Assembly: GCA_000146045.2 (NCBI GenBank)
Contig: BK006938.2
Location: forward strand, 32,001 to 96,000
Length of the DNA: 64,000 bases
Reading direction: 5' to 3'
DNA from: TPA_inf: Saccharomyces
Lineage: Eukaryota
Shown in pieces: positions 1 through 64,000 of the stretch. The stretch's first letter is position 1; each line of letters starts with the position of its first letter. The position numbers were made by a program, and so were the translations under genes. Below the pieces are notes generated by a model that saw only the letters and a list, made by a program, of their open reading frames with translations, searched no databases and was not told where the DNA came from.

Positions 1-295
1 TGCTTCTTTATCAACTCAAGTTTTGTAGAGGAAGACGTTGAAGATGGTGATGTGACATCTTTACTATTCTCCAGCACGTTTTCAGTATTTACTTAATCGT
101 ATATTAATGACGTCCCTTATCTATTAACTTTCCGGTTTTTCTTTTTTTCGGTGAATGTTCTTTCCGTTTTAGTGAATTTTTCAATTGTAATTGACGCAAT
201 CGGTTTATAACAAGCAGACATAAATATCAAGCTCGAGCCAAATCACAAAAAAAGCCTTATAGCTTGCCCTGACAAAGAATATACAACTCGGGAAA

Positions 296-1234
296 ATGAC
301 TGCTCAACAAGGTGTACCAATAAAGATAACCAATAAGGAGATTGCTCAAGAATTCTTGGACAAATATGACACGTTTCTGTTCGATTGTGATGGTGTATTA
401 TGGTTAGGTTCTCAAGCATTACCATACACCCTGGAAATTCTAAACCTTTTGAAGCAATTGGGCAAACAACTGATCTTCGTTACGAATAACTCTACCAAGT
501 CCCGTTTAGCATACACGAAAAAGTTTGCTTCGTTTGGTATTGATGTCAAAGAAGAACAGATTTTCACCTCTGGTTATGCGTCAGCTGTTTATATTCGTGA
601 CTTTCTGAAATTGCAGCCTGGCAAAGATAAGGTATGGGTATTTGGAGAAAGCGGTATTGGTGAAGAATTGAAACTAATGGGGTACGAATCTCTAGGAGGT
701 GCCGATTCCAGATTGGATACGCCGTTCGATGCAGCTAAATCACCATTTTTGGTGAACGGCCTTGATAAGGATGTTAGTTGTGTTATTGCTGGGTTAGACA
801 CGAAGGTAAATTACCACCGTTTGGCTGTTACACTGCAGTATTTGCAGAAGGATTCTGTTCACTTTGTTGGTACAAATGTTGATTCTACTTTCCCGCAAAA
901 GGGTTATACATTTCCCGGTGCAGGCTCCATGATTGAATCATTGGCATTCTCATCTAATAGGAGGCCATCGTACTGTGGTAAGCCAAATCAAAATATGCTA
1001 AACAGCATTATATCGGCATTCAACCTGGATAGATCAAAGTGCTGTATGGTTGGTGACAGATTAAACACCGATATGAAATTCGGTGTTGAAGGTGGGTTAG
1101 GTGGCACACTACTCGTTTTGAGTGGTATTGAAACCGAAGAGAGAGCCTTGAAGATTTCGCACGATTATCCAAGACCTAAATTTTACATTGATAAACTTGG
1201 TGACATCTACACCTTAACCAATAATGAGTTATAG
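296..1234 (+). CDS. PHO13: p-nitrophenyl phosphatase / HAD-superfamily sugar-phosphate phosphatase (YDL236W)
   Basis: 312-aa ORF with ATG at 296. N-terminal HAD motif FDCDGVLW. The translated sequence is recognised as S. cerevisiae Pho13. Confidence 0.95.
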
Positions 1235-1326
1235 AGGAGCAATGCAAAATCTAGGGGTAGAATTACTTTTTGAAAAGGAAAAATATTCAGGTTTGTTGTT
1301 TTTATGTAAGTTGTATGATTTGATAT

Positions 1327-1353
1327 ACATATATATATATATATAATATATAT
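1327..1353. repeat. (AT)n microsatellite in the PHO13/YPD1 convergent intergenic region
   Basis: atatatatatatatataatatatat. Confidence 0.8.
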
Positions 1354-1414
1354 TGTACATGTGTTTTTCCGGGGAAGAATGGATTATCCGGAGGTGTGAA
1401 TAAAATGATGACGA

Positions 1415-1918
1415 TTATAGGTTTGTGTTGTAATATTTAGATAACTCAATTCTCGCCAGTTTGAACTCCAACCTAGACTGGTTCAAAGCTTTTGCTATCA
1501 AGATGAGATATATGGAATTTTCGTCTTTATCGTCCACTTGTATCTTTATTTCCTCGTCATCTTCATCAATATTGATTCCATTAATAATCGATTTATCGCT
1601 CAGAGTGTTGACCAATTCGGTCTTGTTGGGGAAGAAATGTTCCATTTTTCTTCCCAAGTTTTGAATTCTTTCACAAACCCAGGCAATTCTTTGTAAGCCT
1701 AATGCAGCAGAAGAACCCTTTAAAAAATGGCCCAGATTGTCTAATTCGGTAAGATTTTTTTCACCGTCCAGCTGTCGTTGCATTTGAGCAAAAGTTGTTT
1801 GTGCCTGGTCGATAAATTGAATAATTAGACCTTTAGAAAAATCGGAATCATCGTCATCCATAGATATAATTTCATTTAAGATGGTCCAATTGATGATTTC
1901 TGAGGGAATAGTAGACAT
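1415..1918 (-). CDS. YPD1: Histidine phosphotransfer protein of the Sln1-Ypd1-Ssk1 phosphorelay (YDL235C)
   Basis: The track ORF 1415..1978 has an upstream extension. The first strong ATG gives 167 aa, starting MSTIPSEIINW with an HPt fold (GHFLKGSSAALG around His64). The length matches Ypd1. Confidence 0.9.
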   Translation of the reverse strand: MSTIPSEIINWTILNEIISMDDDDSDFSKGLIIQFIDQAQTTFAQMQRQLDGEKNLTELDNLGHFLKGSSAALGLQRIAWVCERIQNLGRKMEHFFPNKTELVNTLSDKSIINGINIDEDDEEIKIQVDDKDENSIYLILIAKALNQSRLEFKLARIELSKYYNTNL

Positions 1919-2236
1919 TATTGTGTGTATTTTCTTGTTTCCGAGAACGAGTGTTGTTATTTCTTTTGAATTTTTCAAAGAAATAAAACTATTACACGTC
2001 AGTGGTTATCAATGATCCAGAGCACAACTATCGACCAACCCAACCGGTTTAGAAATTAAAAACAATAATGTTCCTAAATATAGGTTCAATTAAATTTGAT
2101 AAAAATATTAAACTTTTTATGTAATTTTTCTTCAGTTTTTCCGTTTCGGGCGGGTTACGGATGTATTGATGATTATGTGGCATAAACGAATTATATCTCC
2201 GGTATTCAATATGTAAAGTTCCGTTTCTATTTACCA

Positions 2237-4477
2237 CTATTTAACGGAATTTTTGCTCCTTTGCCCTTCATGTCTTATGATAGGTTTTTTAGAAAGAAGC
2301 AGGGTCAACCTCTCGCTCTGACAAGGCAATACGCCGGTAGAGGATGAGGATGAAGAGGAGGATACGTTTTGTAAATCTCTTTCCATGACGTGCATCATTT
2401 TCTCAAACTTCTTGAACAAAAGCTCTGCTCTAACCATTAGGTCATTCCAATCCAACTTCCCGTTAAGTTCATTAAAAAATTTTAATATTTGGTCGAACTG
2501 ATTTAGATGTTGTAAAATAGCTTGTGAGTTTTTCTGTAGAATGGCCAACATGAAGAATAATTGGAATTGTGAACTGTAGTAGAAAGTCCAGAAATTCTCC
2601 CAAATGTGCATAATATCTTCCATTTCAAATTCTCTCTTGAACCATACTAGAAGCATTCGAAAGCAAAAGAACAAGTTTCCTGAATCACACTTGTTTAAAT
2701 GTTCGCTCAATTCGGGTAGCATTAATTGTACCAATTCCACGAGAGTTAACATTTGTTCATGGATGCCACTCTGGTCTCTTAGAAAATTTCTTTCCATAAT
2801 GTCCATGAAGTGCGTAAAACACCAAAACGTTTTCCATTCTTCCTTCATGATGACATAAATAGGCGATAAAAGATCGGTCATCCCCTGCACGTAGCCTAAG
2901 TTTGTGTTGTAGACATTATAAGTGATAAGAATGTTTTGTAAATGTATCAAATGTGGGTTCCTGACTCCATCGTCTGCATCATCGCTCTCGTCATTAGCGG
3001 ATTCGGGGCTGGTACTGTTATTTTCATTTGCTGGGAGTTGTTGTGGCGGTGGTGGTAATCCATCGATGGTATTGTATTGAAATATCTCCAAGTTTCTATC
3101 ACAGCGTCTCACATCTTTAGATATTCTGAATAATTGATCGTTCCAATATTCCTCTTCATCTTCATCGTCAAATTGTAAAAAATCTTTTGACCAGGTTAGT
3201 TTCAATTGATCGTATTCCGCGGCTAAAGTTTGATCGATTTGTACCCTCTCGTCTTGAGAAGAATCCCACGGATATATTTCTAAGAGAAAACCCCAAACTT
3301 TCCCTCGCAAACTGTCATTTTCTAACCCACCATGAAATATGAAATCCTTAACTTCGTTTACCGTGACCCTCAGCCTCCCATCGTTCTCATCCCATAGCGA
3401 ATTCCATTTCGCTTCCGTTAAAGGAAATTGTCTTTGCAGAGCATTATTTATTTCAGTATCACTTAATTCATCAGTTAGATTCAGGTCGTTGAAAATGTTA
3501 TTCCTATACGAATCAAAGAGTTTGTTCTGCTTTTGATACCTCTCAGCTTCCTGTTTTACTCCTAATGACCAGTTTGCCAAATACACTCTTGCAGAGTCAT
3601 AATCCTGTTCAATTTGTTTAACCTTCTCATTGTTCAGAAGCTTTTGCAAGTATTCATTGTCGATTTGTGATTTTTGTATGGGTGAGTTGTTAGTCAGCCA
3701 ACTATCGATAAAATTGGTAGACTTGGTAGTCACGTCTGCTATCTTGCTCATTACGTTCCATTTCCATTCTTGGAATTTCTCGTTTAGTTTCACACCGGCG
3801 GTAGCGAGTTCAGTTGTATCTTTCTTCGAATTGTTATAACTTTCCAATAGATCCTTGGAAACGAAATTTCTCAAATCATTCAAAGAGGGATTTACTAACC
3901 AAAACTCTGGCTCTAAGTTTGATTTCTTGAGTTCCATCAGTTCGTTGATTTTGTTTCTCAAATCTACGCCACCCCAATACAATTCGTCCGAGTCATCAAA
4001 TGGGTTCATGGATTTGCGTAGTCTTTTTAACTTGTCCGTAGTTGATGGGCAGAGTTGGTCATGAAAGAACAAGACAGGAGGTTGAAAGCCCGTAAACTGT
4101 TCTGTCAAGGGATATATTACCAGAGATCCGACATACCAACCATTTGGACTAGGAGGCCTAAATTGGATGCAGTATATTTGTGAGAGAGAAATTTCGAAAG
4201 CTTGACCTAAAGAAGTATTGACCAGGTTACTAAAGTTTATTGAATTTTCAATAACAAATGGTGTAGAAGTTGGACATGTGCCCACTTTAGCTTCATGTTT
4301 TAGTAGTTTTGATATCTCTAATGTGGATAAGCCAGATTCTGGGATATATTGGAGAATTGCTTGGTGGGATAGCTTATTCGCTTCCAATGTGAGTAGCAGG
4401 AAACCAGCAATATTATCTCTAGCATCGCTTGTTGGGTGTAAGAACACTTTAGATTTGCAGAATAGTATCTTACTCAT
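2237..4477 (-). CDS. GYP7: TBC-domain GTPase-activating protein for Ypt7 (YDL234C)
   Basis: 746-aa ORF with ATG confirmed at 4477 (catcag on the top strand). The C-terminal TBC/RabGAP domain shows the IxxDxxR and YxQ-type motifs. Recognised as Gyp7. Confidence 0.93.
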   Translation of the reverse strand: MSKILFCKSKVFLHPTSDARDNIAGFLLLTLEANKLSHQAILQYIPESGLSTLEISKLLKHEAKVGTCPTSTPFVIENSINFSNLVNTSLGQAFEISLSQIYCIQFRPPSPNGWYVGSLVIYPLTEQFTGFQPPVLFFHDQLCPSTTDKLKRLRKSMNPFDDSDELYWGGVDLRNKINELMELKKSNLEPEFWLVNPSLNDLRNFVSKDLLESYNNSKKDTTELATAGVKLNEKFQEWKWNVMSKIADVTTKSTNFIDSWLTNNSPIQKSQIDNEYLQKLLNNEKVKQIEQDYDSARVYLANWSLGVKQEAERYQKQNKLFDSYRNNIFNDLNLTDELSDTEINNALQRQFPLTEAKWNSLWDENDGRLRVTVNEVKDFIFHGGLENDSLRGKVWGFLLEIYPWDSSQDERVQIDQTLAAEYDQLKLTWSKDFLQFDDEDEEEYWNDQLFRISKDVRRCDRNLEIFQYNTIDGLPPPPQQLPANENNSTSPESANDESDDADDGVRNPHLIHLQNILITYNVYNTNLGYVQGMTDLLSPIYVIMKEEWKTFWCFTHFMDIMERNFLRDQSGIHEQMLTLVELVQLMLPELSEHLNKCDSGNLFFCFRMLLVWFKREFEMEDIMHIWENFWTFYYSSQFQLFFMLAILQKNSQAILQHLNQFDQILKFFNELNGKLDWNDLMVRAELLFKKFEKMMHVMERDLQNVSSSSSSSSTGVLPCQSERLTLLLSKKPIIRHEGQRSKNSVK

Positions 4478-4796
4478 CAGGGGATGTATGAATGACTCTT
4501 GTAGAACTTTGCCAATTTGTGCAACCTATATCTGAGAAACTGAATAGTATATTTGAGCACGATAAATTGATTTATATCTGACCAATTTATGGAAAGTTCT
4601 TAACTATTTCTTGCAAATGCGCCTCTCTTTATATAGAGCAGAACTTTGCCCCATATAGTATTGTTTAAGCCTCTCGGATTTCTTTTCTCATCTTGTGGGG
4701 CTTCCCGCCTGAACTAAAAATATTAACTATGGAGCAATAAAGACAACACTTGACACTGTTCATGGGGCAGAAGGAAAAGCAAAGATTATCTGCAAT

Positions 4797-6173
4797 ATGT
4801 ACCAAGGCCCACCGCAACCGCCTCCTCAAGCTGTGCCGATGCCTTACATTGTGAATAATAACACACCACCGTACCCAAATGGTAATATTAACTTTCCTCC
4901 CACCGCGCAGCAGAATATACCGCCCACGGTTTATCCACAACAAGTGCCATTTCCAGGTCAACCACAGGGGGGTCAATTTCCACAGCCTTCATCAGAACAG
5001 CAGGTGTTTAACCAGCTTCCACAAGTGACTCAAACTTTTCACAACTCTGCGCAGAATACGAATGCAACTGGGGGCCCTGGCAGCGGGTCTATGCCAATGT
5101 TTACGCCGGTAGCATCCTTTCCCCATCCCATGGCTACAGCAGCAACGGCAGCTGCTCCGTTACCACGGTCTGCATCCCAGGCATCTTTATCTATGTTACG
5201 GGTGCCGTATCATGTAAGAAAATACTTATCTAATTTGGCGATGTTGAAATTGTACGAAATAATAAATGAGGTGAATACGGCAATGGGTAAGATTGGCCTG
5301 CTTTCATTCTGGACAGAATTAATATCAGATATTTTTACACCTGATGCAGTTATAAGGTATAGTAAAAAGTCTATGACAGATTATAGAGAATTCGAATTTA
5401 TCATCCCAGTGTTCCCAGTTATTTGCTCTACATTAGGCAGATTTGGCATCGTTAGAATGGAAGTTAAGGTTTTACAATTGAAAACACAAGTTCTAAGTAA
5501 TTCTACGATTTTTTTCAACTGTCCTCGTGTCACATTTGTCTATTATTATCCTGATGGTTCATATATTACACATTTTTCCCAAATGAAAGGTGCTTTCGAT
5601 TTGGACTTGAAAATTAATTGGCTGGACGTATCTATGCATAGTTTTGTCCCTGATATTGAATGGAATGCAGTGGAACGGCTTTTGAGTGATGACACAAAGT
5701 CTACAGAAATTGAACAAATATTCCGTAAATTGAAACAAGAAGATGTCAAAGAGCAAGGGAATTCTTTTGCAGAAAATAATGCTACGAATGTTCCTCCGAA
5801 TTTTGAGGCCATCACTCAGCTGAGATCATATTTTGACGTATTCAGAAACGTCTCTGTGTTTGGCACTCAAGAAGGGTTGATGAGAGTCATGCAAATAAGT
5901 ACCGTTATGTCTACTTTGAAAAACCTTCGAAAGTTTCAAATTGAAAAGAACATTGATAGTCCCGTGACCGCCCTAAGTGCGTACATTGACGCCGACAAGA
6001 AGGACAGTGGAAGCGAGCCCTTGCACGCAAAGAGGCGACGCAACAGCGGTATCTCTCCTCGCACCACGACGTTGGGGCCAAACGGCAACTCCAATACAAG
6101 CAATGAAGAGCTTCCAACAAGTGATGTGAATGATATTAACAAAGACATGACAAAAAAGAAGATGAAGTTTTAA
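4797..6173 (+). CDS. MFG1: Regulator of filamentous growth with a Q/P/N-rich N-terminal low-complexity region (YDL233W)
   Basis: 458-aa ORF with ATG at 4797. The N-terminal ~120 aa are Pro/Gln/Asn-rich. Length and sequence match my memory of YDL233W. Confidence 0.85.
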   Translation: MYQGPPQPPPQAVPMPYIVNNNTPPYPNGNINFPPTAQQNIPPTVYPQQVPFPGQPQGGQFPQPSSEQQVFNQLPQVTQTFHNSAQNTNATGGPGSGSMPMFTPVASFPHPMATAATAAAPLPRSASQASLSMLRVPYHVRKYLSNLAMLKLYEIINEVNTAMGKIGLLSFWTELISDIFTPDAVIRYSKKSMTDYREFEFIIPVFPVICSTLGRFGIVRMEVKVLQLKTQVLSNSTIFFNCPRVTFVYYYPDGSYITHFSQMKGAFDLDLKINWLDVSMHSFVPDIEWNAVERLLSDDTKSTEIEQIFRKLKQEDVKEQGNSFAENNATNVPPNFEAITQLRSYFDVFRNVSVFGTQEGLMRVMQISTVMSTLKNLRKFQIEKNIDSPVTALSAYIDADKKDSGSEPLHAKRRRNSGISPRTTTLGPNGNSNTSNEELPTSDVNDINKDMTKKKMKF

Positions 6174-6486
6174 AGAAGGTAATTACCTAACGTCACCCAC
6201 TGAAATATTAAGAGAATTGCATGAATCTAGCAGAATGGGAATGTGACATGGTAGCAGCAACCGCAAGGTGTGGCATAGATTATAGTAGTGACAAAACTGT
6301 ACAATTACTATATAGTGAGATATAATACAATGGTTTATTCAAGATATATTAACCCCCGGGTAATGGACCAAATTTGGAAAAGTCTCGGATTCTCATAAAA
6401 GCTTAATAAATAAAGAGTATTTCGAAACAAACACGACAATTACACTTGCAAGTCAGTAGAGAAACCCAGTACAGAGCAAGCAAAAG

Positions 6487-6597
6487 ATGATCTCTGATGA
6501 ACAGCTGAACTCCTTGGCCATCACCTTCGGTATTGTGATGATGACTTTAATTGTCATTTACCATGCTGTTGACTCCACCATGTCTCCTAAGAACTAA
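6487..6597 (+). CDS. OST4: Oligosaccharyltransferase 4-kDa subunit (YDL232W)
   Basis: 36-codon ORF that is not in the supplied track because it falls below its size cutoff. It translates to MISDEQLNSLAITFGIVMMTLIVIYHAVDSTMSPKN, a single TM helix identical to yeast Ost4 as I remember it. It sits in the expected position between MFG1 and BRE4. Confidence 0.9.
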   Translation: MISDEQLNSLAITFGIVMMTLIVIYHAVDSTMSPKN

Positions 6598-6866
6598 AGT
6601 GGTTACATTTGGATAGCGAACTTCAGTTTTTATTATACGTCGCTTTGTGTTTCTGCAAAACAAAACAAAACTACAACTACAAAGTACTGCGTTGGATTTC
6701 AATCAGTGCTACATTAATTTTTCTCCCTTTTTACTTCGTTTTACGCACAAAAATATACAGATAAATACACTCGAGATAAACAAGACATCTCCTTCCGCTA
6801 TTTTTTGTATAATTTAATATCATTATTAATAAAAAGAATTCCTATACATATATTCAAAAACAAATG

Positions 6867-9800
6867 TTAAAAGTTTTCTTCGCCCAGTATATCTTTTGCA
6901 CAACTCTCTACCTGGAACAAGGCTTCAGAAATATCCGTAAAAGCTCTCGCAAATGCAATGCCGTGAACCTCTGTCCAATGCATTTTTTCACTGTCTATTT
7001 CAGAGCTGTTCGCCACTGAAGGCAAGGGTAATTGTTGCTGCCCTGAACTTGATGCCTTCTGTTGGTATATTTTCTTGAATAGGTTCTTCTCCATAGAATT
7101 GCCTCCTGAATTTAAATTCGAATGTGATTGGTCCTTCATTTCACTAAATTTCTTGATGAAGTGGTAAAGTTTTTTACGTGACATAATTGGATTTGGCAAG
7201 TATCGCGGTATCTTGTTTTTTGATCTGAAACAATTGGATAAAATGTAAAAAACGAAAATCACTGATGAGACACTATCTCTTCGTAGCGATAGTAAGGCTC
7301 TCGTGGTTTCAATATCAAAATCCTGATCCCAAATTTCAAAAAATGCACCTGAAATTCTCGCTTCAATGATCTTAGATAACAAAAATTGGCATGAATTGAT
7401 TAGACTTGCGTACTTCTCAGGATTGAAGTTGGAAATAATGATTGGCTCATGACGGGCTTTCTTCAAAAGTTCCCTGATTGCTTCAAGACTTTGAGTCAGT
7501 CTAACTTCACGAATGTGGGAAAATGCGAAAGTTAAATCAGTAGGTGCGTCGTCGGCATCCCTGTATAAATACCGGTCCGCCACGGTTTGGTAGGACTGGC
7601 CCAAGTGTGCCAGTAATGATGACATACTATCTCTTAGTTCTGTCCTAGCTCTAAAGGGCCACACTATCCAGTTGATGGGAATCGAAACCAAAATACCGAT
7701 AATAAGTGCCAAGCCTGTAACCCACGTAGATTTCCATATTCCAGCGGTGGTTAAGTTATAATGTCTATTAGGTTTGCTGTATGGTTCAAGAGCAATTATG
7801 GTAAAGCACATTAATGCAGTGAAGCTCGATTTGGTGTTTCTATAGACAAGAAAGTTGATGCTAAATGGGACCACGATCAGACCAGCAAACGTGCAAACCA
7901 CGTATGGACTACCAAAATGTCTCGATTGGTTGGCAGCCCACCCCCAAAAGATACCTACTATACCACAGATTAATCTCCTCATTACCAACGCCCAGTTACC
8001 AGAGTATCTTCTATGTGCTAATAAGTAAAACGTGAGTGGGGCCCACCAACAATGAAATTCTTGGTACCAGTGATAGGATTCAGGTAGCCAAGTTGGTAGA
8101 CACAAAAATATCATACAAAAAGTAATCTTTAGTGTCCACTTACATTCATCACCAGATAAAATTCTACTCAATTTCCATAGTTTAAATCTCCAAGGATTTT
8201 GAGTTGTATGAAAATTGAAGTCGTTGTGATCAATTGCTCTGATGGAAATAGTGTGGTTTTTGCGATTCTGTGACTTTTCGTCACCACCTTGTGAATCAAG
8301 TCTCAGCGCTTCTTCTTCGCCTTTGTTATACTTGTGTCTTGACGTGTAGGTGTTATAAACTCTTTCAAAAATTTCATCGACATCACGTTTGGCCTCAAAA
8401 TAATGAAGAACATTTCCTGCACCTTCATCGAGAACACATTGTTTGGGCAATCTTGTCAACGCACGAGACAGTGGATATGATGGCAGAGCAATTCTCCAGT
8501 GAATATTCTCACCCAAAACTTGGCAATCGTGGATAACAGTAACTAGCTGCCTTGCGGAGTTTCTCAAATATCTTAGAAAAAGGAAAATATCGACAGACTC
8601 TTCGTCATTCAACAGTTCCTGTGAAAAAAAACTAGAATTCACAAAATCCCTGTAACAAACATCTAGTTTGTAAATTTTCCTCTTTAATTTAGAATGCGAG
8701 TGACTTAATATTTTGACACACTCATCTAAGTTGTTTTTTTGATTTGGAGACTCGTATTTCTTTAGTACTCTTGATAGATTTTCCAAAACGAAGATCATTT
8801 CCAGTATTAAGTTGAAGATGCTTTTCGAGAAGGACGCCTTTAATGCATTAATGTAGATTTCATTTTTTAAAAGCCCCGGACCGATAGGCTTAAAGGCACT
8901 GGGCGTGTTTTCTCTTGTTGGAATTCCTGAAGATTGAGGGCTAGCGCTTGCTTCTTTGCTCAGGGTCGCAGAATCCGATCTATACTTCTCCAATTCTTCA
9001 TACATCTTTTTCAATTCATCATCATTAAAAATTTTGGGTGCAATGGGTAATACTCTCAGAGAAGTTTCCATGGCAGTTAAAGAATTTCTTAAACTCTTCA
9101 ACGATTGAAGGTCAAACCTGGAAATTGTCAACTGATTTACAAAATCTCTAAAACCTTGAGATAAATCAATGTTTAGTGTTTTCACCATTTTTACTTGGGC
9201 TAGGTAAATTTGTTCTTTGGACTTTATTAATTCAGTATCTACTAGTGCCATTAAAAAGGTCTTTGTGGTCTGTAGACACTTGTTATAATGTTCCATTAAC
9301 TCTGCATTGCCACTATGTGGTGATACACATACACAAACCAAGAGAGATAGCAAAAGGCCGAAGAGATATGAGATTCCAAAATCCCAAAAAATTTGCCACT
9401 TCAAATCAAACTTGGATGAGGCCAACCGAACTGTATGAGTGAATATAATCGATATCGAAAACGAAGTTGTGAAATAGAAGAACCGACGGTAAACAGACCT
9501 TAGCCAGATGGCAAATAAGAGGGCCATAGTCAGACTCTGAAATAAAATTCCTCCCTGGTAGTTTGCGGTCGGCTTTGTCGCTGTGGAAATGTACCATGCC
9601 AAAGCCGACCATCCCAGGCCAAAACTTGCGCCGATAATGGAGCTTATAGTCATTTCCAGTTGAACACCAATATTTCTGACCGGATGATGTATAAGTACTG
9701 CGATGGGTAGAAAATACCTGAACTCATGGCCAATCCACCTACCAGAAGGCCTGATAACGCAAATCACGATAGCAATGAAATAAGCAATAAAAAACTTGAA

Positions 9801-10244
9801 TATGGATACCCCATTTTTTCTAATATCTCTAGGGAAATGAATAATGGGCCTGTAGATAGCAGTCCAAACATATTCGGAAAGCTTGGTAAAACCAGATTGC
9901 AGTTTTTTCCTTGCAGCGCCATTGTCGTCATCGATGTCGCTGTTAGGAGACCTAGCTTTGCTGTCCGGCTTGGTAAAAGCAGCATCAAAAAACCCATCTC
10001 TCAGCTCTTCCAGCCCAAAGTCCTCTACTTCCTCCCAGTGTTTGTCCTTAACCAAATTTTCCAGCCGCATTTGCGATAAGGATGCCACGGATTGTTGTGG
10101 GCTTCCTGCAAAGCTAAGCCCGCTTATACCGGCAGGATTCTTATAGTTAAGTTCATGTAGTGACCTGAGTGATGTTTGAGAGTATGAACCTTTCACAATA
10201 TCAGGATCAGGAGTGGGACTTCGATCTCGCTCATATCTTTTCAT
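6867..10244 (-). CDS. BRE4: Multi-pass membrane protein, brefeldin-A sensitivity (YDL231C)
   Basis: 1125-aa ORF with ATG confirmed at 10244. Several hydrophobic segments. Recognised as Bre4. Confidence 0.9.
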
Positions 10245-10699
10245 GAGGACCTGTTACAATTCCAGCACTATACTGTACATGCTTTCCTTAGTGGAGCACA
10301 AAGCAAGTTAAAAATGAACTTTAAATTGATTAAAGTGTTAGTGACGCTTAAACTCGTTTTCCTGCGCGTATTTCACGCAATCTATACATAATCATCTTTG
10401 ATAATGTTATATCGCCTTTCATTTCCAGATTTTGTTCACTGAAAAGTCTTATCGGAAACCTAACTTTGGGCGACAGGGTTATTGTTTATAATTTGTAGGT
10501 GTTCCATTTTTTTCTTTGTACTTTTTTAGGTTAACGTAATATTTAATTAGGTCATTTTTAGGGCGTTTAGTATTAGAAAAATTCATTTGTACACACTATT
10601 AAGAGGAAGGCAAACTATATTTACATTTTATTGAGGAAAAGGGTTCATCGAGGAGTTATCAAGAAAAGCGTTTGTTAGTAGTAGTTTGCGACAGTGGAG

Positions 10700-11707
10700 A
10701 TGGCAGCTGCACCATGGTATATTAGACAGCGTGACACGGATTTATTGGGTAAATTCAAGTTCATACAGAATCAAGAAGACGGCAGATTAAGGGAAGCTAC
10801 AAACGGAACGGTGAATTCACGATGGTCGTTGGGGGTCAGCATAGAACCTCGTAACGATGCTAGAAACAGATACGTTAACATTATGCCGTATGAGAGGAAC
10901 CGCGTTCATTTGAAGACTCTATCCGGGAATGATTACATTAATGCCTCGTATGTCAAAGTGAACGTGCCAGGGCAGAGCATCGAACCGGGCTACTATATTG
11001 CTACTCAAGGTCCCACGCGTAAAACTTGGGATCAGTTTTGGCAAATGTGCTATCACAATTGTCCTTTAGACAATATTGTCATTGTGATGGTCACGCCTCT
11101 GGTAGAATACAATAGGGAGAAGTGCTACCAGTACTGGCCTCGCGGTGGTGTAGACGATACGGTTAGAATAGCATCAAAATGGGAAAGTCCGGGCGGCGCC
11201 AATGATATGACTCAATTTCCCTCTGATTTGAAAATAGAGTTTGTTAACGTACATAAGGTGAAGGACTATTATACGGTCACCGATATCAAACTCACACCCA
11301 CGGACCCTCTTGTAGGACCTGTCAAAACTGTTCACCACTTTTACTTCGACCTTTGGAAAGATATGAACAAGCCAGAGGAAGTAGTACCCATAATGGAATT
11401 ATGCGCTCACTCCCACAGCTTGAATTCCCGCGGGAACCCCATTATCGTACACTGTTCCGCAGGCGTGGGCAGAACGGGGACGTTCATTGCCCTAGATCAT
11501 CTCATGCATGATACCTTGGATTTTAAAAATATTACAGAACGGTCAAGGCATTCAGACAGGGCTACAGAGGAGTACACACGGGACTTGATCGAACAGATCG
11601 TGTTACAGTTGCGCTCGCAAAGAATGAAAATGGTTCAGACAAAGGATCAGTTCCTATTTATCTACCATGCTGCCAAGTATCTTAACAGTCTTTCCGTGAA
11701 CCAATAG
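10700..11707 (+). CDS. PTP1: Protein tyrosine phosphatase (YDL230W)
   Basis: The track ORF starts at a GTG at 10694. The first ATG, at 10700, gives 335 aa starting MAAAPWYIRQ. It carries the PTP signature VHCSAGVGRTG (CX5R) and the WPD-like loop. Confidence 0.92.
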   Translation: MAAAPWYIRQRDTDLLGKFKFIQNQEDGRLREATNGTVNSRWSLGVSIEPRNDARNRYVNIMPYERNRVHLKTLSGNDYINASYVKVNVPGQSIEPGYYIATQGPTRKTWDQFWQMCYHNCPLDNIVIVMVTPLVEYNREKCYQYWPRGGVDDTVRIASKWESPGGANDMTQFPSDLKIEFVNVHKVKDYYTVTDIKLTPTDPLVGPVKTVHHFYFDLWKDMNKPEEVVPIMELCAHSHSLNSRGNPIIVHCSAGVGRTGTFIALDHLMHDTLDFKNITERSRHSDRATEEYTRDLIEQIVLQLRSQRMKMVQTKDQFLFIYHAAKYLNSLSVNQ

Positions 11708-11856
11708 ACAGCTATATAAAAGTTCCTAATTGTGCATTTTTTCAATAACAATACTTATTCATCCTTATAATTATATTCTAGCTTCGTTGTCATGGGAACA
11801 TAGCCCATACACCGCAGTTATTTATGATCATTTCGAACGGGAAGTATGGATGAATC

Positions 11857-11911
11857 TTTTTTTTTTTTTTTTTATAGCACGCAACTGAAAAAAAAAAAAA
11901 GAAAAATTTTT
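11857..11911. promoter_or_regulatory. SSB1 promoter poly(dT)17 / poly(dA)13 tracts plus an RRPE-like AAAAATTTTT
   Basis: t17 at 11857-11873. a13 at 11888-11900. gaaaaatttttc at 11901-11912. All lie 150-210 bp upstream of the SSB1 ATG. Confidence 0.6.
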
Positions 11912-12064
11912 CATCTTCGCTCGACGTTTCTTTTGTAGTACTCATCTCTTTTTATATAAAGATTAATTAGTTATTGTCGCTTTGCTTTTCCTTCTTTAAA
12001 AAATGTTTCTTGCTTTTGGATTTTCAGATGTCCCAAGATCATTACAGTATTTTAATTGAACAAA

Positions 12065-13906
12065 ATGGCTGAAGGTGTTTTCCAAGGTGCTATCGGTATC
12101 GATTTAGGTACAACCTACTCTTGTGTTGCTACTTACGAATCCTCCGTTGAAATTATTGCCAACGAACAAGGTAACAGAGTCACCCCATCTTTCGTTGCTT
12201 TCACTCCAGAAGAAAGATTGATTGGTGATGCTGCCAAGAACCAAGCTGCTTTGAACCCAAGAAACACTGTCTTCGATGCTAAGCGTTTGATTGGTAGAAG
12301 ATTCGACGACGAATCTGTTCAAAAGGACATGAAGACCTGGCCTTTCAAGGTTATCGACGTCGATGGTAACCCAGTCATCGAAGTCCAATACTTGGAAGAA
12401 ACCAAGACTTTCTCCCCACAAGAAATTTCCGCTATGGTTTTGACCAAGATGAAGGAAATTGCTGAAGCTAAGATTGGTAAGAAGGTTGAAAAGGCCGTCA
12501 TTACTGTCCCAGCTTACTTTAACGACGCTCAAAGACAAGCTACCAAGGATGCCGGTGCCATTTCTGGTTTGAACGTTTTGCGTATCATCAACGAACCTAC
12601 TGCCGCTGCTATTGCTTACGGTCTAGGTGCTGGTAAGTCCGAAAAGGAAAGACATGTTTTGATTTTCGATTTGGGTGGTGGTACTTTCGATGTTTCCTTG
12701 TTGCACATTGCTGGTGGTGTTTACACTGTTAAATCTACTTCCGGTAACACTCACTTGGGTGGTCAAGATTTCGACACCAACTTGTTGGAACACTTCAAGG
12801 CTGAATTCAAGAAGAAGACTGGTTTGGACATCTCCGACGATGCCAGAGCTTTGAGAAGATTGAGAACTGCTGCTGAAAGAGCTAAGAGAACCTTATCTTC
12901 TGTCACTCAAACTACCGTTGAAGTTGACTCTTTGTTTGACGGTGAAGATTTCGAATCCTCTTTGACTAGAGCTAGATTTGAAGACTTGAACGCCGCATTG
13001 TTCAAGTCTACTTTGGAACCTGTTGAACAAGTTTTGAAGGATGCTAAGATCTCTAAGTCTCAAATCGACGAAGTTGTCTTGGTTGGTGGTTCCACCAGAA
13101 TTCCAAAGGTCCAAAAGTTGTTGTCTGACTTCTTTGACGGTAAGCAATTGGAAAAATCTATTAACCCAGATGAAGCTGTTGCTTACGGTGCTGCTGTTCA
13201 AGGTGCTATCTTGACCGGCCAATCCACATCTGACGAAACCAAGGACTTGTTGTTGTTAGATGTTGCTCCATTATCTCTAGGTGTTGGTATGCAAGGTGAC
13301 ATGTTCGGTATCGTTGTTCCAAGAAACACTACTGTTCCAACCATCAAGAGAAGAACCTTTACTACATGTGCTGACAACCAAACCACCGTTCAATTCCCAG
13401 TCTACCAAGGTGAACGTGTTAACTGTAAAGAAAACACTTTGTTGGGTGAATTCGACTTGAAGAACATCCCAATGATGCCAGCTGGTGAACCAGTCTTGGA
13501 AGCTATCTTCGAAGTTGATGCTAACGGTATCTTGAAGGTTACTGCCGTCGAAAAGTCTACCGGTAAGTCTTCTAACATCACTATCTCTAACGCTGTTGGT
13601 AGATTGTCTTCTGAAGAAATTGAAAAGATGGTTAACCAAGCTGAAGAGTTCAAGGCTGCCGATGAAGCTTTTGCCAAGAAGCACGAAGCTAGACAAAGAT
13701 TGGAATCCTACGTTGCCTCCATCGAACAAACTGTCACTGACCCAGTCTTGTCTTCTAAATTGAAGAGAGGTTCCAAGTCCAAGATTGAAGCTGCTTTGTC
13801 CGATGCTTTGGCTGCTTTGCAAATCGAAGACCCATCTGCTGATGAATTGAGAAAGGCTGAAGTTGGTTTGAAGAGAGTTGTCACCAAGGCCATGTCTTCT
13901 CGTTAA
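12065..13906 (+). CDS. SSB1: Ribosome-associated Hsp70 chaperone (YDL229W)
   Basis: The track ORF starts at a TTG at 12056. The ATG at 12065 gives 613 aa starting [22 protein letters not shown]. Hsp70 signatures are present: [16 protein letters not shown] and the ATPase-plus-substrate-binding-domain architecture. Codon usage is strongly biased, consistent with high expression. Confidence 0.95.
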
Positions 13907-14270
13907 GACTGCATTCATCACATATATATGAATATTACTTATATTGTATATAAATTTTGTTTTCTCTTAACTTTGTATCCTTAATAAAATAAAATTCACA
14001 AGTATCACAATTAAAATATTTGTTTTTCTTTCGCGTAAATATTTAGCTTGATAACTGTTACTGATATGTCTGAGGAAAGTTGATCAAGACCCAATAATAA
14101 TCTATATACTGGTTGAAACAAATCAGTGCCGGTAACGCTTTTTGTATCTTGAGATGGCGTATTTCTACTCCAGCATTCTAGTTAAGAAAAAGTCTAAAAA
14201 TGGTTTTTTTCATCCAAAATATTAAATTTTACTTTTATTACATACAACTTTTTAAACTAATATACACATT

Positions 14271-16031
14271 TTAGCAGATGCGCGCACCTGCGTTGTTACC
14301 ACAACTCTTATGAGGCCCGCGGACAGCATCAAACTGTAAGATTCCGCCACATTTTATACACTCTGGTCCTTTAACTGGCAAACCTTCGGGCGTAATGCCC
14401 AATTTTTCGCCTTTGTCTTTTGCCTTTTTCACTTCACGTGCTTCTGGTACATACTTGCAATTTATACAGTGATGACCGCTGAATTTGTATCTTCCATAGC
14501 ATCTAGCACATACTCGATTTTTACCACTCCAATCTTTATAAAAATACTTGATTCCCTTTCTGGGACAAGCAACACAGTGTTTTAGATTCTTTTTTTGTGA
14601 TATTTTAAGCTGTTCTCCCACACAGCAGCCTCGACATGATTTCACTTCTATTTTGTTGCCAAGCAAGAAATTTTTATGGCCTTCTATCGTAAGCCCATAT
14701 ACAGTACTCTCACCCTGGAAATCATCCGTGAAGCTGAAATATACGGGTTCCCTTTTTATAATTGGCGGAACTTCTCTTGTTTTGTGACCACTTCGACAAT
14801 ATGACAAAACATTCTGTGAAGTTGTTCCCCCAGCAACATTACAGTCGTATGTAAATTGACATTGGACTTTTCTTCCTTCAATGATTTCCTCCCTAGCTGA
14901 CCTGGTCGTCACAGTAGCTGACATACCAAGAGATCTTGAAATATGGACAATTCCGTCCATAATGGATGAATAAACAGTTTGAATTGCTATTTTATAAGAT
15001 TCAGGGCCTTCGCCCTTTTTCACAACGTACCCATCTGAGTCGATCAAGCCGGCTAAGAATGCTTCACGAACTTCTATATGCTCGCCGTACATAAATTCAG
15101 GGATTTGCTTCTCTCCATCAAGATCCCTTTTAAACTTTAAAATTGTGACAGCTTTCCAGAATGGATTATTTTTCCTCAAATTCCTTGTCTTCCTGTTTTC
15201 ATCTGGACCATCTCCATAATGAAGCCTTACATGTTTGGCACGTAGCGGAACGTGATCGTCACAAACCGTAAGGTAGAGACCCCAGATTTTCGCATTTTCT
15301 CTTAAACTCTCCATTAGCTTAGGATCCAAGCTATCTACTGAGATTTCTGGCTCTTTTGTTGTACTGTCACCTAACCACAGACCAAGCATCCAAGCCATAC
15401 TTTTTACAGCAGGAGTTACAAGGTCACTACGTCCAGTGAGAAATTTAGATAAAACACCATTTCCTGCGAGTACTGGACCAAATCTTATGCAGCTAGAAAT
15501 TCTCAATTGAGCATCAAGATAATCCAAATCTCTAACTTCAATGTCAAAGTTGAAATATTCTCCTTTAGAGCGCTCCATTTCTTCTATGAAGCGTTTTGCG
15601 GCAAACTCACCTTCAACTGTCATTGGGAATGTCTTATGATGGTTTTTTGGAATTATTATTATCCTACCATCAAGCGTCTGACATTGCTGCAGATTTCTCC
15701 ATCTCACTTTATATTTGGTGGCATTTCTACCACTTTTTTCCAACAGTGGTTTGGTAGGGACCCTGACTGACAATTTATGACCTGCAGTACATTGTAATGC
15801 AAGACGCTGATAAACTGTTCTACGCCTGGGATCTAACCTACCAGGTTCACCTTCAAAAGCTCTGTGTTTGGTTTTTTGCTGTATATTATAGATTTTCTGA
15901 TAGCCCTGTGTGACATTTATGACGCGGGCAGCGGAGCCATCTGCGCACATAACGTAAGAGTTAGCCGTGACGTTTGCGATGTCTTTAATTTCACCGTTAG
16001 CCATCAGAATAGTCGTGTTTTCAGAAAGCAT
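14271..16031 (-). CDS. HO: Homothallic switching endonuclease, intein-like LAGLIDADG plus C-terminal zinc finger; ho-type allele (YDL227C)
   Basis: Intact 586-aa ORF with ATG confirmed at 16031. LAGLIDADG-type motifs are present (LGLWLGDS, FLAGLIDSDGYV) with a Cys-rich C-terminus. The residues at 189, 223, 405 and 475 are A, S, S and L. This is the combination I recall for the inactive laboratory ho allele. Confidence 0.95.
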   Translation of the reverse strand: MLSENTTILMANGEIKDIANVTANSYVMCADGSAARVINVTQGYQKIYNIQQKTKHRAFEGEPGRLDPRRRTVYQRLALQCTAGHKLSVRVPTKPLLEKSGRNATKYKVRWRNLQQCQTLDGRIIIIPKNHHKTFPMTVEGEFAAKRFIEEMERSKGEYFNFDIEVRDLDYLDAQLRISSCIRFGPVLAGNGVLSKFLTGRSDLVTPAVKSMAWMLGLWLGDSTTKEPEISVDSLDPKLMESLRENAKIWGLYLTVCDDHVPLRAKHVRLHYGDGPDENRKTRNLRKNNPFWKAVTILKFKRDLDGEKQIPEFMYGEHIEVREAFLAGLIDSDGYVVKKGEGPESYKIAIQTVYSSIMDGIVHISRSLGMSATVTTRSAREEIIEGRKVQCQFTYDCNVAGGTTSQNVLSYCRSGHKTREVPPIIKREPVYFSFTDDFQGESTVYGLTIEGHKNFLLGNKIEVKSCRGCCVGEQLKISQKKNLKHCVACPRKGIKYFYKDWSGKNRVCARCYGRYKFSGHHCINCKYVPEAREVKKAKDKGEKLGITPEGLPVKGPECIKCGGILQFDAVRGPHKSCGNNAGARIC

Positions 16032-16395
16032 TTTAAAGTATAGATAGAATTGATTGCTGCTTATGAGGATATGGATTTAGAGCTAATAGTTGTAATAGAA
16101 ATAAAAGCCATTTAGAATAGGAATTGAATACAATTTTATGAGCTTTAAATATTTAATGATGAATAGTGCGTTTAGAACGCTTCATCATGCTTCAACAAGC
16201 TTCTGCAAACCTCATTTGAGTAGCAATAGCTGTTTACTTTTTTCCGCGACTTTATTCGAAGTTATGGTGAACTTTTCGTGGTTTCACACCTAATAACGCC
16301 CAGCGGTAGTACAATTCAAAGTAGTAGGTACCAATGGTAGTACTAGTGGGTGATAGTAGCAAATTTCTCTATGAAAATGAATTGTTGCTCTGCAA

Positions 16396-16415
16396 TGATG
16401 TTAATGTGGACATGA
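16396..16415 (-). promoter_or_regulatory. a1-alpha2 (haploid-specific gene) operator match
   Basis: tgatgttaatgtggacatga matches TGATGT-N8-ACATGA, the reverse complement of the TCATGT-N8-ACATCA consensus. Confidence 0.7.
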
Positions 16416-16435
16416 CATGAATTTTCGCGATATGT

Positions 16436-16455
16436 TGATGTAAATAATAACATGA
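16436..16455 (-). promoter_or_regulatory. a1-alpha2 operator match
   Basis: tgatgtaaataataacatga is a perfect TGATGT-N8-ACATGA. Confidence 0.7.
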
Positions 16456-16600
16456 TTTTCGTGGATCATTTCGTAAACCATAGGTTTATTTCGTGAATTA
16501 CTAAGAGAAAGGCATAGAAACAGGACTTGCGAACCCTTTCTGTAATATGTCATAATATTTCAATACACGCACAAAAAAGGTACGTTAATTTCCATGGTAA

Positions 16601-16620
16601 TCGTGTATTTAGTTACATCA
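16601..16620 (+). promoter_or_regulatory. a1-alpha2 operator match
   Basis: tcgtgtatttagttacatca matches TCRTGT-N8-ACATCA. Confidence 0.65.
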
Positions 16621-16760
16621 CTTTTCGTGACACACATGAATACATTTGCCCTTAAGCCCTGTGTAGGATTGATTTCTTTTTTCGTGACGCACATGTCTTC
16701 AACTGCATCAATTTCCATGAGACACACACGTCTACCATGTTGTCAGATCTCATGAATCTT

Positions 16761-16780
16761 TCATGTATTCATTCACATCA
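16761..16780 (+). promoter_or_regulatory. a1-alpha2 operator match
   Basis: tcatgtattcattcacatca is a perfect TCATGT-N8-ACATCA. Confidence 0.7.
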
Positions 16781-17318
16781 TTTTCGTGGATCCTCTAATT
16801 GTATCGAGATCACTTTTCGTGATCCGCTAATCAGCGACGGTCACATTAGGTTTGCCAAGTCAGGGTATGAACCATACGATCAGTTTTCGTGAACCTGGTA
16901 CGTATATTGTGGCGTTTGTGTATATTTTCATTCTTTGACAACAATCAATACCAACCTCAAATAGGAAAAGTAATAAGTTTGGCGTTACACCCCAAAAGAC
17001 GCCAAACGGATCGAACTTACTCAATAGCAATTAGCGAGACAAAACCTACGTTAAGACCTGTAACCGATTTATCAAAGCACTCTGCGGTTCTTTCTTGGGA
17101 ATATTACCTGGACATTTTGTGCCCTCAAGAAACGAGGCTCTACGAGCCTGTTGGAGCCCCTCAGACATTAGCCGCCACGAATCAAACTTTTTACGCGATT
17201 CGGCCCAAATCAGTTTCTCACAGATCATTCGTAGAGTGAAAAAGCACATCGATTATTTGATACCCCTTTGGGTTAATTACTGTTGAGGTCTTTTCTATTT
17301 CTGATTGAAATTTTTGCT

Positions 17319-17338
17319 CCAGCATTATAGCATGCTGG
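17319..17338. promoter_or_regulatory. Candidate Swi5 (with Pho2) site in HO URS1
   Basis: The palindrome ccagcattatagcatgctgg contains both CCAGC and GCTGG around an AT-rich core. It lies about -1290 to -1310 from the HO ATG, consistent with the described Swi5 site B near -1300. Confidence 0.55.
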
Positions 17339-19114
17339 TTTTTTTTTTAAATTGATGTATCTCATCGCAGGCACGGGCAGTACAGTGCCCTGAGCGTAGG
17401 GAAAAATGAAAAAAAGGATGTAACTTTTAACATAATTCCAGCACGCAGCGATTGGGTATAATGAAGATTGTTAAGTTCAACAACATGTGAAATTCTTAGC
17501 TCCGCAACTTGCTTGAATTATGAGCTCTAAGATTCAAGAAGTAAATAGGTCATATAATGGAATGATAGTAGTACTTGATAAAGGAACCATGTGATCTTAC
17601 GTTGATATGAAAATAATTCTCTCACAGAAGTCAGTTTGTATGACTAACATAGAGAGTAATTGCTTTTCGGATAAAATCGCACCTAACAAAGATTACCTTT
17701 TGTAAAGCCTCCAGAACAGCTATGAATGTTCGTTATTCTACGCACTTTCTTTCATACATCTTGATCCGCCTTTTTTGATGTAGGTTTTAACGCGGCAAAA
17801 CATATTAATTTTTCTGATTTGGAAAAATAAAGAGTTAGTTCTGCCACGCCATTTTAAGTCCAAAGGCACAATTTTACGTTGGAACTAAACGGTAAAGATC
17901 AAATATCACCTTTATTCTTTTTTGGTATGCATCGATTTCTTTGCCAGTAAGAACTACGTGCAACTCTACATTAGATCAAAATATAACGGATCATAAATGC
18001 AAACAACATTTGTCCAAAAGAAACAAAAATGTTGGCGTTTGTCTCGAACATGACACAATACTCCTTGATCGAGGGACATTGCCCGATTAACTATGATTTA
18101 TACTTTTTACTACAGGTACTCGTTCTCCCTACTATTTCACCAGTATACGGTCGTTTTATGATTCATTTATTGCCTATAATGGTAAAAAGGGACATCTTAA
18201 CCTTACGTGTTGCAATGAGACCATTCTTTTCGATTCATCAACTGTGAAATTTCTGAAATCCAGTACAATGCGAAACGCTACCGATAATGGCACCGTCTTT
18301 TGAATTATGAGGCCCAGATATGGCGTTCAATCTTCAACAAAAAAATGAATATCAAAACTAAATTCTATCTGGATAACAATCTTTCTTTGGTTTGCAGAAA
18401 TATCATTAAAAAACAATCCATAACTACTAAGGAAGGGTATAAATGGTTTGGTTTACTAATTTTATATTTTGATTTGATTAGCAATTATAATCTCTAATAT
18501 ACTATTTCTGTAGCCAAAAATCTGCAATGTCAATAAGTAGCAAGTGCCGCTTACTCGTGAGAATATCAACCTTATAGCATATGTTTTCTATTTTTTTTTT
18601 TTGCTTATGGAGATAATGAACATTGTACACATGAACAAAGTGGTAGTTCTCTCTCCTTGATTTTTTGTGCTTGCGATATATATAATTGTTACATTCAATG
18701 GCCATGCTAAATAAAGGTTTTAGCTTTGTTTCACTCGTGCCCAGGATAATTTTAAGGCGCAAACATCCAAATAATGAAGAAAAGGATAACGATTGTCCCA
18801 GGTCTAAAACATTTTTTAATAATAGCCGTCATTAGCCTTGCAACAGTACAACAACGCCGATGGGAAAGGATTGCAATTCTATTTGTAATTAATAGGTTGT
18901 ATAATAATTTACGATATGGCCTTGTGGTAACTATTTATGAATACTGGTGTAGACTTATTTATAATCCTAGAGAGTAAACCTCTTCTTGTCAAGATATGAA
19001 AAATACAAATTTAGAGACAGAAGTATTACGTGTAAACTTTACAGAACCACTTCTCCATTATAGCTACAATGTGAATTGAACTTTCCTTGAATGTTGAGAA
19101 AAACTATATTAAAA

Positions 19115-20173
19115 TTAGAAATCGTCCCATTTGTCCTCGTCCTGTTCATTCTTCTTATCGTTATTATCAATCTTTTGATATTCTGTATGGGTTGTATTCC
19201 CTGCTGTAGAGCTATCCTCTGCATTACCATTGAAATTTTTAGTGAAGTTACTAAATGCTTGGAATCCATAACTACTCGTTTCTTGAAACTTTTGGCCAAA
19301 CTGGGCAGCTGCTCTCTTCGTTTCTTCTGACAACTCTCCGGATTGCCATTGCTGGACGTGAGGCTTAATAACCGTTTCGTTTACGTCCTCGAACGATTTG
19401 GTTACAGCGCTGGAGAAGAGGCCCCATCCTCTGCTCAATGTTCCCAAAGGATCAGCTTGAAAATTTTCCAGGCTCAAAGTATTGCTGGACCCTGCAGACC
19501 GTTCTTGTGGAGGTTTTGCGGGTGTACTTCCAAAGCCCTGATATTTACCACCTTGAGAAGGGGGCAAATGATCTGGTCTAGATTGGTTCTTCTTGCCCAG
19601 CTCAGCAAAATAAGCTTCGTTCTTCTCCTTTTGAAAATTGGCACCATTACTAGAGTTTGCTGGTGTTGCAGATCGACGGTTCTCCAGTGGTGTCCCTTCT
19701 CGACTTTGAGCAACACCAGGCGTAGCGGATGCAGCGGTTTGAGAGGTTGCTGATAACTTGGAAGCATCAAAATCCAAATGCTCACGCTCTTCAAATACTC
19801 TATCTTCGCAAAGACATGTTAACTTTTCTTTATAATCCTCTGCGACGGGGTTATCGTATTTCACTTTTTGTGGTAAACTCAGGTCAATATTATGCGACTT
19901 GAACCATTCAGTCAAAGGTTCGTTACCACCTTTTTCCATACGAAGAAGTTCCTCCGGTTTAAACTGATCCATAGTGATAGATCTTACAAAAGATATATGC
20001 ACACCAAGCCCTCTATGGATACCGGCACATTCAAGGCAAATGAAAGCTCCAAACTTAGGCGTGGCCCATTGTGGATTTGGCGCACCACAATCCATACATT
20101 TCTTATTTGCACCAATCTTTTGCAATTGCAAAAGACGCCTGCGGGTATCTGGGTCCACTTTCCAATCTGACAT
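19115..20173 (-). CDS. GCS1: ADP-ribosylation factor GTPase-activating protein (YDL226C)
   Basis: 352-aa ORF with ATG confirmed at 20173. N-terminal ArfGAP zinc finger CMDCGAPNPQWATPKFGAFICLECAGIHRGLG. Confidence 0.95.
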   Translation of the reverse strand: MSDWKVDPDTRRRLLQLQKIGANKKCMDCGAPNPQWATPKFGAFICLECAGIHRGLGVHISFVRSITMDQFKPEELLRMEKGGNEPLTEWFKSHNIDLSLPQKVKYDNPVAEDYKEKLTCLCEDRVFEEREHLDFDASKLSATSQTAASATPGVAQSREGTPLENRRSATPANSSNGANFQKEKNEAYFAELGKKNQSRPDHLPPSQGGKYQGFGSTPAKPPQERSAGSSNTLSLENFQADPLGTLSRGWGLFSSAVTKSFEDVNETVIKPHVQQWQSGELSEETKRAAAQFGQKFQETSSYGFQAFSNFTKNFNGNAEDSSTAGNTTHTEYQKIDNNDKKNEQDEDKWDDF

Positions 20174-20444
20174 GCTCTATAATCCGCGATAAAATTGCTC
20201 AATTGGCACCATTTAAACTCAGAATCACGTCCATATTTCTGCTTTCATTCTTGATATAGTTGTGCAATTTGGTTCTTGACAAAAACTGGCGTTGCTTGCG
20301 GGTAACCGCGCGATTTTTAAAGTGCCAAACTGCGAAAAGAATATAACAAGCTTTCGAGCAAGATCAATGTACCCAGCAAGTGAAATAATAAAACAAGAGC
20401 CCCAAAGATCTGCTTATAATTGCTAGAAAAATATATTATTAATC

Positions 20445-22100
20445 ATGAGCACTGCTTCAACACCGCCAATTAACTTATTTCGTAGAAAGAAAGAACATAA
20501 ACGTGGGATCACATACACAATGTTACTATGTGGGCCAGCAGGTACAGGAAAGACCGCCTTTGCTAACAATCTATTGGAAACTAAGATCTTTCCGCATAAG
20601 TATCAATACGGTAAATCAAATGCTAGTATTAGCTCTAACCCAGAAGTAAAAGTTATTGCTCCGACAAAAGTTGTTTCATTTAATTCGAAAAATGGGATTC
20701 CATCTTATGTTTCTGAATTCGATCCAATGAGAGCCAATTTGGAACCAGGTATTACCATCACCTCCACTTCATTAGAACTTGGGGGCAACAAAGATCAAGG
20801 AAAGCCAGAAATGAACGAGGATGATACCGTGTTTTTCAACTTGATTATGACGCATGGTATAGGCGAAAACTTGGACGATTCGTTGTGTTCTGAGGAAGTT
20901 ATGTCGTATTTAGAACAACAATTTGACATTGTTTTAGCTGAGGAAACCAGAATTAAAAGGAATCCGAGGTTTGAGGACACCAGGGTTCACGTAGCATTAT
21001 ATTTTATTGAACCCACTGGACACGGTCTGAGAGAAGTCGATGTAGAGCTCATGAAAAGCATCTCCAAATACACAAATGTACTGCCAATAATAACAAGAGC
21101 TGACTCATTCACCAAGGAGGAGCTAACTCAATTCAGGAAAAATATTATGTTTGATGTGGAAAGATACAACGTCCCAATTTACAAATTTGAGGTTGACCCT
21201 GAAGATGATGATTTGGAATCCATGGAAGAGAATCAAGCCTTGGCATCCTTGCAACCATTTGCTATTATAACTTCAGATACCAGAGATAGTGAAGGTAGAT
21301 ACGTTAGGGAGTATCCGTGGGGGATAATATCAATCGACGACGACAAAATTTCGGATTTGAAAGTTTTAAAAAACGTCCTGTTTGGTTCTCACTTACAAGA
21401 ATTCAAAGACACCACGCAAAATTTGCTTTACGAGAATTACCGTTCCGAAAAACTATCGTCCGTGGCCAACGCTGAAGAAATTGGTCCTAATTCTACAAAG
21501 AGACAGTCAAATGCTCCAAGTTTAAGCAACTTTGCCTCTTTGATAAGCACTGGTCAATTCAATTCTTCTCAAACTCTTGCAAACAATTTGAGAGCGGACA
21601 CACCAAGAAACCAAGTAAGTGGAAACTTTAAGGAAAACGAATACGAAGACAATGGCGAACATGATTCAGCAGAAAATGAACAGGAAATGTCTCCCGTGAG
21701 ACAGTTGGGTAGAGAAATAAAACAAGAAAATGAAAATTTGATAAGATCTATCAAAACAGAATCTTCACCAAAATTCTTGAACTCTCCGGACTTACCAGAG
21801 CGTACCAAGTTAAGAAATATTTCAGAAACCGTTCCATATGTCTTGAGACATGAAAGAATTTTAGCAAGACAACAAAAACTGGAAGAGTTAGAGGCCCAGT
21901 CAGCTAAAGAATTACAAAAAAGAATTCAAGAATTAGAAAGAAAAGCACACGAATTGAAATTGAGGGAAAAACTAATAAATCAGAATAAACTAAACGGTTC
22001 ATCATCTTCAATCAATTCTCTACAACAGAGCACAAGGAGCCAAATTAAAAAAAATGACACGTATACTGATTTAGCCTCTATTGCATCGGGTAGAGATTGA
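20445..22100 (+). CDS. SHS1: Septin (YDL225W)
   Basis: 551-aa ORF with ATG at 20445. P-loop GPAGTGKT, septin GTPase domain and C-terminal coiled coil. Recognised as Shs1/Sep7. Confidence 0.93.
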   Translation: MSTASTPPINLFRRKKEHKRGITYTMLLCGPAGTGKTAFANNLLETKIFPHKYQYGKSNASISSNPEVKVIAPTKVVSFNSKNGIPSYVSEFDPMRANLEPGITITSTSLELGGNKDQGKPEMNEDDTVFFNLIMTHGIGENLDDSLCSEEVMSYLEQQFDIVLAEETRIKRNPRFEDTRVHVALYFIEPTGHGLREVDVELMKSISKYTNVLPIITRADSFTKEELTQFRKNIMFDVERYNVPIYKFEVDPEDDDLESMEENQALASLQPFAIITSDTRDSEGRYVREYPWGIISIDDDKISDLKVLKNVLFGSHLQEFKDTTQNLLYENYRSEKLSSVANAEEIGPNSTKRQSNAPSLSNFASLISTGQFNSSQTLANNLRADTPRNQVSGNFKENEYEDNGEHDSAENEQEMSPVRQLGREIKQENENLIRSIKTESSPKFLNSPDLPERTKLRNISETVPYVLRHERILARQQKLEELEAQSAKELQKRIQELERKAHELKLREKLINQNKLNGSSSSINSLQQSTRSQIKKNDTYTDLASIASGRD

Positions 22101-22396
22101 GTTGTATCTGTACAAAATCCAAAGCTGAGCAAATAAATAAATAAATAAATGTATAAGTTACCGAACGGGGGTATTTTTACTTTTGATCAAAAATTTATGT
22201 ACCAACTACAAAGTTTCCTCAGCACAGCCTTCAAGAAGGGAACACACATACAAACAGTGTCAAATAATTGTAGGGATAAATTTAAATATGGCATAAACTA
22301 AATAAGTAGAGCATGAAAAAACTGCAAAATCCAAAAAGTAAAAACGAAGGTCAGAAAGTAAAGCAAAAGAAAATTAATAAAGCAATACTAAATCTA

Positions 22397-24346
22397 TCAT
22401 GATTTCCCGTAACTTCCATTAAAGCTGTAACCAGATTTACTCCTACTGTTTGAGCCTCTAACGCCTAATGGATTTTTAGAGAAGCTCAACCTGATACCTC
22501 CTTTGTTGTTGAGGGAAGGGCGGGGGTGAGGTAGTTGACTACCATATAATTCTGCCAATGCTCTAGTGGCAAAGCTAACATCCTCAAATTCTACAAAACA
22601 AATTGGACCATGGCCATGACCGTTGCCATGACCGTGAGAGTTCATTTTATTCCTGAAGGATAATCTACGAAAACCTTGCTGATTAGAAAACAATTGCCTT
22701 AATTCTTGTTCCGTGGCATCCGGAGGTAGATTACCCACATAAAGAGTATTACAAGGAGGATTTTGGTCCGCGGGATTGGCTGGTGGTGGCACCTTGGCTA
22801 GTAGTGATAGGTCAGCCTGTGAAATAGTTGTGGAACCTGCCACATTTGTTTCGTTATTTTTCGAAAATGCAGAGGCAGAAGCTGTAGAAGAACATTCTTT
22901 CTGTCGTGATATTGTACTGGTGTCTTGTTCACTCACTAAAAAGCCTTGATTCACCTTTTGGTTGTTGAATATTGAAGACCCGTTAGGAGCAGAAGATTGT
23001 GGGTGGCCATTTTCCGTTTGGAGATTCAGGTCCAAATTGGAAGGAACATTCGAAACGCTCTGCTGAATACTTTGTGTCTTAGTTGAAGCATTAATTTGGT
23101 TCAATAAGTGATAATGCGGTAGAGAAGTCGCGGAATGTATTACTCCTGAATTGTTCAGATTAGGTTGTGATTGAATATGTGGAACATCCTGGCTAATTGA
23201 ATGGTGGGATGGAGGCAACAGATTAGACTGATGATTTTCTTGGCTAGATAATTGAAAAAGAGGAATATTAGCAGTTGAGGAAGCATTCCACTCCATCACA
23301 GGCGTAGATGACATCGGAGGCTCTTGTAAAGATGCACCAAATGAAGAATTACCAACATCATTAACTAATTCATCACCATTCCAAATACTTTCATTTATTT
23401 CATCCTTTTCTAGTAGCAAAAGTGACTTGCCAGCGTCCTTCTGAGGTGGCATTCCTGCTGGAACTGGTGTGGTGGTTACGTTTGATAAATCATGTTGTGA
23501 GATGCTATTTCGTAGAAAGGGTACGGATTCTTTTCTTTGAGAGATTGTTTCCAATCCGAATGGGTCATTGAATGAGAAACGGAGGGATCTCTCTGAAAGT
23601 AATGAAGGCCTTGGCTTGGCCGCTGAAGGCCCTAATGGAGAGGAACTAGTTTTTCCATATGATATAGTATTAAAACTTTGATTTTGAATTTCATTTTGCG
23701 CACTGGACGACAATTGGTAATTCTTTGGAGAACTATTTGTAGTGCCAGATGAAACATGTTCTTGAAAACTCACTGGAAGCTGCGTTTGTTCATTTACTAC
23801 GTCAATGTGAGACCTAAAGGGGAAACTAGGCCCAAAAATCTCAGACTTCGAGTTTAATATATTAGCATAATGGGTTACTAAAGAAAGGGATCCAAATTTG
23901 ACCACAACGACTTTTTCATTGTCATTAAAGGGTTCTCTATCATCCCTTTTTAGTTCTATACTTGACACCCCAGTTGCTAGTGAAAATATACAATAACACT
24001 CTCTTAGTGTAATGTCTTTTGGCAAATTCCTCAGCAAAAGACAGTAGGGGCCAACATCCACATCATGTGGGGCTAAAGAATTGACGTCATTCCCGTTCCC
24101 TTTCCCCGTGGACATGGTCAAATTATGAAGCATAGAAGTCATAATAGGTTCTTTTGCAAAACCTTGCGGGTTCTCTCTTTTAATGTTAGTCTCGCTGTTG
24201 CTCCTAACTGCGGAAAAACTATATGCAGTTGGCATGGGATATGTTGCCTCCTTTGATAATGGAACGGTTTCTGAACTAGAACTAAATGCCCTTTCTATAA
24301 GAAATTTGGATTCGTTTAAATTCGTCTGATTATGCACTAATGACAT
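22397..24346 (-). CDS. WHI4: RRM-containing RNA-binding protein, Whi3 paralog (YDL224C)
   Basis: 649-aa ORF with ATG confirmed at 24346. C-terminal RRM (LYVGNLP ... ICFVEFEDV) followed by a (HG)n tract [10 protein letters not shown]. Confidence 0.9.
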
Positions 24347-24973
24347 TGTTAATTGAGAAACCTTAAGCGTTATTTTTCAGCGTAGATGTGGCAACTAAGG
24401 TTCCTGTTTTCAAAAACCCTGCTTTTTTGAAAAATGCTCGAAAAATAAAGAAAGAAGTCAGTCCCTTGTTTTAGCAAAGTGATAATTTGTGAAATATGAC
24501 ACAAGTAGAAGATAAACCTTTACACGCAGAAATAACAGCGGATTATATTTTGATTCTTAGATTTCCTAATTTCGTGAACTTTTAACTAAGAAGGAAAAAA
24601 CAATTGAGATGAGATCCAAATGGGAGGAGTTTTGAAACAATTGTTTGCTATTATTTCAATGATTTAGTGTTGCCACCAGATGGGTCTATTTTCTGTAAAA
24701 CTACCGGTTCGAGGCTCCTGCCGTAACCTTAATTGTACTTTTCTATGATTTAATCCAAATAACCATTCCATTCCTCTTTAAGTCTAAGAAACATTAAAAA
24801 ACAAAAAACACCACGTCCGGGTAATGAAAATATAACGCTGGGTAATGCACGTGTTGATAATTACATCGTTTTTCACTAATATCGTACCAAACGAGATGTT
24901 TGCAGAAAGAACAAACCAATATTTTAAATAATCAAAAATCAAATTAGCTATTATTTCTCATTTGGTGATAATA

Positions 24974-25028
24974 ATATATACATACATATATATATATATA
25001 TATAAATATATAGGTATATATATAAATA
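24974..25028. repeat. Imperfect (AT)n / (TATA)n microsatellite in the WHI4/HBT1 intergenic region
   Basis: atatatacatacatatatatatatatatataaatatataggtatatatataaat. Confidence 0.75.
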
Positions 25029-25264
25029 ACCTAAGACAAGTTAAATGAGTATAAAAAACCTTGAACGTAAATGAAAAAAAAAAAAATACTAGTAAATTGA
25101 CAACATAAAAGACAAAAATAAATGAAAGAGGAAAGTGGTAATAAAGTGGTTAAAATTTGTTGTAGTTGTAGATAGGAGGAGTCCGCGTAGACAGTTATTC
25201 AAATTCAATTGAGGAAGAAAAATAGATTTCAAAGAATACTGGGAATTTGTTAATCGAGAAGTGT

Positions 25265-28200
25265 TTAAATTTCACTCCTAAATCCAAAAGTACCGCCAGA
25301 AATACTTTTTCTCACTCTACCCATGAAACTTTGTTTACCAGCCTGTTCCTCACCTTGCTCGTCGTCATGGTAATCTTGCTCACCCTCATCGGAACCGTAC
25401 TGATGATGTCTTGGAGTGTGCTCGGCTGAATGAGTAGAATTATTATAGTCGTAGTCAGACCCTTTTGAAGAATTCTGTCTGCTGTGACGGTGATGATTGT
25501 GATGATGTTTTGATTTTCCGGAACCCATTGAACCCACCGACACTTTCCTTCCCTGAGAAGTTGTTTCATTATGAATTGAATAGGAAGTGGTTTCTGGGTA
25601 GGTGCCCTCAGATGGCTTTTGAGAACTAGAGGTGTTGGTGTCTTTAAATCCGTATGTTGGGACATGTGGGTCAATCAAACTAGGGAAATTACCAACTTCG
25701 GCAGCATAAGCGTTTGAGGCGTCGGCACCACCAAGGTCGGTTCTACGTTTGTTCTTCAAATCTACTTCACGCTTGTAGCCCGGTGCGTCTTCCTCTAAAA
25801 CTTTCGCATTCTTATTGACATCAATATTATCGTCGCTAGAATATTCTTGATTTTGGGAATTGCCGCCAGAACCGTAACTGGCCTTTTGTTCTGATGATGG
25901 TTCCTGATCGTGAGTCATTCCAGTAATATCTTGTGATTTGGCATATGTAGGGTCCGCATTTTTAATATTATCGTAAGCAGCTGTTTCAGCATCCCCTGAT
26001 TTGGAGTATGTAGTGTCTCCAGATCTGGAATTATCAAAGGCAGCAACATTAGCGTTTTCGAGATGAGTGTCTGTATTTTTACTATCATCAAAAGGGTTCG
26101 AGCTGAAGGTCTTGGATTTTGCACCCATCCTTCCGGTTGTATCTACGTTTCCAGTAGTACCTGTTTCCGGATTATTGGTGAAATCCTTGGCATCGGATGC
26201 AATATCCTGTGTTGTTTTTGCTCTTCTTGGCTCAATTTGGTCAATAAAATTAGAACGCGTTGGAGTTGGGCCTGATTTATTTTTGCTTAAATCAGATAAT
26301 TTTTTGTTACCAGAAGTATTCGAGTATTCGTAATTGCCAAGACTCTCATCTCTTGCAGTCTCCATACCAGCACGGTTAGTGGTTTGCCTTGGAGACAACG
26401 GGTCTTCATCTTGTTTTTGCACTGATTTTGACAACGTATCAGGTTCAAAAGTACCTGGGATTTTCTCTCTCTGCTCATAATTGTAATCCGATGGTTTTCC
26501 CTGGTACGCTTTCTTAGAATACAAGTCGTTTTTCTTTGCATTTGAGTAGTCGTCAATATCATTCTCGTGGTAGTCTTCAACATCATCCAAATAATCCAAC
26601 CCATATTGATGAGGTTTAGTAGAATCTTCATTCATATCTTCGTCCTTCATAGCAGGTGATACAACATTGTTTCGGGTGGTGGCATCATTAGAAAGCCCGG
26701 ACCATTCTGCTTCATGACGGGGTGACATGTCAATATTGTTGTTCGTATTTTGAGAACCAGCTTGTGAACCGGCAACATATTGCAAGTTATCCCTACCATT
26801 ATCATTATACTTCATATGTCCTAATTCGGTTCCCGCTTTAGGCATATTCTGAGATCCAGATGTACCGCTGTCGAATTTCTCCTTCATACTAGAAGGTATA
26901 ACAACATCCTGCAGATTCTTATTTTTACCAGCGCTGGAACTATATTCAATTGGACCCCAATTAGAATCCGTCTTGGATTTAATGTTTTTCTGTTGATAAT
27001 CATCGGCGGATTCCAGAATGTCATCTCTTTCAATGTTAAATTTTTCAGCCGCTCTTTCTGATATATTTTTATTATCAACCTTATTCTTTTCTGGGTGTTG
27101 AATGTTTTTATTGCTATCATGATAAGAAGGTTGCTGGCTTACAAAACCACTTGTCCCGACTGCTGCTTTGGGTTCAGGTTCCATAGTTTGCTGTTGGATT
27201 GCATCAGAACCAGAAACTTGGTCATTTTTCAATCCAGTTTGTTCGCTCTCATCCATCTTCACGTTCTGTGCAATTTCTTTAATTGTATCTTGAGGAGGAC
27301 CAGTCGCAGTGTTGCCAGAGTACTTTCTACGATCTGCAGACTTCGAACTTGTGTCCGTGTAGACACTAGGGTCGACAGCGTTCATACCGGAACTAACATT
27401 ACTCTTTGGGCCTGTACTTGTGTAAACACTAGGATCAACAGGGTTCACATCAGTACCAGTCATGCCCCGGAAACTACCAGGTATGACATCTCGATCTGAG
27501 TTGGAATCAGTGTTCGAATAACCCTTCGTAGCTGAGGAGTTATCTTTAACACTTGTATGTCCATGAGTAACTGAAGGGTTAGTTTTAGTACTGGAATGAT
27601 CCTGTGCAGCAGCGGTGGATTTAGGACCAGTGCTTGAACCAGAGTGACCATGGCTAACAGGGTGGGTAGTTTTGACGTTGATATGTCCATGTGTAGTTGC
27701 AGTGGCTGATGGACCAGTATTCGCTTTAGAATGCTCATGAGTATTGGTAGGAGATGTGGTTTTCACACTGGCATGACCATGTGTGTGAGTGACAGGGGAA
27801 GTGGTAGCACTGGAATGACCATGCGTGTGAGTAACAGGAGAAGTGGCAGCTTTGGAAGTGCTGTGGTTATGAGTGGTTGCAATACTTGGATGCCCTGCAT
27901 CACCTTTGGAATGTCTATGCGCAGTGGGGGACGCCTTTATATTTGAATGTTCATGGCTAGTGGGAGGTGACGTTTTCACTTTGGATTGCTCACTTGTAGC
28001 AGCGGGTGTCGTTGTTTTGACATAAGAGTATCCATGGGTAGTAATAGTAGCATTAGGGCCAGAACTTGACTTGGTGTCGGCAGAAACAGGGTTCACATCA
28101 GAAGTTACGTTGGCACGGCGGTTAGCGTCCGCCTCAGTGTCTTCGTGTGGAGTTTCCGAGTCTTTATTATGCTTCTTCCTCCAAGGTAACAGAATGTTTT

Positions 28201-28405
28201 TAGCCTTGGTTTCCAAATTCTTGGACGTTGATTCGGGCTGTTCTTTTGGTAAGTTATATTCGGTCGGCTTTGTAGTACTGAAAGACTTTTTGCGTTGAGC
28301 AGAATCTGAATTGGAATCATAGGAACCGGGCTTACCACCAAACGAAAAATTATTTTGTTCTTCTTCGCCTTGACCATCTTTGGAAATGGACTCGTTCATA
28401 TTCAT
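25265..28405 (-). CDS. HBT1: Shmoo-tip protein, Hub1 target; Ser/Thr/His-rich and largely low-complexity (YDL223C)
   Basis: The track ORF (1058 aa) begins at a GTG at 28441. The first ATG, at 28405, gives 1046 aa starting MNMNESISKDG, which matches the Hbt1 length I recall. Confidence 0.88.
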   Translation of the reverse strand: MNMNESISKDGQGEEEQNNFSFGGKPGSYDSNSDSAQRKKSFSTTKPTEYNLPKEQPESTSKNLETKAKNILLPWRKKHNKDSETPHEDTEADANRRANVTSDVNPVSADTKSSSGPNATITTHGYSYVKTTTPAATSEQSKVKTSPPTSHEHSNIKASPTAHRHSKGDAGHPSIATTHNHSTSKAATSPVTHTHGHSSATTSPVTHTHGHASVKTTSPTNTHEHSKANTGPSATATTHGHINVKTTHPVSHGHSGSSTGPKSTAAAQDHSSTKTNPSVTHGHTSVKDNSSATKGYSNTDSNSDRDVIPGSFRGMTGTDVNPVDPSVYTSTGPKSNVSSGMNAVDPSVYTDTSSKSADRRKYSGNTATGPPQDTIKEIAQNVKMDESEQTGLKNDQVSGSDAIQQQTMEPEPKAAVGTSGFVSQQPSYHDSNKNIQHPEKNKVDNKNISERAAEKFNIERDDILESADDYQQKNIKSKTDSNWGPIEYSSSAGKNKNLQDVVIPSSMKEKFDSGTSGSQNMPKAGTELGHMKYNDNGRDNLQYVAGSQAGSQNTNNNIDMSPRHEAEWSGLSNDATTRNNVVSPAMKDEDMNEDSTKPHQYGLDYLDDVEDYHENDIDDYSNAKKNDLYSKKAYQGKPSDYNYEQREKIPGTFEPDTLSKSVQKQDEDPLSPRQTTNRAGMETARDESLGNYEYSNTSGNKKLSDLSKNKSGPTPTRSNFIDQIEPRRAKTTQDIASDAKDFTNNPETGTTGNVDTTGRMGAKSKTFSSNPFDDSKNTDTHLENANVAAFDNSRSGDTTYSKSGDAETAAYDNIKNADPTYAKSQDITGMTHDQEPSSEQKASYGSGGNSQNQEYSSDDNIDVNKNAKVLEEDAPGYKREVDLKNKRRTDLGGADASNAYAAEVGNFPSLIDPHVPTYGFKDTNTSSSQKPSEGTYPETTSYSIHNETTSQGRKVSVGSMGSGKSKHHHNHHRHSRQNSSKGSDYDYNNSTHSAEHTPRHHQYGSDEGEQDYHDDEQGEEQAGKQSFMGRVRKSISGGTFGFRSEI
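27767..27850 (-). repeat. In-frame 42-nt tandem duplication inside HBT1
   Basis: Two adjacent 42-nt copies (27767-27808 and 27809-27850) are about 88% identical. They encode A-T-(T)-S-P-V-T-H-T-H-G-H-S-S, and sit within a wider 27560-28050 region of degenerate T-H-x-H-S/T repeats. Confidence 0.8.
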
Positions 28406-28871
28406 ATCTTGGGTTGGGTGATATTCTTGATAGCTCTCCACTGGGAAATCTTCACGGTGTTCGGTATTATTCTTATCTCTACAGTTACATATAAAAAAAG
28501 GTGTTTTTGAGTTAGTTAGTATTATATATTAATTTTCTTGAGGGGGTGGTATTATTAAAGAATTAAATTCAATATTATTACTATTAATTACACTAAGGTG
28601 CCGGGTATTATTGACGTTTTTTTTTTCTTAGTCTCTTTAATGAAGAAGGAAAAAGAACTAAGTTATTATTAGAAGGAAAAGGAGGAGGGGAGGCGAGAAA
28701 GAATGGTGGAGAATAAATGAAAATCTCCAAGAAAAAATTTCAGCACGATACATATGGATTATACCATGTCACAAAAAAATATTTCGGTTGGAGGTAGATG
28801 CAGAGTTATGGTACTGCGAATGTAGGAAGAAAAAAAAAATTAGGAAGTATTTTATGGTGATTATTTCCTTC

Positions 28872-29801
28872 CTAGTCGCGTACCGTCACTGGCCCGGCAA
28901 GACCACCATCCCCAGCTGGTTCTAACTCAGCTGATGGCACCTGCTTTCTTGTTTTCAGTTTTTGAAAGAACTTGCCATTGCCAGCCGGAGTAGTGGTGGT
29001 TGTAGGTTGAGGCTGTCCAACCACAGGTGCGGCTGTGATAGGGCCCGCGCCGTCCGTCGCCCCACTATTGTAAGTGGATTTCTCCATTTGAGCACCGGTG
29101 TCAACAGAAGGGCTTTCATATTGGGCATACATGTCGTGGTCCGAGTAGGTAGAGTGGGCCTTGTGGGTAGCACTGAATATAGTGGACCAAATGGCGTTCA
29201 CGAGCATCAAGAAGACCGAAGTCCAGATGAACGCAAAGTTTTTGGGTCCCAGCCTTGCAGACCTCCCGCTGTTGCGGAAGGTCTTTCTGGCCTTCACATA
29301 GCAACCTGTGTACAAGCATGCAGCCAATATAATGAAGAAAAAGGCCAACCAGGACAACACACAGTACAGGACTGGCACTGCCTTGAAAGGAAGGAAGGTA
29401 GCCAGAAAGCCGGGTACCAGCGCCAGTACGATGAAAAATAGGGAAATCAGCAGCATGGCCCATCCAACCCTGGATAGATAATAGTAGGTATCCCGGTTGT
29501 TTCTGAACGACGATGGTAAATTGACAGAGTTACCAAAATTGTCTCTGGGAGAGAAAGGCTTGGCGGGCGCCCTGCTAGAGCAATTAGCTAGCTGGCCGTC
29601 TTCGTAGCCGCACCAATTGTAATTGTACCATCTCGTGGTCGATGGAGCGCTGTTAAAGCCGTTTGTATCAGCCTGTAACCAATAAAAATTTTTCAGCGTT
29701 CCAGATTCTCTGCCTCCTGACAGAATAAGAAAAAACGTCAATAAGCCAGCACCGAGTAGGAATAAAAACACAAGCAAATTAACGAACCTTTTGAAAATCA
29801 T
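28872..29801 (-). CDS. FMP45: SUR7-family plasma-membrane/eisosome protein (YDL222C)
   Basis: 309-aa ORF with ATG confirmed at 29801. Four predicted TM helices and a Pro/Thr-rich C-terminus. Confidence 0.92.
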   Translation of the reverse strand: MIFKRFVNLLVFLFLLGAGLLTFFLILSGGRESGTLKNFYWLQADTNGFNSAPSTTRWYNYNWCGYEDGQLANCSSRAPAKPFSPRDNFGNSVNLPSSFRNNRDTYYYLSRVGWAMLLISLFFIVLALVPGFLATFLPFKAVPVLYCVLSWLAFFFIILAACLYTGCYVKARKTFRNSGRSARLGPKNFAFIWTSVFLMLVNAIWSTIFSATHKAHSTYSDHDMYAQYESPSVDTGAQMEKSTYNSGATDGAGPITAAPVVGQPQPTTTTTPAGNGKFFQKLKTRKQVPSAELEPAGDGGLAGPVTVRD

Positions 29802-30243
29802 AGCGGTAGATTATAGTGATTAGTGTTACTTGTTACTTGGATAAAAAGGAAAGTATAAGCGTTAAACGTAAATACCTCTTTCTTTTTAATTCACTTCAAA
29901 ATTACTGTACTTAAAGTTTGCATCTAACGGATAACTAATCAAGAGAACAAAGCAAGATCAAGTAACTGTTGCAAAGCAACCATCCTTTTATATGTCGGCA
30001 TCTGCGCCGAATGCTCCTCCCCATTCCAGACTATCCTTGTTTTAGCATCAAGAAGGAAGGAAGACCTTTCATTGACTCTTGCTTCTTACCACTCCCCTCT
30101 TTCCCTTTTCCTTCGTGTGAAAACGTTCCACTCCCTTATATTCAGAGCACCCTTAAATTTGGTTATTTGGTCTTTTTTTTTTATATTACTCCGAGACGTC
30201 ACTGCAATTTGGCACCGCCGCGTTGGGCTGCGCGGATCATGTC

Positions 30244-33018
30244 TTACGAGGTGGGAACGGCTCCGGCGTCATCGTCATTATCCTCCTCCTTTTTCACGGT
30301 GACGCCATTTTGCGCGGCAAGAAGTCGCAGAGGATTGACGGTAGCATTAATTGCGCAATCAAGACTCCCTGAATCAGGAGCCGCTGCAACCTTCGGATGG
30401 GCCAGCTGTTGTTGCAATTCCCGAAAGGTGCATTCAATTGGGCACCAGATCTGGAGTGCCACGGTAGTGTCAGGGAACAGCGTGAGCGAGGAGGTTATAT
30501 TGAATTTAAATGAATGGCCGAGAAATTGTGCCAATTGCGTATATTTTTCCTCAAGAGGCTGACGCTGTAAGTAGGCGCTTGAGCGGTTGAAAAAATAAGC
30601 AAAGTTCTTGGAGGTAATGATGTGTAGTTGCAACACTCGCTCCGGGGCCAAGCCGCGGGTTTGTAAAAGTGGGAGCTCATTCGTGATATGGAAGCAGAGA
30701 TCAGATGCGTGGTACTCGATGGCGATGATACGGCCCTCGCAACTGTATAATGTGTTGCTCTTGTGTGTTTGCTGTGGGCGCGGGAGGCGAGCCGAGGAGT
30801 CCAAGAGAGAAGATATATCTGTGAACTTTACATCGAAGGAGGACACGTCTGCATTCAGGTCGGGTATGTGTTCTGCGAGAGCTGGTGTAGTGGGTGATTT
30901 TTTTGGTTCATGCTTTACTTCATCGAACCTCAGTTTCGCGAGATGAGAACCGTTTCTATGTATGGGGAAAAACCTCCGGTACTCTTCGAAATAGCGTGAA
31001 ATTGCGGATTCGCCAATTCTCTTGAACGCTCGTTGGTAGAACAATCTTAAATGTTCGCACTGTGAAGGCGAGGCGATGCTGCTTATTTGGGAATGCGGGA
31101 CCGGCTCACATTCGCGCACAATGGCATTCAATTTGCCGTTGTACATTTTCACTTTTATATTCATCTTACAAACTATGCCGTATTGCGAAAGGTTTTCATC
31201 GCGGCCGTTCTGTAGATCTCTTAGCCCGTTGTTGAATATTTTTCTGAGCTTAGAGTCAAACGTTTCGAATTGGTTTTTGTACATGATGGCTTTGAAGCCC
31301 TCGTTCAGCTCTAACTTGTTCTCGTAATCTATTAGATATCTGTCGTAAAGATAGTTTTGGACGATATCGTTCTTGGTAAAATCGCTAAAGACAAAAGATA
31401 TAAAGGCAGGTTTATCAAACGAGCAGGAGACTAGCATGCCAAACATTGTTATGTATTTGGTCTCAAAAGTGTCGAGTCCCAACTGACAGAATTCGATGGT
31501 GGGGTCTTTCCTTGCCATTTTGCTCATCCTTGTGCGAGACGGATCGATTGACGCCGACGATTGCGCAGGCACCTGCACCTGCGCCTGCGCCTGCGTGTCG
31601 GTGCTAATGTTCTTCAAACTCCATACTGCCATACCTGGGCTGGCGGTCTTGTCATTGTCCCACAGGATCCTTTCAACTTCGACGGAAATTCGATCAGGCT
31701 TTTCCAGTAGTAAAATATCCGATATCTTGTCGCTTTGACAGTTTAAAACACCGAAGAGCTCACAGATTCGCTCTCTCGTCGGGATAACGATCTCAATGCA
31801 ATTGACGCCTGGCACCAGGACCTTGTCTGGGACATTTGGTAAGAGCTGCGTAAAATATAATTTCAATGTGCAATATTTGAACTCATTTATACTGGCGAAT
31901 TGAGGTGGATTCATGCCAACAATTTTGCCCTCTAACCTTTCAACTGAGCCTACACTAGCTAGGGAAAGTTGCTCATAACTGATGGCTTTGCGGATTGAGG
32001 ACGCGTTCGGACTGTGGAAAGAAAGCTTTCTCTTCCTCTTGCTTCCGGAATCATCATCGTGCCAATTATTTGGTACGCTTGTTTTCCTTTCAGGTGTCTG
32101 TGACTGGATGTAGGATTTTGAGCTGAAATATTTCCCGGTAGAGGAGGTAGTTGAGGAATCTGAATCCTCAATGGGATCTGCGCTGTCATGCATTTCCTCT
32201 CCCATGTTGCTTATATCTGTGGTCGGTTCATCTACATTAAGCGTCATAAGCTGCGAGTTGAATTCGTTTTGGGATTCAATGTAAGGTATCCCTAGTCTAT
32301 TTGGCACAAAGAAAGGATTAATTGCTGCGGCTTTTGATTTCTGCGATAATACCTTTTGTTGGTCTTGAACGAACTTTTTTAGTTCTATATCGTAGTGAAT
32401 CAACTTTACAAATTTAAACCTGTTTTTCTCGTCTCTATTCATTTCTATTAAATTGTTGAAGATATCCACAAGTGAGTTGTTCAAATCACATTCTGAAATA
32501 AGTTCTGATGACGAATGCTTGCTGCTATTTGTCGATTTTGTAGATATGGTGCTTATCACACTTACCAAATCCAACGGTTTTATGTCCTCTAAGAATAGAG
32601 TATAGTTCCCGTGTTTTGATACATATAAAGCTTTACAACTTGAAAAACATAACCTTTCAAGGTGAATATCTCTCAGTATTACTGTTGGGGATGCGCCTGA
32701 GTCAGAATCTAAATCTGGCAGTTCAATATCAAAGTATTGGCAAAGTAAGGAAATAGTGATCCGGGCTAACCTCTCCGAGCCCCTATCTTTGAACTTCAGT
32801 TTGATTAAATATTGATCTTCTTGGGATTGATCTCCTCGCCTCTCAAAATTAGAAAAGCCTAGCAAACATTTTGTTTCAGTCAGGTGTATTGAGGTTAAAA
32901 GCGCCACGAATTGCACGGGAACTATTGCTTTGCTGGGATAGCCTTCAAAATCTTTACTCGAGCTCACAAAAATACGATTTTTATGTGGAGGACACTCAGG
33001 CTCTTCTAAGGTATCCAT
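30244..33018 (-). CDS. CDC13: Telomeric ssDNA-binding protein, CST complex (YDL220C)
   Basis: The track ORF extends to a TTG at 33054. The first ATG, at 33018, gives 924 aa starting MDTLEEPECPPHKNRIFVSS. OB-fold DNA-binding region. Recognised as Cdc13. Confidence 0.93.
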   Translation of the reverse strand: MDTLEEPECPPHKNRIFVSSSKDFEGYPSKAIVPVQFVALLTSIHLTETKCLLGFSNFERRGDQSQEDQYLIKLKFKDRGSERLARITISLLCQYFDIELPDLDSDSGASPTVILRDIHLERLCFSSCKALYVSKHGNYTLFLEDIKPLDLVSVISTISTKSTNSSKHSSSELISECDLNNSLVDIFNNLIEMNRDEKNRFKFVKLIHYDIELKKFVQDQQKVLSQKSKAAAINPFFVPNRLGIPYIESQNEFNSQLMTLNVDEPTTDISNMGEEMHDSADPIEDSDSSTTSSTGKYFSSKSYIQSQTPERKTSVPNNWHDDDSGSKRKRKLSFHSPNASSIRKAISYEQLSLASVGSVERLEGKIVGMNPPQFASINEFKYCTLKLYFTQLLPNVPDKVLVPGVNCIEIVIPTRERICELFGVLNCQSDKISDILLLEKPDRISVEVERILWDNDKTASPGMAVWSLKNISTDTQAQAQVQVPAQSSASIDPSRTRMSKMARKDPTIEFCQLGLDTFETKYITMFGMLVSCSFDKPAFISFVFSDFTKNDIVQNYLYDRYLIDYENKLELNEGFKAIMYKNQFETFDSKLRKIFNNGLRDLQNGRDENLSQYGIVCKMNIKVKMYNGKLNAIVRECEPVPHSQISSIASPSQCEHLRLFYQRAFKRIGESAISRYFEEYRRFFPIHRNGSHLAKLRFDEVKHEPKKSPTTPALAEHIPDLNADVSSFDVKFTDISSLLDSSARLPRPQQTHKSNTLYSCEGRIIAIEYHASDLCFHITNELPLLQTRGLAPERVLQLHIITSKNFAYFFNRSSAYLQRQPLEEKYTQLAQFLGHSFKFNITSSLTLFPDTTVALQIWCPIECTFRELQQQLAHPKVAAAPDSGSLDCAINATVNPLRLLAAQNGVTVKKEEDNDDDAGAVPTS

Positions 33019-33241
33019 TTTTAGGCGATAGTTTCCACGGTCATTCGTATCCAAAGAGAAACATATATGAATATATTCTTAAATTTCCATTTTGAATTAG
33101 CATTTCGCATCTCACTAGGCCTTCGCGTCTCTTATGACGTTGAAAAATTTGGATATCAAAGGTTTAAAAAGTATAATCACGTTAATCAAGGCTGCATGTA
33201 CATATTAAATAATCCACATATTATTCAGCAGCGGATTTACA

Positions 33242-33765
33242 ATGAAGATTGTCTTACAAAAAGTCAGCCAAGCATCTGTAGTCGTCGATTCAAAAGTTAT
33301 TTCAAGGTATGTTACCGGTTTTTTCAGCTTCGTTAGTGCACCAATTTTTTTTACTAACACCTCTATCTATGTGACAGTATTAAACATGGTTATATGCTCC
33401 TAGTAGGTATTTCCATTGATGATTCTATGGCGGAGATAGATAAATTATCGAAAAAGGTTCTTAGTTTGAGAATCTTCGAAGATGAATCCAGAAATCTATG
33501 GAAGAAGAATATTAAAGAGGCCAATGGTGAAATTCTATCCGTGTCTCAATTCACTTTGATGGCAAAAACCAAGAAGGGAACTAAACCCGATTTCCATTTG
33601 GCCCAAAAGGGTCATATAGCTAAAGAACTTTATGAAGAATTCTTAAAATTACTAAGAAGTGATTTGGGTGAGGAAAAAGTAAAGGATGGTGAATTCGGCG
33701 CAATGATGAGTTGCTCTTTAACTAATGAAGGGCCCGTTACAATCATTCTTGACAGTGACCAATAA
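33242..33765 (+). CDS. DTD1: D-aminoacyl-tRNA deacylase; spliced, join(33242..33306,33378..33765) (YDL219W)
   Basis: Exon 1 (ATG at 33242, 65 nt) ends ...TTCAAG followed by GTATGT. The branchpoint TACTAAC is at 33352-33358 and the 3' splice site gtgacAG ends at 33377. Exon 2 continues in frame into the track ORF 33394..33765. The spliced product is 150 aa, MKIVLQKVSQASVVVDSKVISSIKHGYMLLVGISIDD... Confidence 0.9.
33307..33377 (+). other. DTD1 spliceosomal intron (71 nt)
   Basis: Canonical yeast signals: 5' GTATGT, branchpoint TACTAAC 19 nt upstream of the 3' AG. Reading frame is restored across the junction. Confidence 0.88.
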
Positions 33766-34492
33766 GATTGACCTTATAGATATATACGAGAAGAAAATAA
33801 AAAGCAAACATTATTTGCAATCTTTCTTTCGCAAGATAAAGTACCAAAATCTTTCCATGTTATGTTCTCAGTGAAGTTGAGTAGAGCGGAGAGGAGCCCT
33901 CCCCAAAAAAATGAATACAAAATATCTGTGATGGATTTTTGAATTCACGCTTCCTTCAATAACCTTCGCCAAGAAAGTCTAGAATTGTTTTATATTCTTT
34001 ACATAAAAGTAAGTAAATCAACTTTAAAAAACTTTAAGGGCGAAAATGAAAAAAAAAAAATGTAAAAGTGAAAAAAGGGACGGCGAAGCGATGCCCTGCC
34101 AGTCTTACTAATCCAGAGGGCTAAAAGCATGTTTACAGTGTATTTCCAGTCATAGGAGAGTATTGACCTGGCATGGAAAAAGAAACGCACAATGAGAAAG
34201 GGGATATATACCCTTAAATTGACGATAGTTAAGGAGATTTTGAGGTTTGTGTTACTAATAAACCAGTAAGCATACTCGTTGATGACTTTAACGTATATTT
34301 GGTTTCCAAGGGATATTGAAACCGTATCTTAAGGGATGACGATGGTTGGTTAACATTCCCTAAAAGACAACGTATAAAAAGGTTCAACAAAGCGTCCGTT
34401 ACCATTATGCTTTGATGTTCTCAGTACGAAAGTTTACGGTTTTTTTTTTCAATTGAGGAACATAAACCAAATAGATATATTATATCAACGTT

Positions 34493-35446
34493 ATGAAACG
34501 AGTTACTGGAGTTTTCTTAACACTTTTGAGATTTTCTCAATTTGCATCATCGGTTTTGGTGATGTCACTTTTGGCGTATGCCATCCACGCCTATGGAAAT
34601 AGAGGTAATAAGAAAACCAACTTCACATTGGCAACAGGTGTCATTAGTGTGTTTTATCTGATTGCCTTAGGTATTTTGTGTCTGGCCCTACCCACATTGA
34701 TCTACATAGGAATGTACTTCTGTGCCGAATTGATCGTTTGTATGCTATGGCTAGCAGCTTTCGTTGTTCTTGCCAAAGCTCAAGGTGAACGTAGCTGTAG
34801 CAACACTAATGCAGACGGATTATACTATAATCCGTACAGTGGCCAATATACTGCTGACAGTCATAGAAGAGCATGTAATTCTTCTCAGGCGGCAATCGCC
34901 TTTTCTGGCCTTTGCTTTGTACTGTTTTTGATCAGTGTGATATTACTGGGAATTAATGTCTTAACACCTATCAGGAAGCGTTATCAAACCCAAGGAATGT
35001 GGAGAAGCGGCGCTTCTATGGGTACAAAGCTCCATAGGTGGAGCGGACTAGCTTTAAGCGAGCCTTTTGAAGAAACAGCTGCTTACGATAACACCAATGT
35101 TAGGACCGGTGATGTCGAAGCAGGTGCAGGTGATAATGCTGCTTACACATCTGAACCGAATGGCGACGCACGCTATGCAACTAATGACCCCAATGGGCAG
35201 TACCATACTACCACCACCAACACACGTTACACCACAACAACAGCGGACCCTAAGACGCGTTACACCACCAACGATCGTAATCCTGGTTCTGCGAATGTCG
35301 CTAACAGTGCAGTGGACCAGCACGCTTACTCTACGGATGAGTCAGGTGATCGGTCTTATCAAGAAAAGGTCACAGAAGGAGCTCACTCTGGCGCTATGAG
35401 TGGTAGCACTGCAGAACCAAACAGGAACGTCAATCAAATGCCATAA
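34493..35446 (+). CDS. Uncharacterised 4-TM membrane protein with a Thr/Tyr/Asn-rich C-terminal tail (YDL218W)
   Basis: 317-aa ORF with ATG at 34493. Four hydrophobic helices in the first ~160 aa, then a low-complexity tail (TTTNTRYTTTTADPKTRYTTNDRNPG). Confidence 0.85.
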   Translation: MKRVTGVFLTLLRFSQFASSVLVMSLLAYAIHAYGNRGNKKTNFTLATGVISVFYLIALGILCLALPTLIYIGMYFCAELIVCMLWLAAFVVLAKAQGERSCSNTNADGLYYNPYSGQYTADSHRRACNSSQAAIAFSGLCFVLFLISVILLGINVLTPIRKRYQTQGMWRSGASMGTKLHRWSGLALSEPFEETAAYDNTNVRTGDVEAGAGDNAAYTSEPNGDARYATNDPNGQYHTTTTNTRYTTTTADPKTRYTTNDRNPGSANVANSAVDQHAYSTDESGDRSYQEKVTEGAHSGAMSGSTAEPNRNVNQMP

Positions 35447-35982
35447 ATTCAATGATTTCCTTTTTGTTCGTCTATACCCTTCACATACTTTTTCTTTTTC
35501 TTTTTCTTTTCTTTGCTTAACGATTTGAATTGCTCCTGTTCTAATAATGGCGTCGTCTTTTAGAAAATCCTTATCAGGTGTGAATAATGCTTAATTTTTT
35601 TTATATATAATGATTTACTTTTATTACTTCTTATTTTTATATTTTCCTCTGTCAAATATGTGACTGAAATCTTCCAATTTATTAATATTAAAGTGTGACT
35701 ATCACTTGAGTTTAGCGACAGTCTCTAACGCCTCGAATTCATCGACATGGGAAAATTGGAAAGGGTATCGTTTTTACACTTCCCATTTTCTTCCAGCAAA
35801 AATGATCGGCCCAGAGTCTAGTTAAAGCATGATTAATTCTCCCAGGGAATTTTTTTGCTTTACTAGTAACAGTAGTTCTGGAAATTATTAAGCGTTCTTA
35901 AATTCTGGGACGGTCGTGCAGAATATTAAGATAGGTGATATTTACAAATATAAAACATTCATCGTTCGTCGAAATTGGCTAT

Positions 35983-36606
35983 TCATTCTTTAAAATCGTT
36001 TTGAGGTGGTCTACCATCCTCACTTTTCATATACAAATCAATTGCAGCTGAAAAGGCAGCAAACCCGGCACCACCCATTAAGGCAGCTTGTGGTCCAGCT
36101 TTGTATGCCAGCCCAGCACCGGTAAAAAACCCTGCGGTTACTCCGTTGTAAATATCATTTTTAGCTCTAAGTGACTCTATGACACACTCCACCCCAGCAT
36201 ATATCATACCAATGTAGCCAAAATTCTTAGCACTAGAGTAGGATTTTTTACCCATATCGGTAAATTGAAGTTTCATTTGCTGCCGGAAAGGTAAATCAGA
36301 TATTTGCTGAACTGTTCTTGATATTCCACCCACACCTATATTTCCCGCAGTTGCAGTTGCTGCTGTATTTGCAGGTGTAGGTGTATGAAGAGGTGTATCA
36401 TATGCCATTGACGCCATGAACAGGCCTAAAACACCACCCAGTGCAAACCCTGTTACACCACTCACAACTGATTTTCCAGGACAGGAAGTCATGAAGTTCA
36501 TGATCATTTCAGCACCCCGTTCACCCTGTTCTTCCGGAGTTAGTTCATTATAAGGTTTCTTTTGAGCTGGACTTATCTGCTCCAAACCAAATCCTGTGTA
36601 CACCAT
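35983..36606 (-). CDS. TIM22: Mitochondrial inner-membrane carrier translocase subunit (YDL217C)
   Basis: 207-aa ORF with ATG confirmed at 36606. Tim17/22/23-family Gly-zipper helices (GFALGGVLG, GAGFAAFSAA). Confidence 0.93.
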   Translation of the reverse strand: MVYTGFGLEQISPAQKKPYNELTPEEQGERGAEMIMNFMTSCPGKSVVSGVTGFALGGVLGLFMASMAYDTPLHTPTPANTAATATAGNIGVGGISRTVQQISDLPFRQQMKLQFTDMGKKSYSSAKNFGYIGMIYAGVECVIESLRAKNDIYNGVTAGFFTGAGLAYKAGPQAALMGGAGFAAFSAAIDLYMKSEDGRPPQNDFKE

Positions 36607-36996
36607 CTTCGTATAAAGTATTTAAAATCACAATTTCTTGATCTTATTTGGCAGCTATCTCTACTATCCCGTTTAGTACTATCCCGTTTAGTAGTGACAG
36701 AAAAATAGTATTTTGTCCTGAAAAGCTTCGGATTTTATATGTACGAAATGGATCCGAGGAAATGCTGTCTGTTTTATTAGAGAATTAAGTTGACTGATGC
36801 ATCGTCTTTCTCTTCAGTTGTAAGCTCGATGCCATTTTATCAGTAAGACCAAAAACCAACACATAACGGCGTACGAAAATATCAAATTGTCACCCGGTAT
36901 AGATATACTTATAGAGATTCAAGAAGGAATAACTATTAAAAGTACGTTGCAGATAAACATAAGCTATTGCAGCGTCATTGGAGCAACGTTAGGAAT

Positions 36997-38319
36997 TCAT
37001 AATGTAAAGGTGTCCTTGTAAAAACGTAACCGCTCATATTGTTTTATCTTTGACGCAAGTATTCGATTTTTTGCTCTTGCATAATCTGTCTCCAAGACAT
37101 TTCTCTGTAACATATCATTGCCCTCATCATGACATCTTTCCTGATTGCTGTTCATGCGTTTTTTAGAATTGTGAAAATTGTCGGTAGACCTGCTGCTTCT
37201 TTCCACGCGATTTACATGAATGCTCGGTTCGCCGTTTATGCACAGACTAGTGTCAGTACTGTCGAACTCGGTAAGGTTTCTATCTTCCATATCTACGTCA
37301 CTAGTATTATCACCTGAAAACATGCTTCCAAAGGAGCTTGTTTCAGTGCTATCCCCCCTTTGCGTATTGAGGCAGAACTGAGACCTTGTTGAACGGTTTT
37401 GATAGTCAATGTTTTTTTTATTTTCGTTGCTAACACGTTCACTGGTAGTAGCCAACTTAATCCTTGTTCTAACATTTTTGGAATCCATCAAATAGCTATA
37501 CTGCTTCATTGAATCGATCAATCTATTTAATGATATTTGTTCTGACTCATCATCCTCTATTACGCAATGTAAGTTTAACTTTGTTTCAAATAGCGCTCGG
37601 TTCAATTCTGAATCAAATATGATTGTTTCTAGTTCATAGTATGAAGTGGCACTATTATCATCACTTTTACTTTCTATTGTCCTAAATGCACCCATTCTTA
37701 AAATTTTATCTTCCAGACTTTTCAAGGGATCGACCACAATTGCGACATATGGATCTTGGAATCTCTGGTTCAAATCCTGGGTTTGGATATCTATATTACT
37801 TAACCAACAGTCGTAACCAGGATGTGAATGGAACCAGCCAACAACATTCAGTTTAGCGCCCTTGTAATCTCGCCCATCACCACCGTCATTATGATTATAC
37901 ATCTCGTCGATATATTGAACCATATATTCGTATGACTCCAATTGTGCATTTACGCGAGTTTCTGTCCCTACTACGGGAAGATTGAAACAATCCATTACAA
38001 CAATATTATCTTTTAATGTGAACCCCATTAATATGCCCATGATTTCAATATTTCCTCCACGAACTGCATAATGGGTGATCTTTTCACATGATAATTTTGA
38101 TATAAGTACGTGGGTGTAACTCGGAATATCTGTACTACTTTGTTGTTTTAGTTTAGTTTTGAGCAAGGAAGATTGGCTTAGCGCATGAAATTCAGGTTCT
38201 TGCGACGGCTTGAATCGCATACTTGATAGCGCTATAGATTCAGTTAGTTCATCTTCCACGGTGTACCTTTCCTTTAGTAGTTGTCGTAATTCCTTTACAG
38301 TCTTATTTGAAAGTGACAT
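36997..38319 (-). CDS. RRI1: COP9 signalosome catalytic subunit Csn5, JAMM metalloprotease (YDL216C)
   Basis: JAMM motif [17 protein letters not shown]. The ATG at 38319 gives 440 aa starting [13 protein letters not shown], which is the length I recall. A further in-frame ATG 15 codons upstream, at 38364, would give 455 aa. Confidence 0.85.
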
Positions 38320-38639
38320 GCTGCCTCCTGCAGTTTTTATTGATTTTCGATCGTTGTTATTCATTTTTAGTTTATTTGAAAAACCCTTTAATAAGAGCGC
38401 TTCCTGCGTAGCGCGCCTTTCCTAAAGTTTCAGCTGAAGCATGGCTCCCTGAGGAGAACTGCCTAGTATAATGGATAACTCGAAGGAAAAAATATCAAAT
38501 GCTTTTTTTAGATTAAAAATAATGGACATATAAACAACTTTACTTAGTACACAATAAAACGCTGAGAAGAACATACACATATGTTTAATTTTCTTTTCTG
38601 ACGGCAGAACTAATTTATACAAAACAATTTTATTGAAGC

Positions 38640-41600
38640 TCAAGCACTTGCCTCCGCTTCTCTTTTTAACCCACCAATAAATTCCAAGAATTTTCCAATG
38701 TTAACATCGATACCGTTCTGGTAAACAAAAGTGCTTGATAAGTAACTCGACAGAAGAACTTTCAAATAGCTCTCTGGAATGTTTTCCAATACGGACTGAG
38801 GCCCAGCAACATCAATCAGAATTTTTGGAATTATTTTATCCAACAATAGGTAGTTTCTTAATTTTAGATCATTGAGCCACAACTCTTGAGAAGCAACTAG
38901 ATCGTCGTTCAATTTGTTTATAGTGAAGGACAATTGGTTTGAAATTTCTGAAATGTGGGTTCCATTTAGTTGATTCAAATTCCATAACTGACCAAACTCT
39001 AATTCAGCATTTTTCTGAATTCTTGACTGCACTTCTACAACGTACGACTTGTACAACGCAGACCTCTCACCACTAACATCTCCAATAAATTTGTGCACGA
39101 AGTCGTTATCGTTAAGCGCTAGTGAGGCCAACACTTCCATTGATGAAGATGTGACACCACCTTTGTTTGCAGAAGCATCTTTGAACAGAATACAGCCATG
39201 TTCCTCCAAAGCATTTTTAGCAGGTTGCGTTATAAATAGATTGGCACCCTCCACAATATATGGAATTTTACATTTCCCAGTCTTTTCGTCAACAAAATAA
39301 TGTAGATTATTTAGAGTAATTGAGTTTGGTCTACCACCGCATGGAACAAAAATGTCGACATGATCCACAAATTTGAAAATTTGAGTATGAAAGGTGTTTC
39401 TGAAGGTTGTGCCGTTAGCTACAATTGTACCATTTGGTAGCATGATATCCATTGCATCCACAGAAACAAAAAATCCGTTGTTTGATAATTTGGAAGTGTC
39501 GAAATCGGAAATCATTTTCCTTTCATGTGCCAAGCGGCATAATTCATCTTTATCTAAACCTTTAGGATCACACAGGACACCTGAACCGTCCAGAATTGCC
39601 AAATAACATTCGTTTGGCGAAGATAAAAGAATTTCATTGGATCCCAAATCACCATCCGGACCACCAGTTTGGAATTTGTAAACAGTAGAATTTGTCAAGT
39701 TTAAAGTTTCGTAAATTTTATTAACATAAGCACGAACACCCAGAGAAGTCATACCATATTCGTCATGGGGAATACCACCCAAAGATGGGGATTTTCCAGT
39801 CAAAAATGATTTCCACCATGGGCAGTTCCTCACACGAGCATGGTTAGTTGCCCAATCCACGAAACCAGCAGTTCCTTCATCTGGGCCAAAAAATAATATT
39901 TCCTCCTTTGGTAAAAGGTTGACATAGTTTTCCTTTAATGGATCGTTGATTAGAATGTCAATCATTGCATCCACATATTGGGAAAAGGCGACAAATGTCT
40001 GGTCATGTTCTACCAATCCTGGGTTCAATAAGATGACACCTTTAGAGCCACCCTCTGGAATATCCTTATTTTTACGTTGCTGAGTAGAGGCCAATTGATA
40101 GTTCTCATCAATAACGTTCTTGGAATTCAAATCATAAATATCCTGATTCCTGGAACAGACTATACGAATACCGCCCCTTGCGATATCTCTGAACCTGATA
40201 TGGAACCCTTTGAAAGTATTACCAACGACAAAAAATATACCATAGGGTGTCTCTGGATATTCGAATTTTGTCATCACCAGGGAAGGATCTAATCTGAATG
40301 ATATTGCTACTTTTCTTGTAATAAAGAAATTTGTCTTCAAAATAGACTTGTTGAAGATGTTCAGTGTTTTCAGGATCAACAAATCAGGTGAATCATTTGG
40401 AATGAATTTATTCAAGTAAGCTTCGAACTCTTGGTCATTCTTAAAAGGCTCCACTTTTTCCAGTCTTTGAAAAGATAATGTCTTCTCCATATCTTTAGTA
40501 CTATTATGATAATAGTGAATTTGAGCAAAATTTTTATACAACTTGGAAATTATAGTGTAATGCTTCGACATGATGTTGATAATAGTTTGCTGAGTTAAGG
40601 TTTCATTTCTTAACTTTCTTTTTAGGTTTTCTACAATCTCCAAAAGAGTAGTATCATTACGCTTAATGGTGATTTGAGATAAAAGGTTTTGATAATCAGA
40701 GCCTAAACGATTAACAAAATGGTTAATGAATATAGCACCAATATGAGCATATATAGCTTCTTTGGGCGAGAATTGACGTCTCTGGTAAACCTCATGGAAA
40801 GAATTGTTTGGGATAGCGTATAGCAATGAAGCTTCTCTTTCAACCTGTTTCAATGCTGCCTCCACATCGTGAAGTAGAACATCTTCCAATTGCTGGTTCT
40901 CGTTCAAATAAACGGAAAAGATAATGATGTCATCATCCTTAACATTAAACGACTCTAAATAGAACTTAGAAGGTTTCAACTTGTAATAGTGGAACAAAGA
41001 GTTCAAAGCAGAGTAATAACGCTTAGTGGTGAATCGCTTGTAAGCGACTAATAACCTAATTTCATCCTTATTTTCTACGGAGCGAGTAGTCTTAATGACA
41101 GGACCTTCTCTTTCTTTAACCAACTTAAGTAAGAGACCGTATAGTTTTTTATTTTCGTTCGACGAAACTTTGTACATGGTCTTATCACTAATCGATTCAA
41201 TATCACCTTTCAGCAAATCCTGAGAGGAAATATCTACGCCGGCTGGATCATCATTAGGGTAAACACTCTCATAAACAAAAGTTAGCTTTAATTCGCTTTC
41301 TGGAGCCCAAAAAGAAACTAATCTGCAGTTTTTTTGAGACTTGTTATCCAGGAAAAGGTCATCAATTTCGGAATCTAATTCATAAGGTGGACAAGAATCA
41401 TCCATTTCAATCCTATTTTTTTTGATGGTATCCTTACCATGCTCCAAAGTATCGTTTCCGACGGCGTCACTAGCAAATTTAAAGTTTTTTTGCTGAGAAT
41501 CGCTTATGCTGACACCAGTATTAGATTCCATAAAGATGGCATGATTATCATTAGTTATAATTTTGTTTTTAATGCTGAATAGCCTTGGCTGAATTCCGTT

Positions 41601-41918
41601 GAATTTGGACTTCGCAAAGAAATCTAGCTTTGAAGCATACAAAGAATGTATGATATTCGAGATTAATTGGGGAGATTCTCTCGAGAAGAACAAATCGTCA
41701 ATACCCAATGAGTTATAAAACCAATCTACTTCTTGTTCGATCAAATCGTCGGGAATAAACCCTTGCTGATCTAGCAAATCTATCACTTCCTCTCTCTGCA
41801 GGTCCTTACCGGGAAAATCAAACACGTGATAGTCCGACATGGATGATATTGATAAAGAAGCAATATCTGGTGTGTTCAGTGAGTTTAAAGCACCGCGATT
41901 TTTGTTATCAAAAAGCAT
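38640..41918 (-). CDS. GDH2: NAD-dependent glutamate dehydrogenase (YDL215C)
   Basis: 1092-aa ORF with ATG confirmed at 41918. Large NAD-GDH family. Recognised as Gdh2. Confidence 0.95.
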   Translation of the reverse strand: MLFDNKNRGALNSLNTPDIASLSISSMSDYHVFDFPGKDLQREEVIDLLDQQGFIPDDLIEQEVDWFYNSLGIDDLFFSRESPQLISNIIHSLYASKLDFFAKSKFNGIQPRLFSIKNKIITNDNHAIFMESNTGVSISDSQQKNFKFASDAVGNDTLEHGKDTIKKNRIEMDDSCPPYELDSEIDDLFLDNKSQKNCRLVSFWAPESELKLTFVYESVYPNDDPAGVDISSQDLLKGDIESISDKTMYKVSSNENKKLYGLLLKLVKEREGPVIKTTRSVENKDEIRLLVAYKRFTTKRYYSALNSLFHYYKLKPSKFYLESFNVKDDDIIIFSVYLNENQQLEDVLLHDVEAALKQVEREASLLYAIPNNSFHEVYQRRQFSPKEAIYAHIGAIFINHFVNRLGSDYQNLLSQITIKRNDTTLLEIVENLKRKLRNETLTQQTIINIMSKHYTIISKLYKNFAQIHYYHNSTKDMEKTLSFQRLEKVEPFKNDQEFEAYLNKFIPNDSPDLLILKTLNIFNKSILKTNFFITRKVAISFRLDPSLVMTKFEYPETPYGIFFVVGNTFKGFHIRFRDIARGGIRIVCSRNQDIYDLNSKNVIDENYQLASTQQRKNKDIPEGGSKGVILLNPGLVEHDQTFVAFSQYVDAMIDILINDPLKENYVNLLPKEEILFFGPDEGTAGFVDWATNHARVRNCPWWKSFLTGKSPSLGGIPHDEYGMTSLGVRAYVNKIYETLNLTNSTVYKFQTGGPDGDLGSNEILLSSPNECYLAILDGSGVLCDPKGLDKDELCRLAHERKMISDFDTSKLSNNGFFVSVDAMDIMLPNGTIVANGTTFRNTFHTQIFKFVDHVDIFVPCGGRPNSITLNNLHYFVDEKTGKCKIPYIVEGANLFITQPAKNALEEHGCILFKDASANKGGVTSSSMEVLASLALNDNDFVHKFIGDVSGERSALYKSYVVEVQSRIQKNAELEFGQLWNLNQLNGTHISEISNQLSFTINKLNDDLVASQELWLNDLKLRNYLLLDKIIPKILIDVAGPQSVLENIPESYLKVLLSSYLSSTFVYQNGIDVNIGKFLEFIGGLKREAEASA

Positions 41919-42445
41919 TCTTTATTCTTTTTATTGTTGTGAATTTAATATCCTTGTTTTGTATGTTTTGTTGAGATCGTGACAATCACAAAAAGGATTA
42001 TACCAAAAGGTAATGTATTTTTTAGAAACCGGTTGTTCTTATATAACAAGAATTCTGACTAAACAGCAGCAATGAGTAAACGCTTGTCAGTGTTGATGTC
42101 GACAGTATAACTTTTGTTATTGTTATTGATGCCGCCGTTGACTCGTAGTTACTTGTCCTACTCAACTATTAATGTGTATTTTTACCCCAATTGCTCCTTG
42201 TTGTGGCACGCCGTCAGGCAGTATTAAATTCGGTCCTGCGGAATCGCCGCACACATAGCCGCCAGATGGGTAACCCTTTTCAAGCGGACTTGGTTTTCCG
42301 ACGGTAAATAAATAAATAAATGACAGATTAGATTAGATATAGTCGTATTTTCACGTATATGTACCTATGGTTACAGTGCTGTAAGTATTACTTGCGTAAG
42401 TAAAAGCTGGAGCATATGGCCAGTATGACATTGCTATTCTTCCAG

Positions 42446-44545
42446 TTACGTTCGCTGATGCAGGCCGCCAATGTGGGCGTATCGTTGATCGATGTTTGTA
42501 TGTATGTGATTACCTTTGTTTATTATTCGAAGCGATGCCTCATTTGGGCTTGCCGCGCCCACAACTTGACACGTTTCTATTTCTTTGATCCAGCCATCTT
42601 GTAATATTCCGTTTATGGTAATTCTTCTGAAAGGTGAAACTTCCAGTATACGCCTCATTATTTTGTGAGTTTCTTCTGGTAGTCTGTGCAGAATGAAATT
42701 GGGACCCATATCAATGACTCCTTCTTCGTAGCCATCATTATCATAATTATTGCTGTCATCGGTAGCAGGCCGTGTCACAAGATCTTTAAAAGATGACACA
42801 CCTCTTCCGGAACAAAATGCCTTGAATTGAACATCTTTCACTTTGGGATATTTCCAAGGAAATCTTCTCGTTATCATACAAAAGAATATTATCCCCACGG
42901 ACCAAACGTCAAGTGCTCTTGGATCGTACTCATTGAAATAAAAGACTTCGGGTGACAAGTAGGGGTCGCTACCAACAATTCCATTTGCTTCAATCATCTG
43001 TGAAGACAATGGATAGTGGAAGACACTGGAAGCGCCAAAATCAATCAATTTCAAGATTCCCCTTCGTGTTACAACGCAGTTGTCTAGCTTCAAATCACGA
43101 TGAGAGAGACCGATGTCGTGCAAATATTTTACGCCGTTGATCAGCTGTTTAAAAAGACAGCATATTTCCTCGTAATGCATCTTTTCACTCATAACCAAAG
43201 AAAATAAATCATATTCGCAATACTCGAGAATTTGGAAAATTTTACCTTTCTCATACAGTATTTCCAATGTTTCACAAATATTTGGGTTCTTCAATGTGGA
43301 GGCAATACAATATTCAGAAATTATGTTCTTGATGTATTTTCTCTCAGATTCCCTTTTTTTCTTTGACCTGTATTCCTTTAATGCAAAAACTTTATTATCC
43401 AGGACCCTTTGGACCAGTTTCACTTTACCACCAGAACCTTCGCCGAGAACAACGTCGAGATCTCTATATTTCCTGGAAACCAAGTCAGTGGATGCTTCAA
43501 TATTACTATATAAAGCCTGAATAATCTGATCTCTATCGCTGTCTTCATTCTCGATCATGAGAGAGAATGATCCAGTTGAGACTGGCGAAGAAGTTGTTTC
43601 CTTCAATGATGATGATATAGCGCAATCATCTGCAACTGTGCTTTCCTGGTGATCGCATGAGTTACTGTTGTTATTGCTAAAAGACGTTATTTTGAAGAGC
43701 CTTTTGATACTTGACAATGACGTAGTATAGGAGTGTTTTCTTATATGGGCCGTGCTTTCAGTGTCCTCGATATGTCTTGTATTTACTTGCACTGCTTCTG
43801 AATACGTGTCGTCGAGAGGATTCGTGGACAGTGAAGAGACCGAATCTTCTAGAGAATATACACGAGTAGTGAACATCCTCTCTTCCTCATAAACATTATA
43901 TTCATGTTCTGTGGAGGTGCATGCAATCTCATCACATGTCGCCGTGGCTGTCGTGACTGGAATATTGTGACCGATAGTATTAGAAGAATTGTTGTTATGC
44001 TTGTTATCACTGATATCATTCGCTAGATTTTTTTTGGTACTACTGCTGTTTTTCTTTGATGTAAAGAAAATTAATTTGCCATAACTTTTGGGTAAACTTA
44101 ACGAGTTTGAGAAAGATGACGTAAAATCGGTAGAATTTTTCCTCAATCTTCCTTTAGGAACAATAAATCTTGCTTCAACCTTACTGACCATGGGAGAGGA
44201 AATAATATTAGAGTCGATTTTAGATATGTTTTCGGGCATCTTCGTGTCAATTTTCTCCATCCAGGAAGTGGTCAGCTTTTGCACGTCCGTGTTTTCATCA
44301 TCCCGGGAAGATGCAGTAAAGTCTGTCCGAGGTACACTATCTGCAACAGGGAGAGAAGAAAAAACGGAATCATATGATTTATTTAGCGCCTCACCCGTCT
44401 TAGCAGCCATATTCACACCAACACTAGTGGGATCGCCTAACGAGACGGAATATGCCCAATTATCGGAATAGGCGTGTTCTGCAGTCAAGGAAGCTGTAGT
44501 TTTGTTATTTCTCTGATTATATCGCAGGATTCTAGACAACGACAT
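42446..44545 (-). CDS. PRR2: Ser/Thr protein kinase, pheromone-response regulator (YDL214C)
   Basis: The track ORF begins at a GTG at 44548. The first ATG, at 44545, gives 699 aa. C-terminal kinase domain (GEGSGGKV ... HRDLKLDN ... DFG). Confidence 0.9.
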   Translation of the reverse strand: MSLSRILRYNQRNNKTTASLTAEHAYSDNWAYSVSLGDPTSVGVNMAAKTGEALNKSYDSVFSSLPVADSVPRTDFTASSRDDENTDVQKLTTSWMEKIDTKMPENISKIDSNIISSPMVSKVEARFIVPKGRLRKNSTDFTSSFSNSLSLPKSYGKLIFFTSKKNSSSTKKNLANDISDNKHNNNSSNTIGHNIPVTTATATCDEIACTSTEHEYNVYEEERMFTTRVYSLEDSVSSLSTNPLDDTYSEAVQVNTRHIEDTESTAHIRKHSYTTSLSSIKRLFKITSFSNNNSNSCDHQESTVADDCAISSSLKETTSSPVSTGSFSLMIENEDSDRDQIIQALYSNIEASTDLVSRKYRDLDVVLGEGSGGKVKLVQRVLDNKVFALKEYRSKKKRESERKYIKNIISEYCIASTLKNPNICETLEILYEKGKIFQILEYCEYDLFSLVMSEKMHYEEICCLFKQLINGVKYLHDIGLSHRDLKLDNCVVTRRGILKLIDFGASSVFHYPLSSQMIEANGIVGSDPYLSPEVFYFNEYDPRALDVWSVGIIFFCMITRRFPWKYPKVKDVQFKAFCSGRGVSSFKDLVTRPATDDSNNYDNDGYEEGVIDMGPNFILHRLPEETHKIMRRILEVSPFRRITINGILQDGWIKEIETCQVVGAASPNEASLRIINKGNHIHTNIDQRYAHIGGLHQRT

Positions 44546-45288
44546 CACTCCGTATGATAAGTAAAAGGATTACGTACGCTATTGTGAACGTTTTTGCAAT
44601 CTATCTAGTTTTTCCTATTAACTTTTTTCTTTTCAAAAATTCATAAAGGCAAGGAAATATGTTCCGATTGACAATAAGTTCAGTGAGTGAATGAATGTTA
44701 ATGAAAAGAATTCAATTTCCAGATTTTCGTATTTATTTTTTTTTTTTGCACCTTTCCTTATTGTGTGACCACAGCCGAAGGTGACGAAGGGATGGAGACT
44801 AGCCAAAGAGAGCCGGCTGTTAGACAAAAAAAAAAGCGGAGATTGTTTAACGGATACGTCTTAATAAGCAATCCGGCAGCACCGAGAATGTTTTTACCCT
44901 CTGTCCTTTTTCTTGGCGTTCCTATAATTCAAATAACCCCCAATATGCTAACAGCCGTAACCTTAAATGTTAGACATGTTACCCCTGTACGTCATTGCGG
45001 GGGGAGTGCATTGATTAAGGGGTAGTAGTAAAAATTCCCACCGGACTTGAAGTGCGGAAAAGTAGCTCCGATTTGGGGAAAAAAAAGTACCAGCCGTCTC
45101 GTCTTTCATGATAAAGTGAAATAGAGCAGCGGTAATAATGCGGCGCTATTGCTTCCGGAAGAGTTTACGTATTGGGCATCTTTGCCATTTCTTTTTTTGG
45201 CAGTAGCATGATTCTGCACGATTATTTATGTTTTTCCCTTTATTTTCTTTTTGTCTAAGATACATGGCGTATAAAATTAAATTTGTAC

Positions 45289-45966
45289 TCATTTAAGTAG
45301 TTTGGCTCTATCAGGATGAATTCCTGCAGGAACAGGCTTGTTGTCTGTTCCAGAGGTTTGAGCTGCAGTGGCGGTAGTTTTGGCGATTTTCTTTTGGTTG
45401 CCGTCGTTAATCATCTTTGTCAACCTCTCTTTACGTTCTTCATCCAACTTGATGTTTTTGTTTTTCAATTTTTCTAGACGCTCTTGACTGTTACCACCTC
45501 CGCCAACAGTTAGCTCGACATTGATCTTCTTCTCTTTCAGTAAGGTCCCATGTTGTAATAAGGCAATGTCCATACGTCTTTGAATGCCGGTGCGATCTTT
45601 GTCAGCATCGAATTCCAAAAATGCAATACCTTTGTCAGCTCTGAGGCGGATCTGGTCGGGTGAACTATTTTTAAAATGGTTTTGCAATTCAACAGCAGTG
45701 ATGTCTCTAGGTAAGCTACCGACAAAGACAATAAATCTGTTGCCCTTTTTACCATTTTTGCCCTTACCACCACGGCCTCTACGTGTTTTTCTTTTTTTCT
45801 TCACGGGTTCTTCACCATCATTTCCGGCTGCACTGTTGGGTCTTTTTCCTTCTGGTGCTTGCTCTTTTTTTACGTCTTTCTCTTGATCTTTTTCCTCCTT
45901 ACTTTTTCTAAACTGCTGAGCTTTGAGCTGCTTCTTGGTCAACTTTTTATCTTCCTCGGACCCCAT
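45289..45966 (-). CDS. NOP6: Nucleolar RRM protein involved in rRNA processing (YDL213C)
   Basis: The track ORF extends to a TTG at 45987. The first ATG, at 45966, gives 225 aa starting MGSEEDKKLTKKQ. Lys-rich, with one RRM (FIVFVGSLP...GIAFLEF). Confidence 0.9.
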   Translation of the reverse strand: MGSEEDKKLTKKQLKAQQFRKSKEEKDQEKDVKKEQAPEGKRPNSAAGNDGEEPVKKKRKTRRGRGGKGKNGKKGNRFIVFVGSLPRDITAVELQNHFKNSSPDQIRLRADKGIAFLEFDADKDRTGIQRRMDIALLQHGTLLKEKKINVELTVGGGGNSQERLEKLKNKNIKLDEERKERLTKMINDGNQKKIAKTTATAAQTSGTDNKPVPAGIHPDRAKLLK

Positions 45967-46425
45967 TTTAGCTGTAGACGTCTTCAATCTCTATCCTGTC
46001 CTCTACATTAGATTACTTTCTCATTTTCTCAGAAAACCTTTTAAGCTCATCGATTAAGAAGAAAAAAATCTTAGAAAATTTTCAGGAATGCCGGGTAAAC
46101 GTATGGGGAAAGGACTTGGTGAATCGAGTTAATGTGGAGTTCGTAATAATAGTACTCTCATACCAAGTTTTCCATCCATAATTGTTTTTGGTTGCCGTTA
46201 CTTTACACCATCACCTTTCGCCAATGTAATTGGTGGCTCTTTCCCTCTCCATCTTTTTTTATAATGTACTAAAATTAATACACGATAACAATTTTTTCGG
46301 GTTGTGTAAAAACTCTGAAAAATATAAAAAGTTGATGAAAGGACAGATTTAAGTATTTTGGAAGACAGCCGTAAATTCATTGGACTACAGAGCATAAAAT
46401 CCCGTGATACGATAAAACTCTAACG

Positions 46426-47058
46426 ATGTTCTCATATTCAGATTTCTGTTCTATCGGTACGGCCATGATCTTATCGGCCACAACGTTCCTAATGGGTGTT
46501 TTCTTCAGTAACATGCCATACGATTATCATCTTTTATTTAATCCTAACTCTACTCAAGAGCATTTCGATTTGGCACTGAGACATTACCAAATTTTACATG
46601 AGACTCCATTGCCGGTGATTGTTACTTTGTGCGTTGTTGCCGGTATTGGCTTAGTTGGTGGTACAATTAAGGTTTTCAAGCCAAACCCTGAACTGCAGAT
46701 GTTTGAGTATTGTTCATTGGGGTTGTACGTGTTGGCTATCTGTGTGTTTCTCACTAATGTGAAAACAGGTATCGACTGTTCTGTGAGCCATAATTGGGGA
46801 GAAGTTACGGAAAATCAGGGTTTGGCAGTTATTGCTTCCTCCAACATAATTTTATTAGTTATGTTTGCCGGTGTTATCATCCTACAAATTGGTTTGTGGT
46901 ACAGTAACTGGGATTTGCAAAAAAGATTAAAGGAGTTTTATGCTCAAGAAGAAAGAGAAGCTGCCAATGCCGGTAAAAAGACTGAGAAAGTTGACAATGC
47001 GAAAAAGAATGATAACAAATCTAAAGGTGCTCAAAAGAGGAAGAACGCCAAAAAATAG
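46426..47058 (+). CDS. SHR3: ER membrane packaging chaperone for amino-acid permeases (YDL212W)
   Basis: 210-aa ORF with ATG at 46426. Four TM helices and a Lys-rich C-terminus. Confidence 0.93.
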
Positions 47059-47293
47059 GCCATAATATTTTTAACATTTTCTCTTTTTGTCCCTCTTTTC
47101 CCGTCTGTGACGAAACAGACGATTATACGAATCTAGTTGTATAGTAAGATCAATATTTATTATATAAATACTGTTGAATAAATAAAACTCTATCTGCTTC
47201 GTGCATAAATTTACAAATAATTCCAAAGAAATAGCAACAAGTACCAGCCTTGTTTAGAAGTACGAAAATCTTGGAATCCACTTTTTTCTATTT

Positions 47294-48412
47294 TTAAATA
47301 ATTTCTCTCAAAAAGCTATTGGTTTGCTGAATATTTGGCCGAGTAATAGTAGACGCACTGGAACTTGTTTCTTCAATGGATGACTCCGCAGATTCATTGT
47401 ATGACGATACGTATGAAAATCTCCCGGATTCGTGATCCGCCATCCCATAATAAGGATGTGCTATATATATACCGTCTGAGGAACTAGCTCTGTGTAAATC
47501 TCTACCATTTTCAAAGGAATCTCGTTTGCCCTCGCCGTTGGTTGTTACTTTATAATTAAGGACATTTAGGAACGGATTTGACGGTGCTTCTGTTTCTGTT
47601 ACCTCATCACAACTTACCCTCTTGCCAATATCATGGCTAAAGCCCTTTTTGCTGTGATTTTTCACGTTTCGTCTGTTTCTAATAATTATGAATCCGATAA
47701 AAATTACTATTACAACTCCAATGACAACTCCAACCGTAGAACCGACAATAACTCCGGTCCTTCTATTATTGGCATCTGAGGTATCTTGAGTGTTTAGTGC
47801 ACCAGATAGATATTGATAAAGTTTAGCATCCCCGGTAATGGTATTGGATGGAATGGTGAAAGTTAACGGAGGATTTGATTCTTGAAGCACAGTTGTTTGG
47901 GGAAAGTGGGTGTTAAATGTTGTCGATCGCTCTGTAAATTTGTATTCTTGGTCATAGATGATATAAACTGAGTTCTCGCTGGTGAATACGGAGTATATTT
48001 CCGATGTAGAGGTTGAGGTAAATGTTGTAGATAATGGTGTTGTTAGTTTAGTCGTCGAAGGCTCTATGGTTGGCACCTGTGAAGTAGTGAAAGTCTTCAA
48101 TGTACTTAACAGTCCTCTATCGATAGTGATATTGCTTTGAACAGAGGAAGTGCAATTGCTAACCAGATATTGTGGACTTGAAGTGTTGTTGCGGAAGGAA
48201 GTCGTACCATATGCGGTTGATATGGGGACCTGAATCGAACTTTCTAAACCCTCAATGAGGTTCGTCGTAATTGAGGATACAACCTCAGTGGATAATGCAA
48301 AAATGTGGTCTGTAGCTGATGATAAGCTGGCGGTTTCTGACGTGTCAATTTCACTCAGACTTCTGGATTGAGGTGTGCTTATGTATTGCGAAGACGTTAC
48401 ATTTAGTAGCAT
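47294..48412 (-). CDS. Ser/Thr-rich single-pass (vacuolar) membrane protein (YDL211C)
   Basis: The track ORF extends to a TTG at 48427. The first ATG, at 48412, gives 372 aa. Long S/T-rich ectodomain, one TM helix (VIVGSTVGVVIGVVIVIFIGFIII) and a short cytosolic tail. Confidence 0.85.
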   Translation of the reverse strand: MLLNVTSSQYISTPQSRSLSEIDTSETASLSSATDHIFALSTEVVSSITTNLIEGLESSIQVPISTAYGTTSFRNNTSSPQYLVSNCTSSVQSNITIDRGLLSTLKTFTTSQVPTIEPSTTKLTTPLSTTFTSTSTSEIYSVFTSENSVYIIYDQEYKFTERSTTFNTHFPQTTVLQESNPPLTFTIPSNTITGDAKLYQYLSGALNTQDTSDANNRRTGVIVGSTVGVVIGVVIVIFIGFIIIRNRRNVKNHSKKGFSHDIGKRVSCDEVTETEAPSNPFLNVLNYKVTTNGEGKRDSFENGRDLHRASSSDGIYIAHPYYGMADHESGRFSYVSSYNESAESSIEETSSSASTITRPNIQQTNSFLREII

Positions 48413-51288
48413 GGCGAAGTATCGCAATAGAAAGAATTATCAAGATGCCTCGCGCCTTTTGAGGATGTAAAAATAAATCTTAACGTTCTATGAATTACTT
48501 TATTATCTCGAGCAGAACCATCTGAATTTTGTTTACGTTTAATCTATGAGAAATTTCTCTGACGCGAAATCTTTCACGTATTTTTAGAGCGCCCGCCCAA
48601 GGTAACATACAATACGGTTGATATCTCCTAGTTTGATGCGGTTAGTGAAATTAATATAATGAACTAATATACTCTTTTTTTTGTAAAATATGTACTTGAG
48701 CTGCTGCATTCTTCTTCCATCGTCCAGTGATATCGGTAAACCGGTAGCTTTTTCTTAACTTTGAACAAAGAAGAGATAACTACGGACCCTTCTCCACGTT
48801 TCGATCTTTGGCTTCACTTCCTCATAGCCTGTATTTGAATCTAGCAGGTGTAATATTGTGGAAGAATGAAAACAGTATTTTTAATGGATTACTAAGGCAT
48901 ATTTAATGCGTTGTCAAGGAGGATGCTTGCACTGCAAAAACGATACATAAGTTAGCATGGGAATTTCATTAATGAAAGAATAAATGCACCGAAACAAAAT
49001 CATGAATTAATTGTGGTTTCAGAATAATGAAAAATCCATTGGCTGTTCCTGTTCCTATGTGAATGGTTCATCTCTGCCATAATAATTACTATTTTGTTTA
49101 AAGAGTCTTTACTAGATATTGCCGTTCACCTTTTGCCTACGAGCTAGCGATAGAGATTTCTGTATGGTATCTGACTTGACATAATGTCCGACATCCCGTT
49201 GAAGATATCAAACAATACATGACAAAGGTCGGGCATTAATCTGCTCAAACATTAATTCTTTAAACCTATCTCGATCATATCTAAGAAAGAAAAAAAACTG
49301 GCTTTTCGGTTCCTAGTGTTAACTCCAGTACCTGGTGTTGAGAAAAATTTACTATGTGGCCCGGCTAAGTAGTGCAATATTCTGGTACCATACTTCTAGA
49401 AATTTTTGCGCGATAACCTAGTGTTTTCTGACGAAGATTTTGGTGTCATTTGTATCTTCGTCGGTACAAAATGGTAATCATAGTATGTTTCCATGTTTTT
49501 GGACAAAAAAAAGAAGAAGGTAGCCAAAGAGCTGAATTTGCTATTCTTTTGTGATTATTGTGCGCAAAATAGTGACATTTTCTTTCTCAAATTAGTTACA
49601 CCCCGGATCCTAACCTTTACTGGCCTGTTGACGTTATTTGTTACGGGCTCAGCCCATCTGAGTAAATTTGGCAATTGTGTTCAAGTCAACGCCTGGAATC
49701 ATTCCCAGCGTTTTATTATGGACTGGGACTCTTGCAACTGTTCTACTGGCACAGTGGATTTATAGTGAACTGGATTTTTCAAAAATGGCTTCACTTTGAG
49801 AAACACTATTTACTATGTTTGTTAACTTCTTAACAGTGTGTATTACTTTTTTGCCATATTGATATTAAAAAAGTCATTTCGACTGCTGACAGAGAATACA
49901 ACTAGTAACTGGAGAGATAGCTGGTGCAGTGAGTGATTCCACATAATGCCAGACTTCTACTCGTCAGCCAGTTCGATTGTTGAGGAAACATAGCAAAGCA
50001 GTTAAGCTGTTTTATTTGTTGGCGAAATCGAACTTGTGAAAGTTGTGGGCTATCCTCGCTTTGATTACATGAGTAGAACCCAAGGATTTATGGAAAATTT
50101 GACTGGCTTCAAGATTTTTAAGGCAGTTCTATGAGATCACACACTTAATCCGCTTCCAGAATTTATTTTCTTTTTTTGATGATTTATGCTCAAGGAATTT
50201 ACCTGTTCTCAAGAATATGTTTTTAATTCGAAGCTTTGCGTATATGATGTTTATCAATAACGTGTGCATCGTCGATATCTCTTCGCTAACAAAAAGCAAT
50301 TTAAGTACCAAACAAACAGTAGTAATAGAGTGGGTCTACTTTGTCGATTGCCGTAGCAGGACATTTAACGCAAACGCTTCGGTAATCTGGTGAAATGATT
50401 GGATTAGGTGTTTTGTAAATTTTTTTTTTTTTTAGAAGATATTAATGCTGCATAGGGGAGAGATAAACGTCGCGGGAATTTGTGGCGGTGGAGCCCAGGT
50501 ACGTATTAATTTTGAATGGCGCAAATCTACTAAGTACGGTATCATTTTGATGTCGGAATACGGATAGTCAGTCCATAACTGCACCACCAATATTTTTCTT
50601 GCCGTTCTCATTTCCTGCACAGTTTCTTTGATTATGTTTGCAGAAGAATTTCTTTATCGTTTAGTCTAAACAAAGAATTCGTTGTAAAGAATTTGAGAGC
50701 GGATCTTGCATTTTTTATTTATCATGCTTATGTTTTTTCTTTGATGTAAGAAGAAGCAAGTAAGATATGTGAATATCTTATCACTAATTCAAATAACTAA
50801 GAGAGCTCACAACGACAATTTGTGACAGCATGCGAAGCAAAGAGCAGTGATACCAGTATCTTTCATCCAGTAATAACATACGACTGATGTTATAGTTAAA
50901 TGTTACATTTTGAGAGACTTCAACCTCTCGAAACCAAGAGGTTGGTTTTAACTCTGGTGACTTCAAGAAGGGTGGGTACCTTTTACAAAGCTTGAGACGA
51001 AGCAATAGTCAGTCTCTGTATAACAAGGAGACCACCTCATTTTCCAGTAACTCTTGAGGCATGTCGGATGGTTTGCCTTGAATAAACCGCAGTCATTATA
51101 ATGAATGGCCTGTACTTTCAAAACAGTCTGGAAACAGAAATCCATTGCTGAGGTACCTTTTAGTAGCACTTTCGTTAGTGAAGGTTTAAGGTTAGTTCTT
51201 ATTTACTGCACAAGAGTTTACATTTAACCACTCTAATAGTAACTGTTAGAGTGGTTTAACTGTTAGGTGATCTGTTCATTCCATTTTT

Positions 51289-51499
51289 CGTGTTGTATCT
51301 CAAGATGAGATAGCTTAGCGTTGCTACATACATAAATCTAAACATATAAACACCTGTGTAACTCGTTAACGTCTGGGCTTCCATGCTTCTACCATTTAGA
51401 ATGATGTAGACCATTTATTCCAAGAGGATAAGCACCCTCTGTGATTCAAAATGATAATAAGTGTTGACGACAAGTTACTCTCGCAGAATTGTTGTCAAC
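51289..51499. mobile_element. Candidate solo-LTR remnant with a sigma (Ty3)-like terminus
   Basis: Begins tgttgtatctcaagatgagata, which is 21/22 identical to the sigma 5' terminus as I remember it. Ends ...ttgtcaaca, so it is bounded by TGTTG...CAACA inverted termini. Only ~211 bp long, and the interior diverges from sigma. Confidence 0.35.
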
Positions 51500-51547
51500 A
51501 GTCTTGTATTAGTTGTTATCCAACGCTCCCGTTTTCAAGTTCACTTA

Positions 51548-51618
51548 GCGCAAGTGGTTTAGTGGTAAAATCCAACGTTGCCATCGTTGGGCCCCCGGTT
51601 CGATTCCGGGCTTGCGCA
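51548..51618 (+). tRNA. tRNA-Gly (anticodon GCC)
   Basis: 71-nt sequence gcgcaagtggtttagtggtaaaatccaacgttgccatcgttgggcccccggttcgattccgggcttgcgca. It has an acceptor stem, a D-loop GGTTTAGTGG, the anticodon loop tt-GCC-at and a T-arm GGTTCGATTCC. Coordinates were cross-checked against the overlapping track ORF 51451..51684. Confidence 0.95.
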
Positions 51619-51831
51619 AGTTTAATTTTTTTTCTTTTTCCACATTGTTTTCCACTTTGCACTCATTTCCAGTGTTTATTGTGAATGACAATTTCTTCAA
51701 TCATTGAAATGATTGATTTTTTGGGATCTATTTTTCTCTTTAGTGGTTACTGATCAGGCAACTCTATATCATTGTTTAACCGCGGCTTGCGTATCTTATT
51801 TTCTTTTTCCTAGGCATCTTACTAAGGTACT

Positions 51832-51858
51832 CTTATCGCTAATCGCTTATCGCTTATC
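51832..51858 (+). promoter_or_regulatory. Cluster of GATAAG (UAS-NTR / Gln3-Gat1-Dal80) motifs in the UGA4 promoter
   Basis: cttatcgctaatcgcttatcgcttatcg gives three CTTATC (GATAAG on the other strand) within 27 bp. A fourth lies at 51793-51798. About 410-440 bp upstream of the UGA4 ATG. Confidence 0.8.
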
Positions 51859-51865
51859 GTGCGCC

Positions 51866-51884
51866 AAAAACCGCCGGCGGCAAT
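51866..51884 (+). promoter_or_regulatory. UAS-GABA (Uga3/Dal81 site) of UGA4
   Basis: aaaaaccgccggcggcaat has a palindromic CCGCCGGCGG core with everted CGG half-sites. It matches the 19-bp UAS-GABA described for UGA1/UGA4 and lies immediately 3' of the GATA cluster. Confidence 0.8.
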
Positions 51885-52269
51885 TTCGAGATGTTTTATG
51901 TCATGTTGGATTTTGCAATCTATTACCATGGAGGTGAGGGCCTTCGATGGTCCAATACCGGTGCACGTACCCATGTACGTTTATCGAATAAGGGGAGAAC
52001 CTACTAATTTTAAGTCGGATAACGCGGCTTGGCACAGTAATCAGTTCCTTCTTTGGGTTAGAATCTTGATGTGAGATTGTGCTCAGTGATAATGATAGCG
52101 AATACGGCTTACTCTTGAATAACAAATGCATATATATTAAGAAGTAGTTCAAACGTATTCTGTTGACTGGCATGGTCCTTTCCTTCTTGTTGTGATTATA
52201 TAAAACAGTATAAGCTGTTTACTTCAGTTGTGAAGTGTAACAAGGTCTTATAATTTATTATTACTAACA

Positions 52270-53985
52270 ATGAGTATGTCAAGCAAAAACGAGAATAAGA
52301 TATCAGTAGAACAAAGAATATCCACTGATATCGGTCAGGCTTACCAGTTACAAGGCCTTGGGTCTAACCTAAGGTCGATTCGCTCCAAGACTGGTGCCGG
52401 TGAAGTGAACTATATCGATGCTGCTAAATCTGTAAATGATAACCAACTGCTTGCAGAGATCGGTTATAAACAAGAATTAAAAAGACAATTTTCAACATTA
52501 CAAGTTTTCGGTATTGCGTTCTCCATTATGGGTCTATTGCCCTCCATTGCATCTGTGATGGGTGGTGGGCTCGGTGGTGGTCCAGCAACATTAGTGTGGG
52601 GTTGGTTCGTTGCTGCGTTTTTCATTTTACTGGTGGGTATTACCATGGCTGAACATGCAAGTTCCATTCCTACCGCTGGTGGTTTGTACTACTGGACGTA
52701 TTACTATGCTCCAGAAGGTTATAAAGAGATTATTTCTTTTATTATTGGTTGCTCAAACTCCCTAGCGTTGGCAGCCGGTGTGTGTTCCATTGATTACGGT
52801 TTGGCTGAGGAAATTGCTGCTGCTGTCACATTAACCAAAGATGGAAATTTTGAAGTAACGAGTGGGAAACTTTACGGTATATTTGCTGGAGCAGTGGTGG
52901 TTATGTGTATTTGTACATGTGTTGCTTCTGGGGCCATTGCTCGTCTGCAGACGCTAAGTATATTTGCCAATCTTTTCATTATTGTTTTATTGTTCATTGC
53001 GCTACCGATTGGTACCAAGCATAGAATGGGAGGTTTCAATGATGGTGACTTTATATTTGGGAAATATGAAAACTTAAGTGACTGGAATAATGGTTGGCAA
53101 TTTTGTCTTGCTGGTTTCATGCCTGCTGTCTGGACTATTGGTTCCTTTGATTCATGTGTCCATCAATCTGAAGAAGCCAAAGATGCCAAGAAATCAGTCC
53201 CCATTGGTATAATCTCATCTATTGCTGTTTGTTGGATTTTAGGTTGGTTGATTATTATTTGTTTAATGGCCTGTATCAACCCTGATATTGACAGCGTTTT
53301 GGACTCCAAGTACGGCTTTGCTTTGGCTCAAATAATTTATGATTCGTTAGGAAAAAAATGGGCCATTGCATTTATGTCATTGATCGCATTCTGTCAATTT
53401 CTAATGGGTGCTTCCATTACCACAGCTGTTTCTAGACAAGTTTGGGCATTTTCCCGTGATAACGGTTTGCCCCTATCAAAGTATATTAAAAGAGTGGATT
53501 CTAAATACTCGGTCCCTTTTTTCGCTATTTTGGCTGCCTGTGTAGGTTCCTTGATTTTAGGATTGTTATGTTTGATTGATGATGCCGCCACTGATGCATT
53601 ATTTAGTCTGGCTGTTGCAGGAAACAATTTGGCATGGAGTACCCCTACAGTTTTCCGTTTAACATCAGGTAGAGATTTATTTAGACCTGGTCCATTTTAT
53701 TTGGGTAAAATCTGGTCTCCAATTGTTGCTTGGACAGGTGTTGCTTTCCAATTGTTCATTATTATTTTGGTTATGTTCCCCTCTCAACAACATGGTATTA
53801 CTAAATCCACAATGAATTATGCATGCGTTATTGGTCCCGGTATCTGGATCCTTGCAGGTATCTACTACAAAGTTTACAAGAAGAAATACTACCACGGTCC
53901 AGCAACCAATTTGTCGGATGATGATTATACTGAAGCCGTTGGTGCTGATGTTATCGACACAATTATGTCCAAACAGGAACCATAA
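52270..53985 (+). CDS. UGA4: GABA / delta-aminolevulinate permease, APC superfamily (YDL210W)
   Basis: 571-aa ORF with ATG at 52270. About 12 TM helices. Recognised as Uga4. Confidence 0.95.
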   Translation: MSMSSKNENKISVEQRISTDIGQAYQLQGLGSNLRSIRSKTGAGEVNYIDAAKSVNDNQLLAEIGYKQELKRQFSTLQVFGIAFSIMGLLPSIASVMGGGLGGGPATLVWGWFVAAFFILLVGITMAEHASSIPTAGGLYYWTYYYAPEGYKEIISFIIGCSNSLALAAGVCSIDYGLAEEIAAAVTLTKDGNFEVTSGKLYGIFAGAVVVMCICTCVASGAIARLQTLSIFANLFIIVLLFIALPIGTKHRMGGFNDGDFIFGKYENLSDWNNGWQFCLAGFMPAVWTIGSFDSCVHQSEEAKDAKKSVPIGIISSIAVCWILGWLIIICLMACINPDIDSVLDSKYGFALAQIIYDSLGKKWAIAFMSLIAFCQFLMGASITTAVSRQVWAFSRDNGLPLSKYIKRVDSKYSVPFFAILAACVGSLILGLLCLIDDAATDALFSLAVAGNNLAWSTPTVFRLTSGRDLFRPGPFYLGKIWSPIVAWTGVAFQLFIIILVMFPSQQHGITKSTMNYACVIGPGIWILAGIYYKVYKKKYYHGPATNLSDDDYTEAVGADVIDTIMSKQEP

Positions 53986-54206
53986 ATGTTCAAACCTTTA
54001 TAAAGATTTTATATTCAGAGTTTATAAGGTCTAGCTTATATAGTCAGTATTTTTAATTTAATTATATTATAGTTTATCCTATCTCACCGTTTTAGCTTGT
54101 TTTCTGCGCCCAAACATAAAAATCAAGAAGCGCGGATAATTTATGATCAGCTCAGCGGGAATGTTAATGGCAGATACTTAGAATTTGGTGGAAACGATTT
54201 TCTTCT

Positions 54207-55226
54207 CTAATCCTCATCAGAGGAGAGGTAATCGAGCAAGGGACCACCAAGCTTACCAACAGATGGCTTTGATGAAATATTTTCTCTACTGATATTTTTT
54301 TTCACTTTCTTCAATTTTTCTATAAAATCATCACTCTCCATTCCATTATCTAATGGCAATAGTCTTTTCTTGACATTATCAACACTTGCTTCTGGAAATG
54401 TCCTGTCTAACCTTTCATTATTCTTATTATTAACCTCAGTGCCAGCACTATTGGTATTGTTATTGATTAGATGCACCATCATGTTTAAAGACTCTAACTT
54501 CAGTTCTTCTTGCAGTCTTTTCTGTGCAGCGGGGTCTGGATCTTCATTTGCCCATTTCACCAATAGTCCAGTACCCTCCCTTCTATCATCCCATTCTTTA
54601 TCGCTGGGTAGCAGCAATGTCTGATTGCTCATGGCTTCTTTGGCAAATTCTGCATTAGCTTGATATTTAAACTTCACAAATCCACAGTTTTTGCTCTCAA
54701 CGTATCGTATTCTATCAATATCACCCAATCGAGAAAATACAAATCGAATTCTGCTTTCTATCTGAGCTGGCTTCAAATGCTTGCTATTCAATGCTCCATC
54801 AATACCACCTACATACAATGTCTTGTTTTTCTTCCTAAATGAACCGATCCCGCCCATATCCTCTCTATAGTCAGCAAATTTTTCTCTACCAAAACAGTCC
54901 AATACCTCTGTCCTCAGGGCCAGTTTACCTATATCTTCTTCGTCTGGTATATGATGCAGATATTCACATTTAGGGCCAAGGCAACACATACCCTTTGCAA
55001 AAAATAGACAGAAGAACAACTGGCCATCATTATCGCCCCTAGTCTTCCCAGAATGAAGTTGCGGCTGCAAAGCAAATGGACTAACAAATCGTGTATTCCC
55101 CGCAAACCCTTGGGACCATTTATTATACCATATATTAAACGTCAATCCAGTCTGCGCCGGTATAGAGGAGGGCAGTTCTGACTCCTTCACTTGCACTTTC
55201 GCGGATTTATCCCTCCAAGATGTCAT
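54207..55226 (-). CDS. CWC2: NineTeen-complex splicing factor with CCCH zinc finger, Torus domain and RRM (YDL209C)
   Basis: The track ORF extends to a TTG at 55241. The first ATG, at 55226, gives 339 aa starting MTSWRDKSAKVQ. CCCH finger (FFCLFFAKGMCCLGPKCEYLH) then an RRM. Confidence 0.92.
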   Translation of the reverse strand: MTSWRDKSAKVQVKESELPSSIPAQTGLTFNIWYNKWSQGFAGNTRFVSPFALQPQLHSGKTRGDNDGQLFFCLFFAKGMCCLGPKCEYLHHIPDEEDIGKLALRTEVLDCFGREKFADYREDMGGIGSFRKKNKTLYVGGIDGALNSKHLKPAQIESRIRFVFSRLGDIDRIRYVESKNCGFVKFKYQANAEFAKEAMSNQTLLLPSDKEWDDRREGTGLLVKWANEDPDPAAQKRLQEELKLESLNMMVHLINNNTNSAGTEVNNKNNERLDRTFPEASVDNVKKRLLPLDNGMESDDFIEKLKKVKKNISRENISSKPSVGKLGGPLLDYLSSDED

Positions 55227-55511
55227 CCAAATTTCTATCAATGCGTATACTGTCTTACTAACGTCGTTACTACCTTAAGGCCCATCGCCAGTAGTCTTTA
55301 TTATGATCCAGCCTTCAATACATAATGGAAAATTTCATCATTACCCGCATATGTACGTATGTAACGATGGAATGCTCAAAAACTGAAAAAAATTTTTCTG
55401 AAAAAAAGTGATGAGGAATAAAGAAAAGTAAAAAACGAATGCATGATATAGTAGTAGTAAATGGTCAATGGATCATTGGGTAGCAGAGAAACGGAAACAA
55501 GTGCAGTAAAA

Positions 55512-55982
55512 ATGGGTAAAGACAACAAGGAACATAAGGAAAGCAAAGAAAGCAAAACCGTAGACAACTATGAGGCCAGAATGCCTGCTGTGTTGCCATT
55601 CGCTAAACCATTGGCCTCTAAGAAACTAAACAAGAAGGTCTTGAAGACCGTGAAGAAGGCTTCCAAGGCCAAGAATGTTAAAAGAGGTGTCAAGGAAGTT
55701 GTCAAGGCCTTAAGAAAGGGTGAAAAAGGTTTAGTCGTCATCGCCGGTGACATTTCTCCAGCTGATGTTATTTCCCACATCCCAGTCTTATGTGAAGATC
55801 ACTCTGTCCCATACATCTTCATACCTTCAAAGCAAGACTTAGGTGCCGCTGGCGCTACAAAAAGACCTACCTCAGTTGTCTTTATCGTCCCAGGTAGCAA
55901 TAAGAAAAAAGATGGAAAAAATAAAGAAGAAGAATACAAGGAATCTTTCAACGAAGTTGTCAAAGAAGTTCAAGCTTTATGA
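55512..55982 (+). CDS. NHP2: H/ACA snoRNP protein, L7Ae family (YDL208W)
   Basis: 156 aa from the ATG at 55512, starting MGKDNKEHKESKESK. L7Ae fold (KRGVKEVVKALRKGEKGLVVIAGDISP). An in-frame upstream ATG at 55461 would add 17 aa, but the annotated product as I recall it is 156 aa. Confidence 0.9.
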   Translation: MGKDNKEHKESKESKTVDNYEARMPAVLPFAKPLASKKLNKKVLKTVKKASKAKNVKRGVKEVVKALRKGEKGLVVIAGDISPADVISHIPVLCEDHSVPYIFIPSKQDLGAAGATKRPTSVVFIVPGSNKKKDGKNKEEEYKESFNEVVKEVQAL

Positions 55983-56247
55983 AAAAAGTTCGCTTCTTAA
56001 CCATATTAGAAATCTAGAAGAAATAAAAAAAATCTGGCATTAGATATATATTTTGACTGTAGGCCTTCTGTATATTATATAATACTACTAATAACATCAA
56101 ATGTTTGTGACTTTTCGGGTAACCGGGCTTCGTTCTACTGTTCCACTTTTTGTATGTTTAATGAAAATATCATCAAAGAAATAGGTATATAATTGATAAC
56201 AAGAGAATCGCGGGCCGTTGCTACAGGATATTCTGCAGAGTCGAAGA

Positions 56248-57864
56248 ATGAGATTTGTGTTCGATGAGGTTTTCAATTCAGATACTGATTCTCCAGAATT
56301 TGAGGAAACATGTTCTACAACATCTTCTACGTCATCGCAATGCCCTACACCTGAGCCGAGCCCAGCAATAAAGTTACCTTCATTCACGAAAGTTGGCACG
56401 AAGAAATTGGTAAATGAGTCGGTAGTTATTTTAGATCCTGCTCTAGAAAACGCCTTGCGCGATTTGAACCTTCAATCGAAACTGATCCCCATTAATGAGC
56501 CCATTGTAGCCGCGTCATCGATAATAGTACCGCATTCAACCAATATGCCACTACCGAGAGCATCGCATTCGTCATTGCTAGATAATGCTAAGAACTCAAA
56601 TGCGACAGCACCCTTACTCGAGGCAATAGAAGAATCTTTTCAAAGGAAAATGCAAAACTTGGTGCTTGCCAATCAGAAAGAAATTCAATCTATTAGAGAA
56701 AATAAACGTCGTGTTGAAGAGCAACGTAAGCGAAAAGAGGAGGAAGAGCGCAAACGTAAGGAAGCTGAGGAAAAGGCCAAGCGGGAGCAGGAATTATTAC
56801 GTCAAAAGAAGGATGAAGAAGAACGTAAACGCAAAGAAGCTGAAGCAAAGCTAGCGCAGCAGAAACAAGAAGAAGAAAGGAAGAAAATAGAAGAACAGAA
56901 TGAAAAGGAAAGACAATTGAAAAAAGAACATGAAGCCAAATTATTGCAGCAGAAGGATAAATTGGGTAAAGCAGTTACAAACTTTGATAAAATCTCCAAA
57001 ATGTTTTGGCATTATAAAGACAAAATTGCTCAAATAAAGCAAGACATAGTTCTGCCTATAAAAAAAGCTGATGTGAATGTAAGGAATTTGCTCTCACGTC
57101 ATAAAAGGAAAATTAACCCGAAATTCGGACAATTAACTAATAGCAACCAGCAACTTTTTAAAATACAGAATGAACTAACTCAATTGATAAATGATACTAA
57201 AGGCGACTCTCTAGCATATCATTGGATTTTAAACTTTATTGCCAAAGCCGTAGTACATCAGGCGGAAACAGAAGTCAGGGTAAAACCAGAGTCTGCTCTG
57301 CCCCTAGGGAAATTGACTTTATATTTGTTAGTCCAATTCCCAGAGTTACAGGAATTGTTTATGGCAAGACTTGTCAAGAAATGCCCCTTTGTGATAGGAT
57401 TCACGTGTGAGATTGACACAGAAAAAGGCCGTCAAAACATGGGATGGAAAAGAAACAACGAGAATAAATGGGAAGATAACACATCCTACGATGAGAGAAT
57501 GGGCGGGATCTTATCATTATTTGCCATAATAACGAGATTACAGTTACCTCAAGAATTTATCACCACCACGAGTCATCCTTTCCCCATCGCATTATCGTGG
57601 CATATTTTGGCTAGAATATGTAATACGCCACTAAATTTAATAACAAATACCCATTTTGTCATACTCGGTTCGTGGTGGGATGCCGCTGCCGTACAGTTTC
57701 TTCAGGCGTATGGGAACCAAGCCTCTAAATTGCTAATCTTGATTGGTGAGGAATTGACCTCCAGAATGGCTGAAAAGAAATATGTGGGTGCTGCGAGATT
57801 AAGAATTTTATTAGAGGCCTGGCAAAATAATAATATGGAGTCCTTTCCGGAAATGTCTCCTTAG
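56248..57864 (+). CDS. GLE1: Nuclear-pore-associated mRNA export factor, Dbp5 activator (YDL207W)
   Basis: The track ORF starts at a TTG at 56218. The ATG at 56248 gives 538 aa starting MRFVFDEVFNSD. Central coiled coil that is very E/K/R-rich, and a C-terminal Gle1 domain. Confidence 0.93.
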   Translation: MRFVFDEVFNSDTDSPEFEETCSTTSSTSSQCPTPEPSPAIKLPSFTKVGTKKLVNESVVILDPALENALRDLNLQSKLIPINEPIVAASSIIVPHSTNMPLPRASHSSLLDNAKNSNATAPLLEAIEESFQRKMQNLVLANQKEIQSIRENKRRVEEQRKRKEEEERKRKEAEEKAKREQELLRQKKDEEERKRKEAEAKLAQQKQEEERKKIEEQNEKERQLKKEHEAKLLQQKDKLGKAVTNFDKISKMFWHYKDKIAQIKQDIVLPIKKADVNVRNLLSRHKRKINPKFGQLTNSNQQLFKIQNELTQLINDTKGDSLAYHWILNFIAKAVVHQAETEVRVKPESALPLGKLTLYLLVQFPELQELFMARLVKKCPFVIGFTCEIDTEKGRQNMGWKRNNENKWEDNTSYDERMGGILSLFAIITRLQLPQEFITTTSHPFPIALSWHILARICNTPLNLITNTHFVILGSWWDAAAVQFLQAYGNQASKLLILIGEELTSRMAEKKYVGAARLRILLEAWQNNNMESFPEMSP

Positions 57865-58175
57865 AAAATTCTGAACTTATATATGCACATTATGCTAATA
57901 CACTTTATAATGACTTTATTTTAAACGTCGCCATTTTTAGTTTTATTTTCGGCTCGATATCAAGGGATGGCAGAAAATACGTCATGAATATTAAGCCGTA
58001 AGTGGGAAAAGTTAAGACAATCTCCCACTCAAATATACGTACGTGAAATTGACATTTGAACTACCGCTCATAATATCTTATTCGATCAAGCAGAATATTC
58101 ATTCTTTTTCCGGCGCCTATCTCCTTACCTTTATTTGTAAATGCTACTCTTCATTTATCAAATTTTTTAAAGCAG

Positions 58176-60464
58176 ATGCATAAACCTTTAAGATGGCTAA
58201 TAACGATAGCCTTCTACGTTTCGAACGTTATATTAATAGGCTATTCCCTTTCTAGTAATGGCTCAATATCTGAATTTTATCTGCATTCTGTTGTACTTAT
58301 TGAATGCTTCTCTTTACTAGGAGTGGTTACCTCTGACTGCTTAACACCATCTTTGTCATACATTTCCAGTAACATATTCCATATTTCCGATAGAGTATCC
58401 GGCATGACTTTATTAGCATTGGGGAATGCACTTCCTGATATTACTAGTACTTACCAGTCGATGAAATCTGGCGTGACTTCCTTGGCCATTGGTGAGTTAT
58501 TTGGTGGCATATTTTTTCTGTTAACCGTTGTGATTGGACTAATGGGCTGCGTAGCCACTATTCAATTTCAACATGACAAGTCTATTGAAACTTACACAGA
58601 AGAAAGCTTTGACCAAAATTTATCGTATGATAGAAGCAATTATATATTGGATGTCGGAATATTCACTTTTATGCTCTTAGTTTCGGGCACTTTTCTAGCA
58701 GATGGAAGACTGTACTTTTGGGAGTGTATTGTCATGGTTTTAACCTACTGCTGTTGTGCTGTCTATTTAATAAAAAGCTACAAATATCCCTGCGAAATCA
58801 ATGATGCTTTAGAAAGAGAGGTAGAAATAAAAAAAACTGTACTTGCAAATAATCATATCACTGTTCCAAATCGATTTACATTAACGACTACCAGTGACAT
58901 TACATCCACAGACGATGGAATAAGATATGTAAGGCCTTTGGGGGATACACAGATTGATGAGGACAACGCTATTAGTTTAGATCCAACTCGTTTACCAAGT
59001 AAATCCCTGGATAACATTTCGAGATTTAATCAAGGTATACCTGAAAGAAGGGATTTAATAAGACGTAGAATACGGGGATATTTACGGTCGCATTATCATG
59101 GCTGGGTAAGAATGACGTTACAAGATCTTTTGAATATATGGGAGAAGCAGAATCTTTTTAACAATACAGTAAAATCGTTGTCTTTACCCTCCGATGATAC
59201 TCATTTATTTACTAAAGCTTCTTTAGATGAAGAAGGGAGGCCTTTAATAAGAAAAAGGATGAATTCATTACAACCTAAGGATTTTTACAAATATTTGTCC
59301 CTACGGAATGGGGAAAATTCAAATGCGCTGGATACTGCAATCTCTGCTCCCCAAAACGAGTATCAAACTTACTATAATGAACCCACAAGTTTGTTTTTGA
59401 CTGTGCCACAAAAAAAAACCTCCAAGAAATCATTAAGCTGCGATCGCATTCCAAACTTGGTCCGGAGTAATAATATTATATTAAATGACGAGGCTACACG
59501 TACACAGGAATCTACCAATGCCTTGAACAGCATATCAGATGTTATCGACAACTCTCTCTTACAGTATGAGAGAGATGATATAATTCTCGATAGAACACTA
59601 TCTCTCTGTTCAACAAAGAGTAGAACCGCTTGGCATAGTTTCCAACTTTACAATTACTTAACAGATGTGTCCTTGGAAATTGGTTTCTTTGAGTTCTTGT
59701 CATTATTAGTCACTACGCCGGTATCAATAATTCTTTATCTTTCAATACCATCAGAGATAAGTCAAACAGACCATGACTTACCCCTTTCATACCTACAGAA
59801 TATTCAATTGATTGCTTCGCCAATAATTCTCAACCAACTCATCACAAATAACTTTTCATTTTGGTTGCTCATCTTATCGCTGGTGATAGCCATCTTATTA
59901 TATTTTAAAACTAGGACCATACCGAACAAGTTCAACTCTGATATAATCTTTACAGTAGCATTTTTATTGTCATTGGCCTGTCTTTCGAAAGCTGTCCACA
60001 TAATTGTAGTCACGTTAACGCATTGGATAAATGTGTTTAATATATCGGAAACAATACTAGGTTTAACCATTTTTACATGGGGTAATTCGATTGGTGATTT
60101 AGTGTCAAATATTACATTCGTCAAAATAGGTGTTTTAGAAATCGCGATAGGAGCTTGTTTTGGCAGTCCACTTTTATATTTCTTATTTGGCGTCGGATTT
60201 GATGGAATTATGATAATGCTAGGCGACAAAACTGGAAAAATAGTGAGTGGCAGAGATAGTAATATTTTAATGCATCATATTGATTTTAAAGTGGATAAAA
60301 ACTTAATCAATACTGGAGTCGGAATTCTGATCGCGTTTTTGATATTTACGGTTTTGATACCATTAAACGACTGGAAAATTGACAAGAAGATTAGTATTGC
60401 ACTTCTTACGTTGTATATAGTTGTCACATGTATTAGTGTTTTTTTAGAAGTTCACCAAGTGTAA
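58176..60464 (+). CDS. Putative cation/Ca2+ exchanger (CaCA/CCX family) membrane protein (YDL206W)
   Basis: 762-aa ORF with ATG at 58176. Two clusters of TM helices, each carrying a GNALPD / GNSIGD-type alpha-repeat, separated by a long hydrophilic loop. Confidence 0.88.
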   Translation: MHKPLRWLITIAFYVSNVILIGYSLSSNGSISEFYLHSVVLIECFSLLGVVTSDCLTPSLSYISSNIFHISDRVSGMTLLALGNALPDITSTYQSMKSGVTSLAIGELFGGIFFLLTVVIGLMGCVATIQFQHDKSIETYTEESFDQNLSYDRSNYILDVGIFTFMLLVSGTFLADGRLYFWECIVMVLTYCCCAVYLIKSYKYPCEINDALEREVEIKKTVLANNHITVPNRFTLTTTSDITSTDDGIRYVRPLGDTQIDEDNAISLDPTRLPSKSLDNISRFNQGIPERRDLIRRRIRGYLRSHYHGWVRMTLQDLLNIWEKQNLFNNTVKSLSLPSDDTHLFTKASLDEEGRPLIRKRMNSLQPKDFYKYLSLRNGENSNALDTAISAPQNEYQTYYNEPTSLFLTVPQKKTSKKSLSCDRIPNLVRSNNIILNDEATRTQESTNALNSISDVIDNSLLQYERDDIILDRTLSLCSTKSRTAWHSFQLYNYLTDVSLEIGFFEFLSLLVTTPVSIILYLSIPSEISQTDHDLPLSYLQNIQLIASPIILNQLITNNFSFWLLILSLVIAILLYFKTRTIPNKFNSDIIFTVAFLLSLACLSKAVHIIVVTLTHWINVFNISETILGLTIFTWGNSIGDLVSNITFVKIGVLEIAIGACFGSPLLYFLFGVGFDGIMIMLGDKTGKIVSGRDSNILMHHIDFKVDKNLINTGVGILIAFLIFTVLIPLNDWKIDKKISIALLTLYIVVTCISVFLEVHQV

Positions 60465-60682
60465 TTTAATAAATCAAGATTTCATTTTTTATATACAAGC
60501 TATAATAAATATATTAACAACGAAGCTTGTATGAATAGTATAAAATAAACAAAGGTAGGAATTACATATTCTAATTGACAAAATATTTATGCAGTGGTCA
60601 TTTGAAAATGGTCATTAAATTAAACAAGTAATATGAGAGGAATGAGAGGGAAATAAATAACTGAAAGATAAAGGAGATAAGG

Positions 60683-60708
60683 AAAAAAAAAAAAAAAAAA
60701 AAAAAAAA
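60683..60708. repeat. 26-nt poly(dA) homopolymer in the YDL206W/HEM3 convergent intergenic region
   Basis: Uninterrupted a26. Confidence 0.85.
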
Positions 60709-60761
60709 GGGAACTTTAGTTAGTAATAATAGAGTTTTTGGACTGATCAAATTAATGGTGT

Positions 60762-61745
60762 TCATTTGATTCTGTCTAAATTAATTTCATCCAGAATTTT
60801 CTTTGCGCCATCGGCAATCATTCTTTCAGCTAGTATCTTACCACACGCCATGGAATCTTCTTTAACATTTTCTATTAGCATTTCAATTTCGTCTTCTACT
60901 GCTTCTGTGCCTTCAACGTCAACTACAATGGCCTTTAATAGTAATTTTTTAGTCTCTTCATTGTATTTAGATTCCACACCAATAGGAACGGAACAACCCC
61001 CCTCTAAAGTTCTCATCAAAGCACGCTCCGAAAGGCAACATATAGTTGCATTTAGATCGCAAATTTCGTCAAGAATCTTCATCATCTTGGTGTCACCCTT
61101 TCTAATTTCTATACCCAGGGCGCCTTGTCCAACTGCATGGTACATTGTATCCGAATGGAATCGCTGCGTAATTCTGTTTTCCAACCCCATACGCATCAAC
61201 CCAGCAGACGCCAAGATGATGCATTGGTACGGAGATTTTGGGTCGTCTAGTTTTTGTAATCTAGTTTGTATATTTCCTCTGACACTTTCAAATTTCAAAT
61301 GTGGGTATTTTCTTTTTAGCTGAGCAGATCTTCTCACGGATGAGGTTCCCACAATCCCCCCGTCTGGAAGGTCATCCAGAGACTTATAAGCAGAGTAAAA
61401 GGGCATGACAAGACAATCTGTTGGATCGACCCGCTTAGTGATACCCCCCAGCTCGAAACCCTCTGGTAGTAAAGTGGGCATGTCCTTCAGAGAATGAACG
61501 ATCAAGTCAAGCTTCTTTGAGGGATCGTCATGGTAAAGATGGTCTTCCAACTCCTTTGTCCATAAAGCTTTACCGCCAAATGAGTACAAAGGTTTGAATT
61601 GAATCTGGTCACCAAGAGTTTGCAAAGTGAAAACCTTGCAGTCGTAGTCCGGATACTTTTCTTCGATCAGTTTTAAAACATGGTTGGATTGTATTACCGC
61701 CAATTTCGATTTTCTCCCACCAATATGTAGAGTTTCAGGGCCCAT
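60762..61745 (-). CDS. HEM3: Porphobilinogen deaminase / hydroxymethylbilane synthase (YDL205C)
   Basis: 327-aa ORF with ATG confirmed at 61745. Conserved PBGD motifs, including the dipyrromethane cofactor-binding region. Confidence 0.95.
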
Positions 61746-62604
61746 AGTACGTGTGTATTTACCAACTACAAATTTATCTAGATTTTCTTCGCTTTTCTTT
61801 TTTTCTATTGTTCTAGATATTAATACGGGATGAGAAGAACAGAATATTCAAAATCTAATACAGCCCTGTACCATGCAAACACGAGCGTCAATCTGCCAAT
61901 GACCTTGAATTCAGGCTATGTGTAGCAATAATACAGATAGTTAGTAGCCTCGTTTATATAAAGCGTTCCTTTACTTTTTCATTTTCTTTCTTTTTTTATG
62001 TTTGATTTTTTTACTTTTTCACTTTAAAAAATTGCTGAAATTTTCGTAGCCAAAAAAAAGACCTTCATTGCTTACTCATCGGTTTCTTATTGGTCAGACG
62101 CTCCCCAGGGTCAATTGACAAGGAGAGAAGGAATGTTATATGGGAATTGCTGCGTAAAGATGGTCAAAAATCCTGGACTGCCGTACGAACGACAATGTAA
62201 GGATGACTGCATTAGCCAGAAAGACATCTTTACCCCCGGTGCTGCCAGGGAGCAAAATAATTACGAAAAGTGGACGCAAAGTTAACTTAAACTACAAGGG
62301 TAGCAGCAGAATGTGTCGGTGGTACCGGTGTGATAATGCCCCATTTGAGATGCTTGTAATTGTGGCCTAGCAATAAGAACGCAAGGCGTTTTTGTTGAAA
62401 GGAGAACAAGGTTAGACGGTGACGTTTAGGCGCATAGGCAATCTCCCCTTATTGTTCACCCTTATTTCCACCCTCAAACGATAAAGCTTGCTACTTTGAT
62501 GAAAAAAATATATAAAAGGGATTGAAAAGCAGATCAATTATGTAGCAATAGTAGTAATAACTTGTTCAATTGCTTGTCTCAACTTGCCACAAACTATCAT
62601 CAAC

Positions 62605-63786
62605 ATGAATAGGAATACGACTACCAATAAGAACGCGAATTTGAATAACAGTAGAAATGCTAACGCTCCCGGTGAAGCAGGTCATCAGAACAAGACGGGA
62701 TTGATATACTGGACTAACCCTAGCAAGTCGGGTGCGAGCTTTGCTGCGACTCTGGTGAGTTTGCTGATCCTCAGAAATGTCAATGTTATTTCTGTTTTAC
62801 TTAAGATCGGATACATGGTGTTGTTCACGAGTTTTGCGGTGGAGCTTTCTACAAAGGTGCTATTTGATAAAGGAGTAGTGTCTAGGTTTGGCATGCAAGA
62901 GTCTCCGGACCTTGTTGGCGTCTTAAAGCCTCATATCGACCGCGAATTGGATCGTCTGCCTGCGTTAGAGGACAGAATCAGAAAGTTAGTGTTTGCACAC
63001 AGAACAAGAAACAATTTTACCATTGGTGTTTCCCTCTATTTCTTGCACGGCCTATTTGCTATATTCTCTATGAACACTGTTTTGATAATGACCACCATCT
63101 TTTTGTACACTGTGCCTTTAATCTACGATAGAAAGCAGGCTAGAATTGACCGTGCTATCGACAGGATGAAGGATCTAGTTATTCATAGGTTTCACAAAAA
63201 TTACAACAAGGTGGTTGAAAAGACTGAACCATACATTGACAAGATTATCCCACCCCAAACCGATGAAGGCAGCTACTCAACCTCTATCAGTAACGAAAAC
63301 AAATCTTCTACTTCTCAACGTAACAAGAGCGGCCTTTCCTCTTCTGAGTTTGACAACATGAACGACACGTCAGCCTCCAAAAGTGGCAAAGACAGCTATT
63401 CTACCTCTCAATATAACCGAGCCGAATATCCAGTTTCTCAGAATGAGAATATTGGCACCTTAAAATCTGGGAAGCAGGAAATACCAACAGAGAAGGATTT
63501 CAACAACAGGCATGAAAACTTCAGTAAACCAGATGTCAAGACATATGATCCAAGAACAGTTGATATTGAAGAAGAATTAGCAGCTCATCAGCGTGAACTG
63601 GAGCAAAACCTAAAAGATGGTGATTACAATCTGGTAGGAAGCAAGGAAATCCCAGATCCAATCACCGTTCCAGCTCCAACTAGACACACCACTAAACCCG
63701 CCGAAAGCCAATCGATTCCCATCAAGAATAATGAAACCTTACACAAAACCACGCACGGCCTAAAGCAAAAATTGCAACACGCATAA
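62605..63786 (+). CDS. RTN2: Reticulon-like ER membrane-shaping protein (YDL204W)
   Basis: The track ORF starts at a TTG at 62584. The first ATG, at 62605, gives 393 aa starting MNRNTTTNKNANLNN. Reticulon homology domain with two long hydrophobic hairpins, then a hydrophilic tail. Confidence 0.9.
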   Translation: MNRNTTTNKNANLNNSRNANAPGEAGHQNKTGLIYWTNPSKSGASFAATLVSLLILRNVNVISVLLKIGYMVLFTSFAVELSTKVLFDKGVVSRFGMQESPDLVGVLKPHIDRELDRLPALEDRIRKLVFAHRTRNNFTIGVSLYFLHGLFAIFSMNTVLIMTTIFLYTVPLIYDRKQARIDRAIDRMKDLVIHRFHKNYNKVVEKTEPYIDKIIPPQTDEGSYSTSISNENKSSTSQRNKSGLSSSEFDNMNDTSASKSGKDSYSTSQYNRAEYPVSQNENIGTLKSGKQEIPTEKDFNNRHENFSKPDVKTYDPRTVDIEEELAAHQRELEQNLKDGDYNLVGSKEIPDPITVPAPTRHTTKPAESQSIPIKNNETLHKTTHGLKQKLQHA

Positions 63787-64000
63787 TCTAGTTTTTTTTT
63801 TTTTCTCTCTTCTTTCTAGCTAGTAGTTCATTTCCTTTTCTTTTTTTCAAAGAGGTCATATTTATCACCAACTATATATTTTTTTGAAGAAAAGATATCA
63901 TTACAACGATAAGTAGTTACAATATTTTTTTTATTTAGTTTAAAATAATGAGTAAATGACGTCGCATTTCTTCGCTTTTGTTATTTTTATTCTCCTCTCA

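What the first reader, a model, noticed from the sequence alone, without database searches (positions are those of the whole stretch)
14271..16031. HO ORF is intact but carries the ho-type substitutions (A189, S223, S405, L475)
The 586-codon reading frame is open, yet four residues carry what I recall as the inactive ho allele of heterothallic lab strains rather than wild-type HO. Position 189 in GPVLAG is A (HO has T). Position 223 in the first LAGLIDADG-like block LGLWLGDS is S (HO has G). Position 405 is S (HO has L). Position 475 in the Cys-rich C-terminal zinc-finger region ...CCVGEQLKI is L (HO has H). H475L is regarded as the main loss-of-function change. The donor is therefore an ho, S288C-type strain. 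This illustrates a pseudo-functional gene that ORF-calling alone would label active.
Basis: partly seen in the sequence, partly recalled or inferred. Interest (0 to 1): 0.5.

Follow-up and report, generated by a model that had tools for sequence, protein, structure and literature searches.

The report
Lab-yeast inactive ho allele

Summary
Window 14271..16031 (minus strand) is an intact 586-codon ORF with A189, S223, S405 and L475. The protein is letter-for-letter "Hop [S. cerevisiae S288C]". About 45 kb of the window is 100% identical to one S. cerevisiae chromosome assembly. Against a T189/G223/L405/H475 allele, the CDS differs at exactly four nucleotides: A565G, G667A, T1214C and A1424T.

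It is the S288C-type ho allele, and it is inactive despite an open frame. H475L is not the main lesion:
- Position 475 is unconserved in 31 HO orthologues.
- L475 (CTT) is also the state in a sister-species allele.
- L475 is present in the commonest S. cerevisiae allele (A-G-L-L), which published work reports from homothallic oak strains.

G223 is invariant in all 33 other sequences aligned. It follows Asp222, the equivalent of PI-SceI Asp218, at the end of the first LAGLIDADG helix. Three recent papers cite Ekino et al. 1999 for G223S (667G>A) being the inactivating change. A189 is a neutral polymorphism. S405 sits at a conserved hydrophobic site and may be mildly hypomorphic.

All of this is already known. 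Interest is low.

The parts
14271..16031 (-). ho coding sequence (HO/YDL227C, S288C-type allele): 586 codons plus stop, intact.
   Evidence: Exact match to 'Hop [S. cerevisiae S288C]'. Pfam Hom_end_hint 6.6e-46, Hom_end 3.5e-45, LAGLIDADG_3 7.5e-07.
15363..15386 (-). First LAGLIDADG motif, aa 216-223 (LGLWLGDS). It ends in Asp222 and the mutant Ser223.
   Evidence: One search gives the position. One search aligns it to PI-SceI LGLWIGDG (D218-G219 in intein numbering). In the AF2 model the helix spans 207-221 and D222-S223 sit at its C-terminal end.
15363..15365 (-). Codon 223, AGT = Ser (G667A). This is the inactivating substitution.
   Evidence: Gly in all 33 other sequences of alignment A1. 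GGT in the functional-type alleles and in the outgroup. The literature assigns the loss of function here.
15465..15467 (-). Codon 189, GCA = Ala (A565G). A neutral polymorphism in a variable linker.
   Evidence: The column is highly variable among orthologues. It lies in a coil at 185-192 of the model. A189 is present in the A-G-L-L allele of homothallic strains.
14817..14819 (-). Codon 405, TCA = Ser (T1214C). A derived change at a conserved hydrophobic position, possibly mildly hypomorphic.
   Evidence: L (29) or M (4) in all 33 other sequences. It lies in helix 403-410 of the model. The A-G-S-L allele retains 'some activity' according to PMC11708222, citing Ekino 1999.
14607..14609 (-). Codon 475, CTT = Leu. 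This is the ancestral, common state. His475 (CAT) is the derived variant of the first-cloned HO allele.
   Evidence: The outgroup codon is CTT. The column is unconserved and no orthologue from another genus has His. L475 haplotypes are the commoner ones. The residue lies in a coil between the C466/C469/C470 and C486/C489 groups.
15030..15056 (-). Second LAGLIDADG motif, aa 326-334 (LAGLIDSDG), intact, with Asp333-Gly334.
   Evidence: Aligns to PI-SceI LAGLIDSDG (D326-G327). D333 and G334 are invariant.
14274..14636 (-). C-terminal Cys-rich zinc-finger region (aa 466-586), with Cys pairs at 466/469-470, 486/489, 508/511, 522/525 and 558/561. All are present.
   Evidence: One search lists the Cys and His residues. 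C466, C470 and C486 are invariant; C489, C508, C511, C522, C525, C558 and C561 are at least 90% conserved.
16274..16891 (-). HO upstream regulatory region (URS2) with an array of eight CACGAAA (SCB) elements, all in the gene's orientation, at -249 to -860 from the ATG.
   Evidence: Eight of the thirteen CACGAAA sites in the 64-kb window fall within these 618 bp. The 5 kb upstream are 99.6-99.7% identical to T-G-L-H strains.

Best explanation
The feature is the ho allele of the HO mating-type-switching endonuclease gene, as carried by S288C and related laboratory strains of Saccharomyces cerevisiae.

Ho is an intein-derived LAGLIDADG nuclease fused to a C-terminal zinc-finger domain. In wild homothallic cells it cuts the MAT locus and so starts mating-type switching. 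Here the promoter architecture and the whole reading frame are intact, so a full-length protein is expected. That protein cannot cut DNA, because Gly223 is replaced by Ser. Gly223 is the last residue of the first LAGLIDADG motif and directly follows Asp222, the equivalent of the metal-binding Asp218 of PI-SceI.

The other three 'ho-type' residues are not the cause:
- Ala189 is a neutral polymorphism in a variable linker.
- Leu475 is the ancestral and commonest state. His475 is the derived one.
- Ser405 is a derived change at a conserved hydrophobic helix position. At most it lowers activity.

Shown here: identity of the allele, the exact nucleotide differences, conservation, polarity, structural placement and the intact promoter elements. 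Taken from the literature: G223S alone inactivates an otherwise active allele. Inferred: a side chain at 223 distorts the end of the helix and mispositions Asp222 and its metal ion.
For: 1. Identity. The protein is identical to 'Hop [S. cerevisiae S288C]'. Window 4271-26031 and 28640-51918 are 100.000% identical to GCA_010356925.1 CM021130.1 at one constant offset. The neighbouring genes encode an HSP70, an ArfGap protein and a septin.

2. Exact differences. There are four nucleotide differences from the T-G-L-H alleles L009-L012 and none of them is synonymous.

3. Position 223. G223 is invariant in the 33 other HO sequences. D222, D333 and G334 are invariant too.

4. Structural placement. D222-S223 aligns with PI-SceI D218-G219, and D333-G334 with D326-G327. 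The AF2 model (pLDDT 86.9) places 222-223 at the C-terminal end of helix 207-221. The fold matches PI-SceI at E = 1e-41 and TM 0.88 normalised to the target.

5. Literature.
[quoted passage not shown] - 667G>A is classed as loss-of-function, while 565A>G, 1214T>C and 1424A>T are treated as neutral. 667G>A, 668G>A and 646C>T, all in the first LAGLIDADG motif, are the three most frequent loss-of-function variants among 2,910 strains (PMC12799175).

6. A second hit at the same codon. G223D is seen in P0003 and in heterothallic beer and lager yeasts.

7. L475 is not the lesion.
- The column is unconserved.
- The outgroup codon is CTT.
- A-G-L-L is the commonest haplotype, on 104 contigs.
- Homothallic strains carry that haplotype.
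- A-G-L-L shares every synonymous state with the outgroup, whereas 1424A is confined to the T-G-L-H lineage.

8. Regulatory region. The SCB array is intact.
Against: - I could not read the primary functional papers: Ekino 1999, Meiron 1995 and Bakhrat 2004 are not held. The experimental basis is therefore second-hand, through three citing papers.
- Meiron et al. 1995 did map heterothallism to H475L using HO/ho chimeras, and some later papers still repeat this (PMC3223075).
- The A-G-S-L allele of strain wy2 gives only delayed homothallism. S405 and/or L475 may therefore lower activity in some contexts.
- The polarity at 475 rests on one outgroup allele, whose species I inferred only from its 9.3% CDS divergence.
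- No activity, expression or protein stability was measured here.
Confidence: 0.93

Rival explanations
1. 1995. H475L in the first zinc finger is the principal loss-of-function change because it removes a zinc ligand or DNA contact, and the other three changes are passengers.
For: Residue 475 lies between the Cys groups 466/469/470 and 486/489 of the zinc-finger region. [quoted passage not shown] PMC3223075 still cites it as the cause in S288C and in sake yeast K7. PMC7282813 notes that residues essential for cleavage lie in both the zinc finger and the endonuclease domain.
Against: - His is found at this column in none of the 31 orthologues from other genera (P, R, K, N, V, A, F, D, I instead), so it is not a conserved ligand.
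- L475 (CTT) is the sister-species state.
- L475 is in the commonest S. cerevisiae alleles: A-G-L-L on 104 contigs and T-G-L-L on 14.
- Homothallic YPS163 and new oak isolates carry A-G-L-L.
- PMC12799175 treats 1424A>T as neutral.
- An allele with L475 and G223 retains switching activity.
Confidence: 0.03
2. A cumulative model. No single substitution is sufficient. S405 and/or L475 lower activity, as in the 'delayed homothallism' of strain wy2, and S223 removes the remainder. The lab phenotype would then need the combination.
For: The A-G-S-L allele is reported to give only 'some' activity and delayed homothallism. Position 405 is L or M in all 33 other sequences and lies in a helix. S405 is therefore a plausible hypomorphic change.
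Against: [quoted passage not shown] G223D and G217R in the same motif are each associated with heterothallism on other backgrounds. The A-S-L-L haplotype, which has S223 without S405, exists in nature, although its phenotype is not known here.
Confidence: 0.1
3. The ORF-caller's reading: an intact frame means an active HO endonuclease, and the four differences are harmless polymorphisms.
For: The frame is open and all domains are detected. The model is confident. The promoter elements are present.
Against: S223 replaces a residue that is invariant across all HO orthologues and PI-SceI and sits next to a catalytic Asp. S288C-derived strains are the classic heterothallic strains, and 667G>A is classed as loss-of-function.
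Confidence: 0.01
4. Heterothallism of the donor is caused mainly by cis-regulatory changes at HO (no transcription) rather than by the protein changes.
For: The 5 kb upstream of the ATG carries 14-17 mismatches relative to T-G-L-H strains. I did not examine these one by one.
Against: The URS2 array of eight CACGAAA elements is intact and correctly oriented, and the upstream region is 99.6-99.7% identical to that of T-G-L-H strains. The literature maps the defect to the coding sequence. From general knowledge, HO transcription is routinely studied in ho laboratory backgrounds.
Confidence: 0.02

Closest known systems
S288C ho allele of YDL227C (reference-genome 'Hop')
   Same: The protein is identical at all 586 residues. 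The surrounding 21.8 kb and 23.3 kb are 100% identical to an S. cerevisiae chromosome assembly that carries it.
   Different: Nothing detected. This is the same allele.
HO allele T189/G223/L405/H475 (P0054, recorded as 'homothallic switching endonuclease' and 'endonuclease (put.)'; carried by several YJM strains)
   Same: Same length and same domains. There are no synonymous differences in the CDS. The upstream 5 kb are 99.6-99.7% identical.
   Different: Four nucleotides: A565G, G667A, T1214C and A1424T. Only G667A (G223S) is regarded as inactivating. At 1424 the window, not this HO allele, carries the ancestral base.
A189/G223/L405/L475 allele (P0053; homothallic oak strains such as YPS163)
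   Same: It shares A189 and L475 with the window.
   Different: It has G223 and L405 and is functional. It differs at 5-6 synonymous sites, at all but one of which (543) it matches the outgroup.
wy2 'delayed homothallism' allele A189/G223/S405/L475 (Ekino et al. 1999; exact sequence P0060)
   Same: It differs from the window protein by one residue only.
   Different: It has Gly at 223 and retains partial switching activity, according to PMC11708222.
G223D and G217R ho alleles of lager, Kveik and D273-10B yeasts
   Same: These are independent missense hits in the same first LAGLIDADG motif, one of them in the same codon. The ORF is intact and the phenotype is heterothallic.
   Different: The substitution differs (668G>A or 649C>G, against 667G>A here).
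PI-SceI (VDE), the VMA1 intein homing endonuclease
   Same: Same fold (Foldseek E = 1e-41, TM 0.88 normalised to the target). The sequence match is E = 1e-62, with both LAGLIDADG motifs aligned: D218-G219 and D326-G327.
   Different: PI-SceI has exteins, splices itself out and homes, and has no zinc-finger tail. It carries Gly at the position equivalent to 223.
WHO homing-element proteins of Torulaspora and Lachancea
   Same: The same intein-plus-zinc-finger architecture. They appear as distant hits P0048-P0052 at 26-31% identity (PMC7282813).
   Different: They are mobile elements that target FBA1. They are not orthologues of HO.

Membership tests
HO endonuclease (YDL227C orthologue group) | Intein-like Hint domain interrupted by a LAGLIDADG (DOD) homing-endonuclease domain, with no exteins | tested here: met
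   Pfam Hom_end_hint (residues 3-461, 6.6e-46), Hom_end (3.5e-45) and LAGLIDADG_3. The protein starts at the Hint domain. The fold matches PI-SceI.
HO endonuclease (YDL227C orthologue group) | C-terminal Cys-rich zinc-finger domain with several CxxC pairs | tested here: met
   Cys at 466/469/470, 486/489, 508/511, 522/525 and 558/561, conserved across orthologues.
HO endonuclease (YDL227C orthologue group) | Two LAGLIDADG motifs, each ending in Asp-Gly | tested here: not met
   Motif 2 is intact (LAGLIDSDG, D333-G334). Motif 1 reads LGLWLGD-S: Asp222 is present, but the invariant Gly223 is Ser. This failure defines the inactive allele. It does not argue against orthology.
HO endonuclease (YDL227C orthologue group) | Conserved chromosomal context and the long HO promoter with its SCB array | tested here: met
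   HSP70 and ArfGap/septin genes flank the ORF, as in all S. cerevisiae loci fetched. Eight CACGAAA elements lie at -249 to -860.
HO endonuclease (YDL227C orthologue group) | Site-specific cleavage of MAT (Y/Z junction) | not testable with these tools
   This needs an in vivo switching assay or an in vitro cleavage assay. The literature says this allele lacks the activity.
S288C-type ho allele | A189, S223, S405 and L475 on an otherwise reference HO sequence | tested here: met
   exactly four nucleotide differences from the T-G-L-H alleles and no others.
S288C-type ho allele | Flanking DNA of S288C type | tested here: met
   100% identity over 21,761 bp and 23,279 bp to GCA_010356925.1. Other carriers of the same protein are 99.65-99.97% identical. 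I could not establish the strain name of that assembly.
Classical pseudogene (disrupted ORF) | Frameshift, premature stop, lost start codon or large deletion | tested here: not met
   No stop or indel is present, and the CDS aligns without gaps to functional-type alleles. The known 36-residue deletion (524-559) is absent, since the length is 586 aa.

The most novel reading that the evidence does not exclude
The lab Ho protein is catalytically dead, but its zinc fingers are intact and its promoter elements are intact. It might therefore still bind the MAT Y/Z site, or other DNA, in late-G1 mother cells and have some residual non-cleaving effect. That could help explain why the frame has stayed fully open in every copy of this allele examined here (L003-L008). 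Nothing here tests this. The simpler explanation is that the allele is young.

A more modest reading is well supported (about 0.8 probability). The textbook 'H475L' is mis-polarised. Leu475 is ancestral and His475 is a derived variant of the allele that happened to be cloned first. The lab lineage therefore differs from the ancestral state at only three residues (189, 223, 405), one of which (A189) is also found in functional alleles.
Probability: 0.04. Interest if true: 0.35.

Novelty: already known. Interest (0 to 1): 0.08.

Why it matters
It matters mainly as a caution for annotation: an open reading frame with every domain detected can still encode a dead enzyme because of one missense change beside a catalytic residue. 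The ho allele is also what makes stable haploid laboratory yeast possible.

The useful correction is which residue counts. Pipelines that score strains as heterothallic on H475L would misclassify the many homothallic strains that carry Leu475. G223S/D and the neighbouring LAGLIDADG-motif changes are the informative markers. None of this is new to yeast geneticists.

Tried and rejected
- **Primary papers.** I tried to read Ekino 1999, Meiron 1995, Bakhrat 2004 and Katz Ezov 2010. None is held, so their functional claims are cited through PMC11708222, PMC11754353 and PMC12799175.
- **Strain identity.** A literature search for assembly GCA_010356925.1 / CM021130 gave only an irrelevant hit.
- **Other Saccharomyces HO sequences.** The protein search returned nothing between 96% and 61% identity. 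Polarity therefore rests on one sister-species allele (P0002/L001) plus the distant orthologues.
- **RNA genes.** Rfam and ARAGORN scans of the whole window found only one tRNA-Gly, far from HO. No RNA feature bears on this finding.
- **Disrupted pseudogene.** Rejected: there is no stop, indel or deletion.
- **Promoter defect as the cause.** Rejected as the main cause because the SCB array is intact. The 14-17 upstream mismatches were not examined one by one.
- **4:0 non-synonymous to synonymous pattern against T-G-L-H as a sign of selection.** Not significant. With about three quarters of sites non-synonymous, the chance of 4:0 is roughly 0.3. One of the four changes is also on the other branch.

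Full report
**1. Observation**

The ORF at window 14271..16031 lies on the minus strand. It has 586 sense codons followed by a stop and no internal stop.
- A189 (GCA, window 15465-15467) in FGPVL-A-GNG
- S223 (AGT, 15363-15365), the last residue of LGLWLGD-S
- S405 (TCA, 14817-14819)
- L475 (CTT, 14607-14609) in CCVGEQ-L-KI

Pfam finds the intein-type Hint domain, the homing-endonuclease domain and a LAGLIDADG domain.

**2. Identity of the allele and of the donor**

An exact-sequence look-up finds this protein in public collections under the name 'Hop [Saccharomyces cerevisiae S288C]'.

Window 4271-26031 is 100.000% identical over 21,761 bp to assembly GCA_010356925.1 (CM021130.1). Window 28640-51918 is 100% identical over 23,279 bp to the same record, at the same coordinate offset. 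Other genomes that encode the same Ho protein are 99.65-99.97% identical in the flanks. The donor is therefore S288C-like. It is the flanking identity that shows this, not the four residues. The same protein allele occurs in non-laboratory isolates (PMC11708222).

I built the sequence with only the four residues reverted (T/G/L/H). It exists verbatim in the collection on 67 contigs, under names such as 'homothallic switching endonuclease'. At DNA level the window CDS differs from four such loci at exactly A565G, G667A, T1214C and A1424T. There are no synonymous changes and no indels.

**3. Which of the four changes matters**

I aligned the window protein with 33 other HO sequences: two S. cerevisiae-cluster alleles and 31 orthologues from other genera at 43-60% identity.

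| Position | State in the other 33 sequences | Structural setting |
|---|---|---|
| 189 | Highly variable (T, S, K, N, E, V, G, I, R, C) | Coil, 185-192 |
| 223 | Gly in all 33; D222, D333, G334 also invariant | C-terminal end of helix 207-221 |
| 405 | Leu in 29, Met in 4 | Helix 403-410 |
| 475 | Not conserved: Pro in 15, otherwise R/K/N/V/A/F/D/I; His only in one S. cerevisiae allele | Coil between C466/C469/C470 and C486/C489 |

Against solved structures, Ho aligns with PI-SceI at E = 1e-62. D222-S223 sits opposite PI-SceI D218-G219 and D333-G334 opposite D326-G327, in intein numbering. These are the two active-site aspartates of PI-SceI, a point I take from established knowledge of that enzyme.

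An AlphaFold model built on the alignment is confident (pLDDT 86.9, pTM 0.83). Its best structural matches are the PI-SceI/VDE crystal structures (E = 1e-41, TM 0.88 normalised to the target).

**4. Polarity and population data**

The cluster representative P0002 comes from a locus whose HO CDS is 90.74% identical to the window. It has 136 synonymous and 27 non-synonymous differences, and the intergenic identity is about 83-85%. That is between-species divergence. The source is most probably S. paradoxus, but I inferred this from divergence only.

Its codons at the four sites are ACA, GGT, TTA and CTT, which encode T, G, L and L. A189, S223 and S405 are therefore derived. L475 is ancestral and His475 (CAT) is the derived state.

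Synonymous sites agree. The A-G-L-L allele matches the outgroup at 369, 789, 1635, 1710 and 1740. The window and the T-G-L-H allele share the derived states there. 1424A is confined to T-G-L-H.

Haplotype counts by contigs in the collection:

| Haplotype (189/223/405/475) | Contigs |
|---|---|
| A-G-L-L | 104 |
| T-G-L-H | 67 |
| A-S-S-L (window) | 31 |
| T-G-L-L | 14 |
| A-G-L-H | 4 |
| A-S-L-L | 2 |
| T-G-S-L | 2 |
| T-S-S-L (EC1118) | 1 |
| A-G-S-L | 1 |
| A-G-S-H | 1 |
| A-S-S-H | absent |

**5. Literature**

[quoted passage not shown] 1999)'. G223D and G217R in the same motif are further heterothallic alleles.
[quoted passage not shown] 1995)', but an allele with L475 (A189, G223, S405) retains some switching activity. 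The A-G-L-L allele 'must be functional', since YPS163 and new oak isolates are homothallic.
- PMC12799175 (PNAS 2026): classes 667G>A as loss-of-function and 565A>G, 1214T>C and 1424A>T as neutral. It finds 667G>A in 241 of 2,910 strains. The three commonest loss-of-function variants all lie in the first LAGLIDADG motif.
- PMC3223075 still repeats the older H475L attribution.
- I could not obtain the primary papers.

**6. Surroundings**

Upstream of the ATG, on the minus strand and so at higher window coordinates, eight of the thirteen CACGAAA heptamers in the whole 64-kb window fall between 16274 and 16891. All are in the gene's orientation, at -249 to -860. This matches the known SCB array of the HO URS2 region. 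The upstream 5 kb are 99.6-99.7% identical to those of T-G-L-H strains. The gene therefore looks regulated and expressible. The defect is in the protein.

**7. Mechanism**

Ho is a domesticated intein-type LAGLIDADG endonuclease fused to zinc fingers (PMC7282813). In LAGLIDADG enzymes the two motif helices pack against each other. Their C-terminal acidic residues bind the catalytic metal ions, and the terminal Gly allows this tight geometry (established knowledge of the family).

In this allele the zinc-finger cysteines, the second motif and Asp222 are all intact. Gly223 is Ser. I infer that the added side chain distorts the helix end and mispositions Asp222 and its metal ion. The protein then cannot cut MAT, no switching occurs and haploids stay stable, which is heterothallism.

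- Shown here: the sequence, conservation, polarity and structural placement.
- From the literature: that G223S alone is sufficient.
- Inferred: the structural reason.

S405 may add a mild hypomorphic effect, given the conserved hydrophobic site and the partial activity of the wy2 allele. A189 and L475 are not lesions.

**8. Verdict**

The finding is real but is a textbook fact about the reference yeast strain. Its attribution of the defect to H475L follows a 1995 proposal that later work and my tests contradict.

- Novelty: already known.
- Interest: low.

Noticed in passing
L004, L006, L008 (HO CDS 10001-11761) compared with window 14271-16031: The same A-S-S-L protein allele occurs on two synonymous backgrounds. 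These three loci carry T at 1635, 1710 and 1740, as do A-G-L-L and the outgroup, whereas the window carries C at all three. This suggests recombination within the 3' end of HO, in line with the recombination reported in PMC12799175.
   Followed up: partly
P0059 (EC1118) and P0003; window codon 223 at 15363-15365: The commercial wine strain EC1118 carries a T-S-S-L allele, so it has S223. P0003 carries G223D, a second independent hit in the same codon.
   Followed up: partly
window 13277..13921 (-) overlapping 12056..13906 (+): A 214-aa mechanical ORF lies antisense to the 3' third of the HSP70 (SSB1-like) gene, immediately next to HO. It is probably a spurious or dubious ORF.
   Followed up: no
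window 16889..17239 (+); L001 4619-4780: A 116-aa mechanical ORF sits inside the HO upstream regulatory region. A 53-aa gene is called in the same region of the sister-species locus. Both are probably spurious, because they overlap the URS2/URS1 promoter.
   Followed up: no
window 51548..51618 (+): A single tRNA-Gly (GCC) is the only tRNA or Rfam match in the 64-kb window.
   Followed up: no
L016-L019 (window about 28640-51918): Called gene lengths differ between strains. The JAB-domain gene is 440, 455 or 412 aa. The protein-kinase gene is 699, 698, 666 or 680 aa. L018 has no call for the CDC13-like gene. These may be start-codon choices, repeat polymorphisms or lesions.
   Followed up: no
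protein search: No HO cluster appears between 96% and 61% identity, so the other Saccharomyces species are not seen as separate clusters. Distant hits P0048-P0052 in Torulaspora and Lachancea correspond to the WHO homing-element family described in PMC7282813.
   Followed up: no
P0007, P0008, P0011, P0012, P0014, P0015, P0045 (cluster members): Several natural S. cerevisiae genomes have truncated or split HO gene calls of 366-482 aa. YJM789 has one fused to an unrelated domain (P0045). This fits the many independent disruptive ho alleles described in PMC12799175.
   Followed up: no
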